From Rhizobium sp. Q54 (GTDB taxonomy: Bacteria; Pseudomonadota; Alphaproteobacteria; Rhizobiales; Xanthobacteraceae): DNA of 64,000 nucleotides. The notes under the pieces were generated by a model that made no database searches, was not told the origin of the DNA, and saw only the letters and a program-made list of their open reading frames with translations. Position 1 is the first letter of the stretch. Each line of letters starts with the position of its first letter. Below, in pieces: positions 1-64,000 of the stretch. The translations under genes and the position numbers were made by a program. The DNA lies in assembly GCA_945870035.1 (NCBI GenBank), contig CAMBQQ010000004.1, forward strand, positions 197-64,196. Reading direction: 5' to 3'.

Positions 1-743
1 CGCTGGCAGTCCCGAGCGCTGTCGTCGAAACGCCCGGCGAGGGTGTCGCCGGCTTTGTCGATGGCCGCGCCATTGTCGTCGGCGGTTTGGCCTATGTCGC
101 CCGCCAAACCGGCGGTACCGCCGAGTCGCTGCTGAGCGTCAAGCGCCCGCCGGGCGCGCTGGCCGTGGCGGTGGCAGCCGACGGCAAATTAATCGGCGTC
201 TTGATCCTGGCCGACGAATTGCGCGCCGGTACCGAACAGCTGTTGCTGTCGCTGCGTCAGGAAGGCGTCGAGCGTATCGTGCTGGCGACCGGCGACCGGC
301 GCGAAGTCGCCAGATTTGTCGGCGAAGGCCTCGGCCTCGACGCGGTGCGTTCGGACCTGACGCCGGATCAGAAAGTCCTGCTGGTATTGTCGGAGCGCAA
401 GAATGGCCCGGTGATGATGATCGGCGACGGCGTCAACGACGCGCCGGCGCTGGCCGCCGCCGACATAGGCATGGCCATGGGCGCACGCGGCACGGCGGCC
501 TCGGCGGAAGCGGCCGACGTCGTGCTGCTGGTCGATCAACTCGACCGCGTCCTGCCGGCCGTCAGAATCGCGCGCCGCTCGCGCCGCATTGCGCTGGAGA
601 GCGTTGTCGCCGGCATCGGTCTGTCGCTCATCGCCATGGTGGCGGCGGCGTTCGGCCTGATCGCGCCGGTGCAAGGCGCGCTGTTGCAGGAAGTCATCGA
701 CGTCGCGGTGATCTTCAACGCGTTGCGTGCATTGCGCGGTTAA
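1..743 (+). CDS. Heavy-metal P1B-type ATPase, C-terminal part (5' end outside window)
   Basis: TGD, DLTPDQK and MIGDGVNDAPALAAAD motifs, then two TM helices with QEVID (QEXXD). Confidence 0.93.
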   Translation, partial: LAVPSAVVETPGEGVAGFVDGRAIVVGGLAYVARQTGGTAESLLSVKRPPGALAVAVAADGKLIGVLILADELRAGTEQLLLSLRQEGVERIVLATGDRREVARFVGEGLGLDAVRSDLTPDQKVLLVLSERKNGPVMMIGDGVNDAPALAAADIGMAMGARGTAASAEAADVVLLVDQLDRVLPAVRIARRSRRIALESVVAGIGLSLIAMVAAAFGLIAPVQGALLQEVIDVAVIFNALRALRG

Positions 744-816
744 CGCGCTTCGCGCTTTCGGCGCGCCTGAGTTCCGGCGCGAACGCGTCGTGCCGCGCAA
801 TTGCCTCATTGGAACA

Positions 817-841
817 GGAACGGCTGCGGTCCCCACGCATT
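817..841 (+). promoter_or_regulatory. Putative general-stress ECF sigma (EcfG/RpoE2/SigT) promoter
   Basis: GGAAC(817-821)-N16-CATT(838-841), 60 nt upstream of a DUF892 gene, a usual EcfG target. Confidence 0.6.
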
Positions 842-900
842 GACCCTGCGACCGGGCAAGCCGGCATCCAATCACCCGCACAAATTTCGAGGAGTCACTC

Positions 901-1404
901 ATGGGTCTGTTCAGCAAAGACATCAAGACGATGGACGATTTGTTCGTCCACACGCTCAAGGACATCTATTACGCCGAAAACCAGATCGCCAAGGCGCTGC
1001 CGGGCATGGTTCAAAAGGCGACCGACAGCGGCCTCAAGCAGGGGTTCCAGTCGCACCTTGCCGAGACCAAAGGTCACATCCAGCGCCTCGAGCAGGTCTT
1101 CAAGATGCATGGCGTCGCGGTCGAAGGCGTCAACTGCCCGGCCATCGACGGCATCCTTGAGGAAGCCAACGAGGTCAGCGGCGAGGTCGAGGACAAGCAG
1201 GTGCTCGACGCGGCGCTCATCGCCATGGCTCAAGCGGTCGAGCATTACGAGATCACCCGCTACGGCACCCTGATCGCCTGGGCCAAACAGCTCGGACGTC
1301 CCGATTGTGCGGCGGTCCTCGAGCAGAACCTCAAGGAAGAAAAGGCCGCCGACATGAAGCTCACCGGTCTGGCCGAACGCGGCATCAACGCCAAAGCCGC
1401 GTAA
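901..1404 (+). CDS. yciF: YciF/DUF892 ferritin-like protein
   Basis: LKDIYYAENQI, HLAETKGHIQRLEQVF and AQAVEHYEITRYGTL; GAGGAG SD upstream. Confidence 0.92.
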   Translation: MGLFSKDIKTMDDLFVHTLKDIYYAENQIAKALPGMVQKATDSGLKQGFQSHLAETKGHIQRLEQVFKMHGVAVEGVNCPAIDGILEEANEVSGEVEDKQVLDAALIAMAQAVEHYEITRYGTLIAWAKQLGRPDCAAVLEQNLKEEKAADMKLTGLAERGINAKAA

Positions 1405-1504
1405 CCTGGCGGCGTAAGCCGCTTGCAAAGTGGCTGCCTGAGTGGCCTCGCCGCTCCGAAAGGCAGCAGATTGTCGCGGGCCCATGTGGGACGCTGGCGA
1501 TCCG

Positions 1505-1534
1505 AAAAGACCCTGGCCCGGCCAGGGTCTTTTT
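1505..1534. terminator. Bidirectional intrinsic terminator
   Basis: aaaagaccctgg-loop-ccagggtcttttt between convergent genes. Confidence 0.85.
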
Positions 1535-1543
1535 GTATCTGGC

Positions 1544-1726
1544 CTAGCGGTTCTGCCGGATCGCCTTCCAGGCAACCCCGGCCGCCACAACCGTCAGCAC
1601 GCCCGCCGCGGCGTAAGCGAGGTATTCGGGCCAGCCCGGATCCTGCTCCACGGCGAATCCCAGCAGAAACGGGATGGGCCATATGAAGATGATGATGTGG
1701 CGGAGAACGCTGGAAAATCTGTCCAT
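1544..1726 (-). CDS. Small (about 60 aa) hypothetical membrane protein
   Basis: MDRFSSVLRHIIIFIWPIPFLLGFAV...YLAYAAAGVLTVVAAGVAWKAIRQNR has two hydrophobic segments and ends just before the terminator. The start is uncertain. Confidence 0.5.
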   Translation of the reverse strand: MDRFSSVLRHIIIFIWPIPFLLGFAVEQDPGWPEYLAYAAAGVLTVVAAGVAWKAIRQNR

Positions 1727-1811
1727 ACGCAAAAATAGCCATGAACCAGGCAAAATTCCCGGTGCATTTTGCCACGGCATGCCGGTTTTGTTTGGTGCGG
1801 ACATGCACTAG

Positions 1812-3890
1812 ATGAACACCATGACCGAAACGCCATCCGCTGCCGCCCCCACCCAAAATCCTTTGCTTGCCGACTGGACCGGCGCCTTCGCGCTGCCGCC
1901 TTTCGAGATATTGAAGCCGGAGCACTTCCGCCCGGCCTTCGACCAGGCTCTGGCCGCGCACCGCGCCGAGTTGGACGCCATTTCCGCCAATCTGGAGAGG
2001 CCGACCTTCGACAACACCATTGTCGCGCTGGAGAACAGCGGCCGCGACCTCGACAAGGTCGCCAACGTGTTCTTCGTCAAGGCCGGGGCCGACACCGGCG
2101 AGGCGATCGAGGCGATCGAGCGTGACATGTCGCCGCTTCTGGCCCGCCACTCCAACGCCATGTATCTCGATCGCGCGCTCTATGCCCGCATCGGCGACCT
2201 CTATGCCCGCCGCGCCACGCTCGGCCTGACGCCTGAACAGGCCCGCGTCCTTGACCGCTACCACACCCGCTTCGTCCGCGCCGGCGGCGCGCTCGACAAG
2301 GCGGCGCAGGACCGCCTCGCCGCCATCAACGAACGGTTGGCCACGCTCGGCACCCAGTTCGGCCAGAATGTGCTGGCCGACGAGAAGGGCTTTGCGCTCA
2401 TTCTCGACGAGGCCGATCTCGCCGGCCTGCCGGACTACGCCGTTGCCGCGGCGAGTGCCGCCGCAGAAGAGCGCGGCCACAAGGGAAAATACGCCATCAC
2501 TCTGGCGCGCAGTTCCTGCGAAGGCTTTCTCCAGTTCTCGTCGCGGCGCGATCTGCGCGAGAAGATGTTCCAGGCCTGGACCAAGCGCGGCGAAAACGGC
2601 GGCGAAACCGACAACCGCGCTTTGATCGCCGAAATGGTCGCCCTGCGTGGCGAGCGCGCCAGGCTGCTTGGATTTGCCAGCTTTGCCGACTACCGGCTGG
2701 ATGATTCCATGGCCAAGACGCCGAAGGCGGCGCGCACGCTGCTCGATAACGTCTGGGGCCGCGCCAAGGCCAAGGCCGGCAAGGAGCGCGACGCGCTGCA
2801 GGAGATGATCGCGCAGGAGGGCGGCAACTTCGCTTTAGCGCCGCACGACTGGCGCTATTACGCCGAGAAACTGCGCAAGGCGAAATACGATCTCGATGAA
2901 TCCGAGATCAAGCCGTACTTCCAGCTTAACAAGATGATCGACGCCGCCTTCGAGACCGCGCACCGCTTGTTCGGCCTCAACTTCAAGGCCGTCTGCACGC
3001 CGCTCTATCATCCCGACGCCCGCGCCTGGGACGTCACTGACGCTTCGGGAAAGCATGTCGGCCTGTTCATCGGCGATTATTTTGCCCGCGCCTCCAAGCA
3101 TTCCGGCGCCTGGATGACCTCGCTGCGCGACCAGCAGAAACTGTCCGGCGATATCCGCCCGGTCATTCTCAATGTCTGCAACTTCTCCAAGCCCGCCGCC
3201 GGCCAACCGGCGCTGCTGTCGTTCGACGACGCCCGCACGCTCTTCCACGAATTCGGCCACGGCCTTCATGGCCTGCTGTCGAACGTGACCTATCCGCTGC
3301 TCGCCGGCACCGCGGTGTCCAGCGATTTCGTCGAACTGCCGTCGCAGCTTTACGAGCACTGGCTGGAGGTGCCGGAAATTCTCCAGAAATACGCGCGCCA
3401 TGCGAAAACCAACGAGCCGATGCCGAAGGCGATGTTCGACAAGCTCTTGGCGACGCGCACCTACGGCCAGGGCTTCGCCACCATCGAATACACATCGTGT
3501 GCGCTCGTCGATCTCGACATTCACGCGCTGCCCGATACGGCCGCGCTCGATGTCAGCAAGTTCGAGCGCGACACCCTCGCCGCCATGAACATGCCGGCGG
3601 AAATCGTCATGCGGCACCGCCTGCCGCATTTCCAGCATCTGTTTTCCGGCGGCGGCTATGCGGCCGGCTATTACTCGTACATGTGGTCGGAAGTACTCGA
3701 CGCCGACGCTTTCGAGGCCTTCTCTGAGACCGGCAACGCTTTCGATCCGGCGATGGCGCAAAGACTGCGCGACTTCATTTACTCAGCCGGCAATTTGCGC
3801 GATCCGGGCGAAGCCTATGTCGCCTTCCGCGGCCGCCTGCCGTCGGTCGAGCCGTTGTTGAAGAAGCGCGGGCTTTCGGACGCAGCATGA
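1812..3890 (+). CDS. dcp: M3 family metallopeptidase (peptidyl-dipeptidase Dcp-like)
   Basis: TLFHEFGHGLH zinc motif, DFVELPSQLYEHW, GYAAGYYSYMWSEVLDAD; 692 aa. Confidence 0.93.
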   Translation: MNTMTETPSAAAPTQNPLLADWTGAFALPPFEILKPEHFRPAFDQALAAHRAELDAISANLERPTFDNTIVALENSGRDLDKVANVFFVKAGADTGEAIEAIERDMSPLLARHSNAMYLDRALYARIGDLYARRATLGLTPEQARVLDRYHTRFVRAGGALDKAAQDRLAAINERLATLGTQFGQNVLADEKGFALILDEADLAGLPDYAVAAASAAAEERGHKGKYAITLARSSCEGFLQFSSRRDLREKMFQAWTKRGENGGETDNRALIAEMVALRGERARLLGFASFADYRLDDSMAKTPKAARTLLDNVWGRAKAKAGKERDALQEMIAQEGGNFALAPHDWRYYAEKLRKAKYDLDESEIKPYFQLNKMIDAAFETAHRLFGLNFKAVCTPLYHPDARAWDVTDASGKHVGLFIGDYFARASKHSGAWMTSLRDQQKLSGDIRPVILNVCNFSKPAAGQPALLSFDDARTLFHEFGHGLHGLLSNVTYPLLAGTAVSSDFVELPSQLYEHWLEVPEILQKYARHAKTNEPMPKAMFDKLLATRTYGQGFATIEYTSCALVDLDIHALPDTAALDVSKFERDTLAAMNMPAEIVMRHRLPHFQHLFSGGGYAAGYYSYMWSEVLDADAFEAFSETGNAFDPAMAQRLRDFIYSAGNLRDPGEAYVAFRGRLPSVEPLLKKRGLSDAA

Positions 3891-5509
3891 CCGAACTCCA
3901 CACCGCCGGTCATCGCAAGGGCGTCGTCTGCGCGCCGCATGCACTCGCGGTCGAAGACGGCCGCGCCATTTTGGAAGAAGGCGGCAACGCCATCGAGGCG
4001 ATGCTGGCGATGGCGGCGTCGATCGCCGCCGTCTATCCGCATATGAACCACATCGGCGGCGACGGCTTCTGGCTGATCCGCGAGCCGAACGGCCGCGTCC
4101 GCGCCATCATGGGCGCGGGGCGCGCCGGCGCCAAGGCGACGCCGCGCTTTTACAAAGACGCCGGCCATTACGACATTCCGTCGCGCGGCCCGCTCGCCGC
4201 GCTCACCGTGCCCGGCGCCATTGCCGGCTGGATGCTGGCGATCGAGGCGGCCAAGGCGCAGACCGGCAAAGGCATCAACAAGGGCGGCTCGCGCCTGCCG
4301 CTGCATGTGTTGTTCGACGCCGCCATCCGCCGTGCCCGCGACGGTTACAAAGTGACACGCAGCCAGGCGCAGCTCAGCAAAGACAAATTCGCCGAGCTGG
4401 AAAAGGTGCCCGGCTTCGCCGATGCCTTCCTGATCGATGGCAAGCCGCCGGAAGCCGGCGCGCTTCTCAAGCAAACCAAATTTGCCGAGACGCTGGAGCA
4501 TCTCGCCAAATCCGGCTTGCAGGATTTCTACCGCGGCGATGTCGGCCGTGAGATCGCCGCCGATCTCGAACGCATCGGTTCGCCGGTGACGCGCGCCGAC
4601 CTTGAAAAATACGAGGCGAAAATCGCCGAGCCGCTCAGCGTCAAGATCAACGGCGCGACGCTCTACAACACGCCGCCGCCGACGCAGGGGCTCGCCTCGC
4701 TCATGATCCTCGCTCTGTATGACCGCCTGCGCGTCCCGGAGGCGGAAAGCTTCGCGCACATCCACGGCCTGATCGAATCCACCAAGCGCGCCTTCATCGT
4801 CCGCGACCGCGAGGTCACCGATCCCGATCACATCGACGGCAATCTCGGCCGCTTTCTCGATGCGCCGTTTCTCGATGTCGATGTCACGAAAATCGACATG
4901 AAGCGGGCGGCGCGCTGGCCCTCGCCCGAAGCGCGCGGCGACACCATCTGGATGGGGGCTGCGGATTCCTCCGGCCTCGTTGTCTCCTACATCCAGTCGA
5001 TCTACTGGGAGTTCGGCTCCGGCTGCGTGCTGCCGGCGACCGGCGTGCTGATGCAGAACCGCGGCTCGAGCTTTTCGCTCGACCCGAAAGCGGTCAACGC
5101 GCTGGAGCCGGGCAGGCGGCCGTTCCATACGCTCAATCCGGCGCTCGCCACGCTCAAGGACGGCCGCGTCATGGCCTATGGCACGATGGGCGGCGACGGC
5201 CAGCCGCAGACGCAAGCCGCTCTGTTCACGCGCCATGTCACCTACAAGCAGCCTCTGGACAAGGCGCTCGACGCGCCGCGCTGGCTCTTGGGCCGCACTT
5301 GGGGTTCGAGCCAGACCAACCTGCGCATGGAATCCCGCTTCGACGGCCATCTCATTGATCGGCTGATGTCGGCCGGCCACGATGTGCAGGTGCTGGACGA
5401 AGGGTATTCGGACACGATGGGCCATGCCGGCGCTGTCATATTTCATCCCAACGGCACTCTGGAAGGCGGTCACGACCCGCGCGCCGACGGCGGCGCGGCG
5501 GGCGTTTAA
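3887..5509 (+). CDS. ggt: Gamma-glutamyltransferase family protein
   Basis: GGNAIEA, GIGGDGF-like HIGGDGF, GDT nucleophile, RPFHTLNP and GTMGGDGQPQ; ATGA overlap with dcp. Confidence 0.92.
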   Translation: MTELHTAGHRKGVVCAPHALAVEDGRAILEEGGNAIEAMLAMAASIAAVYPHMNHIGGDGFWLIREPNGRVRAIMGAGRAGAKATPRFYKDAGHYDIPSRGPLAALTVPGAIAGWMLAIEAAKAQTGKGINKGGSRLPLHVLFDAAIRRARDGYKVTRSQAQLSKDKFAELEKVPGFADAFLIDGKPPEAGALLKQTKFAETLEHLAKSGLQDFYRGDVGREIAADLERIGSPVTRADLEKYEAKIAEPLSVKINGATLYNTPPPTQGLASLMILALYDRLRVPEAESFAHIHGLIESTKRAFIVRDREVTDPDHIDGNLGRFLDAPFLDVDVTKIDMKRAARWPSPEARGDTIWMGAADSSGLVVSYIQSIYWEFGSGCVLPATGVLMQNRGSSFSLDPKAVNALEPGRRPFHTLNPALATLKDGRVMAYGTMGGDGQPQTQAALFTRHVTYKQPLDKALDAPRWLLGRTWGSSQTNLRMESRFDGHLIDRLMSAGHDVQVLDEGYSDTMGHAGAVIFHPNGTLEGGHDPRADGGAAGV

Positions 5510-5554
5510 CTGTTACAATGTTGCCGCCTCGTTTATGCCGCACTCCGTGATAAT

Positions 5555-6202
5555 GTGCCGCTCATGAAACTCCGAATCCTTATCGCCGCTCTTCTGACCC
5601 TGGCCTTCGCCGCGCCGGCCTTCGCCCATCCGCATGTCTGGGTGACGATGCGCTCCGAAGTGGTCTATGCGCCGGACGGCACCATCACCGGCGTGCGCCA
5701 CGCCTGGTCGTTCGACGACATGTTTTCGGCCTTCGCCACGCAGGGCTACGAGGGCAAGGTGAAGGGCGAATTCACCCGCGAGGAGCTGGCGCCGCTCGCC
5801 AAGGTCAATGTCGAGTCGCTGAAGGAATACGATTACTTCACCTACGCCACCGTCGACGGCAACAAGGTCAAGATGACCGAGCCGCTGCCGGACTATTACC
5901 TCAGCTTCGAGAACCAGGTGCTGACTTTGCACTTCACCATTCCGTTCGAGAAGCCGGCGAAGGCGAAGCGGCTGAATGTCGACATCTACGACCCGACGAT
6001 CTTCGTCAATTTCGAATTCGCCAAGAAGGACGCGGTCGCGCTCGCCAATGCGCCGGCCGGCTGCAAGCTCGACACCGTGCTGCCGCGCGAAATGACCTAT
6101 GCCGAGGGCAAGAAGCTCTCGGAAATTCCCGCCGACCAGCCGAACACCACGATGGCTTTCGGCGCGCAGTTCGCCAACAAGATTTTGGTGAACTGTCCGT
6201 AG
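5555..6202 (+). CDS. DUF1007 family periplasmic protein (start may be ATG 5564)
   Basis: Signal peptide ending AFA, then HPHVWV, W.FDDMFS and YDPTIFV. Confidence 0.85.
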   Translation: MPLMKLRILIAALLTLAFAAPAFAHPHVWVTMRSEVVYAPDGTITGVRHAWSFDDMFSAFATQGYEGKVKGEFTREELAPLAKVNVESLKEYDYFTYATVDGNKVKMTEPLPDYYLSFENQVLTLHFTIPFEKPAKAKRLNVDIYDPTIFVNFEFAKKDAVALANAPAGCKLDTVLPREMTYAEGKKLSEIPADQPNTTMAFGAQFANKILVNCP

Positions 6203-6236
6203 CCGGACGGCCGTCACTTCGCGGGGACAATCGAAC

Positions 6237-7298
6237 ATGACGTGGCTGTCCCGGCGCTCCGCTCTGACGCAGTCCTTTATCTTTATCGCTTTCGTGCTCG
6301 TCGTCCTCGGCATCATCGACGTGGCGATGGCGCAGCCCTTCGGCGTGACGCGCCCGCCGGCGCAGCCCGACAGCGGCGGCCTGACCGGCTGGATCTTGTA
6401 CAAGCAGGCCGAGTTCTATCGCATGCTGTCCGGCGCCATTCGCGCCGCCAAGGCCGATGGCAGCGCCACCTGGGCGCTGCTCGGCATTTCCTTTGCCTAT
6501 GGCGCGTTTCATGCCGCCGGCCCCGGCCACGGCAAGGCGGTAATCTCGTCCTATCTCGTCGCCAATGACGAGACCTGGAAGCGCGGCATCGCGCTGTCTT
6601 TTGCTTCCGCAATTCTGCAAGCCATTACCGCGGTCGCGGTCGTCGCCATTGTCGCCATGCTGCTCGGGGCGACATCGAAGGCGATGGGCGACACCGTGCG
6701 TGTCATCGAGGTCGTCAGTTACGGCCTGATTGTCTTGATCGGCCTCAGGCTGCTGTGGGTGAAGGGCCGCGCCTTCCTGGCGCTGCTGTGGCCGCAGCCG
6801 AATGCGCATGACCATTCGCATGCGCACGATCACCACCATGGTCACGATCATTCACACGGCCATTCACACGATCACGCGCAGGATCATCACGACCACGCCG
6901 ATGAAGCCCACGCCTGGGGCCATGCCCATGCGCCGGAGCCGCGCGAACTTGTTGGCCGCGACTGGTGGAAGCGTGGCTTGACCGCGATCGTCGCCGTCGG
7001 CTTGCGGCCCTGCTCGGGCGCGATCATCGTTCTGGTGTTTGCTTTGGCGCAAAGCATGTTCTGGACCGGCGTCGCCTCGACTTTCGTCATGGGGCTCGGC
7101 ACGGCGATCACCGTCTCGGCCATCGCCACCATCGCGGTCGGCGCGCGCGGCCTCGCCGGCAAATTCGCCAAGGCCAAACCGGGCGCCGGCATGCTGCTGT
7201 TGCGCGGGCTGGAAACCGCCGCCGCCGGCTTCATCGTCGTGTTCGGCGCGCTGTTGTTGATGGGCTATATGGTGAGCGAGCGCATGATCGGCGTCTGA
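6237..7298 (+). CDS. Nickel/cobalt transporter (RcnA/NicO family)
   Basis: YGAFHAAGPGHGKAVISSY, a His-rich loop and GLRPCSGAIIVLVFA. Confidence 0.88.
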   Translation: MTWLSRRSALTQSFIFIAFVLVVLGIIDVAMAQPFGVTRPPAQPDSGGLTGWILYKQAEFYRMLSGAIRAAKADGSATWALLGISFAYGAFHAAGPGHGKAVISSYLVANDETWKRGIALSFASAILQAITAVAVVAIVAMLLGATSKAMGDTVRVIEVVSYGLIVLIGLRLLWVKGRAFLALLWPQPNAHDHSHAHDHHHGHDHSHGHSHDHAQDHHDHADEAHAWGHAHAPEPRELVGRDWWKRGLTAIVAVGLRPCSGAIIVLVFALAQSMFWTGVASTFVMGLGTAITVSAIATIAVGARGLAGKFAKAKPGAGMLLLRGLETAAAGFIVVFGALLLMGYMVSERMIGV

Positions 7299-7388
7299 TG
7301 GCCATCGCGCGATTTTAAGTCTGCCATCGCTGGATAAGTATTGCCCTTCGCGCGGCTGCCGCTAGCCTTGCGGACAAGGGAGCGTCTT

Positions 7389-8430
7389 ATGCCGGGAAAT
7401 TTCCTGAAAGAACTTGGCGTCGATCAGCCCATCATCCTGGCGCCAATGGCGGGCGGTTCGGGCACGCCGGAGCTTGTCGCCGCGGTTTCGAATGCCGGCG
7501 GGCTCGGCTCCTGGGGCGGCGGCTACGCGACGCCGCAGCAGATCCTCGACGCCGCGAAGCAAATACGCGCGCTGACGTCAAAGCCGTTCGCGCTCAACCT
7601 GTTCGCCGGCGGCTATAACATCAGGCCGCCGGTCGACCCGGCGCCGATGCTCGCTATGGTCACGAAAGCGCATGAAGCGCTCGGCCTACCGCCGCCGGTG
7701 CTGCCGCCGGTGCCCGAAAATCCCTTCGACGATCAACTCGCCGCGGTCATCGAAGCACGGCCGGCTTTGTTCAGCTTTACCTTCGGGATTCCCGATGCCG
7801 ACGCGTTAGCGCGCTTGCGCAAAGCCGGCATCCGCACCTGCGGCACCGCGACAACGGTGGAGGAGGGCCGCGCGCTTGCGGCTGCCGGCGTCGAATCGAT
7901 CGCCGCGCAAGGCGAGGAAGCCGGTGCGCATCGCGGCACGTTCCTCGCCGCGATGGAAGACTCGATGGTGCCGACGCTCGACCTGACGCGCGGCATCGTC
8001 GCCGCAACATCGCTGCCGGTGTTCGCTTCCGGCGGCCTCATGGATGGCCGCGATATTGCCGCCGCGCTGGCCACCGGCGCGCAGGCCGCGCAGCTCGGCA
8101 CGGCATTTCTCGTTTGCCCGGAAAGCGGCGCCGCCGCGCCTTACAAAAAGGCGCTGTGCGATGCGCGCGAGGACACCACCGTCATCACCCGCGCCTATTC
8201 GGGCCGCGAGGCGCGCGGCCTGCGCAACAAGTTCATCGACATGACGGCGGATACGCCGATCCTGCCGTTCCGCCAGCAGAACGACCTGACGCGGCCGATG
8301 CGCACCGAATCCGGCAAGAAAGGCACGCCTGATTATATTTCGCTGTGGGCGGGACGCGGGGTGACGCGCGCGCGCCATGCCGGCGGCCGAGCTGATGAAA
8401 ACGCTAATCGTGGAAATCGCTGGCGCGTAA
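7389..8430 (+). CDS. Nitronate monooxygenase family protein, frameshifted near the C-terminus as sequenced
   Basis: PIILAPMAGG, QGEEAGAHRG, ASGGLMDGRDI and SLWAGRG. The normal tail MPAAELMKTLIVEIAGA* (stop 8428-8430) is in another frame after a (CG)n tract at about 8365-8376. Confidence 0.85.
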
Positions 8431-8784
8431 CACGATCGGCTGGCCGTGCGGGGTGCGGTCGCAGGCATGGTCCCAGGCATCGCGCGTGCGATGCAAGGTC
8501 TGCGTTGTCGCCACGCCTTTTTCCGCCACCATGCGCTCCAGCGCCGCCAGCCAGTGCGAATAATAGGTTTCGCCGGTGTCGGGATCGCCGGCAGCCTGCG
8601 CGCGCTTGATCTCGCCGGCGAGCGCCGCCGCCCATTCCGGCCAGGTGAACAGGCCGCGATCGTACAGCGCGAGCGTCATGGCGAAGGCCTGCGCCTCCCA
8701 CGGCTCCTTGAACACCGGGCCGTCTTCATCGGTCGGAATGCTGGGCACGGCGCTGGCCGCCTGCATCGCCGTTGCGTTGGCCAT
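8404..8784 (-). CDS. Nitrile hydratase accessory protein (P14K/NhlE-like)
   Basis: PVFKEPWEAQAFAM, FTWPEWAAAL and YYSHWLAALE; TAATG coupling to nthB. Confidence 0.9.
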   Translation of the reverse strand: MANATAMQAASAVPSIPTDEDGPVFKEPWEAQAFAMTLALYDRGLFTWPEWAAALAGEIKRAQAAGDPDTGETYYSHWLAALERMVAEKGVATTQTLHRTRDAWDHACDRTPHGQPIVLRASDFHD

Positions 8785-9443
8785 TACGCGCGCTCCAGAT
8801 ACGGCTCGAACGCGTCGATCGAAACCTTCAGCGTCGGGTCGGCGTCGTCGCCCCACAAGTCGCGGGCGTCGAACACCACCGTGTAAAGCCACTGCGGGTT
8901 CTCGCCTTTGTCATGCGCGGCGGTGTCGGGGAAAACGTGGCAGCCATTGATGCGCTCGACGATGCCGCTGTGGCCGCGCACGTAACGCGGCAGCCTGGTG
9001 TGCGTCAGTGGGTTGATGTTCTTTGCGCGCACTTTGTCGCCGATCTTGAAGATCGCCGGCGCCTTCGCGTCGCGGCCGAAGCTGCCGCGCACCATGATGC
9101 GCTCGACATCCTTGACGGTGAACTTGCCCCGCTTGAGCGGCGCGCCGGCATGCAGCGCATGCGCGGCGTCGACTTCGTCGCGGCCAGCCATGCCGAGCGC
9201 ATCGAGATGCCGCTCCAAAGCGAGAAACCATTTCTTGTAATAGGAACTGGAAAGATAGACCTCGGGCGGCAGCGACTCGCGGGCAAAGCGCGACGCATCG
9301 ATGTTGAAGGCGCCCTGTGCGCCCATTGCGCGCACCATCGCCATGACGCGGCCTTCCCATGGCGCATGAAACATCGGCTCGTTTGGCTCCGGCTCGACTT
9401 TGCCGAAACCGTCCATGCCGCCCATGTCGTGAACGCCGTTCAT
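8784..9443 (-). CDS. nthB: Nitrile hydratase subunit beta
   Basis: [22 protein letters not shown] and [10 protein letters not shown]. Confidence 0.95.
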
Positions 9444-10075
9444 GGTGCCGCCTTCGGCAACCCCGTGCCGATCATGCTGTCGCGGGTGACGATGTCGGCG
9501 AGGCGTTCCTCGCTCCAGCCTTCGGTGCCGGCGGGGCGCATCGGCAGAACGAGAAAGCGCGTCTCCGCGGTCGAATCCCAGACGCGGATTTCGGTGTCCT
9601 TTGGCAGCGTCACGCCGAAATCGGCGAGCACGCCGCGGGGGTCTTTCACCGCGCGCGAGCGGTACGGCGAGGCCTTGTACCAGACCGGCGGCAGGCCGAG
9701 CATTTCCCACGGATAACAGGAGCACAGAGTGCACACGACCATGTTGTGCCGCTGCGGCGTATTTTCGACCGCGATCAGATGATCGCCGACGCGGGCCACA
9801 TGGCCGAGCGTGCCGATCGCTTTCGACGCATCGTCGAGCAGCGCCTGCTTGAACGCCGGATCGGTCCAGGCCTTGGCGACGACGCGGGCGCCGTTGCGCG
9901 GGCCGATTTTCGTTTCATAGGCCTCGACGATGGCGTCGAGCGCCGCCGGATCGACATAGCCTTTTTCGGTCAGCACGGTTTCCAGCGCGCGCACGCGCAA
10001 CTGCGTTTCCGACAGTTCGGAATGCTCGTGATCGTGATGATGGTGGTCGTGGGAATGATCGTGATCGTGTGCCAT
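9440..10075 (-). CDS. nthA: Cobalt-type nitrile hydratase subunit alpha
   Basis: [10 protein letters not shown] metal site (Thr indicates Co-type), His-rich N-terminus, [14 protein letters not shown]. Confidence 0.96.
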
Positions 10076-10136
10076 GGCCGGCATCCTAGTACGCGTTCGT
10101 TTGAGAATGAAGTGGTGCCGCGTGCACTGAGGGACT

Positions 10137-10283
10137 CCCTCTCCCCATAGCCCGTCGAAGACGGGCGTAAACGCCCTGATGGGGGAGAGGGTTGGGGTGA
10201 GGGGGCAAGTGACTCAAATTGAGTCCACAACCCCTCACCCGGCGCACTTCGTGCGCCGACCTCTCCCAATGGGAGAGGTGAAG
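10137..10283. repeat. REP/RIME-like palindromic element, family A, copy 1
   Basis: ccctctcccc..gggggagaggg-ggggtgagggg..cccctcaccc-hairpin-cctctccc/gggagagg. Confidence 0.85.
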
Positions 10284-10289
10284 AAGCGG

Positions 10290-10763
<474 letters not shown>

Positions 10764-10836
10764 ACAGGACGCTTCTGCCGACTCGCGGAGAGCAAAATTT
10801 AGCGGAACTCGGCCCGCTGTGCCATCATCCCTGGCG

Positions 10837-11340
10837 ATGCAGAGGTTTGCCGCTACCATTGACCGCCTGAATGCAACCATTGGACGCATGGTGGCCTGGC
10901 TCGTGCTGGCGGTCGTGCTGGTGCAGTTCGCGCTGGTGGTCGCGCGTTACGTGTTTGGATTCGGCTCGATCTGGCTGACCGAGGCGGTGGTCTACGGCCA
11001 CGCCGCCGTTTTCCTGCTGGCAGCGGCCTGGACCTTGCGCGAAGGCGGCCATGTCCGCGTCGATATCTTTTACGCCGACGCGACGCCGCGCAGGCGCGCC
11101 ATGGTCGATCTTGCCGGGGCGCTGTTGTTGCTGCTGCCCTTCGCGCTGGTGCTGCTCTGGCTGGCCGGACCTTACGCCGCACGCTCCTGGACAATCCTCG
11201 AGCGCTCGCAGGAATCCAGCGGCCTGCCTCTGGTCTTCGCGCTCAAGACGCTCATCCCGCTGTTCGCCGCGATGATGGCGTTGCAGGGCGTGGCGCAGGC
11301 GGTGACGGCCGCGCAGGCGCTCAAGGATGCGCCGCGATGA
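10837..11340 (+). CDS. TRAP transporter small permease (DctQ)
   Basis: Four TM segments and GGHVRVDIFY. Confidence 0.9.
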   Translation: MQRFAATIDRLNATIGRMVAWLVLAVVLVQFALVVARYVFGFGSIWLTEAVVYGHAAVFLLAAAWTLREGGHVRVDIFYADATPRRRAMVDLAGALLLLLPFALVLLWLAGPYAARSWTILERSQESSGLPLVFALKTLIPLFAAMMALQGVAQAVTAAQALKDAPR

Positions 11341-12713
11341 GCTTCCCCGAACTTCTCGCTATCCTCATGGTCGCCGCCGTGGTGCTGGCGCTGATGGCCG
11401 GCTACCCGGTGGCGCTGACGCTCGCCGGCGTCTCGCTCGCTTTCGCAGTTGTCGGCCACGCGCTTGGCGCCATGAATTTCGCCATCCTCGGCGCGCTGCC
11501 GCAACGCATCTTCGGCGTCATGACCAATGACGTGCTGCTGGCGATCCCGATGTTCATCTTCATGGGCGTCATGCTGGAGCGCTCCCGCATCGCCGAGGAT
11601 CTGCTCGAACGCATGGGCCGCCTGTTCGGCACCTTGCGCGGCGGCTTGGGTTATTCCGTCGTGCTGGTCGGCGCATTGCTGGCGGCATCGACCGGCATGG
11701 TCGGCGCAACGACGGTGACCATCGGCCTCATCATGCTGCCGGCGATGTTGCGCTATGGCTACGATCCGCGGCTCGCCGCCGGCACCGTGGCGGCGTCGTC
11801 GACTTTGGCGCAGATCGTGCCGCCCTCGACGGTTTTGATTTTGCTCGGCGACCAGCTCAACAATTCTTATCAGGCCGCGCAACTGGCCAAAGGCAGCTTT
11901 GCGCCGAATGTCATTTCGGTCGGCGATCTTTTCGCCGGGGCGATTTTGCCCGGCCTGCTGCTGGTCGGTCTCTATCTCGCGTTCCTGATCGGGATGGCCG
12001 TGCTACGCCCGGCAAGCTGCCCGGCACTGCCGGCGACCGACGTGCCGCCCGCCACCGGACTCTTCGAAGCCTTGCTGGCGCCGGTGCTGCTGGTCGCCGC
12101 CGTACTCGGCTCGATCCTGTTCGGCCTGGCGACGCCGACGGAAGCCGCGTCGGTCGGCGCGGTCGGGTCGATCCTTTTGGCCTGGCGCAAGACGGCGCTG
12201 GCGCCGCTGCTCAAGCCCGTGGTGGAAAAAACCACGCAGATCGCCGCCATGATCTTTCTCATCCTGATCGGCGCGACTTTGTTCAGCCTGGTGTTCCGTG
12301 CGCTCGGCGGCGACCTCATGGTCGAGCGCGTGCTCTCCAGCCTGCCCGGCGGCGTTTCCGGCGCGGTGCTGGCGGTGATGCTGGCGATGTTCCTGCTCGG
12401 CTTCGTCATGGACGCCTTCGAGATCATCTTCGTCGTGGTGCCGATCGTCGCGCCGGCTTTGCTGAAAATGCCGGGCGTCGATCCGGTCTGGCTCGGCATC
12501 ATGATGGCGGTGAACTTGCAGACCTCGTACATGCACCCGCCGCTCGGGCCGACTTTGTTTTTCCTGCGCGGCGTCGCGCCGCCGGAAATCACCACCCGGC
12601 ACATTTATGTCGGCATTCTGCCTTTCGTCGCGATCCAGCTTTTCGCGCTGGTCGTGCTGTGGTTCCTGCCGGGGCTTGCCACCGTCCTGCCGCACGCGTT
12701 TTATGGGCGGTAA
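11337..12713 (+). CDS. TRAP transporter large permease (DctM)
   Basis: LLAIPMFIFMG, STLAQIVPPS and NLQTSYMHPPLG. Confidence 0.93.
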   Translation: MSFPELLAILMVAAVVLALMAGYPVALTLAGVSLAFAVVGHALGAMNFAILGALPQRIFGVMTNDVLLAIPMFIFMGVMLERSRIAEDLLERMGRLFGTLRGGLGYSVVLVGALLAASTGMVGATTVTIGLIMLPAMLRYGYDPRLAAGTVAASSTLAQIVPPSTVLILLGDQLNNSYQAAQLAKGSFAPNVISVGDLFAGAILPGLLLVGLYLAFLIGMAVLRPASCPALPATDVPPATGLFEALLAPVLLVAAVLGSILFGLATPTEAASVGAVGSILLAWRKTALAPLLKPVVEKTTQIAAMIFLILIGATLFSLVFRALGGDLMVERVLSSLPGGVSGAVLAVMLAMFLLGFVMDAFEIIFVVVPIVAPALLKMPGVDPVWLGIMMAVNLQTSYMHPPLGPTLFFLRGVAPPEITTRHIYVGILPFVAIQLFALVVLWFLPGLATVLPHAFYGR

Positions 12714-12724
12714 AGGGAAACGCC

Positions 12725-13504
12725 ATGACCAAAGCCGCCGACATGTTCAACCTCACCGGCCGCGTTGCGCTGGTGACCGGCGCGTCGAGCGGGCTCGGTA
12801 AGCAATTCGCCCGCGCGCTGGCCGACAATGGCGCGGCGGTGGCGCTGGTGGCGCGCCGCACCGACCGGCTGCTCGATTTGCAGCAGGAAATCGAAGCGGC
12901 CGGCGGCAAAGCGCTGGCCATCGAGGCCGACGTCACCGACCGCGCCGCGATGGTCGCGGCGTTCGATGCCGCCGAGAAAGCCTTCGGCACCGTCACCATC
13001 CTCGTCAACAATGCCGGCGTCGCGCAGCAGTCGGTGCGCGCCACCGATGTGACGCCAGAAGAATGGCGGCGCGTGCTCGGCGTCGATCTCGACGCGGTGT
13101 TCTACTGGGCGCAGGAGGCCGCGCGCCGCATGATCGCCGCGAAGGTGCCGGGCGCCATCGTCAACATCGCCTCGGTGCTCGGCTTCGGCGTCTCCAAGGG
13201 CACCGCGAGCTATGCGGTCGCCAAGGCCGCCGTGGTGCAGACCACCAAGGCGCTGGCGGTCGAGTGGGCGTCGCGCGGTATCCGCGTCAACGCCATCGCG
13301 CCGGGCTGGTTCGTGACCGAGATCAATGACACGTTTCTCGAAAGCGATATGGGTCAGGCGTTGAAAAAGGACATCCCGATGGGCCGCTTCGGCAATGAAG
13401 GCGATCTCGACGGCGCGCTGCTGTTGCTGGTGTCGGACGCCGGCGCCTATATGGCCGGCGCGACCATCATCGTCGATGGCGGGCAGGTGGTGAAGATCGC
13501 TTAA
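12725..13504 (+). CDS. Short-chain dehydrogenase/reductase
   Basis: TGASSGLG, NNAG, YAVAK and IRVNAIAPG. Confidence 0.92.
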   Translation: MTKAADMFNLTGRVALVTGASSGLGKQFARALADNGAAVALVARRTDRLLDLQQEIEAAGGKALAIEADVTDRAAMVAAFDAAEKAFGTVTILVNNAGVAQQSVRATDVTPEEWRRVLGVDLDAVFYWAQEAARRMIAAKVPGAIVNIASVLGFGVSKGTASYAVAKAAVVQTTKALAVEWASRGIRVNAIAPGWFVTEINDTFLESDMGQALKKDIPMGRFGNEGDLDGALLLLVSDAGAYMAGATIIVDGGQVVKIA

Positions 13505-13546
13505 CGACTAAGCGCCCGCGACACAGTGGGCCGATGAGGAAACGCC

Positions 13547-14770
13547 ATGGACTTCTCGCTCTCTCCCGAAATCGAAGCGTTGCGCCTCAGGGTGCGGGCC
13601 TTCGTCGACGAACATGTGCTGCCGCTGGAAAAAGACCCGGCCAACTTCGCCGACAACGAGAACATTCCGCATCACCTGCTCGAGCCGGTGCGAGTCAAGG
13701 CGCGCGCCGCAGGTCTGTGGGCGCCGCAGGCGCCGAAGGAATATGGCGGCATGGAATTGCCGATGGTCGCCTGGGCCGCGGTCTACGAGGAAGCGGCGCG
13801 CTCGATCTTCGGCCCGCTCGCCATTCACTGCATGGCGCCGGACGACGGCAACATGAACATGCTGCGGCTGGCTGGCACGCAGGCGCAGAAAGACAAATGG
13901 CTGGCGCCTTTGGTCGCCGGCAAAGTGCGCTCGGCTTTCGCCATGACCGAACCGTCGCCCGGCGGCGGCTCCGACCCGACCATGATCCGCACCCGCGCCG
14001 AAAAGCGCGGCAACAAATATGTCATCACCGGCCGCAAATGGTTCATCACCGGCGCCGATGGCGCGGCGCATTTCATTCTGATGGCGCGCACCTCGGACGA
14101 TGCGCGCAAGGGCCTCACCGCGTTTCTGTTTCACAAGGACCAGCCAGGCTGGCGCATCGTGCGGCGCATTCCGATCATGGGACCGGAAGAGCATGGCGGC
14201 CATTGCGAACTGGAATTCGACGGCCTCGAAATTCCGGAAGAAAACATCTTGATGGGCGAGGGCGAGGGCCTGCGCCTGATGCAGGTACGGCTCGGGCCCG
14301 CGCGCCTGACGCATTGCATGCGCTGGACAGGATTTGCCAAGCGCTGTGTCGAGATCGCGCAGGCCTATGTCGCCGAGCGCGAAGGCTTCGGCATCAAGCT
14401 CGCCGACCGCGAAAGCGTGCAGATGAAACTCGGCGAGATCGGCCAGCAGATACAGATCGGCCGCCTGCTCACCATGCACGCCGCCTGGATGCTCGATCAG
14501 GGTGGCCGCGCGCGCAAGGAAGTGTCGATGGCCAAGGTTCACGTCGCCGAGACCTTGCACCGCGCCGCCGACATGGCGATCCAGTTGCAGGGCGCGCGCG
14601 GCTATTCCAAAGACACCGTGGTCGAATGGATCTACCGCTACGCCCGCTCTGCCAAGCTGGTCGACGGCGCGTCGGAAGTGCACATGATGGTGCTGGCAAA
14701 ATTCATGCGCAACGAAGGCCGCGACTTCTGGCAATGGGGTCCGGGCGAGGGAAGAAGGAACGAGAAGTAG
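13547..14770 (+). CDS. Acyl-CoA dehydrogenase
   Basis: SAFAMTEP, GRKWFITGA, QLQGARG and DGASEVH. Confidence 0.93.
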   Translation: MDFSLSPEIEALRLRVRAFVDEHVLPLEKDPANFADNENIPHHLLEPVRVKARAAGLWAPQAPKEYGGMELPMVAWAAVYEEAARSIFGPLAIHCMAPDDGNMNMLRLAGTQAQKDKWLAPLVAGKVRSAFAMTEPSPGGGSDPTMIRTRAEKRGNKYVITGRKWFITGADGAAHFILMARTSDDARKGLTAFLFHKDQPGWRIVRRIPIMGPEEHGGHCELEFDGLEIPEENILMGEGEGLRLMQVRLGPARLTHCMRWTGFAKRCVEIAQAYVAEREGFGIKLADRESVQMKLGEIGQQIQIGRLLTMHAAWMLDQGGRARKEVSMAKVHVAETLHRAADMAIQLQGARGYSKDTVVEWIYRYARSAKLVDGASEVHMMVLAKFMRNEGRDFWQWGPGEGRRNEK

Positions 14771-14778
14771 CGCTCTTA

Positions 14779-14930
14779 ATCCCTCCCCCGCAGGGGGAGG
14801 GTGGCCCGGCGTCGCTCGAAGAGCGAAGCCGGGTCGGGTGGGGTTTTCCTTCGATAAGCGTCAAGCGTCGCCCCACCCGGCCGCTCGCTATCGCTCGCGT
14901 CCACCCTCCCCGTAGCCGGGGAGGGATAAG
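14779..14930. repeat. REP/RIME-like palindromic element, family A, copy 2
   Basis: ccctccccc/gggggaggg..gggtgggg..ccccaccc..ccctcccc/ggggaggg between convergent genes. Confidence 0.85.
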
Positions 14931-14933
14931 AAG

Positions 14934-15698
14934 CTAATTCCGATAACTCGTATCGATCTTGTCGAGAATCCGCAGATAGGCCGACCAGTCGGCGGCGCCG
15001 CGCCCGGCATCGTGGTGTTCGAACTGCTCCGCCGTCTTGGCGCAGATCGCGTCGGGGATTTCCACCAGCTCGCCCTTGGTCGCCTCCAACTTGAGTTGGA
15101 TGTCGATGGCGTCGAGCAGCACCATCATTAGCACGAAGGCTTCGCGCGCCGATTGGCCGACCGTCAGCAGGCCGTGGTGGTTGAGAATCATCGCGCGGTT
15201 CTTGCCGAGATCGCGGTTGATGCGCGCGCGCTCCTCGAAATCCTCGGTGATGCCTTCGTAGGCGTGATAGCCAATGCGCTTGTAAAAGCGCGTTGCGTGC
15301 TGCGACAGCATGCGCAGGCCGCTTTTCATGGCGCCGATCGCCATGCCGTTATTGGTGTGAATGTGCACCGAGCAGTTGACGTCATCGCGCCCGCCCAGCA
15401 CGCCGCCATGCAGCGTGAAGCCGGGCCGGTTGACGCCGGATTTTTCGTCGAGGTCTGCGTCCATCGAGACCTTGGCGAGATTGGAGGCGGTGACTTCGTT
15501 GTACAAAAGCTCATGCCGCTTCATCAGAAACATGCGCGGCTCGCCGGGCACGCGCATCGCAGAGTGATTGTAGATCACGTCGTCCAGTTTGTAGTGGGCG
15601 AGCAGGCGATAGACCGCGGCGAGATCGACGCGCGCCTTCCATTCACCCTGTGAAATTCCGGCGGGGGGCGCGCTGGTGATGGTGGCGTGCGTGTTCAT
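14934..15698 (-). CDS. Class II aldolase/adducin family protein
   Basis: ARVDLAAVYR, YNHSAMRVP, VHIHT and LNHHGLLTVG. Confidence 0.9.
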   Translation of the reverse strand: MNTHATITSAPPAGISQGEWKARVDLAAVYRLLAHYKLDDVIYNHSAMRVPGEPRMFLMKRHELLYNEVTASNLAKVSMDADLDEKSGVNRPGFTLHGGVLGGRDDVNCSVHIHTNNGMAIGAMKSGLRMLSQHATRFYKRIGYHAYEGITEDFEERARINRDLGKNRAMILNHHGLLTVGQSAREAFVLMMVLLDAIDIQLKLEATKGELVEIPDAICAKTAEQFEHHDAGRGAADWSAYLRILDKIDTSYRN

Positions 15699-15797
15699 GA
15701 GCGTCCTCCAATTTTTTTAGAGCCTAGCATAATGCCGGCGCTTGGCCAGAGAGAGGCGCGCCGATATAGAGAACGCTGTCGATTGAAAGCGAGCATC

Positions 15798-16724
15798 ATG
15801 TCCAATCCGATCAAGATCATCATGGGCGGCTACGGCCCGGCGACGACGGGATTTTCCAAGTCGCTGAAATTCATCGGCGACAAACTTGAAGCCGAATTCG
15901 GCGGCCGCATCGCCATCGACTATATCTGGAACGTGATGGATCACGGCCACAAGGCCGAAGACATTCTCACTTTGGTCGAGAGCGGCGAGATCACGCTCGG
16001 CTATCAGTCGTCGAGTTATCTCACCGACCGCGTGCCGGAACTCGGCTTCGTCGATCTGCCGTTTCTGTTCGCCGACAACGCGCAGGCGCGCGCCGCGATG
16101 GACGGCGAACTCGGACGCTTCCTCGCCGACAGCATCGAGCGCCGCATCGGTTACCGCATTCTCGGCTGGTTCGAAAACGGCTTCCGCCACATCTCCAACC
16201 GGCTGCGGCCGATTCATCTACCCGCCGACATGAAGGGCATGAAAATTCGTGTGCTGCCGAGCGAAATCCAGCGCCGCACCTTTGAGCTGCTCGGCGCGCA
16301 GGCGATGCGCATGGACCTCACCGAAGCCATCAAGATGGTGGTCGCCGGCACTTTGGACGCGCAGGAAAATCCGCTGGCCAATACGGTCACTTATGGCGTG
16401 CACAAGTTTCATAAATATCACACGCTGAGTTCGCACTTTTATATCTCGCGGCCGATCTTTCTGCACCGCGCTTCGTTCGATGCCTGGCCACAGGATTTGC
16501 AGGCGGCGATGCAGAAGGCCGTGCGCGACGCCGTCACGTTCCAGCGCGGTCTGGCGGAAGAGGAGAACGTGCAGTCGCGTCAGGCCATTGAGGCTGCCGG
16601 CTGCGAGATCCACGCCCTGACGCCGGCCGAACACGACGCCTTCGCCGCGGCGGTGCAGCCTTTGCTCGCCGATGCGCGCGGGCTTTACGGCGAGGCGATG
16701 TTCTGGATGGTGCCGAAGGCGTGA
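15798..16724 (+). CDS. TRAP substrate-binding protein (DctP family), no signal peptide visible
   Basis: DLPFLF, ENGFRHISN, DMKGMKIRV and LDAQENPL. Confidence 0.88.
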   Translation: MSNPIKIIMGGYGPATTGFSKSLKFIGDKLEAEFGGRIAIDYIWNVMDHGHKAEDILTLVESGEITLGYQSSSYLTDRVPELGFVDLPFLFADNAQARAAMDGELGRFLADSIERRIGYRILGWFENGFRHISNRLRPIHLPADMKGMKIRVLPSEIQRRTFELLGAQAMRMDLTEAIKMVVAGTLDAQENPLANTVTYGVHKFHKYHTLSSHFYISRPIFLHRASFDAWPQDLQAAMQKAVRDAVTFQRGLAEEENVQSRQAIEAAGCEIHALTPAEHDAFAAAVQPLLADARGLYGEAMFWMVPKA

Positions 16725-16980
16725 TTGTCATTCCGGGACGCGCGCCAGAAGCGTGGCCGGCTGCCGGAAGACGCCGCCGTGGCGCGCCGAAGGGCGCGGG
16801 CACCTTGGGAAACCAGGGCGTCACCTACACTGGAGCGCCTTTTGGCGCGCCACACCCTCGATGTTTTCGAGGGGCTTGTCCGCCGAAGCCCATAGGGCGA
16901 AGGCGGAAGGAGGCGGAAGGAGGCGGACGGCGGCCTGCCCGGGGCCTCAAACAATACGGGCGATGAATCGCGACTGGCTC
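16724..16980. repeat. Composite hairpin-rich intergenic element
   Basis: Starts gtcattccggg; contains a long stem ggcgcgccgaagggcgc..gcgccttttggcgcgcc, a gtccgccgaagc..ggcgaaggcgga module and a 10-bp tandem aggcggaagg x2.7 at 16901-16927. Confidence 0.6.
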
Positions 16981-16985
16981 TCTTC

Positions 16986-17114
16986 ACCCTCCCCTGGAGG
17001 GGGAGGGTCGCGAGCGATAGCGAGCGGGGTGGGGTGAACCTTCGCGCCGCTCACCCCACCCCGATCGTTTTCGCTGACGCTCAAACGATCGACCCTCCCC
17101 CTCCAGGGGAGGGT
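16986..17114. repeat. REP/RIME-like palindromic element, family A, copy 3
   Basis: Same architecture; cgcgagcgatagcgagcgg is the reverse complement of the sub-hairpin in copy 2. Confidence 0.85.
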
Positions 17115-17212
17115 AAGGAAGCAACAACCCTAACGCCGCATTTAGCATGCCGCGGTTTACACCGCCGCAAGGCTTCCTTCGTAGACATAGGGAACGGCCC
17201 TTATTTCCTCCC

Positions 17213-17989
17213 ATGGCGGTGATCATGACTGCGTCCCGACCGGTATCGCTGGCCACGCGCCATCTCAGCAAAAGCTTCGACAGGCCGGCGGTCGACAATC
17301 TCGACCTCACGATTTACGGCGGCGAATTCTATTGCCTGCTCGGGCCGAACGGCGCCGGCAAGACCACGACCTTGCGCATGGTCGCCGGACTGATGCGTCC
17401 CGATGCCGGGACGATCGTGATAGACGGCATCGACGCGCTCGCCGAACCCGAAGCCGCCAAGCAGATCACCGCCTGGCTGTCCGACGAGCCGATGATCTAT
17501 GACAAGCTGACGCCGTACGAATATCTCGAATTCGTCGCCGGCCTTTGGCGCATCGACGCCGGCACCGCCGAAGCGCGCGCCCGTGACCTGATCGCCTGGC
17601 TCGGTCTTGAGGCGCAGGCGCATGACCGCTGCGAAGGATTTTCCAAAGGCACGCGGCAGAAGGTCGCGCTCGCCGGCGCGCTGGTGCACGATCCCAAACT
17701 CATCATTCTCGACGAGCCGTTGACCGGGCTCGATGCCGGCTCGGCGCGTCAGGTGAAAAATGTGCTGCGCGAGCGCGTCGCCGCCGGCGGCACCGTCATC
17801 ATGACCACGCATATCCTCGAAGTCGCCGAGCGCATGGCCGACCGCATCGGCGTCATCGCCAATGGCCGCCTGATCGCCGAAGGCACGCTCGACGAATTGC
17901 GCGTCAAGACCGGCGCCGCCGGCACCAGCCTCGAAGACACCTTCCTCGCGCTCGTCGCCAACGAAGCCGAACTGGTGGCCGCCGCGTGA
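17213..17989 (+). CDS. ABC transporter ATP-binding protein
   Basis: GPNGAGKT, FSKGTRQK and LIILDEP. Confidence 0.92.
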   Translation: MAVIMTASRPVSLATRHLSKSFDRPAVDNLDLTIYGGEFYCLLGPNGAGKTTTLRMVAGLMRPDAGTIVIDGIDALAEPEAAKQITAWLSDEPMIYDKLTPYEYLEFVAGLWRIDAGTAEARARDLIAWLGLEAQAHDRCEGFSKGTRQKVALAGALVHDPKLIILDEPLTGLDAGSARQVKNVLRERVAAGGTVIMTTHILEVAERMADRIGVIANGRLIAEGTLDELRVKTGAAGTSLEDTFLALVANEAELVAAA

Positions 17990-19515
17990 GCCAGCCCGCG
18001 ACGCTCACCTGGCTGGCCGGCCACGAAGCACGCCTCGGCTGGCGCGACTTTGCCGCATTGATGACGGCGGGCGGCCGCGCCCGCGCGCGCAACGCGGTGA
18101 TCCTGGTCATTGCCTTTGCCGCCGCGATGCACGGCTTCGCCTACTGGATCGTCGCCGGCTATGCGGATGTCAGTCTCGATTCCGACCCGACGACCTTGGT
18201 CGCGATCACGGCGACGCTGTTGCTGTCATGGTCGCTGCTGCTGTCGCAGGCCATGGAGTCGGTGACGCGCGCTTTCTATACGCGCGCCGATCTCGATCTG
18301 ATTCTCACCTCGCCGGTGTCGGCGCGCAAGGTATTTGCCGTGCGCATGGGCCGCATTGCCGCTGCGGCGGTCGCGGTGGCTGTGCTGCTGGCCGCGCCCT
18401 TCATCGATGTACTCGTATTGCGCGGCGGCGCGCGTTGGCTCGCGGCTTACGGCGTGGTCGCGGCAATGGGTGCGGTCGCCACCGCCGCGGCATTGGCATT
18501 GACCATTGCGCTGTTCCGCCTGGTCGGCCCGAAGCGCACGCGGCTGATCGCGCAGATCGTCGCCGCCGTCATCGGCGCGGCTTTCGTCATCGGCCTGCAA
18601 GTGATGGCGATTTTCTCCGGCGGCACTTTGTCGCGCGCGGCGGCTTTGCAATCGGAATGGGTGATGGCGCGCGCGCCCGGCATCGACAGCCTCATCTGGT
18701 GGCCGGCCCGCGCCGCGCTCGGCGACGGCGCGGCGCTTCTCGCCATTGTCCTGTTCAGTTTTGCGCTGCTCGGCGGCGCCATTGCTCTGTTCTCGGCGCG
18801 CTTCGGCGATCATGCGATGGCGGCGGCCGGGGTCGGCAGCGCCCGCGTGCGCCAGCGCCGCGGCTCATTGGCGTTCCGCCGCCGCTCGCCGCAGCGCGTG
18901 CTGCGCCAGAAGGAATGGACCTTGCTGCTGCGCGATCCGTGGCTGATTTCGCAGACCTTGATGCAGATTCTCTATCTGCTGCCGCCAGCTCTGTTGCTGT
19001 GGCTCACCTTCCGCACCGGCAATGAAGATTATGTGGTGCTGATCCCTGTCATCGTCATGGCGGCGGGACAACTGGCTGGCGGTCTCGCCTGGCTGTCGAT
19101 TTCCGGCGAGGACGCGCCCGATCTCGTCGCCACCGCGCCCATCGCCGCCTCGCGCATCATGGCGGCCAAGATCGAAGCGGTCATCGGCATGATTGCTTTG
19201 GTCTTTGCACCGATCGTCGCCGTGCTGGCTTTCGATTCGGTCTTTGCCGCATTCGTCGCGGCGCTCGGCATTCTGGCCGCGGCGGGCGGCTCGACGCTCA
19301 TTCAGATCAGCTTCCGCGTGCAGGCGCGGCGCAGCCAGTTCCGCCGGCGGCAGACGTCGTCGCGTATCGCCACCTTCGCCGAGGCGTTCTCATCCATTGC
19401 CTGGGCGGCGACCGCGGCTATCGCGGCGGACGGTTCGTGGTTCGCGCTGATAACGGCCGCAATCGCCGTTCTGATTCTATTGGGCGTGCGATGGATCAGC
19501 CCGCGTCAGGCGTAA
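17986..19515 (+). CDS. Putative ABC exporter permease
   Basis: Multi-TM protein with KEWTLLLRDP; GTGA overlap with the ATPase. Confidence 0.8.
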   Translation: MSQPATLTWLAGHEARLGWRDFAALMTAGGRARARNAVILVIAFAAAMHGFAYWIVAGYADVSLDSDPTTLVAITATLLLSWSLLLSQAMESVTRAFYTRADLDLILTSPVSARKVFAVRMGRIAAAAVAVAVLLAAPFIDVLVLRGGARWLAAYGVVAAMGAVATAAALALTIALFRLVGPKRTRLIAQIVAAVIGAAFVIGLQVMAIFSGGTLSRAAALQSEWVMARAPGIDSLIWWPARAALGDGAALLAIVLFSFALLGGAIALFSARFGDHAMAAAGVGSARVRQRRGSLAFRRRSPQRVLRQKEWTLLLRDPWLISQTLMQILYLLPPALLLWLTFRTGNEDYVVLIPVIVMAAGQLAGGLAWLSISGEDAPDLVATAPIAASRIMAAKIEAVIGMIALVFAPIVAVLAFDSVFAAFVAALGILAAAGGSTLIQISFRVQARRSQFRRRQTSSRIATFAEAFSSIAWAATAAIAADGSWFALITAAIAVLILLGVRWISPRQA

Positions 19516-20726
19516 GAAACACGCCAGCGCTGCCGCGCCACCAGCGCGCCGACGATCACGAGGTTGATGAGATTGGCGCCGACGCCGACCGCGAAAGCCG
19601 GCGCGTAATAGCTGAAGTGGTCGTACAAAAGCCCAGCCAGCCAGCCGCCCGACGCCATGCCGAAAGCGGTGAACATCAGCAAGGTCGGGATGCGCCACGA
19701 CGCCTGCGCCGCCGGAAACAGTTCGCGAATTGCCAGCACATAGGCCGGGATGATGCCGGAAAATCCAAGCCCGAATGCCGCCGACACCGCGAACAATCCG
19801 GCTTCGCTCTGCGTCAGCAGGAAGGCGATCATCGCGCCGCATTGCCACAGCGAACCCGCCAGCACCGTCATCAATCCGCCGATGCGGTCGGAGATCGCGC
19901 CCCAGATCTGGCGGCTGAGAAACGCGGTGCCGAGCAACACCGACAGCATCAGCGCGCCGGTCGAACGGGTGATGCCGAGGTCGCTGCAGAATGCCACCAG
20001 ATGGCCCTGCGGCATTGCCATCGGGATGCAGCACATGATCGATGCCGCGCACATCAGCGCGAAAACGAGATTGGGCGGCAGGCCGAGCACGCGCGCCGGT
20101 GCGCTGCCGCGAACGGGAGCGGGCGTTGGATGGATGACTTCCGGCGGGTGGCCGAAGAAGATCAGCGCCACCGGCACCACGATCAGGATTTCCAGCAGCG
20201 CATACCACAGCATGGTCTCGCGCCAGCCGACCAGCGCGATGGCGCGCTCGAACACCGGCGGCCACAAAGCGCCGGCGAGATACGTGCCGCTCGAGATCAG
20301 GGCGAGCGCCGAGCCGCGGCGCTTGTCGAACCATCGGCTGACATAGACGTAAAGCGGCGCGTTGATGCCGGCGAGGCCGATCAGGCCGATGAACAGGCCG
20401 TGGCCGACCAGCAGCGGAAACGTCGGGCCGAGACTCGACAGCGCCAGCCCGACGGCAATCATCAGCGCGCCGAACGTCACCGTCCAGCGCGGGCCAATGC
20501 GGTCGGCGATGCGGCCCATCATGATGCCGCCGATGCCCGAGCCGAGCCAGACGAGGGCGCCGGCCAGCGCGGGAATCGACCGCACGCCGTCGACCTCGCC
20601 GGCAATGTCCTTGAGCGCCACCGCGGTGATCCAGGCGGCGCCGAACGACATCATCAGCGCCCATAGCGCGGCCGCGGCGACGACCCATGACGCTTTTGAC
20701 TCAACGGACGTTGACGGCGATTGCAT
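19506..20726 (-). CDS. MFS transporter
   Basis: About 12 TM segments; GRIADRIGPR and GAISDRIGG motif-A copies. The start is approximate. Confidence 0.88.
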   Translation of the reverse strand: MQSPSTSVESKASWVVAAAALWALMMSFGAAWITAVALKDIAGEVDGVRSIPALAGALVWLGSGIGGIMMGRIADRIGPRWTVTFGALMIAVGLALSSLGPTFPLLVGHGLFIGLIGLAGINAPLYVYVSRWFDKRRGSALALISSGTYLAGALWPPVFERAIALVGWRETMLWYALLEILIVVPVALIFFGHPPEVIHPTPAPVRGSAPARVLGLPPNLVFALMCAASIMCCIPMAMPQGHLVAFCSDLGITRSTGALMLSVLLGTAFLSRQIWGAISDRIGGLMTVLAGSLWQCGAMIAFLLTQSEAGLFAVSAAFGLGFSGIIPAYVLAIRELFPAAQASWRIPTLLMFTAFGMASGGWLAGLLYDHFSYYAPAFAVGVGANLINLVIVGALVARQRWRVSYA

Positions 20727-20964
20727 TGAGAAGGGCACCCGGCTGGCGGACCCTTTTACAGCCCATGGGGGATTTGGCCAGCGCGGCGCGTGAGGGGCAG
20801 CCTGCTGCAAAACGCTCTGCTGCATTGCGCCAAAATGCGTTTGAGGCGGCTTGGCTGAAACTTCCTTCTAGCCGCCACGTTGGAAACGAAATTGACCGCA
20901 AGGCGCTCAGGTGTAAGCTTTTATTTCGGTTCCGGCGGCTTTGCGTCGCCCGCTGACAGCCTAT

Positions 20965-23900
20965 ATGAGTGACCTCATGACGCTCCGACCGGTCAGCCTC
21001 GACGACAAATACGACCTCAACCAGTCGCATGTGCTGGTGACCGGCTATCAGGCCCTGATCCGCGCCATTCTGATGCAGAAAGAGCGCGATCGCCGCGCCG
21101 GCCTGAACACCGGTGGCTATCTTTCCGGCTATCGCGGCTCGCCCCTGGGTGGGCTCGACCAGCAGTTCATGCGCTCGGCCCGCGAATTGACCGCTGCCGA
21201 TGTCAAGTTCCTGCCCGGCCTGAATGAGGAACTCGCCGCCACCGCCGTCTGGGGCACCCAGCAGGCCGAACTGCGCGGCGAGGGCAAGTTCGATGGCGTC
21301 TTCGGCATGTGGTACGGCAAGGGCCCCGGGGTCGATCGCTCCGGCGACGTGTTCCGCCACGCCAATCTCGCCGGCACCTCGAAGCATGGCGGCGTGCTGG
21401 CCCTGATGGGTGACGACCACACCGCCGAGTCCTCCACCACCGCCCACCAGTCCGAATTTCATTTCGTCGATGTGATGATGCCGATCCTCAACCCGGCCGG
21501 CGTCCAGGAGATCATCGACTACGCGCTGCTTGGCTGGGCGATGTCGCGCTACACCGGCACCTGGACCGCGCTCAAATGCATGCATGAGACGGTGGAGTCG
21601 ACCGGCGTGGTTGACGGTTCGCTCGATCGTCTCAACATCGTGACGCCGACTGACTTCGCCATGCCCGAAGGCGGGCTCAATGTCCGGCTGGTCGATACCA
21701 TTCTCGGCCAGGAAGCGCGCCTGCACGACTACAAGCGCGACGCCATGCTGGCCTTCGTGCGCGCCAACAAGATCAACAAGACGATCATGTCGGGCGGCCG
21801 CACTCCGAAGATCGGCATCATCTCGACCGGCAAGGCCTATCTCGATGTGCGCCAGGCTTTCGACGAACTCGGCCTCGACGAGATCAAGTGCAACGACATC
21901 GGCATCCGCCTGTTCAAGATCGGCTGCGTCTGGCCGATCCCGCGCGACGAATTGCTGGAATTTGCCGCCGGGCTCGACCTCATCATCGTCGTCGAGGAAA
22001 AGCGCTCGCTCATCGAAGTGCAGGTGCGCGAGGAACTGTACGGCACCGCCAACCAGCCGGTCTGCATCGGCAAAAAGGACGAGAACGGCAATTGGCTGTT
22101 CCCGGTCAAGGGAGCGCTCGACGCCAACGACATTGCGATCGCCATTGGCGAACGCATTCTGCGGCTCGGCGCCAACGATGAAATGGCGGCGAGCGTCGCG
22201 CGGCTGAAATCGGCGCAGCACAAGCTGAACGAAACTGCCGACGTCGCCGTGCGCATTCCGTATTTCTGCTCCGGCTGTCCGCACAATTCATCGACGCGCG
22301 TGCCGGAAGGCAGCCGTGCCTATGCCGGCATCGGCTGCCATTTCATGTCGCAGTGGATGGACCGCAAGACGCTGGGCTTCACGCAGATGGGCGGCGAGGG
22401 CGCGAACTGGATCGGCGAAGCGCCGTTCAGCAAGCGCGATCACGTTTTCCAGAACCTCGGCGACGGCACTTACAATCACTCCGGCTATCTCGCCATTCGC
22501 GCCGCGATCGCTTCCGGCGTGACCATGACCTACAAAATTCTCTACAACGACGCGGTGGCGATGACCGGCGGCCAGCATCACGAAGGCGGCCTCACGGTGC
22601 AGCAGATCGCCGCGCAGGTCGCCGCCGAAGGCGCCAAGCGCATCATCGTCGTCACCGACGAGCCGGACAAATATCCAAACGACACCGAATGGCCGAAGGG
22701 CCTGACCATCCACCACCGTGACGACCTCGACGCGCTTCAGCGCGAAATGGCGACGGTGCCGGGCGTCAGCATCATCATCTACGACCAGACCTGCGCCGCC
22801 GAGAAACGCCGCCGCCGCAAGCGCGGCACGTTCCCCGATCCGGACAAGCGCGTCGTCATCAACGATCTCGTGTGCGAAGGCTGCGGCGATTGCGGCGTCA
22901 AATCGAATTGCGTGTCGGTGCAGCCTTTGGCGACCGAATGGGGCCGCAAGCGCACCATCGACCAGTCGAGCTGCAACAAGGACTATTCCTGCGTGAAGGG
23001 CTTCTGCCCGTCCTTCGTCACAGTGCACGGCGCCAAGCTTAAGAAAGGCGAGGGCATCTCGGAGCCGGCCGGCTGGCCGGCGCTGCCGTCGCCGAACGTG
23101 CCGCTGATCAATCATCCTTACGGCATCATCGTCACCGGCATCGGCGGTACCGGCATCGTCACCGTCGGCGCCATCATCGGCATGGCGGCGCATCTTGAAG
23201 GCAAGGGCGTCGGCATCATCGACATGGCGGGCCTGGCGCAGAAGGGCGGCGCGGTGTTCAGCCATATCCGCATCGCCAACAATGCCGACGACATTCACGC
23301 CATTCGTGTTGCCGCGGGCGGCGCCGATCTGGTGCTCGGCGGCGATATCGTCGTGGTCGGCTCCAAGAAGGTGCTGAGCGCCATCAAGCCCGGCAATACG
23401 CATATGATCGTCAACACCGCCGAGTTCATGCCCGGCGATTTCGCCCGCAATGCCGATTTCTCGCTGCCGACCGAAAAGCTCAAGCGCACCATCTCCGGCA
23501 CCGCCGGCCGCGAGCGCAGCCACTTCGTCGACGCGACCCGGCTGGCGACGGCGCTTCTGGGCAATTCGATCGGCGCCAACATGTTCATGCTGGGTTACGC
23601 CTATCAGAATGGCGGCCTGCCGCTGTCGGCGGACGCGGTCGAGAAAGCCATCGAGATGAACGGCGAGGCGGTGGCGATGAACCTCGCCGCGTTCCGCTAT
23701 GGCCGCCGCGCGGCCATCGACCCGGCGGCGGTTGAATCCTTGATTGCACCGCGCCCGGCAGAGGAAAACGACTCGCTCAAGCTGTCGCAGAGCTTCGACG
23801 AGATCGTCGAGCGCCGCGTCGCCTTCCTGACCGCCTATCAGAATGCGCGCTATGCGCGGCGATACCGCACCTTTGTCGACAAGGTCGTCGCCGCCGAGGC

Positions 23901-24456
23901 CGCCAAGACACCGGGACAGACGGCTTTGGCGGAAGCAGTCGCGCGCTATCTGTTCAAGCTGATGGCCTACAAGGACGAATACGAAGTCGCCCGGCTTTAC
24001 ACCGATACGTCTTTCATCGAGCGCGTGAAGTCCACCTTTGCCGCGGGCACGCTGCGTTTCGAATTCCATCTGGCGCCGCCGTTGCTGGCCAAAGTCGACA
24101 AGGCGACCGGCGAGCCGAAAAAGATGTCGTTCGGCCCGTGGATGCTGAAAGCGTTCGCCATGCTTTCGAAATTCAAATTCCTGCGCGGCACGCCGCTCGA
24201 CCCGTTCGGCTATACGCATGAGCGGCGCATGGAGCGCCGGCTGGTGACCGAGTATCTGGAATTGCTCGACACCGTCACGGCCGAGCTGACGCCGCTCAAT
24301 CATGCGACGGCGGTGGCGCTGGCTTCTATACCGGAAAAGATCAGGGGCTATGGGCCAATCAAGCAACGTACCCATGCCGCCGCCAAAGCTGAGGAAAAGG
24401 CGCTTTACGAGCAATTCCGCGCCGGCACCTCGCCTTTTCTGAAGGCGGCGGAGTAA
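20965..24456 (+). CDS. Indolepyruvate ferredoxin oxidoreductase family protein (fused subunits)
   Basis: SGYRGSPLGG, FCSGCPHN, NLGDGTYNH (ThDP site) and CEGCGDC..CVKGFCP; alternative start 20977. Confidence 0.93.
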   Translation: MSDLMTLRPVSLDDKYDLNQSHVLVTGYQALIRAILMQKERDRRAGLNTGGYLSGYRGSPLGGLDQQFMRSARELTAADVKFLPGLNEELAATAVWGTQQAELRGEGKFDGVFGMWYGKGPGVDRSGDVFRHANLAGTSKHGGVLALMGDDHTAESSTTAHQSEFHFVDVMMPILNPAGVQEIIDYALLGWAMSRYTGTWTALKCMHETVESTGVVDGSLDRLNIVTPTDFAMPEGGLNVRLVDTILGQEARLHDYKRDAMLAFVRANKINKTIMSGGRTPKIGIISTGKAYLDVRQAFDELGLDEIKCNDIGIRLFKIGCVWPIPRDELLEFAAGLDLIIVVEEKRSLIEVQVREELYGTANQPVCIGKKDENGNWLFPVKGALDANDIAIAIGERILRLGANDEMAASVARLKSAQHKLNETADVAVRIPYFCSGCPHNSSTRVPEGSRAYAGIGCHFMSQWMDRKTLGFTQMGGEGANWIGEAPFSKRDHVFQNLGDGTYNHSGYLAIRAAIASGVTMTYKILYNDAVAMTGGQHHEGGLTVQQIAAQVAAEGAKRIIVVTDEPDKYPNDTEWPKGLTIHHRDDLDALQREMATVPGVSIIIYDQTCAAEKRRRRKRGTFPDPDKRVVINDLVCEGCGDCGVKSNCVSVQPLATEWGRKRTIDQSSCNKDYSCVKGFCPSFVTVHGAKLKKGEGISEPAGWPALPSPNVPLINHPYGIIVTGIGGTGIVTVGAIIGMAAHLEGKGVGIIDMAGLAQKGGAVFSHIRIANNADDIHAIRVAAGGADLVLGGDIVVVGSKKVLSAIKPGNTHMIVNTAEFMPGDFARNADFSLPTEKLKRTISGTAGRERSHFVDATRLATALLGNSIGANMFMLGYAYQNGGLPLSADAVEKAIEMNGEAVAMNLAAFRYGRRAAIDPAAVESLIAPRPAEENDSLKLSQSFDEIVERRVAFLTAYQNARYARRYRTFVDKVVAAEAAKTPGQTALAEAVARYLFKLMAYKDEYEVARLYTDTSFIERVKSTFAAGTLRFEFHLAPPLLAKVDKATGEPKKMSFGPWMLKAFAMLSKFKFLRGTPLDPFGYTHERRMERRLVTEYLELLDTVTAELTPLNHATAVALASIPEKIRGYGPIKQRTHAAAKAEEKALYEQFRAGTSPFLKAAE

Positions 24457-24493
24457 CGTGTTGAATGCCTGAACCCCGATTGGAGGCTTGTTC

Positions 24494-25168
24494 GTGATCT
24501 CAGCGGCGCGCTTGCGAGAGATTGCCTTCTGGTCCGCCGATCTGAGCGAGCAGGAATTCGAACACGCGCGCCGCGGCATCGTCGAAAAGGCCTATGGCAA
24601 GGGTGCCTATATCTGCCATCGCGGCGATCGGCTCGATTCCTGGGCCGGTGTGACCGAAGGTCTGGTCAAGCTGAGCACGGTGTCGCGCAACGGCAAGGCC
24701 GTGATGCTGGCGGGCCTGCGGGCAGGCGGGTGGTTCGGCGAAGGCACTGTCCTCAAGAACGAGCTGCGCCAGTACGACCTTGTCGCCTTGCGCGACACCC
24801 GCATGGCATTGATGGACCGCTCGACTTTTCTTTGGTTGTTCGAGAATAGCGTCGGATTCAACCGCTTCCTGGTCAAGCAGTTCAATGAACGCCTGGGTCA
24901 GTTCATCGCTCTGGTCGAATATGACCGGATGCTCGATGCCCCGGCGCGCCTCGCGCGCAACATCGCCTGGCTTTTCAACCCGGTCTTATACCGTGGCCTC
25001 GGCATGCACCTCCAAGTATCCCAGGAGGAAATCGGTCTGCTGTCGGGGATATCGCGCCAGATGGCGAACAAAAGCCTGCAAATCCTGGAGAGCAAAGGCT
25101 TACTGCGCGTCGAGCACAATGGAATTACGGTGCTGGAGTTGGAGCGCCTGGCCCGCTACGGCGGCTAG
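24494..25168 (+). CDS. Crp/Fnr family transcriptional regulator
   Basis: cNMP domain (GGWFGE), HTH SQEEIGLLSGISRQMANK; GGAGG 7 nt before GTG 24494. Confidence 0.9.
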   Translation: MISAARLREIAFWSADLSEQEFEHARRGIVEKAYGKGAYICHRGDRLDSWAGVTEGLVKLSTVSRNGKAVMLAGLRAGGWFGEGTVLKNELRQYDLVALRDTRMALMDRSTFLWLFENSVGFNRFLVKQFNERLGQFIALVEYDRMLDAPARLARNIAWLFNPVLYRGLGMHLQVSQEEIGLLSGISRQMANKSLQILESKGLLRVEHNGITVLELERLARYGG

Positions 25169-25479
25169 TCGACGTGGCCGACCGTGCGCCGGCAAGAAAT
25201 TATATAACCGCAGCTATAGCCGATATCCCCCGTGCTTGTCTGTCAAGTGGGGCGTTGCGGAAACTTTATTTCGTGCGATGGTCGTGGTCAGGACGGCGAT
25301 GGACGGGATTTCTTGCGGTAGCGGAATAGTTTAGCGGCGTTTTTCGGCCATTTTCCGCCCACTCGGAGCTTGACCGTCATCGGACAGTGAATTCATATCA
25401 ATACAAATAAGATCGCCCTTAAGGGCGGCTGAGGGGAAGATGCGGAGCCGGCGAGACAACGCCGGCTGAAGGGGAGGAT

Positions 25480-27462
25480 ATGGTTGTGGCGTCTGACGCC
25501 GCCGCTACGGCGGATACGTTTCCGAAGCTGTTGATCCGCAATGCGCGCCTGTATGGCGCGCGGCCGGCGATGCGGCACAAGGATCTCGGAATCTGGCAGA
25601 CCTGGACCTGGAAAGAGGTCGAGGAAATCGTGCGCGCCTACGCCGTGGGCTTAAACCGGCTCGGCCTCAAGCGCGGCGAAACCATCGCCATTGTCGGCTC
25701 CAACCGGCCCAAACTGTATTGGTCGGTCATGGCGGCGCAGATGCTGGGCGCGGTGCCGGTGCCGGTCTATGCCGATGCGGTGGCCGACGAACTGTCTTTC
25801 GTGCTGGCGCATGCCGATGTGCGCTTCGCCGCGGTCGAGGATCAGGAGCAGATCGACAAGATCCAGTCGGTACTCGACCGGCTGCCAAAACTCGAACTGA
25901 TGTTCTACGACGAGGCCCGCGGCCTGCGCGATTACGACCACGCCAAACTGCGCGCCATGGATAACGTCATCGCCGACGGCCGCAAGGCGCTAGCCGCCGA
26001 CCCCAAGCTCGGCCAATGGCTCGATGCCGAGATCGCGGCTGGCAAAGGCTCCGACCCGTCGATCATTCTCTATACTTCCGGCACCACCGGCGCTTCGAAA
26101 GGCGTGGTGCTGTCCGGCGAGCGCTCGATCAAGGCGGCGACCGACACCGTCATTTTCGACAAGCTCACCGAGAACGATGTCGCGCTGGCTTATTTGCCGT
26201 TGGCCTGGGTCGGCGATCATTATCTCAATTACGCGCAAGGGCTGGTGGCCGGTTTCTGCACCGCCTGTCCGGAGAGCGCCGAGACGGCGATGTCCGATCT
26301 GCGCGAGATCGGCCCGAGTTTCTACTTTGCGCCGCCGCGCACGCTCGAAGTGCTGCTGACGCGAATGATGATCCGCATGGAGGACGCGAGCCGCCTCAAG
26401 AAAAAAATGTTTCACTATTTTCTCGGCGTGGCGCGGCAATATGGCGAGCGCATTCTCAACGGCGAGAGCGTGCCGCTCAAGGGCCGCCTCCTATACGCGC
26501 TCGGCAATGTTCTGGTCTATGCGCCGCTCAAGAACGTGCTCGGCTTTTCGCGCGTGCGGGTCGCCTATACGGCGGGCGAAGCCATCGGCCCGGATCTGTT
26601 CGCCTTTTATCGCTCGATCGGGCTCAACCTGAAGCAGCTCTACGGCCAGACCGAAGCATTCCTCTATGTCACGGCGCAGCCGGACGGCGCCATCTATTCC
26701 GATACCGTCGGACCGGCCTGTCCGAATGTCGATATCCGCATCGCCGAGAACGGCGAGGTGCTGTTCAAGTCGCCGGGCATGTTCATCGGCTATTTCAAAG
26801 ACGCCGCCAAGACCGCGGAGGTCACCACGCCGGACGGCTATGTGATGACCGGCGACGCCGGCTATTTCGATGAGAAGACCGGCCATCTCAAGATCATCGA
26901 CCGTGCCAAGGATGTCGGCCGCCTCAATGATGGCACGATGTTTCCGCCGAAATACATCGAGAACAAGCTCAAGTTCTTCCCCGACATCCGCGAGGCCGTC
27001 GCCTATGGCGACAAGCGCGATTTCGTCACCGTGATGCTCAACATCGATCTGACCGCGGTCAGCAGCTGGGCCGAGCGCAACAACGTCTCCTACGGCTCCT
27101 ATCAGGAACTGGCCGGGCATCCGCTGGTCTATGCGATGATGGAGAAACACGTCGCCGAAGTGAACGCCGCGATGGCCGCCGACAAGATGCTCGCCGGCAA
27201 CCAGATCAAGCGCTTCCTCATTTTGCACAAGGAACTCGACGCCGATGACGGCGAACTGACGCGCACGCAGAAGGTGCGCCGCGGCTTCGTCGCCGAGCGC
27301 TACAAGCCGTTGATCGACGCGCTCTATAATGGAGCCAAGGAAGCCGATATCTCGACTGAAGTGACCTTCGAGGACGGCCGCAAGGGTACGCTCGCCGCCC
27401 GCGTCAAGATCGCCGACATGCAGCCGGTCGTACCGTCCGGAACGTTGGGGAAAGCGGCATGA
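25480..27462 (+). CDS. Long-chain acyl-CoA synthetase-like AMP-binding protein
   Basis: YTSGTTGASKG, YGQTE and TGDAG. Confidence 0.92.
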   Translation: MVVASDAAATADTFPKLLIRNARLYGARPAMRHKDLGIWQTWTWKEVEEIVRAYAVGLNRLGLKRGETIAIVGSNRPKLYWSVMAAQMLGAVPVPVYADAVADELSFVLAHADVRFAAVEDQEQIDKIQSVLDRLPKLELMFYDEARGLRDYDHAKLRAMDNVIADGRKALAADPKLGQWLDAEIAAGKGSDPSIILYTSGTTGASKGVVLSGERSIKAATDTVIFDKLTENDVALAYLPLAWVGDHYLNYAQGLVAGFCTACPESAETAMSDLREIGPSFYFAPPRTLEVLLTRMMIRMEDASRLKKKMFHYFLGVARQYGERILNGESVPLKGRLLYALGNVLVYAPLKNVLGFSRVRVAYTAGEAIGPDLFAFYRSIGLNLKQLYGQTEAFLYVTAQPDGAIYSDTVGPACPNVDIRIAENGEVLFKSPGMFIGYFKDAAKTAEVTTPDGYVMTGDAGYFDEKTGHLKIIDRAKDVGRLNDGTMFPPKYIENKLKFFPDIREAVAYGDKRDFVTVMLNIDLTAVSSWAERNNVSYGSYQELAGHPLVYAMMEKHVAEVNAAMAADKMLAGNQIKRFLILHKELDADDGELTRTQKVRRGFVAERYKPLIDALYNGAKEADISTEVTFEDGRKGTLAARVKIADMQPVVPSGTLGKAA

Positions 27463-28259
27463 GGGCGCCCGACGGACCCCCGGTGACTTCCGGCGACGTG
27501 CTGCTGTCGATCGACAACGTTTCGCTGTCGTTCGGCGGCGTCAAAGCCATCAGCGGCGTCTCCTTCGACATCCGCAAGGGTGAAATCCGCGCCATCATCG
27601 GTCCGAACGGCGCCGGCAAGACGTCGATGCTGAACATCATCAACGGCTTCTATCATCCGCAGCAGGGCATCATCACCTTCAAGGGCGAGGCGCGCACCAG
27701 GATGCGGCCGCATGATGCCGCCGACGGCGGCATCGCCCGCACCTTCCAGAATGTCGCGCTGTTTCGCGGTATGAGCGCGCTCGACAACATCATGGCCGGC
27801 CGCACGCTCAAGATGAAGCGCAACATGTTCTGGCAGATGCTGCGCATCGGCCCGGCGCTGGCCGAGGAGGTCGAACATCGCCACCGCGTCGAGGAGATCA
27901 TCGACTTCCTCAAGATCCAGGAAATCCGCCGCACGCCGGTCAGCCGGCTGCCGTATGGCTTGCAGAAGCGCGTCGAACTCGGCCGTGCGCTGGCCATGGA
28001 GCCGGAATTGCTGCTGTTCGATGAGCCGATGGCCGGCATGAACATCGAAGAGAAAGAGGACATGTCGCGCTTCATTCTCGATGTGAACGAGCATTACGGC
28101 ACGACGATCGCCCTGATCGAGCACGACATGGGCGTGGTGATGGATCTGTCGGATCGAGTCGTCGTGCTCGACCACGGCATCAAGATTGCCGACGGCACGC
28201 CCGCCGAGGTGAAGAGCAATCAAGCGGTGATCGACGCCTATCTGGGAGTGGCGCATTGA
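27459..28259 (+). CDS. ABC ATP-binding protein (LivG-like)
   Basis: GPNGAGKT, ARTFQN and LPYGLQKRVE. Confidence 0.92.
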   Translation: MRAPDGPPVTSGDVLLSIDNVSLSFGGVKAISGVSFDIRKGEIRAIIGPNGAGKTSMLNIINGFYHPQQGIITFKGEARTRMRPHDAADGGIARTFQNVALFRGMSALDNIMAGRTLKMKRNMFWQMLRIGPALAEEVEHRHRVEEIIDFLKIQEIRRTPVSRLPYGLQKRVELGRALAMEPELLLFDEPMAGMNIEEKEDMSRFILDVNEHYGTTIALIEHDMGVVMDLSDRVVVLDHGIKIADGTPAEVKSNQAVIDAYLGVAH

Positions 28260-28305
28260 TGATGGCTGTTGTGAAAAACGATGGTGCCACTTGCGCTGTT
28301 CTTTT

Positions 28306-28427
28306 CCCTCCCCCCTTGAGGGGGAGGGTCAGGGAGGGGGGGAAGCGCCAGTCGGATGCGGTTCGGCTTACCCCCCTCCCGACCGGCCTTCGGCCGGTCG
28401 ACCTCCCCCTCAAGGGGGGAGGTGAAG
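28306..28427. repeat. REP/RIME-like palindromic element, family A, copy 4 (inside an operon)
   Basis: ccctcccccc/ggggaggg..cccccctccc-hairpin-cctccccc/gggggagg-tga. Confidence 0.85.
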
Positions 28428-28449
28428 ACTGCGGCGAGGATATCCAGAC

Positions 28450-29379
28450 ATGATCCTCTTTGGCCAATTCCTTGAAGTCCTCGTCAGTGGCCTCCTGGCC
28501 GGCGTGCTTTATTCACTGGTCGCGCTCGGCTTCGTGCTGATCTTCAAGGCGTCCGGCGTGTTCAACTTCGCGCAGGGCGCAATGGTGCTGCTCGCGGGTC
28601 TTGCGCTGGTGCGCTCGCTCGACATGATGGTCGCGAATGGCCTGCCGTTCTGGGCGGCGATCATGCTGGCGCTGTTGTTCGCCGCGCTGGTCATGGCGAT
28701 CACCGCGTTCATGGTGGAGCGCTTCGTGCTCGGGCCGCTGATCAATCAGGACGGGCTGACATTGTTCATGTCCACCATCGGTGTCACCTTCATTATCGAA
28801 GGCGGCGCGCAGATGCTGTTCGGCTCCGACGTCTATCCGCTGCGGCTGTTCCCGAGCGATGCCTGGTTCCTGTTCGAAGACTCGTTCCCCGGCGGCATTC
28901 TGGTCAGCAAGATCGACGTCTGGGGCGGCCTGATCGCCGCCGTGCTGGTCGTCGGCCTGGCGCTGTTCTTCCAGAAGACCAAAACCGGCCGCGCGCTGCG
29001 CGCGGTCGCCGACGATCACGCCGCGGCGCAGTCGGTGGGCATTTCGCTGAACTGGATCTGGTTCATCGTCTGGCTGGTCGCCGGTCTGGTGGCGTTGGTC
29101 GCCGCCACTGTGTGGGGCACCAAACTCGGCGTGCAGTTTTCCATCACCTTCCTGGCGCTGAAGGCGCTACCGGTGCTGATCATCGGCGGCTTTACCTCGG
29201 TGCCTGGCGCGATCGTCGGCGGCTTGATCGTCGGCGCTGGCGAGAAGCTGGCTGAGGCCTATCTCGGTCCGTTCATCGGCGGCGGCATCGAATACTGGTT
29301 TGCCTATGTGCTGGCGCTGGTCGTGCTGATGGCGCGGCCGCAGGGCCTGTTTGGCGAGCGGATAATTGAGAGAATTTGA
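28450..29379 (+). CDS. ABC permease (LivH-like)
   Basis: GVFNFAQG, TGRALRAVADD and GGFTSVPG. Confidence 0.92.
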   Translation: MILFGQFLEVLVSGLLAGVLYSLVALGFVLIFKASGVFNFAQGAMVLLAGLALVRSLDMMVANGLPFWAAIMLALLFAALVMAITAFMVERFVLGPLINQDGLTLFMSTIGVTFIIEGGAQMLFGSDVYPLRLFPSDAWFLFEDSFPGGILVSKIDVWGGLIAAVLVVGLALFFQKTKTGRALRAVADDHAAAQSVGISLNWIWFIVWLVAGLVALVAATVWGTKLGVQFSITFLALKALPVLIIGGFTSVPGAIVGGLIVGAGEKLAEAYLGPFIGGGIEYWFAYVLALVVLMARPQGLFGERIIERI

Positions 29380-29407
29380 GTCATGCGAACCGGCGATCGA
29401 TACTTTA

Positions 29408-29488
29408 CTCCGTTCGTCCCCGCGAAAGCGGGGACCCAGAATTTTTTAAGAAATAACTGGATTCCCGCTTTCGCGGGAACGAACGGAG
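29408..29488. repeat. Inverted REP doublet, family B
   Basis: ctccgttcgtccccgcgaaagcggggacccag and its near-perfect reverse complement around a 17-nt AT-rich spacer. Confidence 0.88.
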
Positions 29489-29529
29489 TTTGTTGTGGCG
29501 CTCAGCGATCAAGCGGAGGCTGGTGACAT

Positions 29530-30651
29530 ATGTTTTACCGCGAGACCGGCCAGTTCAAGACCAGCTACGCCGCCGACATGCAGATCTTTCCGATCAGGCA
29601 GGATCGCATCGCGCTGTGGGTCGTCCTGGCCTTCGCTTTCATCGGTATCCCGCTGCTCGATGGCCTTCAGGTCTGGCCGTTCGGCGGCGAATATATGCTG
29701 CGCGCCATTCTGATCCCGTTTCTGATCCTGTCGCTCGCCGCGATCGGCCTGAACATCCTGACCGGCTATTGCGGTCAGCTGTCGCTCGGCAGCGGCGCCT
29801 TCATGGCGATCGGCGCCTATAGCGCCTACAAGTTCGGCACCGGCGTCGACATTTCGTTCGGCCTGTTCGATCTGTCGATCCCGCCATTGTCGGTGCTGCC
29901 TTCTATCCTGCTTGGCGGTTTGATGGCGGCGATCATCGGCATCCTGTTCGGAATCCCGAGTCTTCGAATCAAAGGCCTCTATCTTGCGGTCGCAACGCTA
30001 GCGGCGCAGTTTTTCTTCGATTGGGTGTTCATTCGCGTGAAATGGTTCACCAACTATACCTCGTCGGGCTCGGTGGTGGCGCCGGATTTGAACTTCTTTG
30101 GGTACGTCGTCAACGCACCGATCGAACGTTATCTGTTGTGCCTGGTATTTGTGACGATCTTCGCGCTGCTGGCGAAGAACCTGGTGCGCGGCAATATCGG
30201 CCGGCAATGGATGGCGACGCGCGACATGGACATCGCCGCCGAGTTGATGGGCATCCGGCCGCTTTATGCCAAGCTTTCGGCCTTCGCCATTTCGTCCTTC
30301 ATCATGGGCGTCGCCGGCGCGCTGTGGGCCTTCGTCTATCTCGGCGCCTGGGAGCCTCTGGCCTTCAGCATCGACCGCTCGTTCCAGATCCTGTTCATGG
30401 TCATCATCGGCGGCCTCGGCTCGATCCTCGGTTCGTTTCTCGGCGCTGCCTTCATTCTTGTGCTGCCGATCGCGCTCGATCAGGTGCCGCATGCGCTGGG
30501 CATGCCGATCTCGGTCGAGACGGTATCGCTTTTGGTCTTTGTCATTACCGGCGCGTTGATCTGCTGGCTTCTGATCGTCGAACCGCGCGGTTTTGCGAGG
30601 CTTTGGTTGACCGGAAAGGAAAAGCTGAGGCTCTGGCCATACCCGTATTGA
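29530..30651 (+). CDS. ABC permease (LivM-like)
   Basis: GQLSLGSGAF, KGLYLAVATLA and IIGGLGS. Confidence 0.92.
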   Translation: MFYRETGQFKTSYAADMQIFPIRQDRIALWVVLAFAFIGIPLLDGLQVWPFGGEYMLRAILIPFLILSLAAIGLNILTGYCGQLSLGSGAFMAIGAYSAYKFGTGVDISFGLFDLSIPPLSVLPSILLGGLMAAIIGILFGIPSLRIKGLYLAVATLAAQFFFDWVFIRVKWFTNYTSSGSVVAPDLNFFGYVVNAPIERYLLCLVFVTIFALLAKNLVRGNIGRQWMATRDMDIAAELMGIRPLYAKLSAFAISSFIMGVAGALWAFVYLGAWEPLAFSIDRSFQILFMVIIGGLGSILGSFLGAAFILVLPIALDQVPHALGMPISVETVSLLVFVITGALICWLLIVEPRGFARLWLTGKEKLRLWPYPY

Positions 30652-30767
30652 AGGCATAGGCTTGAGGCTTCGAAGGTATAGGCGCGCAACCGGAGCGGCG
30701 CACCTGCCTCAAAAATAATAACCGCTTCAACGAACCGGCTGACAAGCCGACTCACAGGGAGGAAGAC

Positions 30768-32084
30768 ATGAGAAAACTAACTTTGGCTCTTACCGCTCTC
30801 GCGCTTGGCGCGACGGGCATGACAGCACCGGCAATGGCGCAGAACGAGCAGTTTCTGCCGTCGCTGGTTTACCGCACCGGACCTTACGCGCCGAACGGCA
30901 TTCCGTTCGCTAACGGCGTCGCCGACTATTGGACAATGCTCAATGAGCGCGACGGCGGCATTAACGGCGTAAAGATCGTCGCTGAAGAATGTGAGACCGG
31001 CTACGCCACCGACAAGGGCGTCGAATGCTATGAGCGCCTCAAGGGCAAGGGCCCGACCGGCGCCGGCTATTTCTCGCCGCTCTCGACCGGTATCACCTTC
31101 GCGCTGACCGAGAAGGTGCCGGGCGACAAGATCCCGCTGCTGACCATGGGCTATGGCCGTTCGGAAAGCCGCAACGGCGCAGTGTTTCCGTGGAATTTCG
31201 TCGCCGTTGGCAGTTATTGGACCGCGGCCGACGTCGCCATTCAGCACATCGCCAAGGAACTCGGCGGTGCCGATAAGCTGAAGGGCAAGAAGATCAGCCT
31301 CGTCTATCACGACAGCCCATACGGCAAGGAGCCGATCGCGGCGCTCGAACAACGCGCCAAGGTCAATGGCTTCACCTTCAAGGCGATTCCGGTCACGCAT
31401 CCGGGCGTCGAGCAGAAGTCGCAGTGGCTGGCGATCCGCCAGGATCGTCCTGACTATGTGTTGCTCTGGGGCTGGGGCGTGATGAACTCGACCTCGATCA
31501 AGGAAGCGGCGGCGGTCGGCTATCCGCGCGACAAGGTCATCGGCGTGTGGTGGTCGGGTGCCGAGCCTGACGTGACACCGGCCGGCGATCAATCGACCGG
31601 CTACAAGGCGCTGATGCTCCAGCACGGCGCCGGCAAGTTCAAGGTGCATGCCGACCTCGAAAAGTTCGTCATCTCCAAGAACAAGACCGCGACCAAGGAC
31701 GATTTCGCGCAAGTTCTCTACAATCGCGGATTGCTCAACTCGATGCTCGGCACCGAGGCGATCCGCACCGCGATGAAGAAGTTCGGCAACAAGCCGATGA
31801 CCGGCGAACAGGTTCGTTGGGGCTTTGAAAATCTCGACCTGACCGCCGCGCGCATCAAGGAACTGGGCTTCGAGGGCATGGTCAGCCCGATCAAGCTGAG
31901 CTGCGCCGACCACCAGGGCGCGGATGTCGCCCGCGTCCAGCAGTGGGACGGCAAGGCGTGGAAGGTGATCTCGGATTACTACAAGGCCGATCGCTCTATC
32001 CTCGATCCGATGGTCAAGGACGCCTCGGCCAAGTACGCCGCCGAGAAGAAGATCACGGCGCGCGACTGCTCGAAGGAGAGCTGA
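30768..32084 (+). CDS. ABC substrate-binding protein (LivK/PBP1 fold)
   Basis: Signal peptide, YRTGPYA and DSPYGKEP. Confidence 0.9.
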   Translation: MRKLTLALTALALGATGMTAPAMAQNEQFLPSLVYRTGPYAPNGIPFANGVADYWTMLNERDGGINGVKIVAEECETGYATDKGVECYERLKGKGPTGAGYFSPLSTGITFALTEKVPGDKIPLLTMGYGRSESRNGAVFPWNFVAVGSYWTAADVAIQHIAKELGGADKLKGKKISLVYHDSPYGKEPIAALEQRAKVNGFTFKAIPVTHPGVEQKSQWLAIRQDRPDYVLLWGWGVMNSTSIKEAAAVGYPRDKVIGVWWSGAEPDVTPAGDQSTGYKALMLQHGAGKFKVHADLEKFVISKNKTATKDDFAQVLYNRGLLNSMLGTEAIRTAMKKFGNKPMTGEQVRWGFENLDLTAARIKELGFEGMVSPIKLSCADHQGADVARVQQWDGKAWKVISDYYKADRSILDPMVKDASAKYAAEKKITARDCSKES

Positions 32085-32101
32085 TCGCCGTTTGAGAAAT
32101 A

Positions 32102-32126
32102 GGGAGGCGGCGCCGTGCCGCCTCCC
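32102..32126 (+). other. Intra-operon stem-loop after the substrate-binding gene
   Basis: gggaggcggc-N5-gccgcctccc with no U-tract. Confidence 0.55.
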
Positions 32127-32161
32127 GCTCTTCCCTCACTGCCAAGACCGGAGTTGATCGC

Positions 32162-33004
32162 GTGTCATCCGTCGCCGCACCCGCCGCATCCGTTCAGACG
32201 GAAAAGTCGCTGCTTTCGGTGAGCAACATCGAGGTCATCTACAATTCCGTCATTCTGGTGCTCAAAGGTGTCTCGCTCGACGTGCCGAAGGGCGGCATCG
32301 TCGCGCTGTTGGGGGCCAATGGCGCCGGCAAGTCGACGACGCTGAAGGCCATTTCCAACCTGCTGCGCGCCGAGCGCGGCGACGTCACCAAGGGCGTTAT
32401 TCTGTTCGAGGGCAAGGAAGTTCAGGACCTGACGCCGAACGAACTGGTGCAGCGCGGCTGCATCCAGGTGATGGAGGGCCGGCATTGCTTCGGCCATCTC
32501 ACCATCGAAGAGAACCTGATGACCGGCGCTTTCACGCGCAAGGACGGCAAGGCCGCGATTCAGCGCGACCTCGACCTGGTCTATGGCTATTTCCCCAAGC
32601 TCAAGCAGCGCCGCGACTCGCTCGCCGGCTATACGTCGGGCGGCGAGCAGCAGATGTGCGCGGTTGGACGCGCGCTGATGTCGCGGCCGAAGATGATTCT
32701 GCTCGACGAGCCGTCGATGGGCTTGGCGCCGCAGATCGTCGAAGAAATTTTCGAGATCGTGAAGCATCTCAACGAAAAAGAGCAGGTGTCGTTCCTGCTC
32801 GCCGAGCAGAATACCAACATGGCGCTGCGTTATGCGCGCTACGGCTACATTCTCGAGAATGGCCGCGTGGTGATGGACGGTGACGCCAAGTCGCTGTCCG
32901 AGAACGAGGACGTCAAGGAATTCTACCTCGGCATTTCCGACGGCCGCCGCAAGTCGTTCCGCGAGGGCAAGCATTATCGCCGGCGCAAGCGCTGGCTGGC
33001 GTAA
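32162..33004 (+). CDS. ABC ATP-binding protein (LivF-like)
   Basis: GANGAGKS, TSGGEQQM and LDEPSMGLAP. Confidence 0.92.
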   Translation: MSSVAAPAASVQTEKSLLSVSNIEVIYNSVILVLKGVSLDVPKGGIVALLGANGAGKSTTLKAISNLLRAERGDVTKGVILFEGKEVQDLTPNELVQRGCIQVMEGRHCFGHLTIEENLMTGAFTRKDGKAAIQRDLDLVYGYFPKLKQRRDSLAGYTSGGEQQMCAVGRALMSRPKMILLDEPSMGLAPQIVEEIFEIVKHLNEKEQVSFLLAEQNTNMALRYARYGYILENGRVVMDGDAKSLSENEDVKEFYLGISDGRRKSFREGKHYRRRKRWLA

Positions 33005-33009
33005 CCCGG

Positions 33010-34242
33010 ATGGGCGATCACTACGACAGTTTGGAAATTCGCAATCCGGCGCTGCGCGAGAGCGAGCAGACCGCCGCGCTGCATGGGGCGATCGCGCATG
33101 CCATGACAGCGCCGGGCTGGGCGGCACATCTCAAGGGGATCGATCCCAAATCCGTCACCTCGCGCGCGGCGCTGGCGAAACTGCCGGTGCTGCGCAAATC
33201 CGATATCGCCGATCTGCAAAAGGCCTCGCCGCCGTTCGGAGGCCTTAATGTCACGCCGCCGGGCAAGGCGAAACGCCTGCTGATGTCGCCCGGCCCGATC
33301 TACGAGCCCGAAGGCGGTGACGCAGGGAATTGGGGCGCGGCGCGCGCCTGTTTTGCCGCGGGCTTTCGCTCAGGCGACATCGTGCACAACGCATTTAGCT
33401 ATCACCTGACGCCGGGCGCCTTTATGCTCGAATCCGGCGCGCACGCGCTCGGCTGCGCCGTCATTCCCGGCGGCGTCGGCAATACTGAACAACAACTCGA
33501 TGCGATCGCGCATTACAAGCCGGTTGGCTATGTCGGCACGCCTGACTTTCTCAAGATCCTGCTCGATACCGCCGCAAAGACCGGCAAGGACGCCTCGTCG
33601 ATCAAGCGCGCGCTGGTGTCGGGCGCGGCGCTGCCCGGGTCGCTGCGCGACGAGCTGCGTTCGCGCGGCGTCGCCGTGGTGCAATGCTACGCCACCGCCG
33701 AACTCGGCATTGTCGCCTACGAGAGCGAAGCGATGCAGGGCATGATCGTCAACGAAAATCTGATCCTCGAAATCGTTCGTCCCGGAACGGGCGAACCTGT
33801 CGCTGAAGGCGAGGTCGGCGAGATTGTCGTCACCTCGTTCAATCTCGACTACCCGATGATCCGCCTCGCGACCGGCGATCTGTCGGCGCTGCTGCCCGGC
33901 GTGTCGCCTTGCGGCCGCACCAATATCCGCATCAAGGGCTGGATGGGCCGCGCCGACCAGACCGCCAAGATCAAGGGCATGTTCGTGCATCCGAAGCAGG
34001 TGGCCGAAGTCGGCCAGCGTCATCCGGAATTGTCGCGGCTGCGCCTCGTCGTCGGCCGCGAGGCCGAGCAGGACACCATGACGCTGCTCGCCGAATCCGC
34101 CTCATCGGACGCCGCGCTGGCGGCGGCGGCCGCCGACACGCTGCAATCGGTCACCAAGCTCAAGGGCAATGTCATGCTGGTCAAGCCGGGCAGTCTGCCC
34201 AATGACGGCAAGGTGATCGCCGACGAACGGCCGGTCGGCTAG
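33010..34242 (+). CDS. Phenylacetate-CoA ligase-like (PaaK family) protein
   Basis: FSYHLTPG, YATAELG, IRLATGDLS and GWMGRADQ. Confidence 0.85.
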   Translation: MGDHYDSLEIRNPALRESEQTAALHGAIAHAMTAPGWAAHLKGIDPKSVTSRAALAKLPVLRKSDIADLQKASPPFGGLNVTPPGKAKRLLMSPGPIYEPEGGDAGNWGAARACFAAGFRSGDIVHNAFSYHLTPGAFMLESGAHALGCAVIPGGVGNTEQQLDAIAHYKPVGYVGTPDFLKILLDTAAKTGKDASSIKRALVSGAALPGSLRDELRSRGVAVVQCYATAELGIVAYESEAMQGMIVNENLILEIVRPGTGEPVAEGEVGEIVVTSFNLDYPMIRLATGDLSALLPGVSPCGRTNIRIKGWMGRADQTAKIKGMFVHPKQVAEVGQRHPELSRLRLVVGREAEQDTMTLLAESASSDAALAAAAADTLQSVTKLKGNVMLVKPGSLPNDGKVIADERPVG

Positions 34243-34282
34243 GGCACTTGACCGCGCGCGGCATTTCCCGCTGATAGCCGTC

Positions 34283-35320
34283 ATGAACACGCGCGACACC
34301 ACCCATCTGCCTGCCGGCCACCCGCCGCTGCCGCCGCGCCGCATCGGCGTCTTGCTGGTCAATCTCGGCACGCCCGACGCCACCGATTACTGGTCGATGC
34401 GGCGCTACCTCAAGGAATTCCTGTCCGACCGGCGCGTGATCGAGGAAAACCCGGTCAAATGGTGGCTGGTGCTCAACCTGATCATTCTGACGGTTCGTCC
34501 GGCCCGCAAGGGCCGCGACTACGACAAGATATGGAACAAGGAGCGCAATGAGTCTTTCCTCAAGACCATCACGCGCTCGCAATCGGACAAGCTCGGCGCC
34601 GAGTTGGCGAGCGATCCGCGCCTCAAGGTCGACTGGGCGATGCGCTACGGCAACCCGTCGATCAAGTCGCGCCTCGACGCCATGCAGGCGGCCGGCTGCG
34701 ACCGCATCCTGATCGTGCCGCTCTATCCGCAATATGCGGCGGCAACGACCGCGACCGTCTGCGACAAGGCGTTCGAGGCACTCGCCGCGATGCGCTGGCA
34801 GCCGGCCGTGCGCTTCGCGCCGGCCTATTTCGACAATCCGGTCTATATCGACGCGCTGGCGTCATCGATCGAGGACAACCTCGCCAAATTGTCCTTCAAG
34901 CCGGATGTCATCATCGCTTCGTTTCACGGCATGCCGGAAGACTATCTGCGCAAGGGCGATCCCTATTACTGTCAGTGCCACGCCACCGCGCGTCTGTTGC
35001 GCGAGCGACTCAAGCTCGACGACAAGCAATTGATGCTGACGTTCCAGTCGCGCTTCGGCCCGGCCGAATGGCTCAAGCCCTATACCGACATGACGGTGAA
35101 GGCGCTGGCCGAAAGCGGCGTGAAAAACCTCGCCGTCATCACGCCGGGTTTTTCCTCCGACTGCCTGGAGACTCTGGAGGAGATCGCCATGGAAAATGCC
35201 GAAATCTTCCGTCATGCCGGTGGCGAGAACTTCGCGGCGATCCCCTGTCTCAACGACAGTCCGGGCGGTATCGCGGTCATCCGCGACGTGGTCGCCCGGG
35301 AACTACAGGGCTGGGTTTGA
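34283..35320 (+). CDS. hemH: Ferrochelatase
   Basis: LLVNLGTPD, MRYGNP, PLYPQY, FQSRFG and DCLETLEEI. Confidence 0.96.
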   Translation: MNTRDTTHLPAGHPPLPPRRIGVLLVNLGTPDATDYWSMRRYLKEFLSDRRVIEENPVKWWLVLNLIILTVRPARKGRDYDKIWNKERNESFLKTITRSQSDKLGAELASDPRLKVDWAMRYGNPSIKSRLDAMQAAGCDRILIVPLYPQYAAATTATVCDKAFEALAAMRWQPAVRFAPAYFDNPVYIDALASSIEDNLAKLSFKPDVIIASFHGMPEDYLRKGDPYYCQCHATARLLRERLKLDDKQLMLTFQSRFGPAEWLKPYTDMTVKALAESGVKNLAVITPGFSSDCLETLEEIAMENAEIFRHAGGENFAAIPCLNDSPGGIAVIRDVVARELQGWV

Positions 35321-35348
35321 CGGTCTCTACCGGCCCATCAACACCTCA

Positions 35349-35377
35349 TTAACCATAGGCCTTTAACGTCCGTTAAC
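35349..35377 (+). promoter_or_regulatory. Possible CtrA-type site
   Basis: TTTA-N7-TTAAC (35362-35377) plus a TTAACC half-site at 35349. Confidence 0.4.
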
Positions 35378-35408
35378 CACTTCCCGCCGTTTCAGCGGGC
35401 CGTGCGCC

Positions 35409-37087
35409 ATGGACGGAGGCCTGAGGCTGAACGTGCTGCGCCTTTCCCGCTCAATTTTCATCCCGCGCCATCGCGCCGGGTTGATGGCGGCCGCTTGCGC
35501 GCTGGCGCTCGGCATGGGCATGGGTTTGGGCGTGGCGTTGGCGCAAATCGTGCCGCCGGATCCAGATCCCCTGACGCCGAAGCTGCAAACCGATCCGCGC
35601 AAGCCGCCGCGTTTCCAGCAGTTCAGCCAGCCGCAACTCGAGCAACTAAGCGCGCCGCCGGTCTTCACGGCATCGAGCGCCGCCGGCAACACCGGTTTCG
35701 ATTCCACCAATCGGAAGTCAAAAAACAAAGCCGGAACCAAACCAAAGCCGAGGCCGGCAGCGAGCGCCCCGGCGAGCACGGACGTTTTCGCTGCGACGCC
35801 GGCGGAGACGCCGGCCGTCTCGCCGTACCAGAAGCCCTTTGCATCGCCGGCGACATCGGCCAATGCCTCGGCGCCCGGCAGTCCGCCGGTCGAGATCGGT
35901 CCGATCCGCAAACTGCCCGCCAAGCGCAAGGCTCACAGCGAGCCGGACGATCCTTACGCTGCTCTCGGCTTTCATGCCGGCAGCTTTCTTTTGTATCCGG
36001 CGATCGAAGTGATCGGCGGCTACGACACCAATCCATCGCGCACGCCGAGCGCCAAAGGCGCGGCGGTTTATTCGGTCGCGCCGGAACTGCGCGCCGAGTC
36101 GAACTGGTCACGGCACGAGCTCAAAGGTGAATTGCGCGGCAGTTATACCGGCTATAGCCCGGACACCGAGCCGACCTTGAACCGGCCGAATATCAACGGC
36201 AAGGCAGACGGTCGCATCGACGTCACGCACGATACCCGCATCGATCTCGGCGGCCGCGTGCTGGTGGCGACCGACAATCCGGGCAGTCCGAATTTGCAGG
36301 CGGATCTCGCCAAATTGCCGATTTACACGACCTTCGGCGGCAGCGCCGGCATCGGCCAGAAATTCAGCCGTTTCGATCTGTCGCTCAAGGGCGATGCCGA
36401 GCGCACTGTCTACCAGGACTCGAAGTTGACCGACGGTTCGACCGCCAGCAATGACGACCGCAACTACAATCAGTACGCCGTCAGACTGCGTGGCGGCTAT
36501 GAGCTGACGCCGGGCGTCACGCCCTTCGTCGAGGCTGGTATCGATACGCGGCGGCATGACCAGGCCATCGACTCGTCCGGCTATCAGCGCGATTCAAAAG
36601 GCCTTACGGCGTTCGTCGGCTCAACCTTTGAACTGTCGCGTCTGCTCACCGGCGAGGTCGCGGTCGGTTACACCCGGCGCAATTATGACGACGCGCGGCT
36701 GTCGCAGCTCAAAGGCTTGATCGGCAATGCGTCTTTGGTGTGGACCGCCAATGCGCTGACAACGGTCAAGCTCACCGCGGCCTCAATGATCGGCGAGTCG
36801 AACGTGCCCGGCGTATCCGGCTCGTTCTACCGCGACGTCGGCTTGCAGATCGATCATTCGTTCAGGCGCTGGCTGATCGGCAGCGTCAAGTTAGGCTTCG
36901 GGCTGGACGACTATGTCGGCCTGTCGCGTGAGGACAAGCGTTACTCGGCCGGCGTTGGTCTGACCTACAAACTGAACCGCACCACGCAGATCAAGGGCGA
37001 AGCGCGCAGGATTGGCTGCGTTCGAACGTCACCGGCAACGATTACACCGCCAGTGTCTTCCTGCTCGGTCTCAGATTTCAGCAGTAA
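35409..37087 (+). CDS. Outer-membrane beta-barrel protein, frameshifted at about 37007 as sequenced
   Basis: Signal peptide, Pro-rich linker and amphipathic strands. The barrel terminus QDWLRSNVTGNDYTASVFLLGLRFQQ* (stop 37085-37087) is in another frame. Confidence 0.82.
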
Positions 37088-37088
37088 T

Positions 37089-37967
37089 TTATTCGTCGAG
37101 CAGCCGTTTCAGCTCGCCGCGGAATTCGTCGGCGAGGTCGGGCCGGTCGAGCGCATAGGCGACGTTGGCGGTGAGAAACCCAATTTTCGATCCGCAATCA
37201 TAGCTGCGGCCTTCGAACTTGAGACCGTAGAACGGCTGCGTCTTGGCCAAGGCCAGCATGGCATCGGTCAACTGGATTTCGCCGCCGGCGCCGGCCGCCT
37301 GCTTGCCGAGCAAGTCGAAAATTTCCGGCTGCAGGATATAGCGCCCGGTGATCGACAGATTGGATGGCGCGTCGGCCACCTTCGGCTTCTCGACCATCTG
37401 CGTAATTTCGAAAGCCTTGCCTTTGGGTTTGCCGATGCCGACCACGCCATACATATGGACGCGGTCCATCGGCACTTCTTCGACCGCGACGATGTTGGCG
37501 TTGGCATCGAGATCCTTGGCGGCGTCGATCATCTGCGCCAGGCAGCCGCGCGGATTTTTCACCAGCACGTCAGGCAGGATGACGGCGAAGGGTTCGTCGC
37601 CGACCAGGTCACGCGCGCACCAGACGGCATGGCCAAGGCCGAGCGGCGATTGCTGCCGGGTGAAGCTGGTGCCGCCGGCGTCTGGCAGGTCGGTTTCCAG
37701 AAGCTTGAGTTCGTTCTTCTTGCCGCGTTCGATCAAGGTCACTTCAAGCTCGAACTGGCGGTCAAAGTGGTCCTCGATCACGCTTTTGTTGCGGCCGGTG
37801 ACGAAAATGCAGTGCTCGATGCCCGCCTGCCGCGCCTCATCGACGACATGCTGGATCAGCGGCCGGTCGACCACCGGCAGCATTTCCTTCGGCATCGCCT
37901 TGGTGGCGGGCAGGAAGCGGGTGCCAAGGCCGGCGACGGGAAAAATGGCTTTGCGAATACGGGTCAT
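37089..37967 (-). CDS. galU: UTP--glucose-1-phosphate uridylyltransferase
   Basis: KAIFPVAGLGTRFLPATKAMPKEMLP, PLGLGHAV and GEIQLTDA. Confidence 0.96.
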   Translation of the reverse strand: MTRIRKAIFPVAGLGTRFLPATKAMPKEMLPVVDRPLIQHVVDEARQAGIEHCIFVTGRNKSVIEDHFDRQFELEVTLIERGKKNELKLLETDLPDAGGTSFTRQQSPLGLGHAVWCARDLVGDEPFAVILPDVLVKNPRGCLAQMIDAAKDLDANANIVAVEEVPMDRVHMYGVVGIGKPKGKAFEITQMVEKPKVADAPSNLSITGRYILQPEIFDLLGKQAAGAGGEIQLTDAMLALAKTQPFYGLKFEGRSYDCGSKIGFLTANVAYALDRPDLADEFRGELKRLLDE

Positions 37968-38157
37968 GGGCAGGAGCGCTCTCTGGTCGGCCGGCAAAAT
38001 GCCGGTGCAACTATCAAGCACAAAGCGGCAGGAAAGGTCCATATTGGAACCTAAGTGCGGCCAAAAGTGCCGAAAATCCACGACCATTAACGTCGCAGCA
38101 ACGAAATCGCTGCACCCATAGTGTCCGGGGTGCGTTAGATTGGGCAGGCGGTATCAC

Positions 38158-39480
38158 ATGCGAGCGACACGACCCATAGCATTGGCGGCCACACTGCTTG
38201 TCGCGGTGAGCACGAGCGCGTTTGCGCAGAACGACGGTGACCGCACCGGCACCGTCCCGGCGGCGCCGATCGGCCGGCCGGACGCGCGCGAATGGAGCGG
38301 CGAGGACGGCGCTTCGGGCCATCCGCAGATGACCGCGGCGGCGATCCGCCAGGCGGCCGCCAATTTTCAGTCCTGCATCGCAGGCCTGTATCCAATGGCG
38401 GCGCGTCACGGCGTCTCGCGCATGACCTATCAGAGCCTGACCTCGGATTTGTCGCCCTATCTGCGCATCATGGACCTGATGGACAGCCAGCCGGAATTCA
38501 CCAAGGCGGTCTGGGACTATCTCGACGTTCTGGTCAACGACAAGCGCGTCGCCGCCGGCCGCGAGATGCTGGAGAAATATCGCAGCACCTTCGATGCGGC
38601 CGAGAAGGCCTATGGCGTCGACCGTCATATCGTTGCCGCGATATGGGGCGTCGAGACCAATTACGGCGCCATCCGCGGCGACCGGCCGGTGTTGCAATCG
38701 ACCGCGACCTTGGCCTGCGTCGGGCGGCGGCAGCGCTATTTCCGCGACGAGTTCATCGCCGCGCTCGATATCGTCAATCGCGGTGACGTGAAAAAGGAAA
38801 GGCTGGTTGGATCCTGGGCCGGCGCGTTCGGGCCGACGCAGTTCATGCCGACGGCGTTCAAGCGCTATGCGGTCGATTTCGACGGCGACGGCCATCGCAA
38901 TGTCGTCGACTCGATGCCCGACCTGATCGCCTCGACCGCCAACAATCTGAAAAAAGCCGGCTGGGTGAGCGGGCAGACCTGGGGATACGAAGTCGTCATC
39001 CCGGCGAATTTCAATTTTCAATTGGCAGACCGTCATCGCGTCCTGTCGATCGCCGAGTGGGAGCGTCATGGCATCACCCGCCCCGGCGGCAAGCCTTTTC
39101 CGCGACCGGGCGATCATGCCTTTGTTCTGATTCCGGCCGGCGTCCAGGGCCCGGGATTCCTGATGCTGCCGAACTTCAAAGCGATCATGAAATACAACCC
39201 AGCGGAAGCCTATGCGCTGGCGATCGGCCATCTTGCCGACCGGCTGCGCGGCGGTGAGCCCTTCGAGCAGGATTGGCCGCGATATGAGCGCGTGCTGACG
39301 CGCGCTGAACGGCTGGAACTGCAACAACTCCTTGAACGCCACGGCTTTGACGTCGGCGAGCCGGATGGCCGCCTCGGCTCGAAAACCCGTGATGCGCTAC
39401 GCGATTTCCAGGCCCGCATCGGCCGGGTTCCCGATGGTTTTGCCTCGGCCGGCGTGCTGGAGCGGCTCCGCGGGCGTTAA
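38158..39480 (+). CDS. Lytic murein transglycosylase (MltB-like) with peptidoglycan-binding domain
   Basis: IWGVETNYG, GSWAGAFGPTQFMP and C-terminal DGRLGSKTRDALRDFQ. Confidence 0.92.
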   Translation: MRATRPIALAATLLVAVSTSAFAQNDGDRTGTVPAAPIGRPDAREWSGEDGASGHPQMTAAAIRQAAANFQSCIAGLYPMAARHGVSRMTYQSLTSDLSPYLRIMDLMDSQPEFTKAVWDYLDVLVNDKRVAAGREMLEKYRSTFDAAEKAYGVDRHIVAAIWGVETNYGAIRGDRPVLQSTATLACVGRRQRYFRDEFIAALDIVNRGDVKKERLVGSWAGAFGPTQFMPTAFKRYAVDFDGDGHRNVVDSMPDLIASTANNLKKAGWVSGQTWGYEVVIPANFNFQLADRHRVLSIAEWERHGITRPGGKPFPRPGDHAFVLIPAGVQGPGFLMLPNFKAIMKYNPAEAYALAIGHLADRLRGGEPFEQDWPRYERVLTRAERLELQQLLERHGFDVGEPDGRLGSKTRDALRDFQARIGRVPDGFASAGVLERLRGR

Positions 39481-39602
39481 CCTTTGCTCAAATTCGGGCC
39501 CTGCCTCTTAAGGGCATGCGCTGCCCGACCTTCGGGTTGACATTTTTGGCTGGCTATTGGTCCATGCTTCCTCGGCGCTAAAGTCAGGTCTGGGCCTTCG
39601 GC

Positions 39603-41258
39603 ATGATGCGGAATAACCGGTTTTTGCAGCGCTTGGCGGTGATTGCCCTTCTCGGCGCGGCCGAGTGCACCGGTTTTGGCCTGATGGTGAGCGCGCCAGC
39701 ACAAGCGCAGGACTTTCCGTTTCTGACCCGCCAGCGCGCGCCGCGCGGCGATGGTTTTTTCCAGCAATTTTTCGGCCCGTCCAACCGCCGCCAGGACGAC
39801 CGCGACTATCAGCAGCAACAGGCGCCGGTCGATCATTCGCGGGCGCCTGCCGCGCGCAAGGCGGATCCTAAAGCCGATCAGATCGCGCCAACGACGTCCG
39901 TCGTCGTGCTCGGCGACGGCATGGCCGACTGGCTCGCTTATGGTCTCGAGGATGCATTTGGCGACGCGCCGGAAGTCGGCATCGTGCGCAAGAACAAGGT
40001 GCACTCGGGCCTGATCCGTTACGAGGCGCGCGGCGATCTCGACTGGTGGCACGTCGCGCGTGATATCCTCAACACCGAGAAACCGAATTACGTCGTCATG
40101 ATGCTCGGCGTCAGCGACCGGCAGAACTTCCGCGCTCAGGATCTTGCAAAAGAAGCTGACAAAAAAGCCGACGCCAAAGACGCGACCAAGGACTCCGCCA
40201 ATAAGGACGCCGCTGCGGCCGATCAGAACAAGGACGAAGAGAGCGACTCAATCGTCGCGCCCGAGCCGCCGGCCGGCAAAAGGGCAGGCGGCAACCTCGA
40301 ATTCCGCGGCGACCAATGGGAAAAGATTTATACGCGCCGTATCGACGACACGATCGCCGCGCTCAAGAGCAAGGGCGTTCCGGTGTTCTGGGTCGGCCTG
40401 CCGTCGATCCGCGGCACCCGTTCAACGTCCGACGCCGCCTATCTCAACGATCTGTACCGCGCCCGCGTCGAGAAGGCCGGCGCGGTCTATATCGATGTCT
40501 GGGACGGCTTCATCGACGAAGGCGGCAAGTACACCAATTTCGGCCCCGACTTCGAGGGCCAGATGCGCCGCCTGCGTTCGGGCGACGGTGTCTATTTCAC
40601 CAAATACGGCGCGCGCAAGCTGGCGCATTACGTCGAACGCGAGCTGCGCCGCTATATGAGCAATCGCGGACCGATCGCGCTGCCTTCGGGGCCGATGGGT
40701 CCGGTGCCGGCCGACGGCAAGCCGACGGCGCGTCCGCTGGCCGGTCCGGTGGTGCCGCTGACGATGACCTCGGCGGGTTCTGAAGAATTGCTCGGCGGCT
40801 CCGGCGTGGCCGGCGCTCGCGCCGACGCGACTGCGGTCGGCGTTCTGGTCAAGGGCGATGCGGTTTCCGCGCCGTCTGGCCGCGCCGACGATTTCTGGTG
40901 GCCGCGCGGCAGTCCGCCGCCCGCGCCGCCGGTTGCCGCGACCCCGCCGGCTGCGCCGGCCGCCGCGTCAGCGTCGATTGCCGCGCCTGCTATTGCTAAA
41001 CCTGAACCGGTCAAACCCGAACCGGCAAAGCCGGTGCCTGCTGTGGCTAATCCTGAACCGGCCAGGCCTGTTCAGAACACGGCGCGGCCGCCGCAACCTG
41101 CCGCGACAACGCGGCCGGCACCGCAACCGCCGAAGCCCGTCGATCCACGGGCGCGCGCTGCCGTCAACAACCCGCGCCCCCCGCAACCGGTACAGCCGGC
41201 GCGGCCACGCAATGACGGCCCGTTCGGCGCCGGCGGGCCGTTCGGCTGGATGCGGTAA
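39603..41258 (+). CDS. DUF459/SGNH-like exported protein with Pro-rich tail
   Basis: VVVLGDGMADWL, MLGVSD and DGVYFT; KPEP repeats. Confidence 0.8.
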   Translation: MMRNNRFLQRLAVIALLGAAECTGFGLMVSAPAQAQDFPFLTRQRAPRGDGFFQQFFGPSNRRQDDRDYQQQQAPVDHSRAPAARKADPKADQIAPTTSVVVLGDGMADWLAYGLEDAFGDAPEVGIVRKNKVHSGLIRYEARGDLDWWHVARDILNTEKPNYVVMMLGVSDRQNFRAQDLAKEADKKADAKDATKDSANKDAAAADQNKDEESDSIVAPEPPAGKRAGGNLEFRGDQWEKIYTRRIDDTIAALKSKGVPVFWVGLPSIRGTRSTSDAAYLNDLYRARVEKAGAVYIDVWDGFIDEGGKYTNFGPDFEGQMRRLRSGDGVYFTKYGARKLAHYVERELRRYMSNRGPIALPSGPMGPVPADGKPTARPLAGPVVPLTMTSAGSEELLGGSGVAGARADATAVGVLVKGDAVSAPSGRADDFWWPRGSPPPAPPVAATPPAAPAAASASIAAPAIAKPEPVKPEPAKPVPAVANPEPARPVQNTARPPQPAATTRPAPQPPKPVDPRARAAVNNPRPPQPVQPARPRNDGPFGAGGPFGWMR

Positions 41259-41261
41259 GAG

Positions 41262-42704
41262 CTACCGCGGCAGCGTCGTCTTTCCCATCAGGAATTTGTC
41301 GACCGCGTGCGCGCACTGGCGGCCTTCGCGGATCGCCCACACCACCAGCGACTGGCCGCGGCGCATATCGCCGGCGGTGAACACCTTCGGCACCGAGGTC
41401 AGATACGAACTGGTGTCGGCGCTGACATTGCCGCGCCCGTCAAGCGCGACATTGAGCGACTTCAGCATGCCCTCGTGCAGCGGATGCACGAAGCCCATGG
41501 CCAGCAAGACGAGGTCGGCCTCGATATCGAATTCGGTGCCGGGGATCGGCTTGAACTTGTCGTCGAGCCGCGCGCAGTGCAGCTTCTTCACCTGGCCGTT
41601 TTCGCCGGAGAAGCTCTGCGTACCGACCGCGAAATCGCGCTCGACGCCTTCCTGATGGCTCGACGAGGTGCGCAGCTTGAGCGGCCAGTCCGGCCAGGTC
41701 AGCAGCTTGTTTTCCATCGCCGGCGGTTGCGGCATGATTTCGAAATTGGCGACCGACGTCGCGCCTTGGCGGATCGAGGTGCCGATGCAGTCCGAGCCGG
41801 TGTCGCCGCCGCCGATGACGACGACTTTCTTGCCGGTCGCGAGGATAGGCTCGAGATTGCCGAGCGGCTCGTTGCCGACGCGCCGGTTCTGCTGCGGCAG
41901 GAAATCCATGGCGACATGGATGCCCTTCAACTCGCGGCCAGGGATCGGCAGGTCGCGCGGCTTCTCGGCGCCGCCCGACAGCACGACCGCGTCATGTTCG
42001 GCGACGAGCTTGGCGATATCGACATTGACGCCGACATCGGCGTTGTAATGGAACGTGACGCCTTCGCCTTCCATCTGCGCGATGCGGCGGTCGACGTGAA
42101 TCTTTTCCATCTTGAAGTCGGGAATGCCGTAGCGCAAAAGGCCGCCTGCCTTGGCCCAGCGCTCATAGACATGCACGTCATGGCCGGCGCGCGCCAATTG
42201 CTGCGCGGCGGCGAGCCCTGCCGGGCCGGAGCCGATCACGGCGACCTTCTTGCCTGTCTTGTGCGCGGCAACGTCGGGCTTCAGCCCTTGCGCGATGGCG
42301 CGGTCGGCGATCTCGCATTCGATGGTCTTGATGGTGACCGGGTTGTCGTCGATGTTGAGCGTGCAGGACGCCTCGCACGGCGCCGGGCAGACGCGGCCGG
42401 TGAATTCCGGGAAATTGTTGGTCGAGTGCAGATTGCGCGCGGCTTCTTCCCAGTCGCCGCGATAGACCAGATCGTTCCAGTCCGGAATCTGGTTGTTGAC
42501 CGGGCAGCCGGTCGGCACGTTGGAGAGAAGCTGTGTGCCGTGGCAATAGGGCACGCCGCAATCCATGCAGCGCGCCGCCTGCTCGCGCACTTCCTTTTCC
42601 GGAAGCGGCTGCACGAACTCACGGTAATGCTTTACGCGTTCCTCGACCGGTGCGTATTGGCGGTCGTGGCGGTCGATTTCGAGAAACCCGGTGATCTTGC
42701 CCAT
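41262..42704 (-). CDS. gltD: Glutamate synthase small subunit
   Basis: [23 protein letters not shown] and [14 protein letters not shown]. Confidence 0.96.
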
Positions 42705-42705
42705 C

Positions 42706-45700
42706 TTACTCCGCCGCCTGCATCGTGGCGGCCTTTTCCTTTGCCATCTCAGCGAGCGCACGGGCGTATTCGACCGGCATCACTTTCTTGAATAGGGGAC
42801 GATAACGCTTCCAGTCGGTGAGGATCGCCTGCGCCCGGCCTGAACTGGTATAGCGCGCGTGGTCCGAAATCAATTTGTGCAGCCGCGCCGCATCGCCGTT
42901 GCTGAGGTCGGACATGACATCGACCATGCCGCTGGTTTCCAGCTCGACGCCGTATTCCTTCTCGGCGATCGCCTCTTCCTCGGGTACCGGCTCGAGCGCG
43001 ACCATCGCCATGTTGCAGCGGGTTTCGAACGTGCCGTCCTCGTCGAGGACATAGGCGATGCCGCCCGACATGCCGGCCGCGAAGTTGCGCCCGGTGCGGC
43101 CGAGCACGACGACGACGCCGCCGGTCATGTATTCGCAGCAGTGGTCGCCGGTGCCTTCCACGACGACAGTGGCGCCGGAGTTGCGCACGGCGAAGCGCTC
43201 GCCGGCGACGCCGCGGAAATAGCACTCGCCGGCAATGGCGCCGTACATCACGGTGTTGCCGACGATGATCGATTCTTCCGGCACGATGCTGGAATCCGCC
43301 GACGGGCGGATGACGATGCGGCCGCCCGACAGGCCCTTGCCGACATAATCGTTGGCTTCGCCTTCCAGTTCGAACGTGACGCCGGCGGCGAGCCAGGCGC
43401 CGAAGGCCTGGCCGGCGGTGCCGTCGAAGCGCACATGGATGGTGCCGTCGGGCAGGCCGGCATGGCCGTAGCGCTTGGCGACCTCGCCGGACAGCATCGC
43501 GCCGCAGCTGCGGTTGGTCGAATTGATCGCCGTCTGCAAGCGCACCGGCGCGCCACGGTCGAGCGCGGCCTGCGCGCCCGCAATCAGCTTGCGGTCAAGA
43601 ATCGCCTCAAGATGATGATCCTGCTTCTCGCAGTGGAAGATCGGTGTCTTGTCGTCGGCCTTCGGCTTGGTGAACAGCTTGGAGAAGTCGAGACCTTTGG
43701 CCTTCCAGTGTTCCACCAGCTTGCGCCGGTCGAGCATCTGCATCTGGCCGATCATTTCGTCGAAGGTGCGGTAGCCGAGCTGCGCCATGATCTCGCGCAC
43801 TTCCTCGGCGACGAAGAAGAAGTAGTTGATGACATGCTCTGGCTGGCCCTTGAAGCGCTTGCGCAGCACAGGATCCTGCGTGGCGATGCCGACGGGGCAG
43901 GTGTTGAGATGGCACTTGCGCATCATGATGCAGCCGGCGGCGATCAAAGGTGCGGTGGCGAAGCCGAATTCGTCGGCCCCCAGCAACGCGCCAACGACGA
44001 CGTCGCGGCCGGTGCGGATGCCGCCGTCGACCTGGACGGCAATGCGGCTGCGCAGTCTGTTGATGACGAGCGTCTGATGGGTCTCGGCCAGGCCGATTTC
44101 CCACGGGGAGCCGGCATGCTTGAGCGAGGTCAGCGGCGAGGCGCCGGTACCGCCTTCGAAACCCGAAATGGTGACATGGTCGGCGCGCGCCTTCGAAACG
44201 CCGGCGGCTACGGTGCCGACGCCGATTTCGGAGACGAGCTTGACCGAGACATCGCCCGACGGGTTGACGTTCTTGAGGTCGTAGATGAGCTGCGCGAGAT
44301 CCTCGATCGAATAGATGTCGTGATGCGGCGGCGGCGAAATCAGGCCGACGCCGGGCGTCGAATAGCGCACCGCGGCGATGGTCTTGTCGACCTTGTGGCC
44401 GGGCAACTGGCCGCCTTCGCCGGGCTTGGCGCCTTGCGCCATCTTGATCTGCATCATGTCCGAGTTGACGAGATACTCGGTGGTGACGCCGAAACGGCCC
44501 GACGCCACCTGCTTGATGGCGGAGCGCATTGAGTCGCCGTTCGGCATCGGCTTGAAGCGATCCGCTTCTTCGCCACCTTCGCCGGTGTTCGACTTGCCGC
44601 CAATTCGGTTCATTGCAATGGCGAGAGTCGTGTGCGCCTCGCGCGAGATCGAGCCATAGGACATGGCGCCGGTCGAGAAGCGGTGCACGATGTTCTTGGC
44701 CGGCTCGACTTCGTCGAGCGGCACCGGCTTGCGGCCGGCCTGTTCCGCGGTCTTGATCTCGAACAGGCCGCGAATGGTCAGCAAATGTTGGCTTTGGTCG
44801 TTGATGAGCTTGGCGTAGGCGCGATAGTGATCCTGCGAATTGCCGCGCACGGCATGCTGGAGCCGCGACACCGTCTCGGCGGTCCAGACATGATCTTCGC
44901 CGCGCACGCGCACCGCATAGTCGCCGCCGACATCGAGCATGGTGCGGTAGATCGGCGCGTCGCTGAACGCGGTGCGGTGACGCCGCACGGTTTCCTCGGC
45001 GATTTCCGGCAGGCCGACGCCCTCGATCTGGGTGTGCGTGCCGGTGAAGTACTTGGCGATGAAATCCTGACGCAGTCCGACGGCGTCGAAAATCTGCGCG
45101 CCGCAATAGGACTGGTACGTCGAGATGCCCATCTTCGACATGACCTTGAGGAGGCCCTTGTCGATCGACTTGATGTAGCGCTTGACGATTTCGTAAGGCT
45201 CGATCTTGGCCGGCAGCGTGTCCTTCATCGCCACCAACGTCTCGAAAGCCAGATACGGGTTGATCGCTTCGGCGCCATAGCCGGCCAGACAGGCGAAGTG
45301 ATGCACTTCGCGCGGTTCGCCGGTTTCAAGCACCAGGCCGACGGCCGTGCGCAAGCCCTTGCGGATCAGATGATGATGCACGGCGGCGCAGGCGAGCAGC
45401 ATCGGGATCGGGATGCGGTCGGCGCCGGCCTTGCGGTCGGACAGGATGATGATGTTGCAGCCGCCGTTGACCTCTTCCTCGGCGCGCACGCACAATTCGT
45501 CGATCGCCCAGTCCATGCCGTCGGCGCCGTGTTCCGCCGGGTAGGTGACGTCGAAAGTCAGCGACTTGAAATGGTCGCCGGTCATTTCCGAGATCGAACG
45601 GATCTTTTCCAGATCCTCATTGGTGAGGATCGGCTGGCGCACTTCGAGACGCTTGGTGTTCGACATGCCTTCGTGGTCGAGCAGGTTCGGGCGCGGCCCG

Positions 45701-47430
45701 ATGATCGACACCAGGCTCATCACCAGTTCTTCGCGGATCGGATCGATCGGCGGGTTGGTGACCTGCGCGAAGTTCTGCTTGAAATAGGTGAACAGCGGCT
45801 TGGCTTTGTCCGATAGCGCCGAAATCGGCGTGTCGTTGCCCATCGAGCCGATGGCTTCCTCGCCGGTCGAGCCCATCGGCGTCATCAGGATCTTGACGTC
45901 TTCCTGAGTGTAACCGAACAGTTGCTGGCGATCGAGCAAAGCCAGGTTCGAGATCGGCGAGACATTGGCCGCGCCCGGCAGTTCTTCCAGCACGATCTGC
46001 GTGCGGGTCAGCCACTCGCGGTACGGATGGCTCTTGGCGAGCGTGGCTTTCAGTTCCTCGTCGGGGATGAGGCGGCCTTCTTCGAGATCGACCAGCAGCA
46101 TCTTGCCGGGTTGCAGGCGCCACTTCTTGACGATGTCCTTTTCCGGAATGGGCAGCACGCCCATTTCCGAGGCCATGATGATGCGGTCGTCCTTGGTCAG
46201 CAGATAGCGCGCCGGCCGCAAGCCGTTACGGTCGAGCGTGGCGCCGATCTGGCGGCCGTTGGTGAAAGCAATCGCGGCCGGTCCGTCCCACGGCTCCATC
46301 AGCGCGGCGTTGTATTCGTAGAACGAGCGGCGCTCTTCGTCCATCAGCGGATTGCCGGCCCAGGCTTCCGGAATCATCATCATCACGGCGTGCGCCAGCG
46401 AGTAGCCGCCCTGCGTCAGGAATTCGAGCGCGTTGTCGAAGCAGGCGGTGTCGGACTGGCCTTCGTAGGAGATTGGCCACAGCTTCTTGATGTCCTTGCC
46501 GAACAAAGGCGAAGACACGGAAGCCTGGCGCGCCGCCATCCAGTTGACGTTGCCGCGCAGCGTGTTGATTTCGCCGTTGTGCGCGACCATGCGGTACGGA
46601 TGCGCCAGCGACCAGGCCGGGAAGGTGTTGGTCGAAAAGCGTTGATGCACCAGTGCAATGGCGCTCTCGAAATCCGGGTCGTGCAGGTCGGGATAATACT
46701 TGCCGAGCTGGTCGGCGAGGAACATGCCCTTGTAGATGACCGTGCGGCACGAGATCGACACTGGGTAATAGCTCGACGTGCGCCGTTCGCGGCGGCGATA
46801 GATCGCGTTCGAGATCGACTTACGCAGGATATAGAGCCGGCGTTCGAATTCGTCCTCGGTCATTTTCTTCTTGCCGCGGCCGATGAACACCTGCTTGTGG
46901 CGCGGCTCGGTCGGGATCACCGACTCGCCGAGCGATGAGTTGTCCTTCGGCACATCGCGCCAGCCGATGAGGGTGAGGCCCTCGCGGGCGATCACGTCGG
47001 CATAGATGTCGCGGATGATCTGCCGCCAGGTTTCTTCCTGCGGCATGAACAATTGGCCCACGGCATATTGGCCGGGCTCCGGCAAAGTGAAGCCGAGCCG
47101 GGTCGCTTCCTTGGCGAAAAACTTGTGCGGGATCTGCACCAGAATGCCGGCGCCGTCGCCCATGCGCGGATCGGCCCCGGTGGCGCCGCGGTGTTCGAGG
47201 TTGCACAGGATCTGCAACCCGTCCTGCACGATCTGGTGCGACTTGCGGCCCTTGATGTCGGCAACGAAGCCGACGCCGCAGGCGTCGCTGTCGAGCGCGG
47301 GATCGTAAAGACCTTGCGCCTCCGGCGTGCCCGGATCGGCGGTCGAGCCCATGAACGGCGCGTTGGCGTCATCGCTTTTGCGCGATGCGTCAATCCGGGA
47401 AAATCCTGCGCCGTGCTTATGCTCGCTCAT
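42706..47430 (-). CDS. gltB: Glutamate synthase large subunit
   Basis: CGVGF nucleophile, [21 protein letters not shown] and CHLNTCPVG. Confidence 0.97.
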
Positions 47431-47534
47431 ATCGTCCTGCCTCGCCGGTGACGTCCGGCGTACTCGCCCGTCCGCGGTAACCCACGATTTTCGCGCGCCA
47501 AATTCCAGACGCTCGGCATCGCGGGCTATTCGCA

Positions 47535-47559
47535 ATTAGGACAGCATTGCTGTCCTAAT
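47535..47559. promoter_or_regulatory. Perfect 25-bp palindrome upstream of gltB (putative operator)
   Basis: attaggacagca-t-tgctgtcctaat. Confidence 0.6.
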
Positions 47560-47813
47560 GGACCATGCCAAATTTTGCCCCGCTGCACAAGACTGGTCCA
47601 CGTCCAAACTGACCCGTCGTTGCGCTTTATTGCGGGCTTGCCTTCCTGCCAAGCAAGAACAGGACCACGGGCGCACATTTTGCGCAATGGCGTTGCGTCC
47701 TCCCTAGGCCGGCAAATCGGCAGCCGGATTAACCGTTTAACGGTGAATCCGGGAAATCGCCGCGTCCCGGCGAGCCTTGGCTATGGTCATGGAAACCTGA
47801 AATTCCCGACGGA

Positions 47814-48560
47814 GTGGCCGACATGATCACCAACTCATCCACCTTGCCGAACCTGGCTGAGCGTGCCGCCGGCGAAGCCGCGATGGCACGGCTGGCCGAC
47901 CGGCTGACCGCGATGGCGCCGCCGCCGATGAACCTGACCCCGACCGATATCGTGCGGCCGGCTTTCACCCCGTCGCCAGCGCTCAGCGCTAGCGCGGCGA
48001 TCGCGCGCCGCGCCCATGAGCGCGCCCGCCGCTCGCGCTCGATTATCGGCATGTCGGTCGACAGCTTCATTTCCGCCTGTTCGTTCGTGCCTTATGCGCT
48101 GGTCGCTCTTGGCCTGCGGCTCATCATGGCGCGGCTGTTCTTCCTCGACGGCCAGACCCGCGTCGACGGTCTGCGCCTGTCGTTCAACCCGCTGGATTAC
48201 GGCAACGTCGATTTCCTGCGCGGCTTCGATTTTTCGGTTGTGCTGCCGATGCAGGTGAATGCACAGACCTTCACCGCGTTCTCGGTGCAGTATCCGCCGA
48301 TCCCGGTGCCGCCGGTGCTGGCCGCCTATCTGGTGAGCTACGCCGAATTCATCCTGCCCATCATGCTGGTCATCGGCCTCGGCACGCGCTTCGCGGCGCT
48401 CGGCCGGCTGATCATGACGGCGATGATTTCGTACTTCGTGCTGCCGCACGCTCTGTTCACGACCCACATTTTCTGGGCGGCTATTCTGATGGTGCTGATC
48501 TCGCGCGGCCCCGGCCAGATCTCGGTCGACCACATCATCCGCAAACTCGCCCGCCGTTAA
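47814..48560 (+). CDS. DoxX family membrane protein with N-terminal extension
   Basis: LRLIMARLFF, AEFILPIMLVIGLGTRFAALG and RGPGQISVD. Confidence 0.82.
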   Translation: MADMITNSSTLPNLAERAAGEAAMARLADRLTAMAPPPMNLTPTDIVRPAFTPSPALSASAAIARRAHERARRSRSIIGMSVDSFISACSFVPYALVALGLRLIMARLFFLDGQTRVDGLRLSFNPLDYGNVDFLRGFDFSVVLPMQVNAQTFTAFSVQYPPIPVPPVLAAYLVSYAEFILPIMLVIGLGTRFAALGRLIMTAMISYFVLPHALFTTHIFWAAILMVLISRGPGQISVDHIIRKLARR

Positions 48561-48582
48561 GGCCGGGCAAAAGGCAGGCGCT

Positions 48583-49323
48583 TTGACAAAGCCGTTGACC
48601 GTCGGCTTGGCGTTCGCGGCGATGATCGCCGGCGCGCTGGTGCTGGACACGTTCGATAAGGCGCCGCCGTCGTCCGCCGCTGTCGTGACGGAAGCCGCCG
48701 CCGCTGAGGTCGAGCCGGAGCCGGTAGTCGTGCGCATGGCGCAGCTTGCGGTCACTCAGCCCTATATGTTCGACTACGAACGCGGGCCGCGCATCATCCA
48801 TGTGCCGCAGCCCGGCGAGCGCGTTGCCAGCCGTCCGGCCGCGCGCGCCAGCATCGAACGCCGTCCACCGCCTGTGGCCATCGAAGAAGACGACGAGGAC
48901 GAGTACGTACCGCCGCCGCGTCCGCGAGCGGTAACACCAAAACCGCGCGTGGCCGCCACGCCGCCGCAACCGCCGGCCGCGATCACACCGCGCTGGAAAC
49001 TGCGCAGCGAATCGCCGCCGCCGCCGCCACCCGGCCCCCGCCGCGCGATCCTGAGCGCGCCGCCGCCGAGCGCCGAGGGACCGACGCCGTTGCGGCCGCC
49101 GCCGCGCTTCGACGCCAAGGCTGAAAAGGGCCAGAAATTTGCAGCACCAAGCGAGCCGGTCGCGCCCGCGCCGGTGGTGAGCGAAAGCCAGCCGCCGCTC
49201 GGGTATTCGCCGCCGCCCATGCCGGCAACGCTGACAGCAACAGCGATGCCGGAAGCGCAGCCTGAGGAAACCCAGGCCAATCCTGCCGGGTCCCTGCCTG
49301 TCGAGGCAGCACCGGCAGAGTGA
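48583..49323 (+). CDS. Hypothetical Pro-rich protein with N-terminal anchor or signal
   Basis: Hydrophobic N-terminus, then a Pro/Ala/Arg-rich region; ends before a terminator. Confidence 0.6.
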   Translation: MTKPLTVGLAFAAMIAGALVLDTFDKAPPSSAAVVTEAAAAEVEPEPVVVRMAQLAVTQPYMFDYERGPRIIHVPQPGERVASRPAARASIERRPPPVAIEEDDEDEYVPPPRPRAVTPKPRVAATPPQPPAAITPRWKLRSESPPPPPPGPRRAILSAPPPSAEGPTPLRPPPRFDAKAEKGQKFAAPSEPVAPAPVVSESQPPLGYSPPPMPATLTATAMPEAQPEETQANPAGSLPVEAAPAE

Positions 49324-49345
49324 CCCAAAACGTCAGCGCAAAATA

Positions 49346-49372
49346 AAAGCGCCCCGGAATTTCCGGGGCGCC
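49346..49372. terminator. Bidirectional terminator
   Basis: aaa-gcgccccggaa-t-ttccggggcgc between convergent genes. Confidence 0.75.
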
Positions 49373-49404
49373 GACGTTTTCATGTTTTGGAGAACGCCTT
49401 AGGT

Positions 49405-49872
49405 TCAGGCGGCGACTTTGTTTTCGACGACCTGCGGCTTGGCAGAGGCGTTACTTTGGGCGTTGCCGATCGGGATCTGGCGCGGCTTCTTGGCCTCGGG
49501 GATTTCCCGCACCAGTTCGACGTGCAGCAAACCGTTCTCCAGCACCGCGTTCTTCACCGTAACGTAGTCGGCGAGCTGGAACTGGCGCTCGAAGGCGCGC
49601 GCGGCGATGCCCTGATACAGAACTTCGCCGTTCTGCTCGGACGTCGTCTGCTTGGCGCCCTTGATGGTCAGCGTGTTCTCTTTCGATTCTATCGAAAGCT
49701 CGTTCTCGCCAAAGCCGGCCACCGCGACGGTGACGCGGTAGTCGTTCTCGCCGGTGCGCTCGATGTTATAGGGCGGATAGCCCGGAGCGGCTTCGGCGCC
49801 GTCCATCAGCGAAAACAACCGGTCGAAACCGACGGTGGAACGATAAAGCGGGGAGAGGTCGAAAGTACGCAT
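49405..49872 (-). CDS. ibpA: Small heat-shock protein (Hsp20)
   Basis: MRTFDLSPLYRSTVGFD, YPPYNIE, LYQGIAARAFER and NGLLH. Confidence 0.96.
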   Translation of the reverse strand: MRTFDLSPLYRSTVGFDRLFSLMDGAEAAPGYPPYNIERTGENDYRVTVAVAGFGENELSIESKENTLTIKGAKQTTSEQNGEVLYQGIAARAFERQFQLADYVTVKNAVLENGLLHVELVREIPEAKKPRQIPIGNAQSNASAKPQVVENKVAA

Positions 49873-49975
49873 AGTTCAAGTCCTCCTGTGAGCGACTTCG
49901 TGGGATGTCCCCGGGCAAGTCCGCCGAATGGCCGAACCGTTAGCCCGAGGCGCAGCCTTTATGGCCTGCGCAAAA
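49873..49975 (-). promoter_or_regulatory. ROSE-type RNA thermometer in the ibpA 5' UTR
   Basis: SD-sequestering hairpin AAGUC-G(bulge)-CUC-ACAG-GAG-GACUU containing the UCGCU motif (49878-49898), with upstream hairpins. Confidence 0.85.
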
Positions 49976-49978
49976 CAG

Positions 49979-50007
49979 ATATGGGAATGTCATTTCGGTC
50001 CCGCAAG
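49979..50007 (-). promoter_or_regulatory. RpoH (sigma32)-like promoter of ibpA
   Basis: Minus strand CTTG-N18-CCCATAT. Confidence 0.7.
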
Positions 50008-50137
50008 AGGCCGGCGATATTCCGCCAAATCATTGAAATAATAGAATTTTTTTAGTTTTCGACGCGGCTTAACAAATCGGACTGCAATACTCTATAAGGC
50101 GCAAAGCCCCTCGCGCATCGGCTCACCTCGCGGCGTC

Positions 50138-51082
50138 ATGAAATTCATCTCCATTCCCGCTAATCCGGTGCCCGACAACGGGATGGCCGGCGTCATCAAG
50201 ACCCCGGACGGGGTGACGCTGCGCTTTGGCCGATGGGATCCGCCGCCGGGCCGCAAGGGTACCGTCGTCATCCTGCAAGGCCGCTCGGAATACATCGAAA
50301 AATATTTCGAGACGGTGCGCGATCTGCGCGCGCGCGGCTTCGCCGTCGCGACCTTTGACTGGCGGGGGCAGGGCCTGTCGGATCGTGCGCTTGCCGATCG
50401 CCGCAAGGGCCACGTCAAGAGTTTCTCGCAATACGCCACCGACCTCGCCGCCTTCATGGAACAGGTCGTGCTGCCGGATTGTCCGCCGCCGTATTTCGCG
50501 CTCGGCCATTCCATGGGCGGGGCTATCACCATCGCCTCCTGCCATGACGGCAGCCGCTGGTTCGAGCGCGTCGTCCTGACCGCGCCGATGATCGCGCTGC
50601 GGCCCGGCAAGCTGACGCACATCGCCGGGCCGCTGGCGCGCATCATGCGTTTCTTCGGCCGCGGCGCCGCCTATGTGCCGACCGGCGACAGCCACCTGTC
50701 CGGTACGGAAAATTTCATCGGCAATGTGCTGACGTCGGATCCGGTTCGCTTCGCGCGCAATGCGGCGGTGTTGCAGGAAGAACCCGAACTCGGCCTCGGC
50801 GCGCCGACCATCGCCTGGGCCGACGGCGCCATTCGCCTGATGAAGAAATTCGCCGTGCCGTCTTACGCCGCGCGCATTCGCCAGCCGATGCTGCTGGTGG
50901 CGGCCGGTTACGACGAGGTGGTCTCGACCTCGGCGATCGAAGCCTTCGGCATGAACCTACTGGCCGGGCGGCATCTTATTTTGCCCGGCGCCAAGCACGA
51001 GATCCTGCAAGAACAGGATGCCTTCCGCGCCCAGTTCTGGGCGGCGTTCGACGCTTTCGTGCCCGGCACGCCGCGCTATTAG
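50138..51082 (+). CDS. Alpha/beta hydrolase (lysophospholipase L2-like)
   Basis: DWRGQGLS, GHSMGG and AKHEILQE. Confidence 0.9.
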   Translation: MKFISIPANPVPDNGMAGVIKTPDGVTLRFGRWDPPPGRKGTVVILQGRSEYIEKYFETVRDLRARGFAVATFDWRGQGLSDRALADRRKGHVKSFSQYATDLAAFMEQVVLPDCPPPYFALGHSMGGAITIASCHDGSRWFERVVLTAPMIALRPGKLTHIAGPLARIMRFFGRGAAYVPTGDSHLSGTENFIGNVLTSDPVRFARNAAVLQEEPELGLGAPTIAWADGAIRLMKKFAVPSYAARIRQPMLLVAAGYDEVVSTSAIEAFGMNLLAGRHLILPGAKHEILQEQDAFRAQFWAAFDAFVPGTPRY

Positions 51083-51150
51083 CTGCCGCCAATAGGAAAC
51101 GCCGGCAGCCTTGCGGCCGCCGGCGTCTCGTCAGTGCTTCTGCCGCTCAA

Positions 51151-52107
51151 TCAGCGCGGCGGAATCTGGATCAGATCGTCGAGCTGCGCCTTGGTCAGTT
51201 CGCTGGCCGTGAATTTCAGCGTGACCGCGTCCTTTACGATGGTGTCCAGGCCCACGATCGTGTCGGGCTCGATCGCCGCGCGCGGGAAGAACTCTCGCGT
51301 GCGCTTGGCCTTGGCTTCGGTAATCTTCAGCCAATCCGAATAGACCTTCAGCGCGTTCGGATCGGTATAGAGATAGTTCACCGTCTCGCGGTAGGCTTTC
51401 ATGTAACGGGCGACGACGTCCTTGTTCTTCTTGAGATAGTCGGCATTGGCGATATTGAGCCGCACCGTCTGTCCTTTAAATACCGCGGCGTCATTGCCGG
51501 TGGCGATGATGCGGATCTGCTTGGCGTCGAGCTGATCGAGGCCGAAGGGCGGCGCCGCCCAGCCGACATCGATCTGCCCGGACATCACCGCCGTGATGTT
51601 GGCGGCCGGTCCGCCCATCGAGGTCGGCTTGGCCTTCAGCTTGTATTGCTCGATGAAGGCCTTGACGACGCCGTGCGTCGACGAGCCATTGGTGGAATAA
51701 GCGAGAATCTTGTCGTCGGTATCCTTCAAGGTCTTGATCGGCGAATCCGCCTTCACATACCAATACAGATCGCCGGCGCCGGTGGTCTCGGCGCCGATAA
51801 CCCGCACCGGCGCGCCTTTTGAATAGGCGCTGAGCACGCCCATCACGCCGGCGGCAATGCCGATATCGACGCTGCCGGAAATTACCGCTTGCTGGGTTTC
51901 GCCGGCGCCTTGCGTGTAGACGATCTCCAGCTTCAGCCCATGTTTCTTGAAGATGCCGGCCATCTGGCCGACTTCCGATACTGAGGTATCCCAGTTGCCG
52001 CGCTGGCCGACGGCCAGATTGATGGTGTCTTCGGCGGATGCGGTTGTTGCCGATGCCGCCAGAAGCGACAGCGCCGTCAGTGCACCGACTACTGTTCTCT
52101 TGTTCAT
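51151..52107 (-). CDS. ABC substrate-binding protein (NMT1/SsuA-like), solitary
   Basis: Signal peptide, GIFKKHGLKLE and SGQIDVG. Confidence 0.85.
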   Translation of the reverse strand: MNKRTVVGALTALSLLAASATTASAEDTINLAVGQRGNWDTSVSEVGQMAGIFKKHGLKLEIVYTQGAGETQQAVISGSVDIGIAAGVMGVLSAYSKGAPVRVIGAETTGAGDLYWYVKADSPIKTLKDTDDKILAYSTNGSSTHGVVKAFIEQYKLKAKPTSMGGPAANITAVMSGQIDVGWAAPPFGLDQLDAKQIRIIATGNDAAVFKGQTVRLNIANADYLKKNKDVVARYMKAYRETVNYLYTDPNALKVYSDWLKITEAKAKRTREFFPRAAIEPDTIVGLDTIVKDAVTLKFTASELTKAQLDDLIQIPPR

Positions 52108-52144
52108 ATCGTCCTCCCTGAGTTTTTTATGGTTGTACTTGTTT

Positions 52145-53452
52145 TTATGACTTGGCCGTCTGTCGGACCCGTTCGAGCGGGGCCTCGCTGCCGCCGCCGA
52201 GGCTGCGCCAGTTCGTCGTCTTCGGTACCACGCCTTCGTAGGAGCTGATGGTGGCGTGCGCGATGTGCGGCTCGGTGGTGCCGAGAGCCGCGCTGCCGCC
52301 TTGCACGGCGCGAGCGGCTTCCACCATCAAGCGGCGGAAGGCGACCACCGCGGTGTCGCTGGCGCCGACACGGTCCTTCGATCGGTCGCTGATCGACCCC
52401 ATCGATTCCCACATGGCGATGTCCTGATTGGGGATGCCGCTGATGCCGGTGAAATTGCCGGCCTTCATCGCCGCGCGGTCCTGGCCGTACAGGTTGTCGC
52501 GATTGCGCACGCCGTTGAAATGTTCGTCGACATCGACGCCCCATTCCAGTTTGTTGAATTTGCGCCAGGTGTTGGCGTCGATGCCGGGCTTGTCGGCGCC
52601 GGCCCAGGCGATGAAATAGAAGATCGTTGTGTTGTCGTCTTCCGGCGTGAGCAAGGTGGCGACGTTGTAGGAGCTGTTCGGCGGAATGAGCGCGGTGTAG
52701 GGCGCGATATAGACCGTGGTGCGGATGTAATCGTGCGTCGCCTCGTTCATGATCGGGCGCCGGATCGCCGCATAGCGAAAGCCGTAGCTGGTGCGCTCGA
52801 TCTGGAAGCGCGGCGCCTTGTCGTTCGACGGCCGCAGCCATGTCGCTTCCGTCGCCTTCGCCACTTCGACATCCGCCGGCAGCATGTCGGAGGAATGCAG
52901 GCTGGACGAATGCGCCGAATCGATCTGGCCTTCGAGGATTTGCGCCCAGTTGCAGTTCACCCGGACCTTGGTCGCGCTGACCTTGGCGTCCTTCGTCGGC
53001 GCGAAAGCCGGCGGCTCGAACGGGCGCATTTCGTCGGCCGGTCCCATGTAGCACCAGACGAAGCCGCCGTGCTCGTGGGCCGGATAGGATTTGTGTTTGA
53101 CGCGGTCGGGAATGAGGCTGTTGGCCGGTTCGGACGCCATCTCGACGATGTTGCCGTCCACGTCGAACTTCCAGCCGTGATAGAGACAGCGCAGGCCGCA
53201 TTCCTCGTTGCGCGCGAACACCAGCGACGCGCGCCGGTGCGAGCAATATTCGTCGAGCACGCCGATGCGGCCTTTGGAGTCGCGAAACACGACGAGGTCT
53301 TCGCCGAGCAGGCGAACCTTGATCGGCTTGCCGTCGGCTTCCGGCACTTCCTCGGAGAGGCAGGCAGCGATCCAGTGACGACGCATGATCGCGCCCATTG
53401 GCGCATCGCCCTCGACGCGGCACAGCAGATCGTTTTCTTCCGGCGTCATCAT
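52145..53452 (-). CDS. Rieske non-heme iron oxygenase (phthalate 4,5-dioxygenase/LigX-like family)
   Basis: CSHRRASL..CLYHGW Rieske site, EGQIDSAHSSSLH iron site and NQDIAMWESMG. Confidence 0.9.
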   Translation of the reverse strand: MMTPEENDLLCRVEGDAPMGAIMRRHWIAACLSEEVPEADGKPIKVRLLGEDLVVFRDSKGRIGVLDEYCSHRRASLVFARNEECGLRCLYHGWKFDVDGNIVEMASEPANSLIPDRVKHKSYPAHEHGGFVWCYMGPADEMRPFEPPAFAPTKDAKVSATKVRVNCNWAQILEGQIDSAHSSSLHSSDMLPADVEVAKATEATWLRPSNDKAPRFQIERTSYGFRYAAIRRPIMNEATHDYIRTTVYIAPYTALIPPNSSYNVATLLTPEDDNTTIFYFIAWAGADKPGIDANTWRKFNKLEWGVDVDEHFNGVRNRDNLYGQDRAAMKAGNFTGISGIPNQDIAMWESMGSISDRSKDRVGASDTAVVAFRRLMVEAARAVQGGSAALGTTEPHIAHATISSYEGVVPKTTNWRSLGGGSEAPLERVRQTAKS

Positions 53453-53501
53453 GGCGGCGTCCTCCAGTCCGGCGCGATACCCGCAATTTTCGCTCGCGCA
53501 T

Positions 53502-53525
53502 CTTTTCTTAGATATCTAAGATAAG
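53502..53525. promoter_or_regulatory. Palindromic operator candidate between divergent oxygenase and dehydrogenase
   Basis: Perfect 16-mer tcttagatatctaaga (53506-53521), extendable to 24 bp with one mismatch. Confidence 0.7.
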
Positions 53526-53559
53526 CTGCGGACGGCAATCTTGTCGAGGCGGACCCACC

Positions 53560-54714
53560 TTGAACGACGTCGAAAATCGGACGCTGAAACTGGGCGTTGT
53601 CGGCCTTGGCCGCGCTTTCAGCCTGATGCTGCCGACTTTTACGGGTGATCCGAGGGTTGCGCTGGTGGCCGCGGCAGATACCCGCGCGGCGGCGCGGCGG
53701 CGCTTTGCCGCGGATTTTGGCGGCAAAGCTTATGCATCGGCCGAGGAACTCTGCGCGGATCCAGATGTCGAGGTGGTTTATATTGCGACGCCGCATCAGT
53801 TTCACGCGCAACAGGCGGTGCTGGCGGCTGGCCATGGCAAGCATCTCCTGATCGAAAAGCCGCTGGCGCTGTCGCTTCAGGACGGCGCCGCGATCGCGGA
53901 GGCCGCGCGGGCGAACGGCGTTCATCTGGTCGTCGGCCACTCGCATTCGTTTGACGCGCCGGTGCAGCGCCTGCGCGCGCTCGTCCAAAGCGGCGCGTTT
54001 GGCGCGGTACGCATGATCAACGCCATCAACTACACCGACTATCTGTATCGTCCGCGGCGTCCGGAAGAACTCGACACAGCCTTGGGCGGGGGCGCGGTCT
54101 ATAACCAGGCGGCGCATCAGGTCGACGTCTTGCGCTTTGTTGCCGGCGATCGGGTGACCGGCGTGCGTGCGATGACCGGCGCGTGGGACAAGGCGCGGCC
54201 AACTGAAGGCGCCTATGCCGCCTTGCTGACGTTTGCCAGCGGCGCGTTCGCTTCGCTGACCTACAACGGCTTCGGCCACTTTGATTCCGACGAATGGCAA
54301 AACTGGATCGGTGAATTGGGTCAGCAAAAGTCGCCGCAAGGAACGGTGCGGCAGCGTTTCGCCAATGCGGAGGAGGAAACGGCTTTCAAGGATGCTCGCA
54401 ATTATGGCGGCGATAATTACAAACACGCGGCGGCGCCGGCGGGGCATAACCACTTCGGTACCGTCCTGGTCAGCTGCGACCGCGCCGACCTGCGCGCCAT
54501 GCCGAACGGCGTCATGATTTATGAGAACGGATCGGGACGTCTCGATGAACTGCCGCCGCCCGCCGTGCCGCGCAGCGAAGTCATCGACGAACTGTACCGA
54601 GCCGTTGTGTTCGACGAAAAGCCGTTGCATGACGGCGCCTGGGCGACGGCGACCATGGAAGTCATGATCGCCATGCTGCGCTCGGCGCGCGAAGGCCGCG
54701 ATGTCGCGATCTAG
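53560..54714 (+). CDS. Gfo/Idh/MocA oxidoreductase (cis-dihydrodiol dehydrogenase, OphB/Pht4-like)
   Basis: GVVGLGRAFSLMLP, YIATPHQFH, EKP and GHSHSFD. Confidence 0.85.
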   Translation: MNDVENRTLKLGVVGLGRAFSLMLPTFTGDPRVALVAAADTRAAARRRFAADFGGKAYASAEELCADPDVEVVYIATPHQFHAQQAVLAAGHGKHLLIEKPLALSLQDGAAIAEAARANGVHLVVGHSHSFDAPVQRLRALVQSGAFGAVRMINAINYTDYLYRPRRPEELDTALGGGAVYNQAAHQVDVLRFVAGDRVTGVRAMTGAWDKARPTEGAYAALLTFASGAFASLTYNGFGHFDSDEWQNWIGELGQQKSPQGTVRQRFANAEEETAFKDARNYGGDNYKHAAAPAGHNHFGTVLVSCDRADLRAMPNGVMIYENGSGRLDELPPPAVPRSEVIDELYRAVVFDEKPLHDGAWATATMEVMIAMLRSAREGRDVAI

Positions 54715-55276
54715 TGCACAGCCCGATACGCAAGCGATCCTGCGCCATTGGCGCGAGGCGGTGCCGAACGATCGTCTGGCGCATCTGGTCAAGGATGCGA
54801 CCCGCGCGCTGGTGCGCGCTCTGACGATGCGGTTGGCCGAGCATGCCGTCTCGTTCGGGCATTGGACGTTTCTGCGAATTTTGTGGGAAGGCGACCGGCT
54901 GACCCAGCGCGAACTGAGCGAACGCGCCGGCGTCATGGAGCCGACAACATTTTCAGCGCTCAAGGCGATGGAGCGGCTTGGCTATATCCGTCGCCGCAAG
55001 TTCACCGGTGACCGCAAGAAGGTCTATGTGCTGCTGACCGCGAAAGGGCGGTCGCTGCGGCGGGTGTTGGTGCCGCTTGCCGAGGACGTCAATCGCATTG
55101 CCGTGCGCGGCGTTAAACCCGCGGCTATCGCCACGACCCGCGGCGTTCTCATATCGATCATCGAGAACATGGCGCGCGATGAAACCGCAATCGATATGAA
55201 AATGCCGTCGACACGGGCGCTGGCCGGATTAAAGAGAAAAGCGCCGGGCCGTCGGCCGAAGAGCGGCAAATCCTAG
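54701..55276 (+). CDS. MarR family transcriptional regulator
   Basis: LTQRELSERAGV, DRKKVYVLLTAKG; overlaps the upstream gene by 14 nt. Confidence 0.9.
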   Translation: MSRSSAQPDTQAILRHWREAVPNDRLAHLVKDATRALVRALTMRLAEHAVSFGHWTFLRILWEGDRLTQRELSERAGVMEPTTFSALKAMERLGYIRRRKFTGDRKKVYVLLTAKGRSLRRVLVPLAEDVNRIAVRGVKPAAIATTRGVLISIIENMARDETAIDMKMPSTRALAGLKRKAPGRRPKSGKS

Positions 55277-55644
55277 TTGCGGGTCCATTGCGTCGATCGG
55301 CAAACAAGACCGCCAAGCACGCAGCCCGTCGTGGTCATGTTGCCGCCGGATGCTGTCAGCGTCGCCGACAAATTGATCTTGCGCTGCGGGTCGTAGCCGG
55401 AGCCTGACCATCCCTCGCCCTTCGGCGCGATCTTGAAGACAAGCTTGTCGCCGACTTTTTCCTTCTGCCCGGCCGGGTCCTTGATCCAGACATTGGTGGC
55501 GCAGATCGCGTCGCCGCAGTTTGCCATCTTGACGCGGGCGGCGCCGTCGCCGCGCAGCCAGGTGCCGAAAATGTCGTTCGGCTGGGCGCTTGCCGTTGCG
55601 GGGCAGAGCAGAGTGGCGAGGACGATAAAAGGGCGCAGATGCAA
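55273..55644 (-). CDS. DUF2147 family secreted protein
   Basis: Signal peptide, GTWL, WSGSGYDP and GCVLGGLVCRSTQWTR; TTG start inferred. Confidence 0.8.
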   Translation of the reverse strand: MHLRPFIVLATLLCPATASAQPNDIFGTWLRGDGAARVKMANCGDAICATNVWIKDPAGQKEKVGDKLVFKIAPKGEGWSGSGYDPQRKINLSATLTASGGNMTTTGCVLGGLVCRSTQWTRN

Positions 55645-55714
55645 TCGAGCCTCGCAGTATTCAGTGGCGTGTCGACTCTCTACGAGCCTGGCGCGCCGCT
55701 GGATCACCGGGACT

Positions 55715-56494
55715 TTAGCTTCTGAGCAGTTCCAGCGCCGCCGCGTGCGTGCGCGCATCGCCTGCGGCGACGATGCGGCCGCCGGCCTGTGCCGGGCCGC
55801 CTTCCCAGGTGGTGATAATACCGCCGGCGCCGAGGATGATCGGGATCAGCGCGACGATGTCGTGCGGCTTGATCTCGGTTTCGATCACGAGGTCGAGCTG
55901 TCCAGCCGCCAGCATGCAATAAGCGTAACAATCGCCGCCGTAGCGCGACAGCTTCACCTTGTTTTCGACCTTGACGAAACTGGCGCGGTCGGCGGCGTTC
56001 ATCAGCAGCGGACTGGTCGTGAACAGCACCGCGTCGCTTAAGGATTCGCATTTGCGCACATGCAAATCGCGCTCGCCCGCCGGGCCGCGATAATGCGCGG
56101 CGCCGCTGTCGCCGGTGAAGCGTTCGCGCGTGAACGGCTGGTGCATCATGCCGTAGACCGGCTCGCCGAAACGCATCAGGCCGATGAGGGTGCCCCAGGC
56201 GATCATGCCGGAGATGAAGGATTTGGTGCCGTCGATCGGGTCGAGTACCCAGACATATTCGGCGTCGGTCTGTTCGGAGCCGTATTCCTCTCCAAGAATG
56301 CCGTGTTCGGGGAAGGCGTCGCGGATCAGGCTGCGCATGGCGTCTTCGGCGGCGCGGTCGGCGGCAGTGACCGGATCGAAGCCCCGTTGCAGCTTGTTTT
56401 CGATGGTGAGCGCGGTGCGGAAGAACGGCAGGATGGTCTCGCCGGACGCGGTGGCGAGTTTGTCGACGAAACTGGTGAAGTCGATGGCGGTCAT
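55715..56494 (-). CDS. hisN: Histidinol-phosphatase (inositol monophosphatase family)
   Basis: FDPVTAAD, WVLDPIDGTKSF, WGTLI and GGDCYAY. Confidence 0.88.
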   Translation of the reverse strand: MTAIDFTSFVDKLATASGETILPFFRTALTIENKLQRGFDPVTAADRAAEDAMRSLIRDAFPEHGILGEEYGSEQTDAEYVWVLDPIDGTKSFISGMIAWGTLIGLMRFGEPVYGMMHQPFTRERFTGDSGAAHYRGPAGERDLHVRKCESLSDAVLFTTSPLLMNAADRASFVKVENKVKLSRYGGDCYAYCMLAAGQLDLVIETEIKPHDIVALIPIILGAGGIITTWEGGPAQAGGRIVAAGDARTHAAALELLRS

Positions 56495-56795
56495 GATGCC
56501 TCTTGCCCTTTCGACCTAACGGACCGGAGGCGCGGCGGCAACGGGCTCGGCCACTGGCCTCCTCAGTTGTCTTGGTGTTTCAAATCAGCAGTCAGTCACG
56601 TCGGCTCAAAATGGCCTCGAAACCAGGCCATTGGCCGATATCCCCTTATGGCAAGAATGTTGTGTGGAACCGCTCGCCCGGAGCGTTTTGTTGCGGTGCG
56701 AAAGCGCCGCCCGCAATTTTTTGCATAGCCTAAATACTAATCTGCGATATCAATATTCAGCTATGCAATAATGCATGGGAAATACCATTCTGGGC

Positions 56796-56824
56796 CTTGA
56801 TTTTTGTGCGGTGCGGCGTAGATT
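56796..56824 (+). promoter_or_regulatory. Sigma70-type promoter of the sRNA
   Basis: CTTGAT-N17-TAGATT with TTGTGCG in the spacer. Confidence 0.6.
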
Positions 56825-56830
56825 ATTGCA

Positions 56831-56921
56831 GTGCGATAGTGAGCTTTTGCTCCTACCGTTGCCCTCCTTGGGCGTTTCCTCCCTAGACTTGGGCCGCTCT
56901 TCGTGAGCGGCCCTTTTTTTT
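56831..56921 (+). ncRNA. mmgR: suhB/MmgR (alpha-r8 family) small RNA; 5' end inferred
   Basis: CCCTCCTTGGGCGTTTCCTCCCTAGACTT core, then a terminator hairpin and T8; located between an IMPase-family gene and N-formylglutamate amidohydrolase. Confidence 0.85.
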
Positions 56922-56925
56922 GCAG

Positions 56926-57816
56926 CTATTCCGCCGCGGCGGCGCGATAGGGCCGCAGTTCCTCAAGCGGGATGTCGCCCAGGCGATTGGCCAGGGTCAC
57001 CAGATCCGCGGCCAGGCGGCTGAAGCCGGAAACCCGCTGGTAGCGCCGCTCGTCCATATAGAGCGCGCGGTTGATCTCGAGCTGGACGGCATGCAGGCCG
57101 GCGGCCGGGTTGCCGTAATGCTCGGTGATGAAGCCGCCGGCGTAAGGCTTGTTGCGGCTCACGGTGTAGCCCATGCCGCGCAGGGTCTGTTCGACGGTTT
57201 CCGCCACCACGCCGACGCAACTGGTGCCGTAACGGTCGCCGATGACGAATTCCGGTCGCGGCCGTTCGTCCTTGTGCCCGGCGGTCGACGGCATGGAATG
57301 GCAGTCGATCAGCAAAGCGGCGCCGAAATCGCGGTGCAGGCGGGTGAACAGCTTCCGCAGCGCCCGGTGGTAGGGCTTGTACAGGCTCTCGATGCGGGCC
57401 AGCGCGTCGTCGATCGGGATGCGCCGGTCGTAGATTTCCTGGGCATCGCCGACCACCCGCGCCACGGTCCCAAGGCCGCCGGCCACCCGCATCGAGCGGG
57501 TGTTGGCAAAGGATGGCAGCCGGCCGTCGAACATGCGCGGGTCCAGCTCATAAGGCTCCCGGTTGACGTCAACGAAACAGCGCGGGAAGTGCGCCCGCAT
57601 CAGCGGATAGCCCTGTGTCACCACGCCGGCCATCAGTTCGTCGACGAAACTGTCCTCCGAGCGCCGCAAGGTGCCGATATCGAGCCGCGACAGTTGAAGG
57701 AATTCATACGGGTAGGTCGAGCCCGAATGCGGCGAATTGAACAGCGCCGGGCCCCGGCACACCTCCGGCTCGACAATCTCGAACGCCGGGTCCAACTCGT
57801 CCTTTGGATCAGTCAT
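56926..57816 (-). CDS. N-formylglutamate amidohydrolase
   Basis: NSPHSG, DVNREP, PYHRAL, DCHSMPS, NKPYAGG and QLEINRALY. Confidence 0.92.
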   Translation of the reverse strand: MTDPKDELDPAFEIVEPEVCRGPALFNSPHSGSTYPYEFLQLSRLDIGTLRRSEDSFVDELMAGVVTQGYPLMRAHFPRCFVDVNREPYELDPRMFDGRLPSFANTRSMRVAGGLGTVARVVGDAQEIYDRRIPIDDALARIESLYKPYHRALRKLFTRLHRDFGAALLIDCHSMPSTAGHKDERPRPEFVIGDRYGTSCVGVVAETVEQTLRGMGYTVSRNKPYAGGFITEHYGNPAAGLHAVQLEINRALYMDERRYQRVSGFSRLAADLVTLANRLGDIPLEELRPYRAAAAE

Positions 57817-58042
57817 CGGCAGGGGCACTCGTCAGGAGCAGGGGCCCGCCTCGAGCGGGCGGCGAATCTATTGGGAAAGCGCTAAATTTAGGCGCACTAT
57901 ACGTTCTATTGTCCATAGGCCCGGGGATAAAGCCAAGCTTTGGTTTTGGTTCACCCGTTATTTACCCGGCATCGGTCTTATGGGTCGCGAAATGCCGGTA
58001 TTTGGGCCGGGCGTACACGGGCGTTAGGGGCGTTTGGAAACG

Positions 58043-58402
58043 ATGTCGAAAATCCTGCTGGCTGAAGACGACACCGATATGCGGCGCTTTCTGGTCAAGG
58101 CGCTTCAAAATGCCGGATTTGACGTCACCTCTTATGACAACGGCCTGTCGGCCTATCAGCGCCTGCGTGAAGAGCCGTTCGAACTGCTTTTGACCGATAT
58201 CGTGATGCCGGAAATGGACGGCATCGAGCTGGCGCGCCGCGCCGCTGAACTCGATCCCGACATCAAGATCATGTTCATCACCGGCTTTGCCGCGGTAGCG
58301 CTGAACGCCGATTCGACCGCGCCTAAGCAGGCCAAGGTCCTGTCCAAGCCGATCCACCTGCGCGACCTCGTCAACGAGGTCCACAAGATGCTGGCGGCCT
58401 GA
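58043..58402 (+). CDS. cpdR: Single-domain response regulator CpdR
   Basis: ILLAEDD, LTDIVMPEMDGIELA, FITGFAAVAL and SKP.HL; adjacent to tRNA-Val. Confidence 0.93.
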   Translation: MSKILLAEDDTDMRRFLVKALQNAGFDVTSYDNGLSAYQRLREEPFELLLTDIVMPEMDGIELARRAAELDPDIKIMFITGFAAVALNADSTAPKQAKVLSKPIHLRDLVNEVHKMLAA

Positions 58403-58428
58403 CCCAAAAAAAGGCTGCCTCTCCGGCC

Positions 58429-58457
58429 TTGCTTCGCCAGTTTGGAGCCGATAAGAC
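58429..58457 (+). promoter_or_regulatory. Sigma70-type promoter of tRNA-Val
   Basis: TTGCTT-N17-TAAGAC, 12 nt before the tRNA. Confidence 0.55.
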
Positions 58458-58469
58458 CACAGCACTAAA

Positions 58470-58544
58470 GGGCGCGTAGCTCAGCGGGAGAGCACCTCCT
58501 TGACATGGAGGGGGTCACAGGTTCGATCCCTGTCGCGCCCACCA
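58470..58544 (+). tRNA. tRNA-Val(GAC)
   Basis: GGGCGCG acceptor stem, anticodon arm cctcc-ttGACat-ggagg, GGTTCGATCC T-arm and encoded CCA. Confidence 0.98.
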
Positions 58545-58585
58545 TTCCTTTAGGCACGTGTTCACGTCCTCACAACAGCCGGGCC

Positions 58586-59245
58586 ATGACTCAACGACGA
58601 TGGCTCCTCGCGCTGCTTGTCCCGATCCTCGCGGCCGGGGGACTGGCGCTGTTCTGGCTGTTTGACGGCTCCACCGGCGTCGAGTCGGTACAAGCCCGTA
58701 TATCCAGCCTCGGCAACTGGGCCCCGGTCGGCTTCATCCTTCTGTACGGCATTGCCACCGTCGCCATGATTCCGGGCGGCATCTTCGACCTCGCCGGCGG
58801 CGTCCTGTTCGGGCCGGTCTGGGGCAGCCTGTTCAATCTGGCTGGCGGCACGCTCGGCGCCGCCTTGGCCTTCCTGGTGGCGCGCTATATCGGCGCCGGC
58901 TGGGTCGAGCGCCGCGCCGGGCCGCGCATGCAAAAGATCATGCGCAGCGTCGAAGCCGACGGCTGGCAGTTCGTCGCCTTCGTCCGGCTGGTGCCGATCT
59001 TCCCGTACAACGTCGTCAACTATCTGCTCGGCGTCACCCGCATTCCGTTCCACCATTACCTGCTGGCAACCGTGGTGTTCATGGCGCCGTCGACGGTCGC
59101 CTATACCTGGATCGGCCATGCCGGCAGCCAAGCGATGACCGGCGAGACCGACAACATTTATTACGCGCTCGTCGTGCTGGCGCTCGTCGCGGTCCTCGTC
59201 ATGGCGCCGCGCTTCTACAGGCAGTTCCGCAAAAAACCGTCTTAG
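58586..59245 (+). CDS. TVP38/TMEM64 (DedA superfamily) membrane protein
   Basis: GGVLFG, AFLVARY and VRLVPIFPYNVVNYLLG. Confidence 0.88.
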   Translation: MTQRRWLLALLVPILAAGGLALFWLFDGSTGVESVQARISSLGNWAPVGFILLYGIATVAMIPGGIFDLAGGVLFGPVWGSLFNLAGGTLGAALAFLVARYIGAGWVERRAGPRMQKIMRSVEADGWQFVAFVRLVPIFPYNVVNYLLGVTRIPFHHYLLATVVFMAPSTVAYTWIGHAGSQAMTGETDNIYYALVVLALVAVLVMAPRFYRQFRKKPS

Positions 59246-59257
59246 GCAAAAACCGCC

Positions 59258-60073
59258 TCAGGTGTGAATGAGCGTGCCGACCGGCTCGCCATTGAGCGCC
59301 CTGGTCAGGTTGCCCGGCACCAGCCCATTGACGATGCGGATCGATTTGGCGAGCCTTGCGCGCGTCAGCAGCTCCAGCACCACTGGTTCGATCGGCAATG
59401 TCGGCAGCTTGCGCGCGATCAATTCGGCGGCGCTGATTTCCGGAATTAACTCGGCGTTCGGATCGGTCTTCGGATCGGCGGTGTAAACGCCATCGACATC
59501 CTTCAATAAAATCACCGAGCGCGCGCCGAACACTTCGCCGACCAGATAGGAGCCGGCATCGCTGCCATGCGGCGGAATCTTGCCGATGGCGGGCGGATGC
59601 TCCCACAGATCGTAAGGCGGAATGCCGTTGAACACCGCGCCGCGCGCCGCCGCCAGCATGGCCGGCAAAAGCTGCACGATAAACGGCGCTTCGAGATAGA
59701 CGAATCCGTGGCTGGCGAGCAGGCACGACACCATATAGGCGTTCTGCGCCGACGATTTGCCGGCGAGCACCGCGAGCGCGCCGGTCGGCATGCCGAGATC
59801 GAGTCCGACCGACAAGATGTGCCGCGCGCGGACGCCGGGGCCGACGCCGACCACCTGCATGTGTTCATGACGATTAGCCGCTATCTCGTCCAGCAACGGC
59901 AGCACCGCGCTCTGGCCCTTGTCCATGATCGACAGGCCGCCGATCTGGACGACATTGAGCTTCGGCAATATCGCGCGCACCGGCGCCTCGGTGCCGGCAA
60001 TGACCCTTTTATCGACCAGCGATTCGCGCATCAGCTTCGAGGCGACGTGTTGGGCGCTATGGAGGACGTTCAT
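59258..60073 (-). CDS. mosA: Molybdenum storage protein alpha-like subunit (amino-acid-kinase fold)
   Basis: HVASKLMRESL, GVRARHILSVGLDLG, IPPH, DGVYTADP and VNGLVPG..ALNGEPVGTLI resemble my recollection of Azotobacter MosA. Confidence 0.75.
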   Translation of the reverse strand: MNVLHSAQHVASKLMRESLVDKRVIAGTEAPVRAILPKLNVVQIGGLSIMDKGQSAVLPLLDEIAANRHEHMQVVGVGPGVRARHILSVGLDLGMPTGALAVLAGKSSAQNAYMVSCLLASHGFVYLEAPFIVQLLPAMLAAARGAVFNGIPPYDLWEHPPAIGKIPPHGSDAGSYLVGEVFGARSVILLKDVDGVYTADPKTDPNAELIPEISAAELIARKLPTLPIEPVVLELLTRARLAKSIRIVNGLVPGNLTRALNGEPVGTLIHT

Positions 60074-60927
60074 TGGGCACCTCGGCCTTTGAATTCCGCG
60101 TTGTAGATGATCGTGCCGACCGGCTCGCCGTTGAGCGCCGCGCTTAACTGGCCGGGCCGCAAGCCGTTGACGAACTGGATTTCGCGGATGTGGCGCGCGC
60201 TCAGCATCAGGTCGAGCACCGCGCGTTCCACAATGAGATCGTCCTGATCGGCCTTCAGCAATTCCTGCACGCTGATGCGCGGAATGAAGCGCGCATCGCG
60301 GTCCTTTTTCGGGTCGGCTGTGTAGAGGCCGTCTTCGTCCTTGACGTAGATCATCTTGCGCGCGCCATAGACCTCGGCGATCAGGAAACAGCCGGTGTCG
60401 GTGCGTTGCGGCGGAATGCGGCCGATCTCCGGATTCTGCTCCCACAATTTGTAGGGCGGCATGCCCTGGCAAATGACGGCGCCGCGCTCCATCAAATAAT
60501 GCGGCAGCGAGGGGAAGCCTTCCGGCTCCAGAAACGCGATGCCGTGCCGCGCCAGAAGATATTGCAGCATCTGCGCGTTCTGCCAGGCGACCGCGGTGCC
60601 GAGCACGGTCAAGACGCCGACCGGCAGGCCGAGATCGATGGCGAGCGAGTAGATATGCCGCGCGCGTGTGCCGGCGCCGGTGCCGAGGATCATTTTATAT
60701 TTGGAGAGATTGCCGACGATCTCATCGACCAGCGGCCCGACCGCGGCCTTGCCGCGATCCATGATCGACTGGCCGCCGATCTTGACGACATTGGCCCAGG
60801 GCAGGATGGCGACATCGGGTGTTGCTTCCGTGGCGCGTTGCAAATCCAGGTCGCTGAGCGAGCCGCCGACCAGTCTTTTGCCCAGATCGGTCAGCAATGA
60901 GTTGTCAGCAAGTTGTGTTGGCTGCAT
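60070..60927 (-). CDS. mosB: Molybdenum storage protein beta-like subunit
   Basis: VVKIGGQSIMDRG, GTGAGTRARH, QNAQML, GMPPYKLW, KDEDGLYTADP and FIPRISV resemble recalled MosB; ATGA overlap with mosA. Confidence 0.8.
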   Translation of the reverse strand: MQPTQLADNSLLTDLGKRLVGGSLSDLDLQRATEATPDVAILPWANVVKIGGQSIMDRGKAAVGPLVDEIVGNLSKYKMILGTGAGTRARHIYSLAIDLGLPVGVLTVLGTAVAWQNAQMLQYLLARHGIAFLEPEGFPSLPHYLMERGAVICQGMPPYKLWEQNPEIGRIPPQRTDTGCFLIAEVYGARKMIYVKDEDGLYTADPKKDRDARFIPRISVQELLKADQDDLIVERAVLDLMLSARHIREIQFVNGLRPGQLSAALNGEPVGTIIYNAEFKGRGAQ

Positions 60928-60931
60928 GGCG

Positions 60932-61702
60932 TCACCTTTCAAATGTAAATACGCGCAGCGTGAAGCGGTGTTTTTCCGGAAAACGGGCGTCGAGGCTGCC
61001 GAACTGGCGCACCGCCCAGTCGGCCAACTGGCGCAAGGCGCGGGCGCGCACATCCGCCGGCAGTCTGGAAAAGCGCGCGCCGCCGCCATGACGGTCGATA
61101 AAATCACGCGGCGTGCGCGTCGCGTCCCATGTTGCGGCATCGATGTCGCTCACGGTCGCGGCGCGCTCTTCAAGATGCAATTCGGCCAGGGCGCGCGCAT
61201 TGCCGGTTTCGGCAGGTGGCGCGTTGCCGTTCAGAATCAAATCGAGCTGGCGCTTCATGCGCGCATCGCTGCCGCCGTCCGGCGTGCGCGTGCGGCCGAG
61301 CAACAGCGCGCCTTGCGGCCGCAACACCCGCACGGTTTCGTCGATCAGCGTGCGCCATTTTTTGAGGCCGCCGAAAATTTGCACCAGCAGAACGCCGTCG
61401 AAGGCGCGGTCGGCAAAGGGCAGGGCGCAACCGTCGGCCTGCACCAGCGCGGCGCTGGCGCAGCGTTGCCGGAACGCCTGCACCATGCCGAAAGACAGAT
61501 CGACGCCGACGTAATCGTCTTGTGCGTGCACGAAGGGCCAGCCGATACGGCCCGAACCGGCACCAAGATCGAGAACACGGGGGCGCACTGGAAGTGTCGC
61601 CAGCACTGCCGCGCGCACCGCTCTGGCCGCGGCGTCCGGCAAAGCGCGGTGGCGATCGAACTGGGGCGCCACCGCGTCAAAGACGGACATCCGCAAATTC
61701 AC
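60932..61702 (-). CDS. Class I SAM-dependent methyltransferase (start may be ATG 61690)
   Basis: VLDLGAGSGRIG, GVDLSFGM, ADGCALPFAD..FD and RVLRPQG. Confidence 0.88.
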   Translation of the reverse strand: MNLRMSVFDAVAPQFDRHRALPDAAARAVRAAVLATLPVRPRVLDLGAGSGRIGWPFVHAQDDYVGVDLSFGMVQAFRQRCASAALVQADGCALPFADRAFDGVLLVQIFGGLKKWRTLIDETVRVLRPQGALLLGRTRTPDGGSDARMKRQLDLILNGNAPPAETGNARALAELHLEERAATVSDIDAATWDATRTPRDFIDRHGGGARFSRLPADVRARALRQLADWAVRQFGSLDARFPEKHRFTLRVFTFER

Positions 61703-61706
61703 CGCG

Positions 61707-64000
61707 TTAGTGATGCGAGTAAAGCATTTTTGATGTACCGGGCCTTACGCCGGCCGGTACGACGCTGACCACCGTCATCATGCCGCGATCCTCATGAGCG
61801 AGGATGTGACAGTGCATGACGTATTGTCCGGCATAATCGACAAAGCGGCTGCGCATCTTGAAGTAGCCCGGAATAGTCACAACCGAAGCGGGCTGCTGGG
61901 TTGTCGCAGGCAGATTTGCCTGAAAACCGGACGGGATCGGAAACACGTCCCACCAGACGAGATCCCGGTTGGTCGGCGGGGCGCAGGGCCGCCATGTGTC
62001 TTCGACGGCCGGATTGACCCAGCATTGTCCGGTGGTCAGCTCTCGCGCGCTGCCAGGCTTGAGGTTGGATGGTGCCGTGACCGAGAACACATAGTGCGCG
62101 ACCAGATTGCCGCTTGAGTCGCGCTGCTGCTGGTTTGGATCGAAGACTTCGAATACCTGGAAGGGATTGATGTGAATGTGGAACGGGTGATCGATCTGGC
62201 CCGGCGGATTGTTCGGATTGGCAATATTATTGGCCGTCGTATTGACGAGGGTCCATTCTTCGACCGTGTTGAGTTGAACCTCCGCGCCGACCTCGCCATT
62301 GAATTCCTTGCCGTCGATCGTGTGGCGGGTGAATGGCGGACCTGCGGCCAGCGCCGGAAATTCCTTGGTCGGCGTCGGCGTTTTCGAATCGAAAACAATT
62401 TTTTTGCTGTTAGTGACTTCCGACGGCGCGATGTCGGCCAGGAAAGCCGGGAATGCCGGCGCTTGCGGAATAAACTGTGACGTGGGCCCGCTGGCGGCGC
62501 TATCGCCGACAACGATGTAAAGCAAGATCTTCGCGTTGCTGTCGGCTTTCTGAACTTGCGCGCCGTTGACCGCCTTGGCGACCCTGACCGGATAAGTCCC
62601 CGGCGCGTTTGGCGCTTTAACCAGCATATCGACACGGTTGCCGCCGGTCATCAGAAAGGAATCGCTCTGGCTTTTCTGGTAATTGGCAGGCGAGAGCTGA
62701 ACGCCGTCGCGCGCTGTCAGCTTCCATTCGATTCCGCCGGTTGGCTTGACGAAATAGGCGCCGCTGCGCGCCGCGGCATTGATTATGCGGAAAAGCTGAA
62801 CCTCGCCCTGCTTCATGGCGATGGTCGGCGTCGGCCGGCCATTGACCGTGAAATCGAGTTTGTTGGCGCCGGTGCCGAGTCCTCCTGAAAAGAGGATCGG
62901 ACTGCCGGACAATTCCTGAATTTGGATGATCGGTTGCGCACGGGTCCAGCCGGCGCCGTAGAAGGCATCGAGGTCCCTGTCGTATTGCCCTTCGATGATG
63001 AAGGCGCCGGTCATGCCGTTGGCGACATTGATTGTCGTCGAGCCGTGTTTATGCGCGTGATACCAATGTGTGCCCGGCGCCTGGCCCATTCTCACAGCAC
63101 CAGGCGCTGCTCCGGTCGGGAATTCCGGCAAGCGGAAACAATAAGGATAGGCGCCGATGTAATATTGCGGCCATTGGCCCTGAGCGATTTTCTCGAGATC
63201 GGGTGGCAGCAGCTTTCTCTTGATGGCGGGATCGCGATCATATTCGGCAAGCAATTCCAATTGGGTATCGACATAGCTTTTCGGCAGGTCGGCCCAAACG
63301 GTCGGCCATTGCGCCAGTTGACTCTTGTTCAGCTCATTCTCGCATTGGCCGAAAAATTCAGCGAACGCCGCCTTGACGCTGTCGGCGGTGACGACCGGGT
63401 TGCCATCCTTGCGCAGCGACGGTCTCACTTCGATGAAGACGTTGTCCGCGGTCGATGTCGGGCTGGTGTGCGTGCCGTGGAAATGAATATTGCCGGTGCT
63501 CGAGCCGTGGAAACAATCGGGAAATTTATCGGAGTAAGGGTAGGGGCCGGAGCTTTCGTCGCAACCTTGCTGCGGGTGTTCGCGTTCGCCGCGGTCGATC
63601 GAGTCGCCGAAATAATTGGGATCGACCTGGTTGAGGAAGGTGAGTTGCACGAGGTTTCCGACCTGCGCGCGGAAAGTCGGTCCCGGCATCGGATCGGTGT
63701 AGGGCACTTTTTGCGGCGGCGGCGGCACGTAGCCGGGGAAGCTGTTGATGGCAGGATAACCGGACGGGATTGTGCCGGGGTATTCCGGCAGCGTTGCATT
63801 CAGGCCGCGATAGACCCTGTTGTATTGCAGCACGCAGTCGGTCGAACTGGCCGATTTGGTTTCCTTCATCCGGTTGGTTTCGACCGTCAGCACGATGGTG
63901 CCATTGAGCCGCTTGCCGTCGGTCACCAATTCGGGAACGCGCAAAAGCGGTTGCGATTGTTGCGGGTCGTTCGCGGGGAGACAGCCAACCGTGCCCGTCA
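61707..64000 (-). CDS. Three-domain multicopper oxidase (laccase-like), 5' end outside window
   Basis: All four Cu motifs: HFHG, WYHAH, HPFHIH and HCHILAHEDRGMM. The frame stays open from 63944 to the window edge. Confidence 0.92.
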   Translation of the reverse strand, partial: TGTVGCLPANDPQQSQPLLRVPELVTDGKRLNGTIVLTVETNRMKETKSASSTDCVLQYNRVYRGLNATLPEYPGTIPSGYPAINSFPGYVPPPPQKVPYTDPMPGPTFRAQVGNLVQLTFLNQVDPNYFGDSIDRGEREHPQQGCDESSGPYPYSDKFPDCFHGSSTGNIHFHGTHTSPTSTADNVFIEVRPSLRKDGNPVVTADSVKAAFAEFFGQCENELNKSQLAQWPTVWADLPKSYVDTQLELLAEYDRDPAIKRKLLPPDLEKIAQGQWPQYYIGAYPYCFRLPEFPTGAAPGAVRMGQAPGTHWYHAHKHGSTTINVANGMTGAFIIEGQYDRDLDAFYGAGWTRAQPIIQIQELSGSPILFSGGLGTGANKLDFTVNGRPTPTIAMKQGEVQLFRIINAAARSGAYFVKPTGGIEWKLTARDGVQLSPANYQKSQSDSFLMTGGNRVDMLVKAPNAPGTYPVRVAKAVNGAQVQKADSNAKILLYIVVGDSAASGPTSQFIPQAPAFPAFLADIAPSEVTNSKKIVFDSKTPTPTKEFPALAAGPPFTRHTIDGKEFNGEVGAEVQLNTVEEWTLVNTTANNIANPNNPPGQIDHPFHIHINPFQVFEVFDPNQQQRDSSGNLVAHYVFSVTAPSNLKPGSARELTTGQCWVNPAVEDTWRPCAPPTNRDLVWWDVFPIPSGFQANLPATTQQPASVVTIPGYFKMRSRFVDYAGQYVMHCHILAHEDRGMMTVVSVVPAGVRPGTSKMLYSHH

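Follow-up and report, generated by a model that had tools for sequence, protein, structure and literature searches.

In the window, i.e. the whole stretch of 64,000 nucleotides that was analysed, a mosBA pair was found at the distal end of a tight block of genes lying on the same strand. In the direction of transcription, the block consists of a multicopper oxidase gene, a 4-nt gap, a methyltransferase gene, a second 4-nt gap, a mosB-like gene (product WinB), a 4-nt overlap and a mosA-like gene (product WinX) (Table 1). The WinX reading frame is intact from its ATG (60073-60071) to its stop codon (59260-59258), with a GC3 of 0.81 and a GAGG located 8 nt 5' of the start. The start overlaps the stop of the 60070-60927 gene in an ATGA sequence; WinX is translationally coupled to the mosB-like gene and its coding signature is normal. 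Furthermore, gene calls made independently on three further metagenomic contigs yielded the same products of 271 and 285 residues. On a longer contig (L082), the oxidase is present at its full length of 808 residues with a signal peptide, and is preceded by a 117-residue cupredoxin-like ORF and an 811-residue membrane protein.

The remainder of the window is of a housekeeping nature (gltB, gltD, an M3 peptidase, GGT and a TRAP transporter). The closest genome among the relatives is a Pseudolabrys MAG. Lake-water metagenomes are the origin of the sequence. In a search of sequencing runs, the matching runs were all DNA (lake water and other metagenomes), with no RNA library among them.

Table 1. 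Genes, motifs and residues of the mosBA locus in the window, with their counterparts in MosA (alpha) and MosB (beta), the two subunits of the Azotobacter vinelandii molybdenum storage protein (MoSto). Alignment: MAFFT with MosA, MosB and WinB.
Feature	Position	Strand	Description or counterpart	Basis
mosA-like gene WinX	59258..60073	-	predicted alpha-slot subunit of a MoSto-like cage, 271 aa	
N-terminal arm motif HVASKLMRESLVD	60011..60049	-	counterpart of MosA KHVISPLARQTLQD	alignment
VVQIGG	59936-59953	-	WinX residues 41-46	
Gln43 (codon CAG)	59945..59947	-	MosA Lys45, MosB Lys42; K-x-G-G lysine of amino-acid-kinase-fold enzymes	alignment
Val77 in GVGPGVRARH	59843..59845	-	Thr (G-T-G-A-G) in beta subunits and other alpha lineages	
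YLE	59690-59698	-	WinX residues 126-128	
Glu128	59690..59692	-	MosA Glu129 (covalent Mo8-cluster ligand), retained	alignment; ligand role PMC4504029
LLPAML	59654-59671	-	WinX residues 135-140	
Met139	59657..59659	-	at MosA His140 (threefold-axis cluster ligand)	alignment
PPYDLWEH	59597-59620	-	WinX residues 152-159	
Asp155-Leu156-Trp157	59603..59611	-	at MosA His156-His157-His158	alignment
Gly170-Ser171 in IPPHGSD	59561..59566	-	Arg-Thr/Ala (PP[HY]R[TA]D) in all other lineages	
LLKDVDG	59489-59509	-	WinX residues 189-195	
mosB-like gene WinB	60070..60927	-	predicted beta-slot subunit, 285 aa	
class I SAM-dependent methyltransferase	60932..61702	-	Methyltransf_11 at 2.7e-16	
multicopper oxidase, cut by the window end	61707..63944	-	Cu-oxidase domains	

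When WinX was searched with phmmer, the two chains of the A. vinelandii MoSto were retrieved at 6.6e-67 (229 bits, 2ogx_B) and 3.1e-62 (214 bits, 2ogx_A), UMP kinases reaching 1e-8; a match to PF00696 was obtained at 7.4e-20. An AlphaFold2 model of the WinX monomer (pLDDT 76.5, pTM 0.78) was confident in the core and below a pLDDT of 50 for residues 1-30. With this model, the best 15 matches returned by Foldseek were all MoSto chains (TMq 0.80-0.84), the value for UMP kinases being about 0.67. The MoSto subunits are the sole close solved relatives of WinX, by sequence and by fold, its identity being 45.4% to MosB and 43.7% to MosA.

The archaeal-type UMP kinase (PyrH), which represents the enzyme ancestor of the fold, shares with WinX this fold and the C-lobe nucleotide motif, but their identity is about 22%, WinX does not possess the catalytic lysine, and it is encoded with a paralogous partner (heteromeric). 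A UMP kinase identity was rejected, as WinX scored 45.8 bits with TIGR02076 (cut-off 158) and 31.4 bits with TIGR02075 (cut-off 243.9), and its lysine is replaced by Gln. No MoSto model was found in NCBIfam. In view of these scores and of the missing lysine, the names given by NCBI to the close relatives of WinX ("uridine kinase" or "hypothetical protein") are uninformative or misleading, and surveys of Mo storage by NCBI product name would miss these proteins. The classical relatives are named "molybdenum storage protein subunit alpha" by NCBI, and the JGI label for the proteins of the WinX clade (X-type, see below) is "molybdenum storage protein".

Eighty genome loci carrying relatives were fetched and all MoSto-like ORFs were extracted from them, which gave 81 loci with the window included. 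The gene order was beta then alpha in every sufficiently long locus of this set, and the same order was observed in the classical loci of Azotobacter chroococcum and Methylocystis bryophila. A neighbour-joining (NJ) tree was calculated from 158 sequences and 270 columns; in this unrooted, distance-based tree without outgroup, the first genes and MosB were separated from the second genes and MosA, WinX being among the latter, in 200/200 bootstraps. WinX and the second genes of 43 loci (L001-L043) formed one clade, hereafter the X clade, in 200/200 bootstraps. A second clade made up of MosA and eight actinobacterial second genes (A clade), recovered in 193/200 bootstraps, excluded WinX. Midpoint rooting grouped the X clade with the beta subunits; because the unrooted alpha/beta bipartition was found in all bootstraps, this rooting was put down to the length of the branch of classical alpha subunits and rejected as an artefact.

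In addition, alpha and beta profiles were built without any X-clade sequence. WinX obtained 374 bits with the alpha profile and 330 with the beta profile, and for WinB the beta profile gave 449 bits and the alpha profile 321; against the chains themselves, WinB reached 306.6 bits with 2ogx_B and 212.6 with 2ogx_A. The split in the tree, the profile test and the invariant gene order place WinX in the alpha slot, and by these sequence comparisons it is the MosA-slot orthologue. The claim of an earlier note on this DNA that the gene encodes a MosA-type subunit was thus supported.

The five motifs that the earlier note had quoted (VVQIGG, LLPAML, PPYDLWEH, YLE and LLKDVDG) were all present in the WinX translation, and the MosA equivalents that it had cited are correct; the MosA sequence used for this comparison matched PDB 2ogx_A across all 276 residues. 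The alignment with MosA and MosB likewise agreed with its reading: equivalents of Lys45, His140 and His156-158 are absent from WinX and that of Glu129 is kept (Table 1). Lys191 of WinX aligns with Glu190 of MosA and with a lysine of MosB. Thus, from the signature of classical MosA (Lys45, Glu129, Gln136, His140, His156-158 and Glu190), Glu129 is the one element that WinX shares. Compared with MosA (2OGX and 4F6T, chain A), WinX has the same amino-acid-kinase fold, a full-length identity of about 44%, the second position in a beta-alpha gene pair, the N-terminal arm motif, the C-lobe nucleotide motifs and a place in the same tree clan. It differs by Lys45 to Gln, Thr78 to Val, Arg169 to Gly and Glu190 to Lys, by His114 to Tyr, His130 to Ala, Gln136 to Leu, His140 to Met and His156-158 to Asp-Leu-Trp, by two loops that are each longer by one residue, and by a flanking methyltransferase and multicopper oxidase, both of which are missing from the classical loci. 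In the N-terminal arm, positions H9, V10, S12 and R16 are near-invariant in the X-type and classical alpha subunits. All eight key residues were identical in 120/120 close WinX homologues (at least 84% identity), so that chance or sequencing error is excluded as the origin of the substitutions.

The importance of these positions is known from the A. vinelandii protein. Every Mo-loaded structure of MoSto contains an octamolybdate attached covalently to His156 NE2 and Glu129 OE1, and three symmetry-related histidines hold a W3 cluster that lies on the crystallographic threefold axis (PMC4504029). From the titles of PDB entries, the mutated residues were His156 (6h6w, H156A) and the beta lysine (6ris, "Kb42S"), which makes the beta lysine the one that the experimenters targeted. 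MosB Lys42 is the K-I-G-G lysine homologous to MosA Lys45. The histidines of the threefold axis are reportedly His140 of the alpha subunits (Kowalewski et al. in 2012).

The residues found at these positions in the different lineages are given in Table 2.

Table 2. Residues of alpha-slot subunits at eight positions (MosA numbering).
Group	45	129	136	140	156	157	158	190
Close WinX homologues (120/120, at least 84% identity)	Q	E	L	M	D	L	W	K
X clade, 44 loci	Q (42/44)	E	L	M or I	D, S or A	L	W	K
Close MosA homologues (107/119 with all eight)	K	E	Q	H	H	H	H	E
M group	K	P	L	F	mostly S	L or I	W	K
Actinobacterial A-type	V, A or T	P or S	Q	H	G or E	L or M	Y or F	K

The close MosA homologues came from Azotobacter, Azomonas, Azoarcus, Nitrotoga, Rhodocyclus and Methylocystis, and the M group from Thermoanaerobaculia, Chloroflexota, Myxococcota and others; the hosts of the X clade belong to Alphaproteobacteria and Acidobacteriota, with one Isosphaeraceae and one Binataceae genome. 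His156 was found in 0/81 of the non-classical alpha-slot sequences sampled, and His140 occurred only in the classical clade and its actinobacterial relatives. In the sequences compared, the full set of A. vinelandii ligands occurs nowhere but in the classical clade, of which the His156-158 run is a derived speciality. The absence of these histidines from WinX is not a loss peculiar to this protein. Within the X clade, the residue at WinX position 155 is variable and hence weakly constrained, Glu128 is invariant, and the Leu-Trp that follows at 156-157 is also found in beta subunits.

When the comparison was restricted to positions at which the X clade and the classical type are each conserved to at least 90% but carry different residues, the X clade agreed at many positions with the beta subunits and the M group, and it was classical MosA that deviated, for example at Leu157, Trp158, Lys190 and in a one-residue loop deletion. 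The lysine of LLKDVDG, in which the earlier note had seen a beta-like feature, is neither a beta-like gain nor a compensation and has to be considered as an ancestral state common to the beta subunits and to all non-classical alpha lineages, since only the alpha subunits of the A. vinelandii type carry Glu at this position. What truly distinguishes the X clade is the change of Lys45 to Gln, of Thr78 (second glycine loop) to Val, of Arg169-Thr/Ala170 to Gly-Ser, of His114 to Tyr, of His130 to Ala and of Ser107 to Lys. As judged from these alignments, the WinX residue set is that of a large branch of the family, and the textbook residues describe one lineage and not the family.

The M-type and actinobacterial A-type alpha subunits (L044-L080) resemble WinX by the gene pair, by its order and by the absence of His156. 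M-type systems also have a methyltransferase upstream in common with WinX, but their alpha subunits keep Lys45, Thr78, Arg169 and His114, carry Pro at 129 and Phe at 140, and are often encoded beside modA and modB. In contrast to WinX, the A-type proteins retain Gln136 and His140, have Val, Ala or Thr at position 45, and are not associated with the methyltransferase.

In enzymes with the amino-acid-kinase fold, the lysine aligned with WinX Gln43 is catalytic, as established by mutagenesis of NAGK and UMP kinase. It was present in 76/76 beta-slot subunits, including WinB (VVKIGG), and the Lys45 equivalent was replaced in 43/44 alpha subunits of the X clade (by Gln in 42/44) and in 8/8 of the actinobacterial A type. 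Further divergent alpha-like representatives of clusters at 50% identity, most of which are fragments (about 20 full-length sequences were usable) and whose alpha/beta call is ambiguous for the most divergent, have Ala, His or Gln there. By this pattern, there were at least two losses of the lysine in the alpha slot, one in the X clade and one in the actinobacterial A type. The two other changes followed the same direction: the residue at MosA position 78 is Val in the X clade (fraction 1.00) and Thr in the beta subunits (0.99), and at position 169 Gly is found in the X clade (0.91) and Arg in the beta subunits (1.00). In the basal X members L037, L042 and L043, Val78 is present, Gln45 is found in two, and Arg169 is still kept, Gly-Ser at 169-170 being characteristic of the crown of the clade. 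The C-lobe nucleotide motifs of WinX (KDVDGVYTADP and VNGLVPG) are intact.

Taken together, the replacement of Lys by Gln, Thr78Val and Arg169Gly suggest that the alpha nucleotide site of WinX is non-catalytic, and the X-clade alpha subunits may have undergone a stepwise decay of phosphoryl transfer, the nucleotide being perhaps still held. Such a stepwise decay would be expected of a subunit that does not carry out the catalysis. The supposition of the earlier note that ATP use may differ probably holds for the alpha site, at which the three residues are altered; the beta partner keeps all three. In the A. vinelandii protein, ATP and molybdate are said to be bound in a groove of the beta subunit over which the N-terminal arm of alpha locks, and the beta-ATP is reportedly hydrolysed (Brunle et al. 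in PNAS, 2019), an earlier paper of the same group (Poppe, 2018) having reportedly favoured alpha as the catalytic subunit.

WinB is 57% identical to MosB and retains the lysine, the Thr, the Arg (PPQRTD) and the Met (GMPPYKLW). At the column of alpha Glu129, the beta partners of the X-type and M-type systems carry Glu, and at columns 139-140 His-Tyr (FLE and LPHYL in WinB), where MosB has Gly and Leu-Ser, respectively. Candidate ligands would therefore be distributed differently between the two subunits. The His of LPHYL in WinB aligns with position 139 and not 140, and a rebuilding of the axial His triad by this residue is not claimed. The earlier note had also proposed that the cage interior may differ; the set of protein ligands does differ in the WinX segment that matches the cluster-ligand segment of A. 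vinelandii.

The genomic neighbourhood was examined in the same 81 loci. By clustering of the neighbouring ORFs, the methyltransferase was detected in 62 loci (40/44 X-type and 22/37 non-X), and in 55 of these 62 it lies on the same strand within an estimated 60 nt of mosB. A multicopper oxidase was present within 6 kb in 35/81 loci. No methyltransferase was found beside the classical pairs (Azotobacter, Methylocystis) or the actinobacterial A-type pairs. Genes for modA (TIGR01256) and modB (TIGR02141) scored above the cut-offs beside 15/37 non-X pairs, and the gene order in L044 and L046 was modA-methyltransferase-mosB-mosA. A further cluster of neighbouring ORFs, seen in 73 loci, most likely represents antisense or shadow ORFs of high-GC genes and was set aside. 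Neither the conserved methyltransferase nor the exported multicopper oxidase that recurs in these loci fits into the mechanism of classical MoSto.

From these observations, WinX is probably a catalytically inactive alpha subunit that partners beta in an ATP-driven oxoanion cage, and a member of a distinct and widespread non-classical clade of MoSto proteins (X-type). By analogy with A. vinelandii, we infer that the beta subunit WinB, which has the catalytic Lys, the Thr of the Gly-loop, the Arg of PP[QY]RTD and the Met of GMPPY, would pump molybdate or tungstate through the cage wall at the expense of ATP. WinX would constitute the structural half of an (alpha-beta)3 cage, and its arm would close over the ATP site of beta. 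The degenerate alpha site (Lys to Gln, Thr to Val, Arg to Gly) would probably still bind a nucleotide, phosphate transfer being presumably lost. Inside the cage, clusters would form without anchoring by the His140 triad or His156, and the likeliest carboxylate anchors would be WinX Glu128 and the beta Glu at the same position. As the classical histidines are absent from the X-type interior, polyoxometalate clusters other than the A. vinelandii set are to be expected. Most simply, the cargo would be molybdate or tungstate, a proposal based on homology and on the mod-linked sister systems having the same methyltransferase. The methyltransferase-mosB-mosA layout beside modA and modB in these sister systems argues for molybdate, and the different cargo considered in the earlier note is not supported.

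Several other explanations were weighed against this one. WinX could be thought of as a second beta-type paralogue in a beta-beta' cage and not as a MosA orthologue, given its slightly higher score and identity with MosB (2OGX, chain B), with which it also has PPY.LW, the Lys of KD.DG and the lengths of the loops in common. However, these shared features are ancestral states, and the slightly beta-like raw score is accounted for by the many derived states of classical MosA. Such an origin is very improbable in the face of the bipartition recovered in every bootstrap, the better score on the alpha profile, the constant position of the WinX-type gene as the second of the pair and the alpha-type motifs of WinX (the HV.S arm, SVGLDLG, IPPH, VDG.YTADP and GTLI.T). 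In contrast to MosB, WinX also lacks the Lys42 equivalent, does not group with the beta clan and is encoded at the other position of the gene pair; the genuine orthologue of MosB is WinB. There is next to no chance that WinX is a decaying, non-functional copy stripped of its key residues. Several residues functional in A. vinelandii are indeed missing from it, but the ORF is intact, has a GC3 of 0.81 and is translationally coupled to mosB, the key residues are the same in all 120 close homologues, the clade covers several phyla at 64-91% identity, and the core of the AlphaFold2 model is confident. It might also be argued from the intact C-lobe nucleotide motifs, the Asp of GSDAG and the presence of Lys191 where classical MosA has Glu that the alpha site is still catalytic, Gln43 and another basic residue, e.g. 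Lys191, standing in for the lost lysine and both subunits hydrolysing ATP. We consider this improbable: Lys191 is ancestral and is also found in beta subunits that retain the N-terminal lysine, so that it does not represent a compensating gain; Thr78 and Arg169 were lost in step; and the lysine is generally catalytic in enzymes of this fold.

The nature of the cargo leaves more room for another reading, namely that the X-type module is not a Mo store, that it cages or processes tungstate, vanadate or another oxoanion, or that it acts as a kinase in a methyltransferase pathway, its His-poor interior reflecting the cargo. In X-type alpha subunits, His114, His130, His140 and His156-158 are all replaced. 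Within 6 kb of the X-type pairs, modA was found in one case out of 44 (L029), which, like the presence of a methyltransferase and an oxidase foreign to the classical mechanism, is also a point against the main reading. In addition, the methyltransferase abuts mosB in 55 loci and the oxidase is present in 35, neither of them beside classical pairs, and the hosts, as judged from record titles, are mostly not known as nitrogen fixers. In spite of these arguments, this reading was considered rather unlikely, because the X-type beta subunit remains 57% identical to MosB with its Lys, Thr, Arg and Met, the M-type loci having the same methyltransferase contain modA and modB in the same operon, and the pairing and gene order are as in classical MoSto. 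Returning to an ATP-driven oxoanion cage with a non-catalytic alpha partner, a more detailed picture can be proposed as a possibility, and tentatively. The methyltransferase-MosB-MosA module, often with the exported oxidase, might form a distinct oxoanion cage with a pseudo-kinase alpha subunit, in which nucleation would depend on carboxylates of both subunits and not on His. The methyltransferase would be a third component that could, for example, modify the cage or its cargo for loading or release. Such a cage might hold different polyoxometalates or have a different metal preference (W, V or mixed), and might serve the molybdoenzymes of non-diazotrophic soil and freshwater bacteria and not nitrogenase.

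To our knowledge, all that is understood of the mechanism of biological polyoxometalate storage comes from the A. vinelandii MoSto, and no homologue outside this organism is known, from the literature searched, to assemble a cage or to load Mo. In this literature, non-classical MoSto clades, their residue signatures and a methyltransferase partner were not found described. MoSto was still described in 2019 as being without known homologues (PMC6448029), and in a further study MosAB was treated via KEGG orthology only and its distribution was reported as restricted (PMC13144720). The MoSto family is large and spans phyla. The cluster ligands His140 and His156 and the lysine of the alpha ATP site are lineage-specific, and the beta lysine is universal in the 76 subunits compared, which provides independent comparative support for the view that beta, and not alpha, drives molybdate pumping. 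The known MoSto mechanism is not overturned by the X-type findings. The conserved methyltransferase is an unrecognised component that models of the non-classical systems must explain, and the X-type proteins are natural "mutants" with which the role of the pocket residues as templates of the cluster type can be tested.

Immediately 5' of the mosB-like gene, and on the same strand, the window carries a methyltransferase gene, whose product gave the hypothetical protein TTHA0223 as top PDB match. [quoted passage not shown] In the loci compared, the classical A. vinelandii-type pairs and the actinobacterial A-type pairs were without a neighbouring methyltransferase.

At non-classical MoSto pairs, genes for molybdate transport were also observed. 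The genes modA (TIGR01256) and modB (TIGR02141) adjoin such pairs in L044 (230-3537), L046 (3506-6798), L029, L045, L066 and L071, and in the first two of these loci the genes follow one another on a single strand in the order modA-methyltransferase-mosB-mosA. An ABC-2 permease recurs in the loci with these transport genes.

Upstream of the methyltransferase lies a multicopper oxidase, which is unusually large (808 aa) and bears an N-terminal signal peptide. In 35/81 loci a homologue of this oxidase lies no more than 6 kb away from the MoSto genes; some of these loci are of non-X types, that is, outside the non-classical X clade to which the mosA-like protein of the window belongs. The GC content of the oxidase stretch (0.587) is below that of the remainder of the window. 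Two further ORFs lie beyond the oxidase on L082, a longer contig carrying a very closely related locus, and neither gave a Pfam match.

Features in the window and on contig L082
Feature	Position	Strand	Remarks
Class I SAM methyltransferase	window 60932-61702	-	Methyltransf_11; also in L001-L079
Multicopper oxidase	window 61707-63944	-	truncated by window end; full length at L082:3975-6401
117-aa ORF	L082:3564-3917		upstream of oxidase; cupredoxin-like C-terminal Cys-x2-His motif (YVCALHPDEQG)
811-aa polytopic membrane protein	L082:927-3362		upstream of oxidase
VTT/DedA-family membrane protein	window 58505-59245	+	convergent with mosA-like gene
Glutamate synthase large and small subunits, M3 peptidase, gamma-glutamyltranspeptidase	window 41262-47535 (-) and other large ORFs		
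TRAP DctM transporter, indolepyruvate-oxidoreductase-like protein	window 41262-47535 (-) and other large ORFs		

On the other side, the stop codons of the VTT/DedA-family gene and the mosA-like gene are 12 nt apart; the VTT/DedA-family gene is shared only with very close relatives (L081-L083). The remaining window resembles ordinary chromosome, and a look through its large ORFs revealed neither nif nor molybdoenzyme genes.

The literature notation is "mosAB". The observed gene order is the opposite, beta then alpha, in 80/80 genome loci as well as in the classical loci of Azotobacter chroococcum (L084) and Methylocystis bryophila (L085). Whereas MoSto was said in 2019 to have no known homologues (PMC6448029), more than 3000 homologous proteins per query were retrieved here. 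One protein of the 50%-identity cluster library, P0147 (732 aa), has a long, apparently membrane-embedded N-terminal region fused to a MoSto-like C-terminal domain, in which the lysine position is occupied by Gly.

Within the X clade, MosA position 169 is still occupied by Arg in the basal members L037, L042 and L043, and Lys persists at position 45 in L037 (Isosphaeraceae), whereas the crown carries Gly-Ser at the 169 site and Gln at 45. Decay of the alpha site thus seems to have proceeded in steps.
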